A DNA stretch of 32,000 nt from Candidatus Saccharimonadota bacterium (lineage in GTDB: Bacteria; Patescibacteriota; Patescibacteriia; 2-12-FULL-60-25): the NCBI GenBank assembly GCA_016699205.1, contig CP064964.1, positions 210,001 through 242,000 on the forward strand, written 5' to 3'. Positions within the stretch are counted from its first letter, which is position 1. Every line of letters begins with the position of its first letter. Under the pieces are notes generated by a model, which was not told the DNA's origin, did not search any database, and saw only the letters and a list, made by a program, of their open reading frames with translations. Made by a program: the position numbers and the translations under genes. This document shows, one piece after another, positions 1 through 32,000 of this stretch.

Positions 1-893
1 GCGATACGATTGCCGCACTAGATGCGAGCTCGACCGAAATGCTCTTTCTTACAACAGACAATCGATTGATCTCGCGCGTACGTGCGCCTGAATCGGATTT
101 GATTGCGCAAGCGCCGATTCGCTGGAGCTTGAATGGAACATCGCTTTTGATGGGTGGAACAAATGTAGGCGAGGAAGCTTGGTGGACAGCGCCGGATGCT
201 CTTTCACGAGAAAGCGGCGTCCTGCCTCCAGGACAATTCTTCTGGAACGCCAATGAACTCACAGGCTATGACGGAGAACGACAATACACACTCAATCCCC
301 GCTTGCGAACTCTCACGAGCGAACGCTTGCCCGCTTCACAGCTTGGCGCTTTGGATGGATTGACGCTGGAGGTGAATACATCGACCGGATTTTTGAATTT
401 GCGCTCGCGATCGATCTTGCATCAATTATTCCAGCTTCCGCGCGGTGATTGGCAGTTTGCGGATCAACAAGGTGCGTATACGCTTTTGAAAGATGGGAAT
501 CGCTGGTTGGCGGTGCGTATCCGTGTCGATGGAAATCGCGCAGAAGAAGTAACGGGCGATTGGCCGCGCTGGCTCCCCTCCTCGGAAATTCCGACGGCGC
601 TGTTTTTGAATCAGAATGAGATTTGGACTTGGGAACTTGGGAGCGCGCCCGTGCTGATTGCGCGTCAAAGCGAACCGTTTGTACAGGTCGCTTGGCATCC
701 GGATGGACAGACGATTTTTGTCGCAGGCAAGAATGAGTTGTATGCGCTTGAACTTGATGATCGCGGCGGACGACAAAAGACTTCACTTGCCAGCTTCGAC
801 ATGATTTACGACATGACGTATGCGGATGGGTCGATCTTTCTCAATGCGGAGATGGGTGGCGTGAGAGGGATGTATCGCAGAATTGTTGATTAA
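1..893 (+). CDS. hypothetical protein, C-terminal part (gene probably starts left of the window)
   Basis: The frame of the 39..893 ORF has no stop back to nt 3, so the ATG at 39 need not be the start. There are no catalytic motifs. The segment HPDGQTIFVAGKNELYALELDD looks like a beta-propeller/TolB-type blade. Stop is TAA at 891-893. Confidence 0.5.
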   Translation, partial: DTIAALDASSTEMLFLTTDNRLISRVRAPESDLIAQAPIRWSLNGTSLLMGGTNVGEEAWWTAPDALSRESGVLPPGQFFWNANELTGYDGERQYTLNPRLRTLTSERLPASQLGALDGLTLEVNTSTGFLNLRSRSILHQLFQLPRGDWQFADQQGAYTLLKDGNRWLAVRIRVDGNRAEEVTGDWPRWLPSSEIPTALFLNQNEIWTWELGSAPVLIARQSEPFVQVAWHPDGQTIFVAGKNELYALELDDRGGRQKTSLASFDMIYDMTYADGSIFLNAEMGGVRGMYRRIVD

Positions 894-934
894 CCACCTC
901 ACCCTTCATCCCTCTCCTTCGTAAGGAGAGGGAG
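894..934 (+). repeat. hairpin repeat family 1, copy a (CCACCTCACCC-N-TCCCTCTCCT-loop-AGGAGAGGGA)
   Basis: A 9-11 bp perfect stem (909/910-918 pairs with 924-932/933) with a short TCGTA loop. It starts directly after the stop codon at 891-893. The same unit recurs at 1185-1278 and, reverse-complemented, at 13608-13649. Confidence 0.8.
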
Positions 935-941
935 ATATGGA

Positions 942-1172
942 TTAGATTTTTGGAGGACGCGGCTTTGCGATGCGGGCGAGGAAACGATAAAACCCGTTGC
1001 TCGATTGTTTATCGTAGCGGGTCGCGCAGCCTTTGCAGGCTTGCATGATTTCCGGTTTACGAAACTTTTCGCAGCAAACGGGTTTTACGGTTTGGATTCT
1101 TAACAAGACAAGCAAGTTAAAGAACCAGCGATGCGGGCGATCTTTGAAATCGGTGGGGAGATCGTTGTACAT
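942..1172 (-). CDS. small Cys-containing hypothetical protein (76 aa from the first ATG; the ORF track start at 1217 is GTG inside the repeat)
   Basis: ORF 942..1217 with ATG at 1172-1170. It contains CC-x12-C-x2-C (KPVCCEKF...ACKGCATRY). No family recognised. It is bracketed by direct copies of repeat family 1. Confidence 0.3.
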   Translation of the reverse strand: MYNDLPTDFKDRPHRWFFNLLVLLRIQTVKPVCCEKFRKPEIMQACKGCATRYDKQSSNGFYRFLARIAKPRPPKI

Positions 1173-1184
1173 CGCGATATGGTA

Positions 1185-1278
1185 CCACCTCACCTCTCCC
1201 TCGGTCCTACGCTCCACCTCACCCTCGGTCCGGGTAACACCTCACCCTCAATCCCTCTCCTTCGTAAGGAGAGGGAGG
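1185..1278 (+). repeat. hairpin repeat family 1, cluster b (three stacked CCACCTCAC(C) head units, the last with the full hairpin)
   Basis: CACCTCAC heads lie at about 1186, 1216 and 1238. The hairpin is 1252-1276 (TCCCTCTCCT TCGTA AGGAGAGGGA). It lies 8 nt beyond the stop (1285-1287) of the minus-strand SPFH gene. Confidence 0.8.
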
Positions 1279-1284
1279 TTATGA

Positions 1285-2076
1285 TTAACGGACTACGCTG
1301 CCTACGTTGATGAATGGCGTGGCGCCAGAACCCATGACGGATGGGAGTTTGCCGTCCCACTTTTCCAAAGCGCGAAGCTCGAGAATTTGCGGAGATGACT
1401 GAAGGGCGGCGGACTCGATGCGGAGAGCCTCGGCTTTACCGCGAGCTTCTGCGATCTGCTGCTCGGCCTCAAACTTGATCTGCTCAAGCTTGTTCTTGGC
1501 GGCGAGGGCGGATTGTTCTGCGGTTACTTTTAATTCAATGGCGGCGTCAAAGGAGGCGGAGAATTGGAAGTCGACGATGTTGAAGTCATCGATGAGAATG
1601 CCGCGCGGCTGAAGCTTCTCAACGAGATGGGCACGGATGGCGTCGCGGACTTCCTCGCGGCGCGTGATCAATTCTTCTGCGGTGTATTTGGCCGTTGTCG
1701 ACTTAACGGATTCCTGGAGGGCTGGGTCGATCAAGCGAATATTATAGTTGATGCCGATCTCCTGATAGATGTTGGCGACGCGGGCCGGGTCGATGTGGTA
1801 GTTCAAGGCGACCTTGCTCTCGACGGTTTGCAAGTCCTTGGAAGCGGCGGTGGCGATGACCTCTTCTTTCTGGATTTTGACGTCCATGATCTCGATGCGG
1901 TCAGCAAACGGAATGCGGATATAAAGGCCTTCGTTAAGCACTTTTCCGGTCACAGCACCCCAGCGGAGCTGGATACCACGCTCACCGGCGCCGACGGTGC
2001 CGAAGGGCCAGACGAGGATGAATAGAATAGCGGCCAGGATGATCGCGACGATCAGGCCGATGGAGAGGTTTTTCAT
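1285..2076 (-). CDS. SPFH/band-7 (prohibitin/HflC-like) membrane protein
   Basis: 263 aa. It has an N-terminal TM helix (LSIGLIVAIILAAILFILVW), then a typical SPFH core (GERGIQLRWGAV..., LIDDFNIVDFQFS) and an Ala/Glu-rich coiled-coil tail. Confidence 0.9.
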   Translation of the reverse strand: MKNLSIGLIVAIILAAILFILVWPFGTVGAGERGIQLRWGAVTGKVLNEGLYIRIPFADRIEIMDVKIQKEEVIATAASKDLQTVESKVALNYHIDPARVANIYQEIGINYNIRLIDPALQESVKSTTAKYTAEELITRREEVRDAIRAHLVEKLQPRGILIDDFNIVDFQFSASFDAAIELKVTAEQSALAAKNKLEQIKFEAEQQIAEARGKAEALRIESAALQSSPQILELRALEKWDGKLPSVMGSGATPFINVGSVVR

Positions 2077-2119
2077 ATGGAGGGGAGGTTAAACCAAGCC
2101 GAGGGGGAGGGCAAGCGAG

Positions 2120-5100
2120 CTATTCGCCGCTCCAATCCTTACAAAGCATCTCCGCCTGCTCAAGAACGGTCTTGGTTGCGAGCTCCTGCTTGTCAGGCGG
2201 ATACTGATATTTCCTCAAAAGTTTCTTCACCATTACGCGCAACTTCGCCTGTACATTTGCCTTTAGCGTCCAATCGATAGATGTATTTTTACGGAGCATT
2301 TCTACTAGTTCTTGTGCGATCTTTTTGAGCGTATCATCGCCTAGCTCATTTGCCGCGCTCTCATTTTCATAAAGCGCATCATAAAATGCGATCTCTTCCG
2401 GTGAGAGCTTTAGGTCTACCTCTCTCGCCTGTTCTGCTTTAATCTTTTTGGCGAGTTCGACAAGTTCAGTAATGACTTGCGCTGCTTCGATTGTTTGATT
2501 TTGGTATTTACTAATTGTGTCCTCAAGCATCTTGGAGAATGTGCGCGACTTGACCAGGAACTTCTTCTGCATTGAACGAACCTCGTCGTTTAATAATTTC
2601 TTTAAGAGCTCTAATCCCAAATTCTTGTATTTCAAGTTCTTGACCTCCTCCAAAAATTCATCAGAGAGGACCGAGATATTTGGCGTTTTTAAGCCAGCGG
2701 CTTCAAAAACATTAACTACCTGATCGGAGACCACAGCGTTTGAGACGATTTGCCGAATAGCATGGTCGTAATCTTCTTCTGACGGTCCCCCGCCTCCACC
2801 TGCTTGCTCGAACTTCGCCAGAATCACGCGGACTTTTTGGAAAAATCCAACATCATCACGAATATCTATAGACTCTTTGCTGGGCACGGCTAATGAGAAT
2901 GCAAACGATAAATCTGTTACCGCTTTCAGGTAACGATCTTTCCCCTGCTCTAAACCCAAGATGTAATCCATCGCACCGGACAAGATGCGCATCTTCCCCG
3001 TGGATTTATCCTCAAAATACGAGGAGTAGTCGAAACCGTGATACATCGCTTTCACGATCTCGTATTTTTCCATCATCACAGCAACAGCATCCTCCTGTTG
3101 GACCGTCGGATTCTCACGATCGGTTTCAGCGTATTGAGATAAGGCTTCTTTGAGAGCAGGTGCGATTCCAAGATAATCCACTACTAAGCCTCCTTGCTTG
3201 TCCTTGTAAACACGGTTTACGCGCGCAATAGCCTGCATAAGGCCATGACCCTTCATTGGTTTATCAAGATACATTGTATGCATCGAAGGCGCGTCAAAGC
3301 CGGTCAGCCACATATCGCGAACAATGACGAACTTTAGTTCGTCTTTTGGATCCTTCATTCGTTTGGCGAGGCTCTCGCGTTGTTTTTTGGTGTATAGATG
3401 CTTTCGCCAACTTTCCGGGTCGCTTGGCGAGGTCGTCATCACTATCTTTATAGAACCCCTGTCAAGATCATCGCTATGCCAATTCGGTCGGAGTTTAATG
3501 ATTTCCTCGTAAAGCTCAACCGCAATACGACGACTCATCGCAACGAACATCCCCTTACCATCAATCGCTCCTAGACGAGCTTCAAAATGTTCAACAACAT
3601 CTTTCGCAATAAGACTGAGACGCTTCTCTGAGCCTACCATTGCCTCTAAACGCGCCCACTTGCTCTTTAATTCCTCTTTTCTTGAAGTCTCCTCGCCTTC
3701 TGTTATCTCTTCAAACTCAGGATCGATCTTAGGTTTCTCGGCTTCTGAGAGTTGGATCTGAGCTAAACGCGCCTCGTAGTAGATAGGCACCGTCGCATGA
3801 TCCTGAACCGCTCGGTTAATATCGTAAATATCGACGTACTCGCCAAAGACCGCGCGAGTGTTGGCATCGCGGAGTTCAACAGGTGTGCCAGTAAAACCAA
3901 TGAATGATGCATTTGGCAATGCATCGCGCATGTGGCGAGCGAAACCATCGATAAAGTCGTATTGACTGCGATGCGCTTCATCAGCGATAACGACAATGTT
4001 CCGACGATCAGATAGTGGTCCGGCTCCAAAGGGATTCTCAAAGTTGAATTTCTGAATTGTTGTAAATATCACGCCACCCGCAGCAACGCTTAACAGTCGC
4101 TGAAGATCAGATCGGTCTTGCGCCTGGACTGGTGACTGACGTAGCAGCTCGGAGCAATGCGAGAAAACGCCGAACAGTTGATCGTCGAGATCGTTTCTAT
4201 CCGTGAGAATAACGAGGGTTGGGTTATCCAATACCTGAATAATTTTGCCCGCATAGAATGTCATAGTCAGACTCTTGCCTGATCCCTGCGTATGCCAAAC
4301 CACACCGCAACGGCGATCCCCTGTTTCTGACGTTGCGGCCAATGTGCGTTGAACAGATTTGTTTACTGCATGGTATTGATGATAGCCCGCAAGTTTTTTG
4401 ATCGTGTTCTCCCCGTCCGTCTCAAATACCGTAAAGTTGGTGATAATATCCAGCAACCGTTCCTTGGCGAACATTCCTTTCAAGAGCACTTCCATCTCTG
4501 GAATTGAAGTAGGCGCTACATCGTCACCATCGATTGTTCGCCACTTCATGAAACGTTCAAAATCAGCCGTAAGCGAACCGACTCTTGTATCGATGCCGTC
4601 ACTTATGATGCAGAGGCCGTTATAGGTAAAGAATGATGGAATTTCAGCCTTGTATGTTTGGAGCTGATTGAACGCATGGCGGACTGTCGCGTTTTGGTCT
4701 GCTGGATTTTTGAGTTCAAAAACTGCTAACGGGATACCGTTCACAAAGACAACGACGTCTGGTCGTCGGTTGTGATTATTTTCAATTACGGTGAACTGAT
4801 TTACCGCTAACCAATCATTGTTGGTCAGATCTTCTAAGTCGAAGAGCTTGACCTTATCACCGGCAACCGAACCGTCGTCACGGCGATACTCAACATCAAC
4901 GCCTTCAACCAACATTTTATGTAAAGCGTGGTTGGTCGTTAAAAGACTTGGGCTTGAATAGGCTACGTTGATGACTTTCTTGATCGCTTCCTCTCGAGCG
5001 TCTTGAGGGACACGGGAATTGATTTTAGCGACCACCGAGCGGAGTCGTCCGATCAATAGCACATCCTTATGCGAAAGACGTTCAGGCGCTTCGCCATCGG

Positions 5101-5197
5101 GAGCGATACTTGGACCGAAAACGACACTATAACCAAGCTCCTCGAGCCATTCGAGTGTTGCAATTTCGAGGTCTGATTCGGTGAATTTGGAGGGCAT
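2120..5197 (-). CDS. hsdR: type I restriction enzyme R subunit (helicase/endonuclease)
   Basis: 1025 aa. The N-terminus ([19 protein letters not shown]) is typical of HsdR. SF2 helicase motifs are present: TQGSGKS (Walker A), DEAHRSQ (motif II) and FTGTP. It has a long helical C-terminal domain. Start ATG is at 5197-5195, 2 nt after the upstream stop. Confidence 0.95.
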
Positions 5198-5199
5198 GT

Positions 5200-6624
5200 T
5201 TATGGATTGAGTATAATGCCGATCATCGCTTCGATCGAAGTTCGTAATTCTTGAGGCGAGAAATTAGACTGCTGCATAGACTTGTTTTCGGGATGATGAA
5301 TCTTGTTCCGAATAAATATCTGGAGTGGAACATCCTTCTCTCCTAAAGCCTGTCCGCCCCTTTCTTGGTTCCACTTTTTGGTATTTGTTTGTTGTTTCGT
5401 ATTCAAATAAGCAATCATGTCTGACTCTAGGTATTTTTGCTGCATTTCTTGTATATGTCCATAGAGCTCGTCATGAAATTCAACTGTAGCCAAATTGAAA
5501 GCTAGATAGTTTATTTCATTTGATGAGAAATATGGCAGTGTCGCAGTTGATATTGGCACGAGCTGCGGCGTCCCGCTGTTTTTACGGAGGATTTGTACGA
5601 CTACACTTTTATTGGTCATCAACTGCTTAACAAGTAACGGTGAGTGAGTTGCTAGAACAACTTGTGCGACTTTTGAGAACGCTAATAATATCTCGATAAA
5701 CTTTTCCTGTAGTGAAGGGTGCAGGTGTAATTCAGGTTCATCGATTAGACAGATTAATTGTTTCCCGCTCTGTTGCGAGAGGTAAAAAGCGATAAGAAAT
5801 GAGAAGATCATCTCATATCCAGATCCCAACATACTAAGCGGTACCTGCTGATTATTTGGTTTTTTCACCGCAAGGAACCCTTTGCTAAATGGACGCCAAT
5901 TATCAATTAAGTTCAAGCTGAGCTCATCTCCGCTTATTTCTTTGAATTTAGTGATTGCTTGTTTCAAGAATGCATTCTCTGCCGCGTCCCTAGTTGCGTC
6001 CAGGTGCTCGTGAACATTTGGGACGGAGTTCTCGTCACCAATGTGTTGAAAATCAAAATCCTCCATCAAACGATCAAATCTCGTCGGATTATAAGCTCCT
6101 AATCTCGTTTGAGAGGTACGACCCTTGTCCAAAATAAGCACATCATTTTCATCAAAGCGCCGGCCCTTAAAAGGGTTATTGACGCTCACCCTTAGATCAG
6201 GGCTTCCATCCTTCGGCTTGGCTGGATCAACTTTAATATATTGCTGATCGCTGACTACAATTGATGATAGGTATGCCTTAGTGGCCTTGGAGCGTACGTT
6301 CGCCTTAAATAAAAATCCATTTGCATTAAACTCGCCTTTTGGCATCGTGCCTGTGACTGAAAATTGCTCCCTTGATAGGAGCTTGATCTCAGCTTCTTTG
6401 GTAGGGTCATTAAAATCCTGAACGTCAAAGCTATCTGCTTTATAAGAAACTATCGGAAGCGCAATAGCTTCTAGTAAAGCCGATTTGCCACACCCATTCT
6501 CCCCGACGAAGACAGTTAATCCGCTACCATCATTCTGACCATCGGGTGCGTTCAGCTCAATCTGAAAATCGGTTTGAGCTGAAAATAATCGAAAATTTTT
6601 TATTTTTACAGTCTTGATGAACAT
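5200..6624 (-). CDS. ABC/SMC-type (OLD/RecF-like) ATPase with a C-terminal RNxxxH (HEPN-like) region
   Basis: 474 aa. ATPase motifs: Walker A GENGCGKS, signature-like LGSGYEM, Walker [16 protein letters not shown]-loop ATHSP. There is no Toprim DxD. The C-terminal ~110 aa contain [11 protein letters not shown]. The gene lies between hsdS and hsdR. Confidence 0.85.
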
Positions 6625-6655
6625 AATGCGATATTTACGGCTCTAGAGCTTCGGG

Positions 6656-7102
6656 TCAGCCCTGCTTGCTCAGCTTATTCACAATCTTTTGGTTGAGCGC
6701 TACTTTCTTTTTCGTCTGCTTATCACTCAATACTCTCTTTCTCTGGATATCAAAATAGAAGTCTCGTTCCCATTGATTGATCCATGATTTATTATACGCG
6801 AATTCAATCGTTTCTTTGTTAAACGATTTATCAATATCCTTTTTTACCTTGGCAATAGATCTAAAAATCTTGTCTGATTTATCGATAAACTTCTTTACAC
6901 AGCAATTACCTACTCGAGCTACGCTACTCGTCTTAATATTTCTTATGAGGCAGATCTCGATGATCGGAAAATGGCCGCACATGCAGGTTTCCGGTTCATC
7001 AGCACGAACAACATTATCAAGGTCCCACTCCTGTTGAGCTTCAGCCCACTTCTGTGACTGACTCAATTTTAGCAACTCGGTGATAAGTCTATATTCAGAC
7101 AT
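6656..7102 (-). CDS. small Cys-cluster (putative zinc-ribbon) protein of unknown function
   Basis: 148 aa. It has C-x-C-G-H ... G-N-C-C (TCMCGHFPIIEICLIRN...VGNCCVKKF) and a Lys-rich C-terminus. ATG is at 7102-7100, 6 nt after the hsdS stop. Very AT-rich. Confidence 0.7.
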   Translation of the reverse strand: MSEYRLITELLKLSQSQKWAEAQQEWDLDNVVRADEPETCMCGHFPIIEICLIRNIKTSSVARVGNCCVKKFIDKSDKIFRSIAKVKKDIDKSFNKETIEFAYNKSWINQWERDFYFDIQRKRVLSDKQTKKKVALNQKIVNKLSKQG

Positions 7103-7108
7103 ATCAAA

Positions 7109-8326
7109 TCAAATCGCCCTTATTCTCCCGCTCATTAAACGCGGTAAAAGAGAATCGCGGATGGCCGACACCGTAGACATCTCCTGCTCATTACAAGATA
7201 TCGCTTGTCTGATACCTGAACACACTCCACTGAACTTCTCCAAGACATGAGCATTCGGAACAATGACCTCAACGCCATACGCCTGGTCTCGGTTCAATCC
7301 CGGAACAACTGAATCCCCGTTCACAAAAGATTGCTGTTTCAAAAGATAGTAGCAGTAAACAAGTGGAAATCTTGATTCCACATAATACGTAGTGTCAATT
7401 GGGTAAAAGTCTCCGTCCACCCAGAAAACACTACCTACATTCCCCTTTCTGCCAAGAACTATGCCGGGTCCATCAACAAGCTTCATGTTATGCGTGCCCA
7501 CATAGCCGCTGGATCCGTAAACTTTTATTACTCCCTCTGAGCGATCTTCGGCCTTAAGTGCCTTTCCATAATGTAATTTTAATACATTGCCAAGACTCTC
7601 GATTTTCCACCCTTCTGGCACCTCCCCTATCTCCGTCTCCACCATCTTCCCTCCACTCGATTTATAAGACCTCCCCTCCTCATCCGGAAACTCAAAATCT
7701 ACAAACCAACGCTTGAACAACGTACTTGCCATCTTTTCAAGGTTGGTGTTGATCTGTCGGTTGAGTTCGATTTTGTCGTCGAGAGAGGAGAGAATGGAGG
7801 CAATGCGGTGCTGTTCTGACGCTGTTGGCAAGGGAAGTAGAATCGTTTTGACTTTTTCTCGCGACAATTCCGTCTGGCCCGTGCTTCCCTCAGCGAACGA
7901 TTCGATCAGGGGCTGTATATTGCGGAGAAAATATCCGACAAAGACTGGATCAATCTCGCGATGATCCGGTCTTACAATTGTTAAGTGAGAATCAGCTGTT
8001 GTTTTTTGAAGTAGCTGTTTCACCTGACCAACTCTTCCCAGAGTGCCCTGACCAGTCGAATTGATAAGCACGTCGAATGGCTCCAGGTACTTATTCGATG
8101 GAATTTTTTGGGCTACTGGATCGGTGAGGCGCGCTTCTTCAAATCCCACTCTCCCATCTCTCACGCATTTTTGATTTAAGACGACGACGTCACTTTTTTC
8201 CGTATAACTCGGAGTCACACCCCTCGAAATAAAGCTTGTTACTTTCTCCAAATTCACAACCTCCCATTCTTCCGGAATGAGTCCGATCTCGGTTTCTTTA
8301 AAGTTTTGGGTATCCAAAATTTTCAT
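7109..8326 (-). CDS. hsdS: type I restriction-modification specificity subunit
   Basis: Two target-recognition domains are separated by the conserved central helix (ILSSLDDKIELNRQINTNLEKMASTLFKRWFVDFEFP), followed by the C-terminal conserved helix (IRDSLLPRLMSGRIR). I prefer the ATG at 8326 (MKILDTQNFKETEIGLIPEEWEV). The track start at 8377 is a TTG that overlaps the upstream gene. Confidence 0.9.
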   Translation of the reverse strand: MKILDTQNFKETEIGLIPEEWEVVNLEKVTSFISRGVTPSYTEKSDVVVLNQKCVRDGRVGFEEARLTDPVAQKIPSNKYLEPFDVLINSTGQGTLGRVGQVKQLLQKTTADSHLTIVRPDHREIDPVFVGYFLRNIQPLIESFAEGSTGQTELSREKVKTILLPLPTASEQHRIASILSSLDDKIELNRQINTNLEKMASTLFKRWFVDFEFPDEEGRSYKSSGGKMVETEIGEVPEGWKIESLGNVLKLHYGKALKAEDRSEGVIKVYGSSGYVGTHNMKLVDGPGIVLGRKGNVGSVFWVDGDFYPIDTTYYVESRFPLVYCYYLLKQQSFVNGDSVVPGLNRDQAYGVEVIVPNAHVLEKFSGVCSGIRQAISCNEQEMSTVSAIRDSLLPRLMSGRIRAI

Positions 8327-8333
8327 AGGATGC

Positions 8334-9047
8334 TTAGAATCCAATTCGTTGGAAAACGGAGAATACTCTGTAAGCAAGGTATGCGAAAAGTATCTTTACC
8401 ATATGCCATAAATATGGGAACGGATTTCCTGTCTTTAAAGTGATAAAAGTGTTTGGAAGTGTCCACCAAAGATTTATCAGCTTCTGGCTCCTTATTTGGC
8501 CTTTGTCATCGAACAATACCTCGTTGACATCCTTGAAAGTCAAAGTAAAATCGTGCTTGGGCAACGTGAATATGGAGCCGGCTTGTGCGGGCTTACGAGC
8601 CCGAACAAGGTCGTAAACGTGACTGCCAGTTAGACAGACACTAAATTTAATTATCAAATGCTTTCCTTCTTTTGGCTCGAAGAGTATGGGCAAAGACAGC
8701 TTCTTTTCGTTATCTGCAGCGGTAAAAATTTCCGCGCCCATCCCTTCAGCTAAAGTTCTCGTTCTTTTTTTGTTGCCCCAAATTACATAAAAGATCTCTG
8801 TGATCGAGTTTTGCTCGTTACTTTGATTTTTCACGTAGCCGTCAAATGCAATGTCGTAAAAATCTAGACCGTTTCTAGTTTTTACGCTACCAGCGGAGCC
8901 ACGGAAATCGAACTTAAATTTTGAACGCTTTTTTATTTGCTCTTTCAACGTAAATAGTAAAGAAATGAATCCTGCGATTGATCCTGAATCCAAAAGGATT
9001 CGTCCCCAACCATATCCTGCCAGGATATCTAATGTGCTAGACACCAT
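8334..9047 (-). CDS. hypothetical protein with N- and C-terminal hydrophobic segments
   Basis: 237 aa with ATG at 9047-9045. It has an N-terminal hydrophobic stretch (ILLDSGSIAGFISLLFTL), a beta-looking middle, and a C-terminal hydrophobic/aromatic segment (YLWHMVKILFAYLAYRVFSVF). No family recognised. It lies between an hsdS 5' remnant and the intact hsdS. Confidence 0.65.
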   Translation of the reverse strand: MVSSTLDILAGYGWGRILLDSGSIAGFISLLFTLKEQIKKRSKFKFDFRGSAGSVKTRNGLDFYDIAFDGYVKNQSNEQNSITEIFYVIWGNKKRTRTLAEGMGAEIFTAADNEKKLSLPILFEPKEGKHLIIKFSVCLTGSHVYDLVRARKPAQAGSIFTLPKHDFTLTFKDVNEVLFDDKGQIRSQKLINLWWTLPNTFITLKTGNPFPYLWHMVKILFAYLAYRVFSVFQRIGF

Positions 9048-9060
9048 AGAGTTTGATGCG

Positions 9061-9168
9061 CTAATTCAAATCTTTTGCCTGTGCAAATAACTCCAACTTC
9101 AACACTCTCCATTCTTCCGGAATAAGTCCGATATCAGTTTCTTTGAATTTTGTTTTCTGGGTTTTCAT
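9061..9168 (-). pseudogene. hsdS 5' remnant (35 codons plus stop)
   Basis: The minus-strand translation is MKTQKTKFKETDIGLIPEEWRVLKLELFAQAKDLN*. It parallels the intact HsdS N-terminus MKILDTQNFKETEIGLIPEEWEVVNLEKV. By-eye DNA identity is roughly 80% over about 57 nt (9093-9150 versus 8252-8308). Confidence 0.75.
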
Positions 9169-9239
9169 GTAATCTTGCGAGTACTTTCACGTCTTGACCT
9201 GTGGATATTTTCTTGTTATATTCTATTTGTAGTGAGTAA

Positions 9240-9872
9240 TCACTGCGATTCACGCGGTCCCGCTCTCAAGGCGGGATTTTCGCTTTTTGGAGGATCGCTG
9301 CGTTTATATAACTTACCAATATCGATGAATGCGTCCGCTATGCGGAATAATTCACGGGACACGGTACCACGAGCACCTACGACGTAGATCTTTCTTCCCC
9401 TGAGCTTGAGACGTTCCAGCGGTGCGTAAAAATCCGAATCGCCCGAGAAAATCATAAATCCGGAAGCTCGATCAGCGTCGTCCATGAGGTCCATCGTCAT
9501 CTCAACGTCAAAATTGCATTTGGGTTCTTCGATGAGTGTGCCGGCGGATTGAACGGACTCCACAACACTTTTCATGAGTGTGGTCGTTCCAAGGTCTAAT
9601 TGGTTCAATGTCATCTTTTTAAAAAAGATCCCCAAGTCTACCGTTTTGCGAATGAACTTAACGGGCTTTGTACGTAGAATGGCACCAGCTTCCATGACAT
9701 CACTGTTAAATGCTTCTGATTGTGATAGCGATCGTTCATTCGTTCCGTAGTACGCCTTTACTTCTCGAACATTTTGCAACGCTCTTAGCTGTTCCACGAG
9801 ACGAACGACACGGACCTTCCACCCGAGCCTCTTTTGCCAACCAATAATATTAGCCACGTCTAAATAAGCCAT
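9240..9872 (-). CDS. NYN-domain (LabA/DUF88-like, PIN-fold) putative ribonuclease
   Basis: The motifs AYLDVANI, CNFDVEMTMDLMD and MIFSGDSDFYAPLERLKLRGRKIYVVG match the NYN acidic-residue pattern. The ATG at 9872-9870 overlaps the hsdM stop as TAATG. An alternative ATG at 9896 would add 8 aa. Confidence 0.85.
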   Translation of the reverse strand: MAYLDVANIIGWQKRLGWKVRVVRLVEQLRALQNVREVKAYYGTNERSLSQSEAFNSDVMEAGAILRTKPVKFIRKTVDLGIFFKKMTLNQLDLGTTTLMKSVVESVQSAGTLIEEPKCNFDVEMTMDLMDDADRASGFMIFSGDSDFYAPLERLKLRGRKIYVVGARGTVSRELFRIADAFIDIGKLYKRSDPPKSENPALRAGPRESQ

Positions 9873-11332
9873 TATGGCTGTTTCTTTTTCAAGCATTGAG
9901 CGCCAGTCAGAGCTCCCACATATCGGCCTGGGGTCAGGACAAAGCCGTTCTTCTCCACCTCAGAGATCTTGGCCGCCTTGGAGAAACCTTTAACATCAGT
10001 ATAGGTGCAATCTTTCTTTCTCCAGCAATGATATGCTTCGGAAATCTTCTCGATGTCTTCAGCCGTAAGCTCGCGGTTCTTACGACTGACCATGGTCCCC
10101 ATTTTACGAGCGTCGATAAACAGAATTTCATCGTGACGATCACGAAACTTGTGATTATGGCGGTCACGCGAGACGAACCAGAGACAAACAGGGATCTGTG
10201 TCGTGTAAAAAAGCTGTGTCGGCATCGCAACAATACAATCGACCAGACCGTTCTTAATTAAATTCTTTCGAATTTCCCCTTCTCCGGAGGAATTAGACGA
10301 GAGCGAACCGTTAGCCAACACAAAACCAGCGATGCCTGCAGGCGAAAGATGATGAACCATGTGCTGGATCCAGCCATAGTTCGCATTTCCAGCAGGAGGA
10401 ACGCCGTATTTCCATCGGACATCATCTTTCAAACGCTCCCCTCCCCAATCGCTAATGTTGAACGGTGGATTTGCGAGAATGTAATCAGCCTTCAAATCTT
10501 TATGAAGATCGTTGTGAAATGTGTCGGCGTGATGGGGGCCCAGATTTCCGTCGATTCCACGGATAGCAAGGTTCATCTTACAAAGTCGCCAGGTTGTTGG
10601 GTTTGATTCTTGCCCATAAACCGAAATGTCATGCTTGTTACCGCCATGAGCTTCGACGAATTTCTCACTCTGAACAAACATGCCACCACTACCACAGCAG
10701 GGATCGTAAATGCGTCCCTTGTAAGGCTCTAGCATCTGAACGAGAAGCTTCACTACGCATTGCGGAGTGAAAAATTCCCCACCTCCTTTGCCCTCGGCGG
10801 AAGCAAAGCGACCCAAAAAATATTCATAGACCCGTCCCAGAATATCTTTGCTGCGACTCTCCTTGTCTCCAAGACCAATCCCGCTAACCAGATCGATCAA
10901 TTCTCCCAATCTCACCTTGTCGAGATCAGGACGCGCATAGTTCTTGGCTAGCACTCCTTTTAAGCTCGTATTGTCTTTCTCAATCGCAATCATCGCATCA
11001 TCAACCAATTTTCCAATCTCGGCTTTCTTTGCATTGTCTTTAAGGAATTGCCATCGTGCATCAGAAGGCACCCAAAAGACATCTTCAGCGAGATAGGCGT
11101 CCTTATCCTCTTCTTGACCTTCGTAATAATCCTTGTCTTTAAGGATACCTTGATACACCTCGTCAAAGGAGTCGGAAATATATTTTAAAAAAATTAAACC
11201 GAGTACAACGTGCTTGTACTCGGAAGGATCCATGTTGTTGCGCATCTTATCGGCAGCAGCCCAAAGCTTTTCTTCAAAGCCGATATTTGCTCCGGAATTC
11301 TTTATGCTTTTTTTAGCCATAATCATAGACAT
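9872..11332 (-). CDS. hsdM: type I restriction-modification N6-adenine DNA methyltransferase subunit
   Basis: It has an HsdM N-terminal domain ([40 protein letters not shown]), the SAM motif DPCCGSGGM and the catalytic NPPF. Possible starts are ATG 11332, 11326 or 11320. Confidence 0.95.
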
Positions 11333-11374
11333 TATCCCTTCCCCGCCTCCACTTTACAAGCTACCCTTCCCCTC

Positions 11375-12118
11375 ATGCCCTCCCTCCTCCATTTAGGTTC
11401 CAAACGCGGCTTCCGCGATCACGACTGGCTCCAAACCGCCCACTCTTTTAGCTTCGGTAACTACTGGGACCCCAGCAAAATGGGCTTCGGCCTTTTGCGT
11501 GTCTTGAATGACGATACGATTCAAGGCGGCGTCGAGTACGAGGTTGGGAATGATAAACCGCAGCGATTAGGTTTTGGACTGCATCCGCATCGCGATATGG
11601 AGATTGTGACCATTCCCCTGTCGGGCCGAATCGAGCATAAGGATAACTTTGGCCATCACGGCATTATCGGTCCTGGCGATGTACAGGTCATGAGTGCGGG
11701 AACGGGAATTACGCACTCGGAATTTAATGCGTCGGAGACGGAGCCGGTATCTTTGATTCAGCTTTGGGTTGAGACGGATGCGCTCGATCATGAGCCGCGT
11801 TACGAGGATCGAACGTTTCCTAAGGCCGAGCGTAACGCGTGGCAGCTGCTCGTCTCCCCTGACGGACGCGAGGGGTCGCTTTGGATTCATCAGCAAGCCT
11901 TTTTCAATCTTGGCGAATTTGATGCGGATCAATCAACGAAATACGTACTGCGTGATGCCAAGCACGGCGTTTATGTTTTTGTGATCGAGGGCGAAGTTGA
12001 AGTCGATGGCAATACGCTTGGTAAACGCGATGCGATCGGGATTTGGGGCGAGAAGGAAATCGAACTCAAAATCAAACAGGACTCGAAAGTCCTGTTGATT
12101 GAGGTGCCGATGAGCTAG
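11375..12118 (+). CDS. pirin-family cupin protein
   Basis: Starts at ATG 11375 (MPSLLHLGSKRGFRDHDWLQTAHSFSFGNYWDP...). Contains HPHRDMEIVT and VQVMSAGTGITHSEFN. The track ORF start at 11210 would overlap hsdM and adds non-homologous sequence. Confidence 0.85.
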   Translation: MPSLLHLGSKRGFRDHDWLQTAHSFSFGNYWDPSKMGFGLLRVLNDDTIQGGVEYEVGNDKPQRLGFGLHPHRDMEIVTIPLSGRIEHKDNFGHHGIIGPGDVQVMSAGTGITHSEFNASETEPVSLIQLWVETDALDHEPRYEDRTFPKAERNAWQLLVSPDGREGSLWIHQQAFFNLGEFDADQSTKYVLRDAKHGVYVFVIEGEVEVDGNTLGKRDAIGIWGEKEIELKIKQDSKVLLIEVPMS

Positions 12119-12119
12119 T

Positions 12120-12602
12120 TTATTTGACCGGGCCAAACATGTAGACGTTCAACGACTTTAATCCGGTAAGTACGAGCGACTCTTCATCCGCTCCAACGGC
12201 CATTCCATCGGACAAATCCGCGGCAAAAGCCGACTCCACCTCCCCTGGCAAACCTTCACAGAACATCAGCGTGGAAACAACTTGCGGGGCCGAGAGCTTA
12301 CCATCGCTGATCGTGTAGCCGCCGCTCATGTTGTTACAAATTTTGGCTGCAAGATCGCCATCTTTACCAAGTCGGAGCGTAAAATTTAATGCTGAAAGAT
12401 CCTGCTGCTTTTCTCCTTGTGCAGGCTTTTTGAATAGCATCATCTTCCATGTCCCTTGTCCGACCGTGGATGTCGTTGGTTGCGTGGGTTTGACTTGCGT
12501 ACCGTCACCATATCCTGGAATCGGTGCGTTATTGGAAGGAAAGGAACAACCAGCTCCCAAGAGAGAAACAACCGCCAACAATCCGAGAGCGCGCTTATAC
12601 AT
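12120..12602 (-). CDS. META-domain (HslJ-like) lipoprotein
   Basis: Signal peptide plus lipobox (LLGAGCS). META-type core (KICNNMSGGYTISDGKLS...MFCEGLPGEVESAF). Confidence 0.8.
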   Translation of the reverse strand: MYKRALGLLAVVSLLGAGCSFPSNNAPIPGYGDGTQVKPTQPTTSTVGQGTWKMMLFKKPAQGEKQQDLSALNFTLRLGKDGDLAAKICNNMSGGYTISDGKLSAPQVVSTLMFCEGLPGEVESAFAADLSDGMAVGADEESLVLTGLKSLNVYMFGPVK

Positions 12603-12625
12603 AGGGAAGAGAACGGATTAAACGA

Positions 12626-13111
12626 TTAGTACATCTTGCCGTCCTCCGTGCCGGAAGCGCCGTCGCGCTCAAAAACGAAGACCGCTGCCCCTTGCATCAC
12701 GAGATTCTCGCCTTGTTTTGAAATGGTGTAGTTGGTCGTGAAACCGGATGTAAAGGCACTCTCAACTTCTCCAGGCAAACCTTCGCAGAACATCTTGGTT
12801 TGCATGACGGCGCCAAACTTCACCAAATTATCCTCGACGGTGTACGGTCCATTCATCGTGTTACAAATCTTTCCATTCATCTTTTCACCATCAAATTTGG
12901 CCGTGAGCCCCAATGCAGAGACGTCTCGCGCCTGTCCGCCGACCATCTGAATCGATTTCATCTTCCAAGAACCGGTCATAAACTGACCCATCGACATCTT
13001 GCCTTCAGGAGCAGCCGGCTTTTCAGCGTTCGGCATTGGCGATGGGGTTGAAGCGGCACAGCCGGCGCCCATGAGCGCGACCATCGAGACGGCGATGAGA
13101 AGTTTTTTCAT
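12626..13111 (-). CDS. META-domain (HslJ-like) lipoprotein, paralog of 12120..12602
   Basis: ATG at 13111 (MKKLLIAVSMVALMGAGCAAS, lipobox). Core KICNTMNGPYTVEDNLVKF...MFCEGLPGEVESAF. The longer track start at 13147 would overlap the HIT gene. Confidence 0.8.
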   Translation of the reverse strand: MKKLLIAVSMVALMGAGCAASTPSPMPNAEKPAAPEGKMSMGQFMTGSWKMKSIQMVGGQARDVSALGLTAKFDGEKMNGKICNTMNGPYTVEDNLVKFGAVMQTKMFCEGLPGEVESAFTSGFTTNYTISKQGENLVMQGAAVFVFERDGASGTEDGKMY

Positions 13112-13121
13112 ATGTGGAGGA

Positions 13122-13526
13122 TTATAGCACTTGGCGAATTTTCTCACCGATCTGCTTTAGCGATTCTTGATCTTCCGATTTTCCATGCCAGAGCTGATAA
13201 CCATCGTCAGCAAAACGCGGGATGACGTGGAAATGAAGATGGAAGACTTTTTGCCCGGCTGCCTCGCCATTGTTTTGGTGGAGGTTGATGCCATCGGCGC
13301 CTGTCGCCTCTTTCACGGCTTTGGCGACTTTTTGCACGGCCTTGATGACGTGAGCGAGAATCTCCGGATCCGTATCGAGCAAATTCTCTGACCAAACTTT
13401 TGGCACAACAAGCGTGTGGCCGAGATGCACCGGGGTAATGTCGAGAAAGGCAAAAGCGTAGTCGTCTTCATAAACTTTCTCGCAAGGAATTTCTCCGGCA
13501 ATGATTTTTGAAAAAATAGTTTCCAT
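13122..13526 (-). CDS. HIT-family (histidine triad) nucleotide hydrolase
   Basis: 134 aa. N-terminal FSKIIAGEIPCEKVYEDD and the histidine triad HLHFHVIPR. Confidence 0.9.
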   Translation of the reverse strand: METIFSKIIAGEIPCEKVYEDDYAFAFLDITPVHLGHTLVVPKVWSENLLDTDPEILAHVIKAVQKVAKAVKEATGADGINLHQNNGEAAGQKVFHLHFHVIPRFADDGYQLWHGKSEDQESLKQIGEKIRQVL

Positions 13527-13530
13527 AATG

Positions 13531-13977
13531 TTATCGCATAAATACTGAAGTCTCGTCGATTTCTATTCCGTCATCGGTGATGGTGATTATCTCCTCACTA
13601 ATCACAACCTCCCTCTCCTTACGAAGGAGAGGGACCGAGGGTGAGGTGGTGACCAAGGCTATCGTCGCCCCCATCAATGCCATCGCTAGCGCTCCAAAAA
13701 GCATCAGTCCGGATGCCGATGTTCCAAACATAAACCAAGCGTAAGCGAGCAGCAACGCAAAAATCGGGATTAGCAAGATGATGCGTGTTCGGCTCTTCTC
13801 TTCAATCAATGGACTGATAATGGCGATGACGAGCGTCACGAGGACGAGAATATGCAGATTGAAATACGGGAGAATCGATGATGGCAGCAAAATCTCCGAG
13901 AGCAGCAAAAGCATGGTCACGAGCACGAGTGCGGTCGCGATTTGGCGGAATGCAAAGCGGAGCCAGGCGATTACCAT
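13531..13977 (-). CDS. small multi-pass membrane protein carrying an in-frame repeat insertion
   Basis: 148 aa with about four hydrophobic helices and an acidic C-terminal tail. Codons TTSPSVPLLRKERE(V) are encoded by repeat family 1 copy c. It overlaps the upstream gene by 7 nt. Confidence 0.6.
   Translation of the reverse strand: MVIAWLRFAFRQIATALVLVTMLLLLSEILLPSSILPYFNLHILVLVTLVIAIISPLIEEKSRTRIILLIPIFALLLAYAWFMFGTSASGLMLFGALAMALMGATIALVTTSPSVPLLRKEREVVISEEIITITDDGIEIDETSVFMR
13608..13649 (-). repeat. hairpin repeat family 1, copy c (inside a CDS)
   Basis: The reverse complement reads CCACCTCACCCTCGGTCCCTCTCCTTCGTAAGGAGAGGGAGG. It is 42 nt, a multiple of 3, and keeps the host ORF open. 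Confidence 0.8.
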
Positions 13978-15434
13978 AGTCTTGAGAGAATCGCGCTTGC
14001 TTCACGACGCAGCGTCACCATCAATTGTGGAATCGATAGGGCCGGACGGCGATAGGTGATGGTGGCAGCGCGAATATCAAAAGCGCCGCTACGCGATACA
14101 ACACCCGGCAAAGCAAGCGAGAACTTTAAATCGTCCGGTGCTCTTGGGAGCGTAAAATCGGCTGAGACGCGCCACCAATCGCTTCCGAGATCCGTTGGCT
14201 TCTCATATGGCGTGAGGACGGCTGTGATGCCTTCTGCGACAGGATTTGTATCAGCGGTGAGACGGCGCGGGCGAGGGAGAAAGGCGGCGCTTTGGTCGAA
14301 GGCGAAGAAGCCATCGCCGATGACGCGCACATTCCCCTTCCCTGCCGACAATGTCTTCCAGCCGGATTGTTCCGATGCACTGCGGCTTAGCACGAATGGC
14401 GTATGTGTTTTGTCGATTTTCAACGATGCGTTGCCGAGCGATACGGTTTGCATTCCTTCATTGTGAAATGTGTCGACAACGGTATGAATCGAGTTGGTGT
14501 ATACAGCGAGCGGCGTCGAAGTTGCACGGTAGCCGACGGTATCGCCAACGTAGAGACGCGGACCAATGACCCAGCGTTTGCTGCGCGTGGAGATTGAGCG
14601 GATAAAGAAGTCGTCGTCGGCGACAAAGGAGAGTTTGTAGACGCCGGGAGCGAGATCGCTGACGCGGATGGTTTTTTCTACCGGCTCGCTCATGCGTGTG
14701 TCGATGACGCCGCTCACGGAAACGGATTCTGTGTAGAGAATGTCATCGCCGTGGGTTAGGCGGAAGGCGGCGGTGTTTTTTGGATCACGGGAACGGTTTA
14801 CGTCTTGGATCAGGAATTTGTATTCGATAACGCCGTCGGCAGGGACAACGTGAAAATCGTGGCCGCCGCGTAGGGAGATGTCGAAGCTTTTCCAAGTACC
14901 AGCGGAATCGCTTAAGATCGGCTCGCTTGTTGTTGCTTGCCAGACGAGGAGTTTTTCAAAATTGTTGGCGAGGAGTTCGCTGTCAGCTAGACCGTCTCGA
15001 ACGAAACCTCGCTTATCGCCAAGAGCGACCGGATGCCAGCCGCGGGATAGCGCCTCGCTCCACAATGGTTTTACTTCAAAGGCGAAACTGGCTTCATCGC
15101 GGAGAATGCCGAGCTCGGCGAGCGGTTGGCGGGTGGTGCGGATATCAAAAGAGATACCGACCGTGTCATAAGCTCCTGGTACGCGAGCGCTGCCGTAAAC
15201 CGGCTCTTGAAGGATGCGCTGACCGATCCAGCCTTCTGGCTGTTGTCCTGGCGAGGTTACGCGTTCTCCGGGTTGAAAGGGATTAAACCAAGGGCTCCGG
15301 CCGTCAAAGGCAAAATTGAATTTGGCGATACCGTCGAGAGGAAAGCGCTGCGACAAAATCCAGCCCGCGAATAAAAGCGCCGGGATCCAAATAAGGATGA
15401 TCGCGATCAACCTCGACCAAATTGGAAGCTTCAT
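13971..15434 (-). CDS. membrane-anchored hypothetical protein (N-terminal TM, large extracytoplasmic part)
   Basis: 487 aa with an N-terminal helix (LIAIILIWIPALLFAGWIL). No motifs recognised. Its start overlaps the stop of the upstream GT-C-like gene by 4 nt (ATGA). Confidence 0.6.
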   Translation of the reverse strand: MKLPIWSRLIAIILIWIPALLFAGWILSQRFPLDGIAKFNFAFDGRSPWFNPFQPGERVTSPGQQPEGWIGQRILQEPVYGSARVPGAYDTVGISFDIRTTRQPLAELGILRDEASFAFEVKPLWSEALSRGWHPVALGDKRGFVRDGLADSELLANNFEKLLVWQATTSEPILSDSAGTWKSFDISLRGGHDFHVVPADGVIEYKFLIQDVNRSRDPKNTAAFRLTHGDDILYTESVSVSGVIDTRMSEPVEKTIRVSDLAPGVYKLSFVADDDFFIRSISTRSKRWVIGPRLYVGDTVGYRATSTPLAVYTNSIHTVVDTFHNEGMQTVSLGNASLKIDKTHTPFVLSRSASEQSGWKTLSAGKGNVRVIGDGFFAFDQSAAFLPRPRRLTADTNPVAEGITAVLTPYEKPTDLGSDWWRVSADFTLPRAPDDLKFSLALPGVVSRSGAFDIRAATITYRRPALSIPQLMVTLRREASAILSRLW

Positions 15435-17047
15435 GGTTTTACGGGTTGAAGACGGTAGAGTTTTTCGCGGCCAAATGAAGCGAGCTCAACTGGCTCTAGA
15501 CCAACTTTGCGCCACAAATCTGCTTGCGCTTGGGCCATGGGACGCACATATAATCCAAGCCCCGTCCCCTGCGCTACGGCTGCGGAAAGAAGAGAGGCTT
15601 CATCGATTGGCGGCAGAGGCGAGACGGCGCGATAAACGGGAAAGAAAATCTTGTCTGAACGTTCGGAAAGAATGACGTCGCCCGGCTTAAACCATTGGCT
15701 CATGGCTTGGCGAATCTCGGTGTATCGGACCAGCTCTTTGCGGCCCGCGATCAAACCTTCTTCATCGGCAGCGTAGGCGCGCCAAATTCCCGTAAACGCG
15801 AGGAGAACGGCGATAGCGATAACAACAGGACGGCCGTACTTGGAGATCGATGCGAGTCGATAGATCCACGCGAGAGAAAGCGCGCTGATAAATCCGATCG
15901 GCATGAGGTAGCGAATATAGGAATTGCCGATGGTTGCATTGCCGTTGATATTATCGAGATAGCGGCCGTTTCCGTAATACAAGACGAGGAAAGAGAATGT
16001 CCAAAGCGCGGCGAGGAAATACTTGCCTCGCGTGCCTGAAACAAATTTCTTGAGTCTTGCCTGCCAACTTGGCTGGGAATCGTCTTTCACGATACCGATG
16101 GTTACGAGCGCAAACATGATGAGCAACGGCACCATCCACGGGAATAGTGTCATTCCGAGGAAGGAGTAGGCATTGGCCGCGATCGACTTAGGATGAATGC
16201 CGAATGGGAACAATTCTGGAGAGTAGATATTTTGTGGAATTGGGGCCGTGGTTGTGATGAGGCTATTCCCCTTCATCCAATAGCCCGCCTTCCAGAAACC
16301 GCCGTATGCGACTTGGGCTTCCCAGGCCAAGGGAGCCAACGCGAGAAAAAGACCAAGAACTATCCACAGAGACTGTTTTAGCGATGGGCGCCAATTCCAA
16401 CCAAGGACGATAAACCAAGGAATGATCCAAACAGACTCGACGGGACGGATCGCGAGCATCAAACCAGATAAAAGACCAAAGAGTATAAATTTGATTCGAT
16501 CTGGCCATGCATCGGACTTGGCCGGAACGACGAGATCGCGGAACATCCAGGCGCTCCAGATAGCCAATGCAATGATCGCAGCGTTTGGAAACAGCGAACG
16601 ATTTCCATACAACAAGAATGCAGGCGAAGTTACGGCGATGATAGTGCCGATGAATGCTGGTGCTTTTCCGATGGGACGCATTAAGCGATACATCGGATAG
16701 ATGCACGAGAGGATAATAAGCATCGCACCGATCGGAGCTGATGAAGTACCGAGAATTCTAATGAACCATGAAATGATCCATGGCCAGCCGAGGAAGCCGA
16801 CGGGAACGATCGCCGCCTCATGCGAGATCCAGCTACGCGGATGTAGCCATGGGATCGAGGTCGCGAGATTCTCATCGATAATCGCCTTCCCCTGTTCTGC
16901 CCATTGTTTGGCTGCGACAAAGACGCCGGTTTCATCCGGAGAAAGGAAGACGTTTAGCCCAGAAAATGGCAGATATGACAGCAATAAACCCGTGACCGCA
17001 AAAAGGGCAGCGAGGCCTAGCCATTCGCGTTTTTCCAACCGTTCCAT
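15431..17047 (-). CDS. polytopic membrane glycosyltransferase, GT-C fold (ArnT/PMT, family-39-like)
   Basis: 538 aa with more than 10 hydrophobic helices. An acidic SPDE motif sits in the first loop, as in GT-C enzymes. The family call is by general architecture only. Confidence 0.5.
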   Translation of the reverse strand: MERLEKREWLGLAALFAVTGLLLSYLPFSGLNVFLSPDETGVFVAAKQWAEQGKAIIDENLATSIPWLHPRSWISHEAAIVPVGFLGWPWIISWFIRILGTSSAPIGAMLIILSCIYPMYRLMRPIGKAPAFIGTIIAVTSPAFLLYGNRSLFPNAAIIALAIWSAWMFRDLVVPAKSDAWPDRIKFILFGLLSGLMLAIRPVESVWIIPWFIVLGWNWRPSLKQSLWIVLGLFLALAPLAWEAQVAYGGFWKAGYWMKGNSLITTTAPIPQNIYSPELFPFGIHPKSIAANAYSFLGMTLFPWMVPLLIMFALVTIGIVKDDSQPSWQARLKKFVSGTRGKYFLAALWTFSFLVLYYGNGRYLDNINGNATIGNSYIRYLMPIGFISALSLAWIYRLASISKYGRPVVIAIAVLLAFTGIWRAYAADEEGLIAGRKELVRYTEIRQAMSQWFKPGDVILSERSDKIFFPVYRAVSPLPPIDEASLLSAAVAQGTGLGLYVRPMAQAQADLWRKVGLEPVELASFGREKLYRLQPVKP

Positions 17048-17065
17048 ACATGCTAACCTTACCTC

Positions 17066-18529
17066 ATGAGACGCTTTTCTTCCACGCTGGCAGTAAGCCT
17101 CGGCTTACTGGCCATGCTCGGCCAGCCCCTGGCCCTGTTTGCGCAGTCTGATGATGCTTATCAAATTCCGGCAGAAGATGCCGCCAATGGCTTTGATCCA
17201 AATGCTATTTTGGATGATCGCGATATCTTTGATCTCGGCACAATGGATCTCACGGCTCTTAGAAGCTTCCTTAATCAACGCGGTGCTTTAGGCCGCATGA
17301 AGATCGCCGATATTGATGGTGTAGAAAAAGAACCGGCCGAGATTATTTGGCGCGTCGCAACGAGCTACAAAGTTAACCCTAAGTATCTCCTCGCTCTTCT
17401 TCAAAAGGAACAGAGCCTTGTTGAAGATACGAGCCCGACGCAGCGTCAGCTTGATTGGGCCATGGGCTTTGGTGTTTGCGATAGCTGTTCCAAGGAAGAT
17501 CCTCGCATTCAGGCTTATAAAGGTTTCGCCAACCAAATCGAGTACGCAGCCAAGCAGCATCGCGAACGCTATCTCTTCCAGCTGCTTGGCAAAGGCACGA
17601 CAATTTCCGGATACGCGCCGGGAAAGCTTGCCGTTGTTGATGGGCAGAATATCAAGCCGGTAAATAATGCGACGGCGATGCTTTATACGTATACACCGCA
17701 TATTCATGGCAACTTGAACTTGTGGCGTATTTGGCGCCGCTGGTTCTCCCTTTCTTTTCCAGATGGAACCGTTGCCCAAGGAAAGAGCTCCAAAGAAATT
17801 TACTTGATCCGCTTTAGCCAGAAGCGTTTGTTCAAGAGCAAGCTTGCGGCAGCGAGCATTATCGATCCGTCAAAGATTGTGCAGGTTGAGGATAGCCAGC
17901 TCACGGCTTATCCGGATGGAACCCCGATCAGTTTTCCTAATTACTCGATCGTCGAGACGGAAGATGGAAAGCGTTATCTGATCGATGGAAATGCCAAGCG
18001 TTTAATTGTTACCAAGGAAGCGTTCCGCCGACTGGGCTTTATTGAGGACGATGTGATCGAGGCAAAGGCAACGGAACTTGCAAGCTATGAGGATGGCAGG
18101 GATCTGACGGTTGCTTCCCAATTTCCGACAGGACAGCTGGCAACGGGACCGGATAAAAAATTGTGGTACGTGGAAGATGGCATCAAGCGCGAGATTCAGC
18201 ATCCAGCTCTCATCAATTTGTATTTCAAGGGACGCAAGTCAAAGAGTCTAACAGAGAAACAGCTTGATACTTTCCGCACCATTGAACCGTATCTTTTGCG
18301 CGATGGTGAACTTGTGAGCGGAGATAAGGGAACGACGGTTTATGTCGTTGAGAATTCTCTTTTGCGTCCGATCCAGTCGGGAACGGTGTTTGAAGAGCTT
18401 GGCTGGCAGTGGCGCAATGTCATCAAGGTTCCGCAGGCTGTTATCGAATTGCATCAGGTTGGCGCTGTTGTGGAATTACGTTCTGCGCCAAAGCTGATTG
18501 AGGAACATGATCTAGCAACCGAACTATGA
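17066..18529 (+). CDS. secreted hypothetical protein (possible cell-wall-associated)
   Basis: 487 aa with a signal peptide (LAVSLGLLAMLGQPLALFAQS). It contains a conserved-looking NPKYLLALLQKEQSLV segment. No confident family. Confidence 0.6.
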   Translation: MRRFSSTLAVSLGLLAMLGQPLALFAQSDDAYQIPAEDAANGFDPNAILDDRDIFDLGTMDLTALRSFLNQRGALGRMKIADIDGVEKEPAEIIWRVATSYKVNPKYLLALLQKEQSLVEDTSPTQRQLDWAMGFGVCDSCSKEDPRIQAYKGFANQIEYAAKQHRERYLFQLLGKGTTISGYAPGKLAVVDGQNIKPVNNATAMLYTYTPHIHGNLNLWRIWRRWFSLSFPDGTVAQGKSSKEIYLIRFSQKRLFKSKLAAASIIDPSKIVQVEDSQLTAYPDGTPISFPNYSIVETEDGKRYLIDGNAKRLIVTKEAFRRLGFIEDDVIEAKATELASYEDGRDLTVASQFPTGQLATGPDKKLWYVEDGIKREIQHPALINLYFKGRKSKSLTEKQLDTFRTIEPYLLRDGELVSGDKGTTVYVVENSLLRPIQSGTVFEELGWQWRNVIKVPQAVIELHQVGAVVELRSAPKLIEEHDLATEL

Positions 18530-19317
18530 TTGTCCTTGCCGCCATTGTCCCCCATTCCCCTTTGCTCGCGCCGACCATCGGCAAGGAGCATCGCGAGAAG
18601 TTGAGCGACACGCTCAATGCTTTTGAAGAGCTTTCGCAATCATTGTATTTGGCAAAACCTGACACGATCGTGATCCTCTCGCCGCATGCGCCAATGTATC
18701 CGGATGCGTTCAGCGGCAACATCGCGCCAACCTTCAAGGGCTCGCTAAAAGAATTTGGCGATCATGGCACCGAGCTTCCAATTAAGGCGGATTTTCTTTT
18801 GCTCGACCATATCCATCGCCATATGCGCGATCATGGGATGCCGTTCACTATGACAAGTGCTGAAGAACTCGATTACGCAACAACCATTCCTCTCCTCTTT
18901 CTCAATAAGAACCTGCCGAATGTAAAACTGATTCCGATCGGAATGTCGGGCTTGGATATTCAGAAGCACTATGCTTTTGGCGAGGAGCTCAAGAACGTTT
19001 TGCATGCCGAGTCGCGCCGAGTCGCAATTATTGCATCGGCTGATCTTTCCCATACCGCCAGCAACAGCTCGCCTGAAGGGCTTACGGAAGAAGGTATGCA
19101 GTTTGATAAGACGATGCGCGAGAAGTCGCTTAGTCTTGATGCCGCAGGAATGCTCTCGATGGATGCGGGCATGCTTGAGAAAGCCAAACAAAGCGGCCAC
19201 AAGCCGATTGTCACGCTCATGGGCTGTTTGAAAGATATGAACTGCAAGGCCAAGGAACTTTCCTACGAGGCTCCTTTTGGCGTCGGAATGATGACGGTTC
19301 GCTACGATCTCGCTTAA
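18526..19317 (+). CDS. class III extradiol dioxygenase subunit-B-like (LigB/Memo-superfamily) protein
   Basis: 263 aa. The N-terminal AAIVPHSPLL and the later SADLSHT are typical of this fold. Its ATG overlaps the upstream stop (ATGA). Confidence 0.6.
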   Translation: MIVLAAIVPHSPLLAPTIGKEHREKLSDTLNAFEELSQSLYLAKPDTIVILSPHAPMYPDAFSGNIAPTFKGSLKEFGDHGTELPIKADFLLLDHIHRHMRDHGMPFTMTSAEELDYATTIPLLFLNKNLPNVKLIPIGMSGLDIQKHYAFGEELKNVLHAESRRVAIIASADLSHTASNSSPEGLTEEGMQFDKTMREKSLSLDAAGMLSMDAGMLEKAKQSGHKPIVTLMGCLKDMNCKAKELSYEAPFGVGMMTVRYDLA

Positions 19318-19321
19318 GAAT

Positions 19322-21019
19322 ATGTATTGCAGGGTGGTGCCGCTCACCAGAACGCCGCCTGGTGTTGAGGTATTTGATTATCGAGTACCGCCGACCCTGA
19401 AACTTGAGGTCGGTGATTTAGTTTTGGTTCCCTTCCGTAGGAGCAAGATGCCAGCGATCGTTTTAGCCAAGATGCAAAGCTCACCCTTTGCGAGCAAGGC
19501 GCAGGATGTGATTGGCTCCTACGCCGACATTCGATTCCCCTTGTCGATTGTCGAGCTCTTGTCGCATGTCGCAACTACGACGTTTACGAGCAAACCAGCC
19601 GTGTTGAAAGCGTGGCTTCGAAGTTTGCCAAAGCGTATTCCCGATGTCATTCCAGCGAATGCTGGAATCCAGCGTAAGAAATCCAAACCAAGCGTAACGG
19701 CCAGCTGGTCCATCGATCACGAGTCCAAACTTATCGAGCGGGCTCGAGAGCTTTTAGCCGACGGGAAACAGGCTCTCGTACTCACACCTTGGAAAGCCCG
19801 TTTGACGATGTTCGTCGAAGAGATAGGCCAAGGCTCGATCTATTCCTCCGACTTGAATGATGGTGATGCTTTCCGAGCTTGGAGCCGGTTTTATTCAGGA
19901 GAGTCCCGACTTGTGGTCGCGACGAGGCTTGGGGGCTGGTTGTCCCCGCTCGCTGATGTCGTTTTGCTGGATGAGCCGGAGAATGATGATTATAAGCAGG
20001 ATGAACTCGCTCCACGCTACGATGCGCGCAAGTTAGCCATTTGGAGTGCTGAGCATGCATCTACGGTGGTTGAAGCGTATGGCCTGACCCCTCCACTCCA
20101 TTCCGATGAGGATGCGCCAGCCATCGAAGTTGATCTTGAGGTCGTGATTCGTCACCCACAGGGGCGCGGTGCTATCCCGATGATTCAAGGAGAGGCTTTG
20201 AACACGTTACGTGAACATGAAGGCGCGCGGATTATTATCCATCCAATCAAAGGAGATGTCGCTCGATTAACGTGCCGCGACTGCGGACATCAAGTCATCT
20301 GCCCAAAATGTGATTTTGTTTTGGCGGCTGATGGCATGCATGCGCGTTGTCGACGTTGCGGTTACAAGGGAGATCTACCTCTAGAATGTCCGTCATGTCA
20401 TGGACCAGATCTGGGAAAATCATTGCCAGGTATCGAGCGGTTGAAATCCGCGTGGAAAAAACATGAGAGCGATATAGAGGTCGAGTGGCGAGGCGTATCC
20501 AATGCGGATTTTGAAATGCCGATTCCGGAGCATGCCTGCGTACTTGTGACTGATGCGTCTCTGATAAGCGGGGGCTCGGAAGATGTCCGACGACTTGAGA
20601 AGCTCGCCGTAACATTCCGACGATTAGCGCATGATGTCGCGCTCTCGAAAGGCAAGCTTCTTATACAGACGGAAGAACACATGGCTGATTTTTGGACGCG
20701 TGTTCTATCGACAGAAGGCTTCAAGGGATTCCGCGAGCAGGAGCGGGCAGCAAGACACATGTTTGGATATCCGCCAGCGAAACGGCTTATCAAGGTGATT
20801 GTCGAATTTGAGGATGAGAAGCCTCTTGCTCCCATTAAAGCCTTGGCCGAAGTACGCGGACCCTACCCTATTCCGTATCGGGTCAAAACCAAGAAAAACA
20901 GGTATATTTGGCATATCCTGCCTAAAACCAATACGGTTAGCCGGGAATTGCTGGATGCGCTCTCAAGCCTATCCAAACAGGCGCTGATAGATCTTGACCC
21001 AATCGCCTTTTTGCGCTAA
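19322..21019 (+). CDS. priA: primosomal protein N' (PriA)-like, with degenerate helicase motifs
   Basis: It has a PriA-type N-terminus (VVPLTRTPPGVEVFDYRVP...GDLVLVPF), a four-CxxC zinc region (CRDCGHQVICPKCD...CRRCGY...CPSCHG) and a C-terminal domain. At 565 aa it is shorter than typical. See the finding on missing Walker A / DEXH. Confidence 0.8.
   Translation: MYCRVVPLTRTPPGVEVFDYRVPPTLKLEVGDLVLVPFRRSKMPAIVLAKMQSSPFASKAQDVIGSYADIRFPLSIVELLSHVATTTFTSKPAVLKAWLRSLPKRIPDVIPANAGIQRKKSKPSVTASWSIDHESKLIERARELLADGKQALVLTPWKARLTMFVEEIGQGSIYSSDLNDGDAFRAWSRFYSGESRLVVATRLGGWLSPLADVVLLDEPENDDYKQDELAPRYDARKLAIWSAEHASTVVEAYGLTPPLHSDEDAPAIEVDLEVVIRHPQGRGAIPMIQGEALNTLREHEGARIIIHPIKGDVARLTCRDCGHQVICPKCDFVLAADGMHARCRRCGYKGDLPLECPSCHGPDLGKSLPGIERLKSAWKKHESDIEVEWRGVSNADFEMPIPEHACVLVTDASLISGGSEDVRRLEKLAVTFRRLAHDVALSKGKLLIQTEEHMADFWTRVLSTEGFKGFREQERAARHMFGYPPAKRLIKVIVEFEDEKPLAPIKALAEVRGPYPIPYRVKTKKNRYIWHILPKTNTVSRELLDALSSLSKQALIDLDPIAFLR
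19646..19672 (+). repeat. palindromic repeat family 2, copy 1 (GTCATTCCAGCGAATGCTGGAATCCAG)
   Basis: An 8-bp perfect stem (19649-19656 pairs with 19661-19668) with loop GAAT. It is translated in priA as VIPANAGIQ. The opposite strand reads WIPAFAGMT. Confidence 0.75.
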
Positions 21020-21033
21020 TATCAGCCTTCGAT

Positions 21034-21516
21034 ATGGAAACCTTTCCAATTGTGAAAGACCCAACCCCAAGCCTGCGCCAACGTTCGCAGGAGATTGAGG
21101 TATCCGAAATTCAAACCCCGGAATTCCAGGCTTATCTCGATAAGCTCACCGCCACGATGCTGGTTGAGGATGGCGTTGGAATCGCCTCGCCGCAGGTGGG
21201 ACGGAATATCCGTGCCATCGTCGTAAACATGCCAAAGGGCCCGGAGTGTTTCATGAATCCGGAGATTACAAAGAAGTCCGAGGCGACGGTTGATAGCGAT
21301 GAAGGCTGTCTCTCGGTTCCGGAAAAATACGGCGTTGTTCAGCGCCACAAAAAAATCACCTTGCGCGCCTTGAATCGCCATGGCCGTCGTATTGAATTTG
21401 AAGCAAAAGCTTTTCCGGCCATTATTTTCCAGCACGAGATCGACCATTTGGATGGCGTCTTGTTTATCGACAAGGCCAAGAACATTGTGAAGGCTTCAAA
21501 CGGCAAACATATTTAA
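21034..21516 (+). CDS. def: peptide deformylase
   Basis: The three PDF motifs are present: GVGIASPQVG, EGCLSVP and HEIDHLDG. Confidence 0.95.
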   Translation: METFPIVKDPTPSLRQRSQEIEVSEIQTPEFQAYLDKLTATMLVEDGVGIASPQVGRNIRAIVVNMPKGPECFMNPEITKKSEATVDSDEGCLSVPEKYGVVQRHKKITLRALNRHGRRIEFEAKAFPAIIFQHEIDHLDGVLFIDKAKNIVKASNGKHI

Positions 21517-21517
21517 C

Positions 21518-22462
21518 ATGATCTCCATCGTCTTTTTTGGAACGTCCGAGTTTGCGGTGCCATCGCTCAAGGCTCTTTTGGGCGATCGCGAAGGCACGTT
21601 TGGTGCAGGGACTCCATTTAAAATCGTTTCCGTAGTCACGCAGCCGGATCGACCTGTTGGACGACATGCAAAATTAGAAAAGCCTCCAGTGAAAATCGCG
21701 GCTGAGCATTTTGGTATTCCTGTTCTCCAATTTGAACAAGTGAAATCTGATGAAGCGTTTGAAAAACTGAAGGCCTTAAAAGCGGATGTAGCAGTGGTTG
21801 CAAGCTTTGGTCAGATCATTCCGCAACGAGTACTAGATTTGTACAAATATGGAATGGTGAATGTCCACTCTTCCCTACTCCCAAAATATCGAGGCGCATC
21901 CCCCATCCAGGCAGCGATCGCCAAAGGCGACGAACAGACCGGAGTCTCTATTATGCTTATTGATGCCAAAATGGATCATGGGCCGGTTTTGGATAAATGG
22001 TCGACGAAGATTGAGCCAACAGACACGACAGCGACACTAACCACTCGATTGGCCGAGCTCGGTGCCGATTTACTCGTCCGTACACTTCCGGACTATATCG
22101 ACGGTAAAATCGAGCCTGTTGAACAGGATCATTCTCAAGCAACGATGGTTAAGCTCTTGAAACGCGAGGATGGACGATTAGATCCGGTCACAAAGAGCTC
22201 TGCAGAACTTGAGCGACTCGTGCGCGCCAATGATCCTTGGCCTGGAACGTTTATCGAGATCGAGGGTGAACGCTTGAAGATTTTAAGCTGCGAGATCGAT
22301 GGAGCAACGGATTTGGCTCCTGGCTCGCGTTATCGCGTTATTGATTTACCGGCTATCGCCTGTGCCGATGGCGTTGGCCTTGTTTTGACAACGGTTCAAC
22401 CAGAAGGAAAACCGCCCCTTGAGGGAGCGGCTTTCTTGCGTGGAGCTCGGAACTGGTCTTAA
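21518..22462 (+). CDS. fmt: methionyl-tRNA formyltransferase
   Basis: N-terminal FFGTSEFAVPSL, the formyltransferase core (NVHSSLLPKYRGASPIQ) and a C-terminal tRNA-binding domain. It is adjacent to def. Confidence 0.95.
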   Translation: MISIVFFGTSEFAVPSLKALLGDREGTFGAGTPFKIVSVVTQPDRPVGRHAKLEKPPVKIAAEHFGIPVLQFEQVKSDEAFEKLKALKADVAVVASFGQIIPQRVLDLYKYGMVNVHSSLLPKYRGASPIQAAIAKGDEQTGVSIMLIDAKMDHGPVLDKWSTKIEPTDTTATLTTRLAELGADLLVRTLPDYIDGKIEPVEQDHSQATMVKLLKREDGRLDPVTKSSAELERLVRANDPWPGTFIEIEGERLKILSCEIDGATDLAPGSRYRVIDLPAIACADGVGLVLTTVQPEGKPPLEGAAFLRGARNWS

Positions 22463-23214
22463 TCCTCGATTGTTTCTGCTTCCAAAAGGAAGGCGTTGGC
22501 TCCGGTGCCGCTTACAGATTTAACCAAACCAACATCTTTTACATACCAAGCTGTGCTGTTTGATGTGGTGTTGAATGGGCGGCCGGCGATCGTCGATTCA
22601 ACCTGAATGGTTTGCTCGACTTTAAGGGCTGTGAACGTGCCTGCCGGGACTGTGACGCTTTCTTCAGCGGTTACCTTGTTTGTGATTTTGGTCGAGCTAA
22701 TGCGGCCATTCATCATGCTGCCGATCGGACCCGTATCGGTGGTTGTTATCTTTACCTTGCTCGTGTTCACCCATTCTTTGCCGACGCGCATGTCTGCCGG
22801 AAGAATTTCACCGCTCATCTCAAGAACTTCGTAGCTGACATCGAATCCAAGGAAAGCACTCGCAAAGTCAAAATAACCCTTACCTTTGACCACGCCGCCA
22901 ACACATTCAAGCTCGTTAGTGATTTTTGCGTTGCGGCCGCGTACTGTCATATCGTATTCCAACTTGATTCCGTTGGCATCATGCTCGATAACGCTGATCT
23001 TGAACGGAACTTCTGTTCCACCATTAACGCTTCTGTAGGCAATCGAGGAGCCCGCATCCAAGGGATAATAGGCGTTCAAACAGCGGCCAGCGACCGGACG
23101 CGACGGTGTCGGTGTTGGCGATGTACCTGTTGGCGATGACGGAGCAGCTCCACAACCAGCGCCTAAAAGAGCGATCATGGACGTGGCAGCAAAGAGGCGT
23201 TGGAGTTGTTTCAT
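22459..23214 (-). CDS. lipoprotein of unknown function
   Basis: ATG at 23214 gives MKQLQRLFAATSMIALLGAGCGAAPS (signal peptide plus lipobox). The longer track start at 23418 would run through the end of the upstream gene. Confidence 0.65.
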   Translation of the reverse strand: MKQLQRLFAATSMIALLGAGCGAAPSSPTGTSPTPTPSRPVAGRCLNAYYPLDAGSSIAYRSVNGGTEVPFKISVIEHDANGIKLEYDMTVRGRNAKITNELECVGGVVKGKGYFDFASAFLGFDVSYEVLEMSGEILPADMRVGKEWVNTSKVKITTTDTGPIGSMMNGRISSTKITNKVTAEESVTVPAGTFTALKVEQTIQVESTIAGRPFNTTSNSTAWYVKDVGLVKSVSGTGANAFLLEAETIED

Positions 23215-23228
23215 ATGGCAAAATTCTA

Positions 23229-24461
23229 TCAAGCACCCAGCAGGAGAACAAGCAAGCCAAGCGGATGGTTTAAATAGGGAGTAAAGACGTGAACAACGGC
23301 CAAGGTCAGAATAACAGGTGCCAGGAAAGGTCGTTTTTTGATTATCGACGCAAGCAGCCAGAGCATGACCAGCGGACCAAGAATACCGAACTTGATCCAA
23401 AGATCGATCCAGCCCCATTCAAAGGCGTACGTCGTGTAGCGTCCGCCGGTTTGAGCGACAACACGCGGATCAGCACTCTGGTATGTCACCGTCGCGCCAA
23501 AGCCATGACCCAGAATTGGCGATTCTAGCGCTTTATCGATCAGAATCGGTAGCAACTCCCAGCGGCTGGTTGCTGCGCTCTCCCCCGCCTCTACACGGGC
23601 TGTAAACCAATCAATGGGATTGCCTGCTGTCGATGACGGAAATGGAAACCAAGCGATACCAATAAGCGCGAGCACCGAAAGGATTCCGGCTACGAGCATC
23701 CCTTTTATCCAATGCCATGTCTTGCGTCGCAAAACGTAGGCGATACAAGAAAAAAAACCAAGGCCGAGAGCGATCCAGAAACTGCGAGAAAATGAAATGA
23801 GAATCACAAGCACACAAAGTGCGAGTGCCGACCATTGCTCCCTGCTTACGCGACGTCGTGCCGCATCCGAAGCAAGCCAAACGGCAGCAAGCAAGGGGTA
23901 GATTTGTGACTGGATAAAGACGCGCGCAATTCCACCCTCGCCCAACAATGTGATCTCCCCTACTCCGGTACGGCGAATCCAACGATGAACGGATTCCAAA
24001 AATGATGGGTCGAATGCATGTGAGAACAGATAGAATAACGCTATCGATTTTACGATCAGCCACGCCACACCAACCTTTGCGACGAGCCTCAGCGTCGACC
24101 AAAATTCTTGCGATTCATGCTTTGCTAGATCGATGATCGGCAAGATGAGCAGCAAAACACCCCAGGCATTTGCATCGGCAAAAACAAATGGTTGATTCAT
24201 CGCAAAACCGAGCCAGACGGCGTAAGCAACCAAGGCTGATAGTGCGAGAATCGTATTAGGAATTTGGAAATGACTTTTTCTAATGCGAGCAACAAACCAG
24301 CCGAGCATGAAGGTCGCGAATAAAATGATGCGTAGCGAGATGCCGCCGTCATTAGCCATGTCTGCACCGTAGACGAGAAGACGACCTTTGGAACCGATGA
24401 GGAACTCGAGCGCGAGAATCCCAAAAGCCAACGTAGGCTTTTTGTAAGCCAGCATCAGCAT
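23229..24461 (-). CDS. O-antigen ligase/polymerase-like (Wzy_C family) membrane protein
   Basis: 410 aa, polytopic. It has an SFSRSFW segment, a large loop with R/H residues and a GHGFG motif, as in the Wzy_C/WaaL family. Confidence 0.7.
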   Translation of the reverse strand: MLMLAYKKPTLAFGILALEFLIGSKGRLLVYGADMANDGGISLRIILFATFMLGWFVARIRKSHFQIPNTILALSALVAYAVWLGFAMNQPFVFADANAWGVLLLILPIIDLAKHESQEFWSTLRLVAKVGVAWLIVKSIALFYLFSHAFDPSFLESVHRWIRRTGVGEITLLGEGGIARVFIQSQIYPLLAAVWLASDAARRRVSREQWSALALCVLVILISFSRSFWIALGLGFFSCIAYVLRRKTWHWIKGMLVAGILSVLALIGIAWFPFPSSTAGNPIDWFTARVEAGESAATSRWELLPILIDKALESPILGHGFGATVTYQSADPRVVAQTGGRYTTYAFEWGWIDLWIKFGILGPLVMLWLLASIIKKRPFLAPVILTLAVVHVFTPYLNHPLGLLVLLLGA

Positions 24462-25297
24462 CGCGATACCAGCGGCGAAGGCGAGGCGGAATTTAAATCA
24501 GGATTCCAGGCAGCAGGAATCGAGAGAGCCTCGACGAGAAGGACGAGGCCAGCCAGCTTTAAAATGCCATTCCCGCGGAGGCGAGAATCCAGCTGATGGA
24601 GATTATGCTTCTTTCGAATAATCGCTTCCGCGTCTTTGTATTTTTTAACAAGCTTGGGCATCCAACCAATCTTCTCCCATGGGAGCTTGTAGGCGAATGC
24701 AGGCAGCCATTGGCTCATGCCGGTTTTGCGCGGCTTAAGCGAGAACAGGACTTCATCGATCCAGAAACCAACACTCCCCTTTTCCACCATCGTCAAAAAC
24801 AAATCCCAGTCCTGGAATTTCTTAAGTGATTCATCAAAGCCCGGAAATGCGTTGCGACGGATGAGGGCGCTTGTATGGATGTAATTCTGTTTTTTGAGTG
24901 CCTCGATATTGAAGGGCTGGCCGGTAAAAATCGTACGGCCGAATTTAAATGACGGATAGACAAAATCTACTTCCGTATGTTTTTCCATTGTCTCGACCAT
25001 TCTTTGTAGCGCATGCGATTTGAGAATAGCATCAGCATCGAGAAAGATGACGAAGTCGCCTTTGGATCGCGCAAAGCCGGCATTACGGGCGGCGGGAGCG
25101 CCGAGGTTTTTATTGAACGTTATTAACTGGACTCCAGCGTTCTCTGGAATGACGGGGGCTACGTCTGAACCGTCGTCGACAATGATGACTTCAAAATCTT
25201 GTTCCGTCTGTGTTTGGAGGGATGCAAAACAGGCTGTGAGTTCGTCACCGTGATTGTAGACCGGGATGATGACGGAAATTTTTGGCATATTACTCAT
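24455..25297 (-). CDS. family 2 glycosyltransferase
   Basis: ISVIIPVYNHGDELTACFASLQTQT, DFEVIIVDDGSD and DADA(I) (DxD-type) motifs. Confidence 0.9.
   Translation of the reverse strand: MSNMPKISVIIPVYNHGDELTACFASLQTQTEQDFEVIIVDDGSDVAPVIPENAGVQLITFNKNLGAPAARNAGFARSKGDFVIFLDADAILKSHALQRMVETMEKHTEVDFVYPSFKFGRTIFTGQPFNIEALKKQNYIHTSALIRRNAFPGFDESLKKFQDWDLFLTMVEKGSVGFWIDEVLFSLKPRKTGMSQWLPAFAYKLPWEKIGWMPKLVKKYKDAEAIIRKKHNLHQLDSRLRGNGILKLAGLVLLVEALSIPAAWNPDLNSASPSPLVSRC
25127..25153 (-). repeat. palindromic repeat family 2, copy 2 (minus strand GTCATTCCAGAGAACGCTGGAGTCCAG)
   Basis: 24 of 27 nt are identical to copy 1 by eye. The stem is partly decayed. It is translated in the GT2 gene as VIPENAGVQ. 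Confidence 0.6.
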
Positions 25298-26390
25298 CGA
25301 GCCCCTCCAGGATCTGACGGAAACGCTGGGCGCGGTCTTCCCAACGGAAGTCGCGTTCTGCGCGGAGTTTTCCGGCGTCTCCGAATTGTCGGCCGATGTC
25401 AGGTCGATCGTACAACGCTTTCACAGCTTCTGCGATCTCGCGCGGATTGTGCGGATCAACAAGCAAACCGGTGACGCCGTCGACAACCGCCTCTGGCGTT
25501 CCCCCGCTCTTTCCGGCGATGACAGGTAATCCGGCGAGCGCTGCTTCCAAGAATACGATACCAAAACCTTCTACATCGGCCGGTTCTTCACGAACAGGAA
25601 GGATGAAGACATCGGCGGCGGCGTACCAGAGATTGCGCTCGAGATCGGTAGCGGCGGTGAGGAGGCGGACACGATCGCGGAAACGCCAAGACAAGGTTTC
25701 AATACGGCCGCGATCCGGACCATCGCCGATAATGACGAGACTGATTTCTTTTGGCAGAAAACCCATGGTCTCAACCAAACGATCCAAGCCTTTGCGTTGG
25801 ACATGGCGCGAGACAGCAAGAAGAACAAACGCATTTTCCGGAAGTCCGATGACACGACGTGCGTCACTACGCGTCGGAAGCGTGAATGGCTCGGCGCCTG
25901 GCGTAACAACCTTGGGATAGATGGTCGGCTCAAAGGCATTAATTTCTGCGGCGATGGCACGCGAGTTGGCGATGACATTGGTTGCACCGCGCAGAATCTG
26001 GCGAGCAAGCCACGTTTTGCGACTATTACTTTGCGCGAGGCGGAGATCAAGACCGTGAACGATGATCGAGTACGGAAGACCGCCTAGTTTATTGGCGATC
26101 CAGGCAGCCGTACCAACCGGCAAAAGATGACTGATGAGCAATTGCGAGTATCCGGCTTTTCCGAGGCGGCGCATGAAGCCGATCATCGGACGCCAGGAGA
26201 ATGGTCCGCGGGCCAACAATCGCACATGCTCAACGTGACCCGGACCTTCTGATGGGTGGCCTTGATTTACAAAGACGTCGATCAGGCCTTCCGAGCCCGC
26301 GACGAGATTCCCGAGATACCGCGCAACTCCACCGCGCTCTGGCGGATAATCGAGCGTTACGAGCGCAACCTTGATACTAGGGTTTGTCAT
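25290..26390 (-). CDS. family 4 (GT-B fold, GT1-type) glycosyltransferase
   Basis: C-terminal EGFGIVFLEAALAGLPVIAGKSGGTPEAV (E-x7-E region). The N-terminal KVALVTLDYPPERGGVARY is typical. The start is ATG 26390 or 26402; the track start at 26462 overlaps the flippase gene heavily. Confidence 0.9.
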   Translation of the reverse strand: MTNPSIKVALVTLDYPPERGGVARYLGNLVAGSEGLIDVFVNQGHPSEGPGHVEHVRLLARGPFSWRPMIGFMRRLGKAGYSQLLISHLLPVGTAAWIANKLGGLPYSIIVHGLDLRLAQSNSRKTWLARQILRGATNVIANSRAIAAEINAFEPTIYPKVVTPGAEPFTLPTRSDARRVIGLPENAFVLLAVSRHVQRKGLDRLVETMGFLPKEISLVIIGDGPDRGRIETLSWRFRDRVRLLTAATDLERNLWYAAADVFILPVREEPADVEGFGIVFLEAALAGLPVIAGKSGGTPEAVVDGVTGLLVDPHNPREIAEAVKALYDRPDIGRQFGDAGKLRAERDFRWEDRAQRFRQILEGLDE

Positions 26391-27846
26391 GGAATTCTTC
26401 ATCCTCCGTCGGCGGAGGCGAGATGCGGCGTCGGAGCCAGATGTAAGCCGTCTGTACATCATTCACGAGCAGCAGACGGAATAAGAATAAAGAGACGAGC
26501 GAGATCGCGCCGGCGAATAGGATCGCGAATATTGGCGTCATCACCGGCGTTAAGAAATAGACGGCGAGCCAAGTAAGTCCTGCGGCGCCTAGACCTTGTG
26601 CGAGCAGCTTGGATAACCAAGGCGAGTCGATGTCTGAGCGGGCAAACCACCAGCCGAGCGCAAAGAGTATCACAAAACTCACAACTCCGGCCCAGGCAGC
26701 ACCAGCGGGCCCCATCGACGGAATAAGCAAAGCGTTGGCGACAACGTTCACGATCATCGTCACTCCCATCGCGAATGTTTTTTGCGCGGCGCGATGTGTT
26801 GCATTCAAAAGCGAGCCGATCGGGAAATCGAGGAAAATAGGAATCAACACCCAAGGCAAAACCATGAGCGGCGCGATGGAGCCTTCAAATTGTTTTCCGT
26901 AGAGTATCGGAACAATAATGTAAGCAAGAGACGACAAGAGCGCCGATAACGGAACAGCCGCGATCATCATCAAGCGAAGCGAGCCCTTGAGCAGGCTTGG
27001 CAAGGCGGCGCGATCATTTTGCGCCGCGTTACTCATGCCCGGATAGAGGGCTGCGACGAATGCCAGCGGGAGAAACTGGAGCGCGTATGTTAATTTGTAC
27101 GCAACGGCATACTCCCCTACATCGACAGAACCATGCAGGCGCTGAAGCATGATGGAATCGACGTAAGAATAAATTTTTACGAAAATTCCGGCGAGACCAA
27201 AAGGAATTGCTGCCTGCAAAAGTTTTTGAAGCGGAGCAGAACCAGATTGCGGATAGAGTCCGAGCTTGAGTGCGCGTGAAATACTCCAACCGACATGCCA
27301 GGTACTGCCGACCATGAGTGAGAACACTAGGCCGAGAACGCCGTAGCCAAGATACGCGGCGCTAATACCAATGATCGCCGTCAGAATTTGGCCGACGAAC
27401 ATCCCCGCGGCTTCATAACGAAGCTCGCGCTTGCCGCGAATAGCTCCGTACCAAATCAGGTGGACGGAATCAGCGCTCATGACGTAACAAGCCATCGCCA
27501 CAGCGAGGAATGTTGTTCCGGTGATGCCGGTGAAAAAAGCGTAGGCAAGCGTTGCGACGACGGTGACCGGGATCAACAATAATTTAAGTCGCAGCGCTTG
27601 GCCTAAGACATGGCGTCCGCGCGATTCGTCAGCAGCCATTTCTCGGATGACAACGGGGGTCAAACCGAGGTCTTGGAAGACAACGAAGATCGAGGTGATG
27701 GAAACGGCAAAGAAATAGACGCCCGTGATCTCCACGCCGACGAGGCGAGCGATAATCGTGAAGGCGATGAAGGAGACGGCTTTTTGAGCCGTATTGGCGA
27801 TCACGAGCCAAGCCGCATTTTCAGCGATTTTTTTGGCGTGGGACAT
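26377..27846 (-). CDS. oligosaccharide/polysaccharide flippase (MOP/Wzx-like)
   Basis: 489 aa with about 12-14 hydrophobic helices. N-terminal KIAENAAWLVIANTAQKAVSFI is typical of the polysaccharide biosynthesis (Wzx) family. It is the first gene of the glycan cluster. Confidence 0.8.
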   Translation of the reverse strand: MSHAKKIAENAAWLVIANTAQKAVSFIAFTIIARLVGVEITGVYFFAVSITSIFVVFQDLGLTPVVIREMAADESRGRHVLGQALRLKLLLIPVTVVATLAYAFFTGITGTTFLAVAMACYVMSADSVHLIWYGAIRGKRELRYEAAGMFVGQILTAIIGISAAYLGYGVLGLVFSLMVGSTWHVGWSISRALKLGLYPQSGSAPLQKLLQAAIPFGLAGIFVKIYSYVDSIMLQRLHGSVDVGEYAVAYKLTYALQFLPLAFVAALYPGMSNAAQNDRAALPSLLKGSLRLMMIAAVPLSALLSSLAYIIVPILYGKQFEGSIAPLMVLPWVLIPIFLDFPIGSLLNATHRAAQKTFAMGVTMIVNVVANALLIPSMGPAGAAWAGVVSFVILFALGWWFARSDIDSPWLSKLLAQGLGAAGLTWLAVYFLTPVMTPIFAILFAGAISLVSLFLFRLLLVNDVQTAYIWLRRRISPPPTEDEEFHDKP

Positions 27847-27866
27847 GGCGATATCCTACACAATTC

Positions 27867-27895
27867 TTGACAATTTAGCCAAATTCTGGTATTTT
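27867..27895 (+). promoter_or_regulatory. sigma70-type promoter P1 (TTGACA - 17 nt - TGgTATTTT)
   Basis: TTGACA at 27867-27872, a 17-nt spacer ending in TG (27887-27888), and TATTTT at 27890-27895. It lies about 85 nt upstream of the GTG at 27982. Confidence 0.5.
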
Positions 27896-27981
27896 AATGC
27901 GTCGCTCTTTTCTGGGGCGATAAACCCAGGGCTAATGGCCCGTCCCGACGAAAGTCGAGATTAACCGTCATGAGGTGACAA

Positions 27982-28437
27982 GTGTTCGACGAATATACGG
28001 CTCGCACCAAGGCTCTTCGTATCCCCGTCGTGGCGAGCTATGCCTACGAGCTCGTCAATCAGATCATTCCGCTCAAGGGTCTCCCCCTCTCGGTACACAC
28101 CGAGTCGGTAGGAGGCAGCGGCGATCGGACCGACTCGGCGCGCTATCAGGTGAATCGCGCGCATCTCAACTTCCATGACATCCGCGTCGTGGCAGAAGTG
28201 CGCTCGTGGGAACCGAAGACATGGGAAGGCAACAAGCGCCGTAAGACGCTTCAGGGACTCAAGATCGAGTTCAAGAAGCCCGGCAACGAAGCAGACGGGC
28301 TTCTCGCCAGACTTCAGGCAAAGTTTCCGCTCACGGTCATCATCAAGAGCGAGACTTCGCCCGGAGCAAGACAAGTGATTGAGCTCGATCTTCAATGGAT
28401 GGTGGCAAACAGCCCTGAGCTTATCATCGCTTCCTAA
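27982..28437 (+). CDS. small hypothetical protein A (151 aa), paralog of protein C
   Basis: A GTG start is preceded by GAGGTG (27972-27977). The composition looks protein-like. It shares FH[DE][IL]R...VRSWE...EG..KR with gene C. No family recognised. Confidence 0.6.
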   Translation: MFDEYTARTKALRIPVVASYAYELVNQIIPLKGLPLSVHTESVGGSGDRTDSARYQVNRAHLNFHDIRVVAEVRSWEPKTWEGNKRRKTLQGLKIEFKKPGNEADGLLARLQAKFPLTVIIKSETSPGARQVIELDLQWMVANSPELIIAS

Positions 28438-28495
28438 CCAGGGCGTGATGCCCGGTTCGACGCAAGTCGGACTTTTCCCCCACGTGAGGTGGTTC

Positions 28496-28819
28496 ATGAG
28501 TACGTTGAAGATTCGGATTCCCAAGGACATCCGAGAGGCGCATCGCATCCTGGTCAAGAAGGTTTCCGACGTGCCGAGCGATCTTCCGCTCGACATCGAG
28601 GTCACACCGACCAACATCAGGATCGGCGATTTTGCGGGTGCTCCGTACACCCTCGAGCGGATCAAGTACGGATGGCCTGGCTTCCGTCTCGAAACGCACA
28701 TCCGCAAGTACGAGGATGGCAAGCGCTCGATCGATGACATCACGGTGAAACGATCCAAGGATCGACCCAAGAGCTACAGCAACGCCGATCTCTCTGATCT
28801 GCCAAGCTGGGACTCCTGA
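28496..28819 (+). CDS. small hypothetical protein B (107 aa)
   Basis: ATG at 28496 is preceded by GAGGTGG (28485-28491). It may share a weaker version of the A/C motif (FRLETHIRKYEDGKRSIDDITV). Confidence 0.6.
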   Translation: MSTLKIRIPKDIREAHRILVKKVSDVPSDLPLDIEVTPTNIRIGDFAGAPYTLERIKYGWPGFRLETHIRKYEDGKRSIDDITVKRSKDRPKSYSNADLSDLPSWDS

Positions 28820-28830
28820 CCTACTGACTC

Positions 28831-28868
28831 CCCCGCCATTCCATTCTGGAGTGGCGGGGTTTGTCGTT
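28831..28868 (+). terminator. intrinsic terminator after gene B
   Basis: CCCCGCCA (28831-28838) pairs with TGGCGGGG (28852-28859), followed by TTTGTCGTTT. Confidence 0.65.
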
Positions 28869-28878
28869 TCTAGAAGGC

Positions 28879-28907
28879 TTGACGATAAGCAAGATAGCTG
28901 CTATTTT
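28879..28907 (+). promoter_or_regulatory. sigma70-type promoter P2 (TTGACG - 17 nt - TGcTATTTT)
   Basis: TTGACG at 28879-28884, a 17-nt spacer ending in TG (28899-28900), and TATTTT at 28902-28907. The architecture is the same as P1. Confidence 0.5.
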
Positions 28908-28946
28908 TTTAACCCGTTCTTTTTTCCAACAAAGGAGATGTCTTTG

Positions 28947-29342
28947 ATGATCGAGCTGACCAATGGATCGCGTGCCAAGATCTCCCCTGCAACGAACATC
29001 GATCTCGAACAGGTCCTCGCCGTCATCAGAATTTTCCTGAACCTCGGGAATACCGCGATGCTCGAGCTGGGAAGTTCATGTGAGAGCGATGGGTGCGAAC
29101 CTATTCTCGGACACCATCAAACCATCGCAATTTGGTACCGATTTCACGAGCTGCGCATTGACCTCCGCGTCCGTTCCTGGGAAAGGCCCATCGACTCTGA
29201 AGGCGCCTGCAAGAGACTCGACTTCATGAGAGTCACCTATGGTCCGGAAACGAGACCACAGGTGTACCGCGACCAGAAGCCTGCCGCGCTGGAACTCCTC
29301 AGCAAACAGCTCTTCCTCAAGTCCTCCCGTTCGCCCTCCTGA
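28947..29342 (+). CDS. small hypothetical protein C (131 aa from ATG 28947), paralog of protein A
   Basis: AGGAG at 28933-28937 lies 9 nt before ATG 28947 (an alternative ATG is at 28938). The motif YRFHELRIDLRVRSWERPIDSEGACKR aligns with HLNFHDIRVVAEVRSWEPKTWEGNKRR of protein A. Confidence 0.6.
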   Translation: MIELTNGSRAKISPATNIDLEQVLAVIRIFLNLGNTAMLELGSSCESDGCEPILGHHQTIAIWYRFHELRIDLRVRSWERPIDSEGACKRLDFMRVTYGPETRPQVYRDQKPAALELLSKQLFLKSSRSPS

Positions 29343-29354
29343 CACGGAAGGATC

Positions 29355-29390
29355 AGGCCCTTGCACGCGCCACGCGTCATGGGCCTTTTA
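29355..29390 (+). terminator. intrinsic terminator after gene C
   Basis: AGGCCC (29355-29360) pairs with GGGCCT (29381-29386). There is an inner ACGCG/CGCGT extension. The hairpin is followed by TTTT. Confidence 0.5.
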
Positions 29391-29451
29391 CATACCCCGC
29401 TTTCTGGTACGAGAGATATGCGAGAAACATAAAACATGTAGCAAAAAAAAC

Positions 29452-29477
29452 AAAACCCCTCCAATCGGAGGGGTTTT
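29452..29477. terminator. bidirectional intrinsic terminator (serves rpsI on the minus strand and the plus-strand cassette)
   Basis: AAAACCCCTCC - AATC - GGAGGGGTTTT is a perfect 11-bp stem. It is flanked by an A-run on the left and a T-rich run on the right, so each strand sees a hairpin plus U-tract. Confidence 0.75.
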
Positions 29478-29496
29478 GTTTTGCGTTGATCGATAA

Positions 29497-30003
29497 TTAA
29501 CGCTTTGACCACTGCGGGCTGCGGCGAGCTTTCTTGAGACCTGGCTTCTTACGTTCCTTGGCACGCGGGTCGCGCATAAGGAAGCCGAGTTTCTTCAAAG
29601 TCTTGCGGTAGGTCGGGTTGAGCTCGATGAGAGCGCGGGAGATACCGAGACGGACCGCGTCGGCCTGGCCGAGCTGACCGCCGCCCTGAGCCTGAACGCT
29701 GACGTCGACCGAGCCTTCAAGACCAGCGGTCTTAATTGGCGAGTTGACCATGTCGCGGGACTCGTAGGTTGTGAAATACGATTCCATCGGCTTGCCGTTG
29801 ACCGTGATCGTGCCTTTGCCGTTCTTGATCAAGTAGACCTTGGCGATCGCCGTCTTGCGGCGTCCGAGGGCGTAAATGTAGGAACCGCCGACCAAGACTG
29901 GGTTCTCCGCAACTTCCGTTGCAGCTTCCTTTTTCTTGGCAGGAGCTTTCTTGGCAGCCGTCTTTTTTGCCGGCTTCTTGATTTCCGTGGTTTCCATAAT
30001 CAA
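29497..30003 (-). CDS. rpsI: 30S ribosomal protein S9 with a Lys/Ala-rich N-terminal extension
   Basis: C-terminal GGGQLGQADAVRLGISRAL...DPRAKERKKPGLKKARRSPQWSKR is canonical S9. The N-terminal ~38 aa are KKPAKKTAAKKAPAKKK-type. Confidence 0.95.
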   Translation of the reverse strand: MIMETTEIKKPAKKTAAKKAPAKKKEAATEVAENPVLVGGSYIYALGRRKTAIAKVYLIKNGKGTITVNGKPMESYFTTYESRDMVNSPIKTAGLEGSVDVSVQAQGGGQLGQADAVRLGISRALIELNPTYRKTLKKLGFLMRDPRAKERKKPGLKKARRSPQWSKR

Positions 30004-30006
30004 CTA

Positions 30007-30372
30007 TTAGGCAATAATAAGGCGCTTCAAACGCTCGTTCTGGGTGCGGTTCTTTGGGAGCATGTACTTGACGGCGTGTACCAAAATTTCTCCTGGGTTC
30101 TCCTTCATCAAACGGCTCATCGGGGTGGCCTTCACACCGCTTGGGCGGTTAGAGGAGCGGAAGTGGACTTTCTGTTCCATCTTCTTACCCGTGAGGACGA
30201 TCTTGTCGGCGTTCAAGACTTTAACGATCGCTCCGGCATCGATGTGCGGAACATACGTTGGCTTGTCTTTGCCGATGAGGATCTTGGCGATATGCGTTGC
30301 CAAACGGCCGACAACCTTGCCGGTTGCGTCGATGGTGACGGTTTCGCGCTTGATGTTCTTGATCGTGGACAT
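30007..30372 (-). CDS. rplM: 50S ribosomal protein L13 (short form, 121 aa)
   Basis: IDATGKVVGRLATHIAKIL and PHIDAGAIVKVLNADKIVLTGKK match L13. It lies directly upstream of rpsI, as usual. Confidence 0.9.
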   Translation of the reverse strand: MSTIKNIKRETVTIDATGKVVGRLATHIAKILIGKDKPTYVPHIDAGAIVKVLNADKIVLTGKKMEQKVHFRSSNRPSGVKATPMSRLMKENPGEILVHAVKYMLPKNRTQNERLKRLIIA

Positions 30373-30374
30373 AA

Positions 30375-30728
30375 TTATTTTACAAGCTGGATCTGGGCGA
30401 TTTCAGCACCATCTCCCTTGCGCGTACCAAGCTTCACGATGCGCGTGTAGCCGCCCGGACGGGTGGCGTAGCGCGGACCGAGTTCCTCGAGCACCTTGTT
30501 CACAGCCGACTCGCTCATAAGAACGGCGTTCAGCTGGCGGCGGGCGACGAGGCTCTTGGCCTTGCCTTTGGTAATCAAACGCTCGACAAACGGGCGGACG
30601 GCCTTGGCCTTGGCCAAAGTCGTGTTGACGTTCTCGTAGAGAACAATCGAAGTCGCCAAACCGCGCAGGAGGGCCCGGCGGGCACTCGCGTTGCGATCCA
30701 ATGTCTTTCCTACGCGGTTATGTTTCAT
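30375..30728 (-). CDS. rplQ: 50S ribosomal protein L17
   Basis: MKHNRVGKTLDRNASARRALLRGLATSIV...RPGGYTRIVKLGTRKGDGA is canonical L17. Confidence 0.95.
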   Translation of the reverse strand: MKHNRVGKTLDRNASARRALLRGLATSIVLYENVNTTLAKAKAVRPFVERLITKGKAKSLVARRQLNAVLMSESAVNKVLEELGPRYATRPGGYTRIVKLGTRKGDGAEIAQIQLVK

Positions 30729-30739
30729 AAGATTGAGAT

Positions 30740-31447
30740 TTAAGCGGTTTCTTCTGAGTAGGTCAAGTCCTTCAAGACGGAGATGTTATCCATCAAAATA
30801 ACGATGGACTGATTGACGGCGTCGAGCGGGTCGAGGGTGCCGTCGGTTTCAACGCGCAAAACAAGCTTGTCAAAGTCGATTTTCTCTCCGACGCGGGCCA
30901 TCTCGACCTTGTAGGAGACGTTCAAAACCGGGCTGTAGAGGGCGTCGATGGCAATCGTGCCCAACTCGGTCTTTTCCTTGTTGCGCTCTTCTGTGGAGCG
31001 GTAACCGCGGCCAGGGGCAACGGTGACTTCCATCTCAAGCGTCGCGGACGGGTCCGTGAGGGTCGCGATGTGAAGATCGGTGTTCACAACTTCAACCTGC
31101 GCGTCTTTGACAAAATCCTTGGCCGTGACGATTTTCTCGCCTTTGACGGACAAAGAGATCTTGATCGGCTCTTCCGAGAAGAGCTTTACGCGCAAAGCCT
31201 TGAGAGCAAGGATGATTTCCAAGACGTCTTCTTTGACATGCGGGATGGTCGAGAACTCGTGCTCGGCACCCTTGATGCGGACGGCTGTGACAGCGGCGCC
31301 CGGAAGGGAGGAGAGGAGAACGCGGCGCATGGCGTTGCCAAGCGTGGTGCCATAACCCTGTGCGCAAGGCTCAACGGTAAGGACGCCCTCATTAGGACGC
31401 TCACCGCGGTTAAACTTGATTTTGTTTGGGAGGAGGATCGATTCCAT
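30740..31447 (-). CDS. rpoA: DNA-directed RNA polymerase alpha subunit, N-terminal domain only (235 aa)
   Basis: GYGTTLGNAMRRVLLSSLPGAAVTAVRIKGAEHEFS is the canonical alpha-NTD. The ORF stops at 30740, 11 nt before rplQ, with no alpha-CTD encoded. Confidence 0.9.
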   Translation of the reverse strand: MESILLPNKIKFNRGERPNEGVLTVEPCAQGYGTTLGNAMRRVLLSSLPGAAVTAVRIKGAEHEFSTIPHVKEDVLEIILALKALRVKLFSEEPIKISLSVKGEKIVTAKDFVKDAQVEVVNTDLHIATLTDPSATLEMEVTVAPGRGYRSTEERNKEKTELGTIAIDALYSPVLNVSYKVEMARVGEKIDFDKLVLRVETDGTLDPLDAVNQSIVILMDNISVLKDLTYSEETA

Positions 31448-31480
31448 ATGATGGCGCTATGGATTAAAAAGGACAGTTGG

Positions 31481-32000
31481 TTAGCGAGAGTAGAACTCGA
31501 CGATCATCTTAGCGTCGAATGGCTGCTGCAACTCAACGCCGGTCGGGCGGCCAGTGACCTTGGCGGAGAGCGTCTTTGAGTCGATAGCCAACCAGGAAAG
31601 ATTTTCCTTCTTTGCCAATACTTCCTCAGCACCCTTCAAGTTCCCCTTGGCCTTCTTGTTGTCGCGGATCGCGATCACGTCTCCCGAGCGGACACGGTAG
31701 GACGGGATGTTGAGCTTCTTGCCGTTCACGATGAAGTGGGCGTGCGAAACAGCCTGGCGAGCGGCCGGGCGTGTCTTTGCAAAACCAGCGCGGTACACGA
31801 CGTTGTCGAGACGCGCTTCAAGTTCCTGCACAAGCATTTCTCCCGTGTTGCCCTTCTTCTTGGACACTTCGTCAAAGAGGTTGGCAAACTGGCGTTCATT
31901 CAAACCGTAGAGACGCTTGGCCTTTTGCTTCTCGCGGAGCTGCTTGCCGTAGTCGGTCAAGCGGGTACGGCTTTCTGGGCCGTGGGCGCCCGGAGCAAAT
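31481..32000 (-). CDS. rpsD: 30S ribosomal protein S4 (5' end beyond the right window edge)
   Basis: LTDYGKQLREKQKAKRLYGLNERQF and the S4 RNA-binding domain are present. The frame stays open upstream of the track's TTG at 31960 (…FAPGAHGPESRTRLTDYG…), so the gene continues past nt 32000. Confidence 0.9.
   Translation of the reverse strand, partial: FAPGAHGPESRTRLTDYGKQLREKQKAKRLYGLNERQFANLFDEVSKKKGNTGEMLVQELEARLDNVVYRAGFAKTRPAARQAVSHAHFIVNGKKLNIPSYRVRSGDVIAIRDNKKAKGNLKGAEEVLAKKENLSWLAIDSKTLSAKVTGRPTGVELQQPFDAKMIVEFYSR

Follow-up and report, generated by a model that had tools for sequence, protein, structure and literature searches.

The block at positions 2120-11332 of the window (the whole 32,000-nucleotide stretch of DNA that was analysed) is a type I restriction-modification (R-M) operon that carries four unrelated non-hsd cargo genes. 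It is probably a horizontally acquired operon into which separately mobile genes have inserted, making it a miniature defence island and not an integrated system. There are eight ORFs, all on the minus strand and all at the coordinates at which the sequence-only reading had placed them, and the gene map and domain assignments bear out its description of a type I R-M operon that carries genes other than hsd. From hsdM to hsdR, the features are as follows:

9872-11332, minus strand: hsdM, 3'-truncated, 486 aa, HsdM_N and N6_Mtase domains complete
9240-9872, minus strand: putative RNase gene of the NYN/LabA-like type, 210 aa counted from the ATG at 9872 (PF01936, E 7e-18)
9061-9168, minus strand: 35-codon remnant of an hsdS 5' end, beginning MKTQKTKFKETDIGLIPEEWRV (weak match, PADLOC Specificity_I E 7e-5)
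9091-9151, no strand: 61-nt direct repeat, upstream copy (82% identity with 8246-8306)
8334-9047, minus strand: 237-aa orphan protein, p237 (homolog alignment, hydropathy)
8246-8306, no strand: downstream copy of the 61-nt direct repeat, within the intact hsdS 5' end (repeat search)
7109-8326, minus strand: hsdS, intact, 405 aa with the start ATG at 8326, two target-recognition domains (Methylase_S in two stretches; PADLOC Specificity_I 6e-104)
6656-7102, minus strand: 148-aa protein, p148, putative zinc site (conserved residues, homolog contexts)
5200-6624, minus strand: 474-aa ABC ATPase with a C-terminal domain of ~110 aa (AAA_15/AAA_21)
2120-5197, minus strand: hsdR, 1025 aa, full length (HSDR_N, SWI2_SNF2, T1R_D3-like, T1RH-like_C)

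The tight junctions described earlier are present, with a TAATG overlap between hsdM and the NYN gene and gaps of 6, 31 and 2 nt, to which can be added gaps of 71 nt between the NYN gene and the remnant, 13 nt between the remnant and the p237 gene, and 7 nt between the p237 gene and the hsdS ATG (8326). All eight genes are co-directional and an obvious Shine-Dalgarno sequence is found upstream of hsdM only; co-transcription of the operon as one unit is plausible. The AT-richness of the block is likewise evident, with a GC content of 0.447 against 0.539 and 0.526 in the flanks, and the genes for the ATPase (0.415), p148 (0.389) and p237 (0.406) are lower than the hsd genes (0.46-0.47). The PADLOC REase_I match on HsdR covers residues 4-1021, for a profile of 1029 positions, and TIGR00348 scores 633 bits.

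Genes embedded in type I operons have been reported before (10.1101/2024.01.29.577857, PMC11411939, PMC12255303), the established examples being PrrC, the rlo genes, TgvAB, DarTG2 and those found by 'guilt-by-embedding'. Since defence genes are already known to occur inside type I operons, this locus is an instance of a known phenomenon; the earlier statement that the combination is not a described system holds for the combination and not for the phenomenon. As in the embedded genes of the Payne et al. 2024 preprint, Campylobacter rlo, V. cholerae TgvAB and EPEC DarTG2, the cargo here is co-oriented and lies between hsd genes, especially hsdS and hsdR, but none of the four cargo genes falls in a HEC/PDC family of PADLOC v2, and here one insertion has damaged hsdM. 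Two of the cargo families, those of the ATPase and p148, are undescribed and both are recurrent inside type I operons. An association of the cargo with hsd operons elsewhere is seen for these two and, at the loci examined, not for the NYN gene or p237.

The ATPase family is large, with hsd genes no more than 5 kb away in 17 of 81 loci. For loci having at least 5 kb on both sides the count is 8 of 38, compared to 0 of 26 control loci; these counts, made by tblastn with the window's own Hsd proteins, are lower bounds. The usual hsd-linked order is hsdM-hsdS-ATPase-hsdR, which is the prrC slot, and in L021, L031, L054, L075 and L077 the ORFs in this order abut or overlap. The E. coli prr locus was thus rightly cited as a precedent in the case of the ATPase, which recurs in the hsdS-hsdR slot of diverse type I operons. 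Across the loci, ATPase identity is incongruent with HsdR identity, which would suggest repeated independent capture of the ATPase. There is no recurrent partner gene in the 81 loci besides hsdM, hsdS and hsdR, and in L001 and L002 the ATPase stands alone. Indeed, with ~80% of the family having no hsd neighbour, the ATPase must be able to act alone.

The head of the protein is an ABC ATPase of the OLD/PtuA/AriA type, with a Walker A sequence of GENGCGKS and with Walker B and D-loop present. The C-terminal domain of ~110 aa, encoded from nt 5203 to about 5545, is unannotated and, as a fused domain, is essentially confined to the ATPase architecture of this family. The family alignment has the invariant motifs SxNExN, TxExHxE and RNxIHH, the last of which is the RNxxxH tail noticed previously (RNKIHH here), with R439, H443 and H444 invariant in 22 homologs. 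In the AF2 model of the domain (pLDDT 90.9) the order is helix-helix-insert-helix-helix, where the insert is a helix and a beta-hairpin; the second core helix holds E43, H45 and E47, and the third has R100 to H105 at its end. At the level of motif and topology only, this domain may be a HEPN domain. Among Pfam matches there is a lone hit to HEPN_Apea, at E 0.14 in 1 of 17 members, a profile search of the PDB was empty, and Foldseek returned no match below E 0.07 against the PDB and BFVD. Of the two putative RNase-type effectors proposed from the sequence, the NYN protein stands as a domain call and the HEPN assignment of the ATPase tail stays at the level of motif and topology, its profile and fold searches being empty. 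Alternatively, the invariant E, H, E, H and H may make up a metal site.

Among solved structures, the nearest ATPases are OLD (6p74), PtuA, AriA and GajA, and each works together with a TOPRIM or HNH nuclease, as a domain or as a partner. The domains of OLD, Septu (PtuA/PtuB), PARIS (AriA/AriB) and Gabija (GajA) are the closest by sequence and the logic of ATPase plus nuclease would be common to all, PARIS being triggered by an anti-restriction protein, but the ATPase here has neither a domain nor a partner gene of the TOPRIM, DUF4435 or HNH kind. The match to the PADLOC AriA profile is 1.5e-30, and all scores are far under the family cut-offs. With the prr locus (EcoprrI hsdMSR and the PrrC anticodon nuclease) and with RloC it shares an ABC-type ATPase joined to a small C-terminal Rx4-6H domain, and with prr also the position of the ATPase gene between hsdS and hsdR, co-directional and tightly spaced. 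Unlike that of PrrC and RloC, its head is of the AAA_15/AAA_21 type, and AAA_13 (PF13166), the model that covers PrrC/RloC, is absent from the Pfam matches. It differs from PrrC also in that its C-terminal domain has no HEPN profile or structure match and that most of its family is not hsd-linked; tRNA cleavage and control by Hsd are features of PrrC, whereas the ATPase here is known from its sequence. It would most likely act in a manner like PrrC/RloC and OLD/PtuA/AriA, with the ABC head as sensor and switch and the C-terminal domain, with its HEPN-like topology and Rx4H motif, as a toxin with nuclease (probably RNase) activity, which may be set free upon infection or inhibition of restriction.

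For p148, 502 homologs were found. The Cys cluster recognized earlier is a CxCGH...C...GNCC motif, a putative zinc site, in which C40, C42, C51 and C68 are invariant, with H44 and C67 almost invariant; the C-terminal half that follows is helical and basic. The AF2 model (pLDDT 91.3) has neither a fold nor a sequence match in the PDB, and there is no match to a HEC or PDC family in PADLOC v2. The protein is probably zinc-binding and nucleic-acid-binding. It is embedded in hsd operons in L048, L108-L115, L119, L120 and L127, representing at least three divergent type I lineages, and this recurrence suggests that it is functionally tied to type I enzymes. As a solitary gene it is also found in integron-like cassette arrays of Vibrio, in islands of Burkholderia and Janthinobacterium, on plasmids and in viral contigs, and at other loci its neighbours include SduA_C, UvrD and a faint HNH match.

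The other two cargo genes have different distributions. The NYN gene matches PADLOC NYN (3e-09) and, weakly, HEC-09 (8e-05) and has the motifs DVAN, FDVEMTMD and SGDSDF. HEC-09, an Hma-embedded NYN candidate that gave no defence in published assays, is similar in having an NYN-type putative RNase domain within a multi-gene defence operon, but the match extends over only ~70 residues of the core of NYN, no N-terminal eIF2B/5-like domain is detected here, and the window gene has its closest homolog in a housekeeping context. This homolog (L100, 80% identical) has a PBP2 gene on one side and aminoacyl-tRNA synthetase genes on the other, with mreBC nearby, and the NYN gene is not linked to hsd at the other loci examined. 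The p237 protein has the two hydrophobic ends described previously, though these are moderate (Kyte-Doolittle maxima of 1.5 and 1.25), and is without a match in Pfam, PADLOC, NCBIfam or PHROGs. Its family is rare, with 19 proteins found, and in the contexts examined the homologs lie only beside a NACHT gene or serine recombinases, and away from hsd genes. Both genes are probably opportunistic insertions.

Two scars are present in the operon. HsdM lacks a C-terminal tail of ~51 aa, as seen by alignment with L054, L021, L031 and L077 and comparison with L108 and L113. DNA homology to the hsdM of the last two, which are 83%-identical relatives, ends near 9915, after which come 13 unrelated codons; there is no trace of the lost tail elsewhere in the window, and the NYN gene sits where the hsdM 3' end was lost. 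This truncation had been overlooked in the sequence-only reading. In PacII the C-terminal tail of the methylase is required for M-S assembly, which is abolished by its deletion. The activity of the R-M system is in doubt because HsdM is without the tail that anchors M to S, and the enzyme itself may be crippled. In the second scar, the p237 gene is bracketed by the 61-nt direct repeat, a duplicated hsdS 5' end, and the 35-codon ORF that overlaps the upstream copy is indeed an hsdS remnant, as proposed, with 33 of 36 nt matching the 5' end of the intact hsdS.

L108 and L113, the closest hsd relatives (HsdM 83%, HsdR 72-76% identical), have the gene orders M-111aa-S-p148-R and M-S-277aa-p148-UvrD-R, respectively; p148 is present in both and the other three cargo genes are absent. 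From these two relatives we infer the insertion history, gain here as against loss in the relatives. In this history p148 would be an old resident of the hsd lineage, in the hsdS-hsdR slot, and the ABC ATPase would have inserted between p148 and hsdR. The NYN gene would have replaced the 3' end of hsdM, and the arrival of p237 would have been coupled to the duplication of the hsdS 5' end.

The earlier proposal of one integrated four-gene defence system is largely refuted by the cargo distributions, as each gene is separately distributed and the other loci examined carry at most two of the four. In its fullest form, in which the R-M complex holds the NYN and ATPase-tail RNases latent, the small proteins are adaptors and all parts are interdependent, it is very improbable. 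The co-directional genes, tight junctions and single clear Shine-Dalgarno sequence, the prr precedent and the adjacency of p148 and the ATPase in L048 as well would fit such an arrangement, but p148 alone suffices in the closest hsd relatives, the NYN gene and p237 have no hsd association elsewhere, and the destruction of the hsdM tail on arrival of the NYN gene looks like damage and not design. A smaller unit, in which p148 and the ATPase would pair up as a module of two genes, with p148 as partner, antitoxin or specificity factor in the manner of AriA/AriB or PtuA/PtuB, is unlikely too. The two are adjacent in two unrelated hsd operons (the window and L048, in opposite gene order), a partner is normal for related ABC ATPases, and p148 lies elsewhere beside nuclease- or helicase-type genes; however, p148 is missing from 79 of the 81 other ATPase loci, the ATPase is missing from most p148 loci, and in L108 p148 is the sole cargo between hsdS and hsdR.

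It is also conceivable, although rather doubtful, that the block is a decaying, non-functional R-M remnant and that its cargo inserted neutrally and has no role in defence. The loss of the HsdM tail, with the PacII result, is consistent with this, as are the hsdS fragment and 61-nt duplication left behind, the placing of the closest NYN homolog among housekeeping genes and the failure of HEC-09, the nearest NYN candidate, to defend when assayed. Against decay, every other ORF is intact and of full length, the 1025-aa hsdR among them. The strong conservation of the ATPase and p148 families and their recurrent embedding argue for selection, and the window copies of both proteins have kept all of the family-invariant residues.

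All eight of the minus-strand open reading frames that the sequence-only reading had taken for a type I R-M operon with four cargo genes are present:

9872-11332, minus strand, hsdM
9240-9872, minus strand, NYN gene
9061-9168, minus strand, 35-codon hsdS remnant
8334-9047, minus strand, gene for a 237-aa protein (p237)
7109-8326, minus strand, hsdS
6656-7102, minus strand, gene for a 148-aa Cys-motif protein (p148)
5200-6624, minus strand, gene for a 474-aa ABC ATPase
2120-5197, minus strand, hsdR

The junctions hold as described, with a TAATG overlap followed by gaps of 6, 31 and 2 nt; three gaps that had not been listed, next to the hsdS remnant and the 237-aa gene, measure 71, 13 and 7 nt. 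The AT-richness of the block is also borne out, with a GC content of 0.447 where the flanks have 0.539 and 0.526, and the ATPase, p148 and p237 genes (0.39-0.42) are lower in GC than the hsd genes (0.46-0.47). A Band 7 protein gene lies on one side of the block, and in the region upstream of hsdM (window 11210-13526) a plus-strand pirin-like gene is accompanied by three minus-strand genes, a tandem META-domain pair and one of the HIT family; the pirin, META-domain and HIT neighbours are ordinary chromosomal genes. There is neither an integrase nor a tRNA gene in the flanks that would mark an island boundary, tRNA and Rfam scans of the window return nothing, and a promoter and terminator scan gives counts near the shuffled expectation. 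A clear Shine-Dalgarno-like purine-rich stretch precedes hsdM only (window 11333-11354, GGAGGCGGGGAAGGG), with none obvious at the seven downstream genes. Megablast of the block finds no match in E. coli genomes and a single 140-nt match in plasmids, which was judged irrelevant.

The domains of HsdM, HsdS and HsdR that define a type I R-M system are all present. HsdM carries PF12161 (HsdM_N, 1.9e-27) and PF02384 (N6_Mtase, 6e-111) and matches PADLOC MTase_I at 5e-227, HsdS has two target-recognition domains, with PF01420 (Methylase_S) in two stretches and PADLOC Specificity_I over residues 92-420 (6e-104), and HsdR is full length, with HSDR_N, SWI2_SNF2, T1R_D3-like and T1RH-like_C domains and a TIGR00348 score of 633 bits (cut-off 284). 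What is missing is the C-terminal tail of HsdM. In L108 and L113, the loci with the closest relatives of this hsd operon (HsdM 83% and HsdR 72-76% identical to the window proteins), HsdM runs 51 residues past GRYVG (...FEEKMTKVTAELSDQFKQSKILEERISKNLKSIGFEIK), and a tail of about 51 aa is also present in the related loci L054, L021, L031 and L077. At the 3' end of the window hsdM (9872-9915) the DNA homology ends near 9915 and is followed by 13 unrelated codons, the stop overlapping the start of the NYN gene; the lost tail was not found anywhere in the window, other frames included. In type I enzymes this tail forms a four-helix bundle with the conserved regions of HsdS that is needed for M2S assembly, and its deletion from the PacII methyltransferase abolished assembly (PMC9613975). 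With this tail absent, the R-M enzyme of the window may be disabled, its M-S assembly probably compromised by the truncation of hsdM.

There is a further insertion scar around the 237-aa gene. The 5' end of hsdS has been duplicated to give the 35-codon ORF, and the two copies of a direct repeat (61 nt, 82% identical), at 8246-8306 and 9091-9151, flank the gene, which suggests that it came in by recombination between hsdS 5' regions. Set beside L108 and L113, the window gives a clean before-and-after view of cargo entering an hsd operon, and of the damage that this may have done.

The proposal that the operon carries cargo is sustained; the proposal that the four cargo genes form one composite system is not, as each cargo family has its own distribution and the four do not behave as one system. 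Recurrent nesting in defence operons is seen for the ATPase (17 of 81 loci) and for p148 (L048, L108-L115, L119, L120 and L127, described below), and not for p237 or the NYN gene. The NYN protein is a putative RNase, with a PF01936 score of 65.9 bits (cut-off 24.2) and DVAN, FDVEMTMD and SGDSDF motifs in its sequence. The gene of its closest homolog (80% identical) has a PBP2 gene on one side and aminoacyl-tRNA synthetase genes on the other, and none of eight related loci has hsd genes. The PADLOC model HEC-09, which combines an N-terminal eIF2B/5-like domain with NYN, is matched partially and weakly (residues 128-195 on profile positions 105-176 of 203, E 8e-5, 20 bits), and HEC-09 itself gave no defence when assayed in published work. 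The 237-aa family has 19 members only and no Pfam, NCBIfam or PADLOC match. In three independent contexts its members lie beside serine recombinases or a NACHT gene, with no hsd genes beside the homologs in any of the three.

The 148-aa protein has 502 homologs, with four invariant cysteines (C40, C42, C51 and C68) and two almost invariant residues, H44 and C67 (CxCGH...GNCC), followed by a basic helical half. The structure model is confident (pLDDT 91.3), with no match in the PDB by Foldseek or by profile search, and there is no match to p148 in Pfam, NCBIfam or PADLOC, nor by tblastn in the phage collection. In PHROGs there is one weak match (phrog_7174, E 5e-4), to a phage family of unknown function, spanning residues 10-78 and including the Cys motif. 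An HTH_3 match (Pfam, E <= 10) comes from one homolog only (P0161), where it falls in a C-terminal extension (residues 137-165), and is therefore spurious for the family. Embedding in type I operons is a feature of the closest subclade of p148, where at least three divergent type I lineages carry it in the slots S-p148-R, M-p148-S and ATPase-p148-S.

Gene order of type I operons containing p148 homologs (M, S and R, hsdM, hsdS and hsdR)
L108: M, 111-aa protein, S, p148, R
L110-L112: M, Fic, S, SduA_C, p148, R
L113-L115: M, S, 277-aa protein, p148, UvrD, R
L048: R, M, 248-aa protein, ATPase, p148, S
L119, L120, L127: M (690 aa), p148, S, R; a distant type I family

Of the four cargo genes of the window, p148 is the only one present in L108 and L113, and as the sole cargo shared with these near hsd relatives it shows itself, on the sequences compared, as an apparent long-term resident of this hsd lineage. 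The other three differ between the window and these loci, either through gain in the window or through loss in the relatives. Recurring 235-aa neighbours of p148 were considered as homologs of p237, and alignment shows no relationship.

Remoter members of the p148 family are solitary, in Vibrio integron-like cassette arrays, in Burkholderia and Janthinobacterium islands, and on IncT and rhizobial plasmids. Homologs are found on 85 plasmids, 75 of them predicted to be conjugative, with many of the listed records from Providencia or Proteus; L098 (plasmid NZ_MW864328.1) types as IncT, and Rts1 (NC_003905.1) is among the plasmid matches. In the V. parahaemolyticus contigs L003-L006 each homolog stands as a lone gene in a long series of small genes, evenly spaced and all on one strand, among them acetyltransferase, HIT, NUDIX and SUKH genes. 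These series look like superintegron cassettes; the homolog of L006 adjoins a SIR2-HerA pair. On the Rhizobium plasmid L099 the homolog is beside a pair encoding an ATP-binding protein and a Shedu nuclease, and in the IMG/VR viral or mobile-element contigs L123, L128, L137 and L121 it adjoins genes for primase-polymerase (AEP-TOTE, Prim-Pol), DnaB-like helicase or Fic. In L129-L136 the p148-homologous region is within a longer ORF of 268 aa. In the region 4607-7564 of L116 a 59%-identical homolog is outside any hsd operon, with a small gene giving a faint HNH match 22 nt after it and an unrelated NYN-domain gene approximately 2 kb downstream.

The ATPase family is large and well conserved, with 1090 matches, many of them 50-76% identical over the full length. 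Genes similar to hsdM, hsdS or hsdR are present within 5 kb in 17 of the 81 other ATPase loci, in 8 of the 38 that extend 5 kb or more in each direction, and in none of 26 control loci, these counts being lower bounds from tblastn with the window's own Hsd proteins. The usual order, hsdM-hsdS-ATPase-hsdR, is seen in L021, L031, L054, L075 and L077, where the ORFs abut or overlap; in the window it is hsdS-p148-ATPase-hsdR. ATPase identity and HsdR identity between loci are incongruent, which suggests that the ATPase has been captured repeatedly by type I operons. No neighbour other than the hsd genes recurs among the 81 loci, and many copies are solitary in islands; the ATPase is therefore a self-contained module, often but not necessarily inside type I operons. 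In one Ekhidna locus (L002) a second, longer AAA_15/AAA_21 ATPase (7908-9809, 633 aa), in divergent orientation, adjoins the homolog, with a resolvase gene and a gene for a 2013-aa protein with a weak NPHP3_N (NTPase-type) match downstream.

The ATPase head retains intact Walker A, signature, Walker B/D-loop and H-loop motifs, matches AAA_15, AAA_21, AAA_23, SMC_N and DUF2813 in Pfam and has OLD, PtuA, AriA and GajA as its nearest relatives. The last 110 or so residues carry invariant SxNExN, TxExHxE and RNxIHH motifs (RNKIHH in the window copy). A profile of this C-terminal domain recovers 1034 clusters at 50% identity, nearly all of them AAA_15 ATPases, 450-550 aa long, that end in this domain; in a Pfam scan of ten distant members it is annotated in none. 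The AlphaFold model of the domain (pLDDT 90.9) has the order helix, helix, insert (helix and beta-hairpin), helix ending in RNKIHH, last helix, and this predicted topology and the placement of RNKIHH fit the published description of HEPN domains (PMC3710099). A PDB profile search and Foldseek against the PDB and BFVD give no assignment, and the lone hint in Pfam at E <= 10 is one HEPN_Apea match (E 0.14). As no profile or fold search recognises the domain, we infer from the model, rather than report as a finding, that it is a HEPN-like RNase.

Lying between hsdS and hsdR, the ATPase gene has the position that prrC takes in its type I operon. PrrC/RloC anticodon nucleases are characterised by latency under the R-M complex, activation by an anti-restriction factor and cutting of the tRNA anticodon loop. 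The head differs from PrrC/RloC in having no match at E <= 0.01 to AAA_13 (PF13166), the Pfam model for the PrrC/RloC ABC ATPase. Their C-terminal HEPN domain, with a catalytic Rx4-6H motif, may have a counterpart in the invariant RNKIHH and the fitting modelled topology, set against the lack of Pfam, PDB-profile or Foldseek matches. As for PARIS, the AriA models are matched at 105 bits only, in what looks like generic AAA_15-like similarity, and no AriB TOPRIM/DUF4435 gene is in the block or recurs beside ATPase homologs. Septu is similarly placed, with 60.9 bits to PtuA (NF041760) against a cut-off of 500 and no PtuB-type HNH gene in the block. DARNA (PD-T7-3) is not a counterpart, having an N-terminal HEPN domain and no ATPase. 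A PrrC/RloC-like and OLD-like logic is favoured for the ATPase, in which an ATPase switch would govern a fused nuclease.

Type I operons, and the hsdS-hsdR junction above all, are documented to gather independent defence-type genes, including PrrC, the rlo genes, TgvAB, DarTG2 and those of the "guilt-by-embedding" survey. The locus is an instance of this gathering and, such embedding being already known, as a whole is one more example of it. Two genes that the RptR paper places in the hsdS-hsdR interval, for a "putative RNA-binding protein + AAA-like ATPase", were considered as p148 and the ATPase, an identity that was not retained. What is new to the libraries and literature examined is the two recurrently embedded, conserved families, both absent from Pfam (as domain models), NCBIfam and PADLOC v2. 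The ATPase family, with approximately 1,000 clusters at 50% identity, combines a confident but unmatched C-terminal domain model with recurrence in the prrC position. By its conserved residues p148 would be a zinc-binding protein, with a putative site, and it is linked to type I operons. Its occurrence both within hsd operons and on mobile elements fits the speculation that it modulates type I enzymes, for example by serving in establishment, by alleviating restriction or by sensing anti-restriction proteins; conjugative plasmids, integron-like arrays and viral or mobile-element replication modules are where anti-restriction functions would be expected. It is rather unlikely, in our estimation, that p148 is a dedicated type I R-M modulator and not a mere passenger, and the ATPase family a widespread abortive-infection nuclease, acting as a single protein and so far unrecognised, that has entered the prrC slot again and again. 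Both families could carry the PrrC paradigm of a second line behind restriction over to new proteins.

Related type I operons hold a changing set of other embedded genes (L108 5438-5773; L110 3627-4736 and 5915-6997; L113 2630-3334, 6151-6984 and 7449-9005; L054 6632-8860). These encode a 111-aa hydrophobic protein, Fic, a Shedu-like SduA_C nuclease, AbiEii, a 277-aa protein and a UvrD-like helicase, with four small ORFs in L054.

Follow-up and report, generated by a model that had tools for sequence, protein, structure and literature searches.

A gene for a 474-aa protein lies in the type I restriction-modification (R-M) operon of a Candidatus Uhrbacteria genome, flanked by the genes for the specificity (hsdS) and restriction (hsdR) subunits. 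To our knowledge, the gene for the anticodon nuclease PrrC is always found at this same place in type I R-M operons. The question raised by the locus is whether its product is a guard of the PrrC type or belongs to another kind of defense protein. A sequence-only reading of the window (the whole 32,000-nt stretch of DNA analyzed here) had taken it for an ABC-type ATPase with a HEPN-like tail that may guard the R-M complex. Modules that pair an ABC ATPase with a nuclease, among them PrrC, OLD, PARIS, Septu, and Gabija, feature prominently in bacterial immunity. The explanation that we favor, with a probability of about 0.5, is that the protein is a single-polypeptide abortive-infection protein, in which an OLD-family ABC ATPase would serve as the sensor and switch of a highly divergent HEPN-type tail acting as a metal-independent endoribonuclease.

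An OLD-type ABC ATPase encoded between hsdS and hsdR

The gene is located downstream of hsdS, with a single 148-aa open reading frame (ORF) in between, and hsdR starts 2 nt beyond its stop codon (Table 1). The order hsdM-hsdS-X-hsdR is that of the prr locus, and the PrrC-like placement proposed earlier is confirmed by the ORF list and by the Pfam assignments of the flanking subunits. All of the protein strings quoted in that proposal, from GENGCGKS to RNKIHH, were located in the ORF translation, and the length of 474 aa was correct. The protein is 100% identical to an NCBI entry named 'AAA family ATPase [Candidatus Uhrbacteria bacterium]'.

Table 1. Features of the R-M operon and of the ATPase-tail protein (positions in the window; residues of the 474-aa protein).
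Feature	Position	Strand	Basis
hsdR (type I restriction subunit)	2120..5197	-	Pfam HSDR_N, SWI2_SNF2, T1R_D3-like, T1RH-like_C
Gene for the 474-aa ATPase-plus-tail protein	5200..6624	-	ORF list; stop codon included
C-terminal family-defining domain, residues 360-474 (~115 aa)	5203..5547	-	Profile search, AF2
RNKIHH (R439-H444), putative catalytic Rx4H motif, predicted to end the penultimate helix	5293..5310	-	Conservation, AF2
Tail N-terminal motif, S367-x2-E370-x-N372-Y-x-A-F ... T380-x-E382-x-H384-[ND]-E386-L-Y388, including [22 protein letters not shown]	5461..5526	-	Conservation in 152 representatives
OLD/AAA_15-type ABC ATPase domain, residues 1-345	5590..6624	-	Pfam, PADLOC, Foldseek
H-loop, ATHSP, residues 325-329	5638..5652	-	Translation; S328 and P329 invariant, H327 at least 90% (40 homologs)
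Walker B / D-loop, [11 protein letters not shown], residues 293-303	5716..5748	-	Translation; D295, E296, E298, and L299-P303 invariant (40 homologs)
ABC signature, LGSGYEM, residues 266-272	5809..5829	-	Translation; G267, G269, and E271 invariant (40 homologs)
Walker A, GENGCGKS, residues 41-48	6481..6504	-	Translation; G41, E42, N43, G46, and K47 invariant (40 homologs)
Cys-rich 148-aa ORF separating hsdS from the ATPase gene	6656..7102	-	Own family, independent distribution
hsdS (specificity subunit)	7109..8377	-	Pfam Methylase_S (2.9e-24)
hsdM (methyltransferase subunit)	9872..11332	-	Pfam N6_Mtase (6e-111), HsdM_N

The N-terminal part of the protein is a complete OLD/AAA_15-type ABC ATPase. 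It was matched by the Pfam models AAA_15 (4.6e-29), AAA_21 (1e-21), and DUF2813 (1.9e-6), and also by AAA_23 and SMC_N (E ≤ 0.1). The PADLOC ATPase models of AriA, GajA, PtuA, and Old matched residues 1 to ~350 only (6.6e-21 for Old), and the OLD structure 6p74 was retrieved from the PDB both by sequence (E = 1e-6) and by Foldseek (2.9e-13). The Foldseek matches of the full-length model were confined to ABC heads of SMC, Rad50, OLD, PtuA, and GajA, and the NCBIfam and PDB sequence matches likewise pointed to heads of the OLD/AriA/PtuA/GajA/Rad50 type. No Toprim or HNH domain was found in the 474 aa with Pfam, PADLOC, and the other libraries; the Old, GajA, and ATPase-Toprim models aligned to residues up to ~370 only. 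Pfam, PADLOC, PDB sequence, and Foldseek results thus agree with the initial description of an ABC/OLD-like ATPase devoid of both nuclease domains.

Conservation and predicted structure of the C-terminal tail

A profile search with the tail retrieved 1,037 representative proteins, which form ~1,000 clusters at 50% identity and come from many phyla. In each case the domain formed the C-terminal end of an AAA_15 ATPase or was carried by a fragment, and 'AAA family ATPase' and 'ATP-dependent nuclease' are the sole names given to these proteins in the source records. With 40-50% identity to distant members, compared with 16-31% for the ATPase, the tail is the more conserved part of the protein.

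Conservation was assessed in 152 representatives (clusters at ≤50% identity). R439 and H444 are present in 100% of them and H443 in 97%, while position 440 is Asn in 83% and His in 14%; in a diverse alignment of 79 tails, R439 and H444 are the sole invariant columns. The prediction that the RNxxxH residues would be kept among homologs therefore held. The same cannot be read from a single sequence: about 1.0 match to the pattern Rx4-6H is expected by chance in a 474-aa protein and exactly one was seen, and for R[NHD]xxxH the chance expectation is 0.05. It is because of the conservation of RNKIHH across homologs, and not by the pattern in a single sequence, that the motif stands above chance. 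A second block at the beginning of the tail is nearly as well conserved in the 152 representatives, with S367 at 90%, E370 at 91%, E382 at 87%, H384 at 93%, E386 at 96%, L387 at 99%, and Y388 at 95%.

The AF2 model of residues 338-474 was obtained with a pLDDT of 93.8 and a pTM of 0.87. It predicts helices at 370-376, 381-395, and 400-409, a β-hairpin at 416-432, and helices at 434-443 and 457-472. In this model E382 and E386 are placed on helix 381-395, an insert is formed by helix 400-409 together with the hairpin, and RNKIH ends helix 434-443. A reading of the hairpin and the following helix as a His-Me finger (ββα) was rejected, as no conserved His or Asp occurs in the hairpin among the 152 representatives.

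In HEPN domains, the Rx4-6H motif carries a polar residue (N, D, or H) directly after the Arg and is located where helix 3 ends and the loop to helix 4 begins; the core is a four-helix up-down bundle, with an acidic residue in helix 2 and inserts between helices 2 and 3 (PMC3710099). The tail family has the same form of motif with the polar residue after the Arg, and it has conserved acidic residues upstream. The predicted order of its secondary-structure elements agrees with that published for HEPN, a comparison of element order alone. HEPN RNases have metal-independent endoRNase activity and leave 2',3'-cyclic phosphate ends.

Similarity at the level of profiles or folds did not accompany this agreement. 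When the tail was scanned against Pfam, NCBIfam, PADLOC, and PDB sequences, alone and in sets of 34 and 79 members, nothing significant was returned, and no Pfam, NCBIfam, or PADLOC model spans it. PDB profile searches with the tail gave chance matches only. With the tail-only model, the best Foldseek match in the PDB had an E-value of 0.054 and a TM-score of 0.15, with no HEPN protein among the matches, and BFVD gave no match. The only Pfam HEPN profile to appear was HEPN_Apea, in one member at E = 0.06-0.15. PADLOC Cas13a models weakly matched 2 of the 34 members of one set and 4 of the 79 of the other (three by one model and one by another), the best at E = 1.9e-4 for a single protein, with E counted per protein scanned. 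Cas13d and RT-HEPN, like HEPN_Apea, were the source of other weak matches, and the profiles that recurred in this way all belong to HEPN proteins. The Cas13 matches are probably confined to the motif itself; the tail and Cas13, ApeA, and RT-HEPN have in common a motif of the R-N-x3-H type, but no match at the fold level. The term HEPN-like, as applied to the tail at the outset, is thus supported by the motif, its polar residue, the upstream acidic residues, and the predicted helix topology, but not by profile or fold similarity.

These results leave room for a tail that is catalytic but not HEPN, namely a new α+β fold with a convergent Arg/His (plus Glu/His) site acting on RNA, DNA, or a nucleotide. 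A model of pLDDT 93.8 with no structural neighbor in the PDB or BFVD would be expected of such a fold, as would the lack of a significant HEPN profile match. The long predicted β-hairpin and the extra helix are unlike the minimal four-helix HEPN, and the second conserved block (S367, E370, N372, E382, H384, E386, and Y388) exceeds the single acidic residue usual in HEPN. We nevertheless consider this explanation doubtful. The R-[NH]-x3-H form, its predicted location where the penultimate helix ends, and the placement of the insert fit the HEPN description point by point; the recurrent weak matches are to HEPN proteins only; and HEPN families are notoriously divergent and often escape both profile and fold searches. 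A highly divergent HEPN-type RNase domain is therefore the identity that we prefer for the tail.

Relation to PrrC, other defense ATPases, and R-M operons

Like PrrC and RloC, the protein combines an ABC ATPase at the N-terminus with a small fused domain at the C-terminus in which Arg and His are conserved. Its ATPase, as the initial reading had suspected, is of a different type: PrrC and RloC contain AAA_13 (PF13166), which is also present in all of the RloC-like fragments from E. coli and Campylobacter, whereas the present protein is of the OLD/AAA_15 type, gave no AAA_13 match in Pfam at E ≤ 0.1, and has no coiled-coil or zinc hook. The C-domain triad of PrrC and RloC is Arg-x3-Glu-x36-52-His, often with a Ser before the His (PMC2610378). 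In the present family the pattern is instead E...R-N-x2-H-H: R439 is followed by N-K-I-H-H and not by x3-E, and the conserved Glu lie 53-57 residues upstream of it. Comparison of 145 family tails with 21 RloC-like tails by hhalign gave a probability of 1.5% and an E-value of 0.035 in local mode (0.1% in global mode), and the PADLOC models of PrrC and RloC did not match the tail. Judged by its sequence, the protein is outside the PrrC/RloC family.

Two families of fusions of an ABC ATPase to a C-terminal HEPN domain, APECO1_4465 and ERFG_01251, have been described from prophages, mobile islands, or R-M contexts (Anantharaman et al., 2013, PMC3710099). The present protein shares the concept of an ABC-HEPN fusion with them, and an E. 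coli member of its family is also found at a prophage edge. A 738-aa AAA ATPase of the P2-like prophage of APEC O1, which we equate with APECO1_4465 by gene order only, as inferred from the gi number, carries AAA_13 and an RNILE...GSH triad and is RloC-like, with a tail unrelated to that of the present family (hhalign 0.1-1.5%). An apparent 'Y-x-A-F...T....DEL' stretch had suggested homology to APECO1_4465; this was rejected on the same hhalign values, and the stretch is not conserved in the APECO1_4465-type family. Published work places ERFG_01251 among the 'classical' MNT-type HEPN (PMC3710099), which would set it apart from the present tail, as the latter matches no classical HEPN profile or structure.

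Family loci were more effectively found with tail-specific patterns than with the full-length alignment, as generic Walker motifs drew mostly unrelated ATPases in a contig profile search with the latter. R-M genes occur within four genes of the family member at 29 of 72 unique loci. Among loci with at least 3 kb on both flanks they are present at 8/17 and absent from 9/17, which places the R-M-embedded share at about 40-47%; unlike that of PrrC, the R-M linkage of this family is facultative. At 15 loci hsdS is immediately adjacent, in several cases with an ATGA-type stop/start overlap. Some members have RhuM and Fic genes as neighbors, a likeness to PrrC/RloC-related loci, and such a neighborhood has been published as characteristic of ABC-HEPN proteins encoded within R-M operons (PMC3710099). 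Other members are flanked by a different R-M class, composed of a PLD-SNF2 helicase and an Eco57I-type methylase. A relationship of the family to the Hma/BREX ATPases was rejected, as the best 25 PADLOC matches for each of four such helicase/methylase-flanked members were generic OLD-type ATPase models, with no Hma among them. Copies outside R-M operons include a solitary member on a Klebsiella plasmid, with an ISNCY copy on either side, an E. coli member next to a prophage integrase, and others in integrase/recombinase islands; in E. coli the family occurs at a prophage edge in 10 complete genomes.

The distribution bears on the possibility that the protein is a true PrrC-type guard, bound to HsdMSR and kept inactive, with an anticodon nuclease freed only once the restriction enzyme has been inactivated by an anti-restriction factor of a phage. 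The published PrrC paradigm comprises cleavage of the tRNA anticodon loop, silencing by Hsd, and activation by phage Stp and dTTP (PMC3710099, PMC2610378). The prr-like gene order with its 2-nt gap to hsdR suits this explanation, as do four further loci with the gene between hsdS and hsdR (L032, L034, L096, and L107) and four at which it is translationally coupled to hsdS (L077, L078, L088, and L089). We regard it as unlikely in view of the lack of homology to PrrC/RloC, the copies that stand alone on a plasmid and at a prophage edge, and the other R-M class beside some members, which points to generic embedding rather than contact with Hsd. Guarding of Hsd is not general in the family, because R-M genes are missing from roughly half of the well-flanked loci. 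Embedding in R-M operons recurs in the family; the initial proposal that the protein may guard the R-M complex does not hold as a general rule. Within the abortive-infection explanation that we favor, the Hsd complex may silence the protein in PrrC-like fashion in this operon, but such silencing is not required family-wide.

OLD, PARIS (AriA/AriB), Septu (PtuA/PtuB), and Gabija (GajA/GajB) have their ATPase family in common with the present protein, and they are likewise composed of an ABC sensor and a nuclease effector, often in or beside R-M, BREX, or Hma systems. The protein differs from OLD in having no C-terminal Toprim nuclease domain, and at the 72 loci the family has no adjacent PtuB HNH, AriB Toprim, or GajB helicase partner. 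Its candidate effector, unlike those of the four systems, is the fused ~115-aa domain with the R-x4-H motif. OLD-type ABC ATPases have been reported in the literature as coupled to TOPRIM, HNH, PD-(D/E)XK, PIN, and NERD nucleases; in the literature surveyed, a fused HEPN-like tail on such an ATPase is not described.

The 148-aa ORF upstream had been proposed as an additional small partner gene, a role that its distribution contradicts. It belongs to a family of its own with 502 proteins, which is found without the ATPase in Vibrio, in Burkholderia, and in another CPR R-M operon, and is absent from all 72 ATPase-family loci; the ORF shows no similarity to the neighbors of the ATPase homologs. 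No family or PDB match and no HNH or Toprim was found for it, and with its independent distribution this rules out a PtuB/HNH-like partner. The ORF is an independent embedded cassette.

No recurrent neighbor other than R-M subunits was found in the 72 loci. Because there is neither a Toprim or HNH domain nor a conserved partner gene, the tail is the sole candidate effector. The tail could in principle be a non-catalytic module that recognizes a ligand, a nucleic acid, or a partner, in which case the protein would work by hydrolyzing ATP or by way of a nuclease from another locus. Some OLD-type ATPases, such as PtuA and AriA, indeed have no nuclease of their own and use a separate partner, and nuclease similarity was not detected for the tail. 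A regulatory role of this kind is nonetheless highly improbable given the absence of a conserved neighbor, the existence of solitary mobile copies, and the greater conservation of the tail than of the ATPase; moreover, an invariant Arg and His with near-invariant His, Glu, and Tyr are typical of catalysis rather than of binding.

Proposed mechanism and its implications

By the favored explanation, an ATPase with a fused HEPN-type RNase, the protein would be inactive in an uninfected cell. The ATPase head and its inserts would respond to a cue derived from the phage. Judging from the analogous PrrC, PARIS, and OLD, candidates for this cue are DNA ends, an altered nucleotide pool, or an anti-restriction protein. 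ATP-dependent head-to-head dimerization, as in the normal cycle of ABC ATPases, would then join two C-terminal domains, and the two R439/H444 motifs, together with N440, H443, and E382/H384/E386, could form a composite RNase site. This site may cut tRNA, rRNA, or mRNA, so that translation would stop and the infection would be aborted. The recurrent embedding of such cassettes beside hsdS would allow their co-expression and co-transfer with a first-line DNA defense, which they could back up once a phage has disabled restriction.

A broader proposal, which we advance tentatively, is that the tail is an unrecognized effector domain and, joined to an OLD-type ABC ATPase, makes up a widespread unnamed single-gene abortive-infection system. 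The domain would be an extreme outlier of HEPN or else a new fold with a convergent Arg/His RNase site. The system would range from CPR bacteria to E. coli prophages and would be preferentially wired, often by translational coupling, to type I hsdS as a backup triggered by anti-restriction.

The family is a new variant of the PrrC idea and not a new principle. It would bring a fused R-x4-H tail to the OLD branch in place of Toprim or HNH, and this tail has no Pfam, NCBIfam, or PADLOC model and no PDB structural neighbor in the libraries searched. With ~1,000 clusters at 50% identity, the family is large and uncharacterized, and its members in tractable hosts such as E. coli, among them the homolog WP_233618192.1 of strain SCU-316, and Klebsiella make toxicity, phage defense, and RNA cleavage directly testable. 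If confirmed, the proposed function would provide a one-protein system in which to study the gating of an RNase by the cycle of an ABC ATPase, would help account for the coupling of these cassettes to hsdS, and would sharpen the annotation of defense islands, including those of CPR genomes.

The type I operon and its embedded genes

The minus strand of the window carries one tightly packed operon between 2.1 and 11.3 kb (ORF list and Pfam), in which hsdM, hsdS and hsdR are interspersed with further genes (see table). GC content is 41-47% over 5-10 kb, which covers the embedded genes and hsdS, versus 50-56% in the flanking genome, and this low GC is consistent with horizontally acquired cassettes. 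There is a 25-nt overlap between the NYN/LabA-like gene and the hsdM stop; at two other loci (L034 and L058), too, type I operons bearing members of the ATPase family are flanked by NYN genes. The 237-aa ORF, a fourth gene embedded in the type I operon, extends 44 nt into the start of hsdS and had no match in Pfam, NCBIfam or PADLOC. Between these two genes lies a 35-codon remnant of an hsdS 5' end (MKTQKTKFKETDIGLIPEEWRVLKLE...stop). The remnant copies the intact hsdS start at 82% nucleotide identity, which suggests that recombination inserted the 237-aa cassette at the 5' end of hsdS. An intergenic region upstream of a SPFH/band-7-like gene contains 17-nt CACCTCACCCTC repeats, related to a 50-nt direct repeat (88% identical) that holds a 25-nt palindromic hairpin (TCCCTCTCCTTCGTAAGGAGAGGGA).

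Features of the operon and its surroundings (window coordinates)
Feature	Position	Strand	Remarks
hsdM	11332..9872	-	
NYN/LabA-like gene	9896..9240	-	218 aa; Pfam NYN 7e-18, PADLOC NYN 3e-9, HEC-09 8e-5
hsdS 5' end remnant	9061-9168	-	counterpart in intact hsdS at 8246-8306
237-aa ORF	9047..8334	-	
hsdS	8377..7109	-	
148-aa Cys-rich ORF	7102..6656	-	
474-aa ATPase-plus-tail protein	6624..5200	-	residues 137-184 at 6074-6216
hsdR	5197..2120	-	
17-nt repeats	1191-1254		
50-nt direct repeat	895-944 and 1238-1287		

The sequence-only reading had taken the 148-aa ORF for a small partner gene of the ATPase, a proposal that the wider sample contradicts: not one of the 72 ATPase-family loci contains a member of its family, which occurs without the ATPase in a Vibrio array (solitary cassette), beside an integrase in a Burkholderia island, and directly upstream of hsdR in a type I operon of Yonathbacteria (CPR). 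No relationship was found between this ORF and the genes neighbouring the ATPase homologs, nor was any conserved partner gene found across the 72 loci. The ORF has a family of its own, ~500 proteins, in which a Cys cluster (C40-x-C42-G-H...C51...N55...G65-N-C-C68) is invariant and for which Pfam, PDB and PADLOC gave no match. It is another embedded cassette rather than a partner of the 474-aa protein, and a candidate R-M-embedded defence gene in its own right.

An OLD-type ATPase with a conserved C-terminal tail

The 474-aa protein has a 100% identical counterpart, named 'AAA family ATPase', in a Candidatus Uhrbacteria (CPR) genome. Translation of the window reproduced every protein string quoted in the sequence-only reading at its place, and the call of an ABC ATPase was borne out, residues 1-~345 being of the OLD family (Pfam AAA_15 4.6e-29, AAA_21 1e-21, DUF2813). 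Matches in PADLOC and NCBIfam were to the ATPase parts of AriA, GajA, PtuA, Old and MADS3, those in PDB sequences were to PtuA, AriA, OLD, GajA and Rad50, and the full-length AF2 model (pLDDT 79) matched SMC/Rad50/OLD/PtuA heads in Foldseek. Neither Toprim nor HNH domains were found, as had been read from the sequence. Residues 137-184 contain many positions invariant among close homologs (DLR..NNP..G.RF..ND..LD..R..Q...G....TRF) and are modelled at pLDDT <50; this stretch may represent an interface or else a flexible Q-loop region ordered only within a complex.

At E<=1e-3, a profile search with the tail (residues ~360-474) retrieved 1,037 proteins, each representing a cluster at 50% identity. 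Among the 150 top matches listed, full-length members (~390-660 aa) carry the tail at the C-terminus, and the shorter proteins are probably gene fragments; 10 of 10 full-length members checked in Pfam were AAA_15/AAA_21 ATPases. Distant members are 16-31% identical to the window protein in the ATPase and 40-50% in the tail. Across 152 representatives, R439 and H444 of the RNxxxH motif are 100% conserved and H443 97%, position 440 is N in 83% and H in 14%, and a second block (S367, E370, N372, E382, H384, E386, L387, Y388) is 87-99% conserved. R439 and H444 (R-x4-H) are the sole invariant columns in a diverse 79-sequence alignment. The tail is the family-defining part of the protein. That it is non-catalytic is a rival reading, to be set against this invariance.

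The tail as a putative HEPN-like effector

Since PrrC/RloC and the 2013 HEPN survey (PMC3710099), ABC ATPases have been known to occur fused to a C-terminal HEPN domain, frequently within R-M operons. The literature searched on OLD-type ABC ATPases describes Toprim, HNH, PD-(D/E)XK, PIN and NERD partners and no fused HEPN-like tail. Published HEPN hallmarks are an Rx4-6H motif in which N/D/H follows R, located where helix 3 ends and the loop to helix 4 begins, inserts that often separate helices 2 and 3, and an acidic residue conserved in helix 2 (PMC3710099). The tail-only AF2 model (pLDDT 93.8, pTM 0.87) predicts helices at 370-376, 381-395 and 400-409, a long beta-hairpin (416-432), a helix (434-443) terminating in RNKIH, a loop and a helix (457-472). 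The HEPN assignment of the sequence-only reading stood in part: in its sequence and predicted secondary structure the tail agrees with each published point, and profile searches gave no significant HEPN match. The tail is without a domain model (Pfam, NCBIfam, PADLOC) and without a structural neighbour (Foldseek PDB, best E 0.054, TM 0.15; BFVD, no match), which leaves a new catalytic, non-HEPN fold as a rival. The recurrent weak matches were to HEPN proteins only: Cas13a models matched 2 of 34 members and 4 of 79 (three by one model, one by another; best E 1.9e-4), and others were to Cas13d, RT-HEPN and Pfam HEPN_Apea. These sequence matches are suggestive of HEPN kinship, short of proof. Given the motif and topology fit, the absence of significant matches and the suggestive weak ones, we therefore label the tail 'HEPN-like'; true membership of the HEPN superfamily has roughly even odds, and an Arg/His RNase-type effector somewhat higher odds.

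The defining features of PrrC and RloC are an AAA_13 ATPase and an R-x3-E-x36-52-(S)H triad (PMC2610378). The 474-aa protein was rejected as a PrrC/RloC: it has no match to AAA_13 in Pfam, in line with the earlier view that its ATPase is unlike that of PrrC, its family lacks the triad, and hhalign of family tails against RloC-like tails gave probabilities of 0.1-1.5%. By its published description as a classical MNT-type HEPN, which the window tail is not, the ERFG_01251 group of the 2013 survey would be distinct from the window family. A 738-aa RloC-like AAA_13 protein is encoded in the P2-like prophage of E. coli APEC O1 (L128 16933-19149, minus strand; NC_008563.1 925932-928148). It bears the expected CPFC hook and RNILE...GSH triad, and its relatives carry PF13166. 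Its gene lies between a replication endonuclease gene and a portal gene, a position that we take to be the P2 old/tin accessory-gene slot. This protein probably corresponds to APECO1_4465, the prototype published in the 2013 survey.

Genomic setting and proposed function

An R-M component lies within 4 genes of the ATPase gene in 29 of 72 non-redundant loci, and in 8 of the 17 flanked by at least 3 kb on each side. The immediate neighbour is hsdS in 15 loci, and in several (L077, L078, L088, L089) its stop overlaps with the start of the ATPase gene. With X as the ATPase gene, layouts include hsdM-hsdS-X-hsdR, hsdM-hsdS-X-RhuM-hsdR and hsdR-hsdM-hsdS-X. In one type I operon on Moranbacteria contigs (L034/L035/L036, 5500-14400), the hsdS-hsdR gap holds a Pycsar pair (cyclase plus PycTM), X, a 152-aa ORF and Fic, with four more unknown ORFs separating hsdM from hsdS; defence-gene embedding is extreme here. 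RhuM and Fic are likewise neighbours of published ABC-HEPN proteins in R-M operons. In four metagenome contigs (L054, L084, L090, L098), two genes lie upstream of distant members, one for a PLD-SNF2 helicase (~1,070-1,170 aa) and one for an Eco57I/MmeI-type methylase (~1,100-1,200 aa) that has a TaqI_C specificity domain; this R-M-like system is not type I.

The remaining half of the loci lie in islands that also contain integrases, recombinases or transposases. A solitary copy on a Klebsiella IncFIB plasmid is flanked by two ISNCY transposases; among 5,426 complete E. coli genomes, 10 have a copy under the annotation 'ATP-dependent nuclease', and the one inspected (SCU-316) adjoins a prophage integrase. 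The family is rare in phages (1 of 50,697 phage records; one locus in viral contigs). PrrC-style silencing by Hsd proteins, on analogy, is possible in the window operon; it cannot be the general rule across the family, which bears on the rival of a strict PrrC-type guard.

The best reading, which we infer, is that the 474-aa protein is a single-chain abortive-infection protein. The OLD-type ATPase would detect an infection cue, and ATP-driven dimerisation would join two tails into a composite R/H RNase site, leading to translation shutdown; embedding next to hsdS would provide co-expression and co-transfer with a first-line DNA defence. The ATPase-plus-tail proteins constitute a large, uncharacterised and experimentally accessible candidate defence family.
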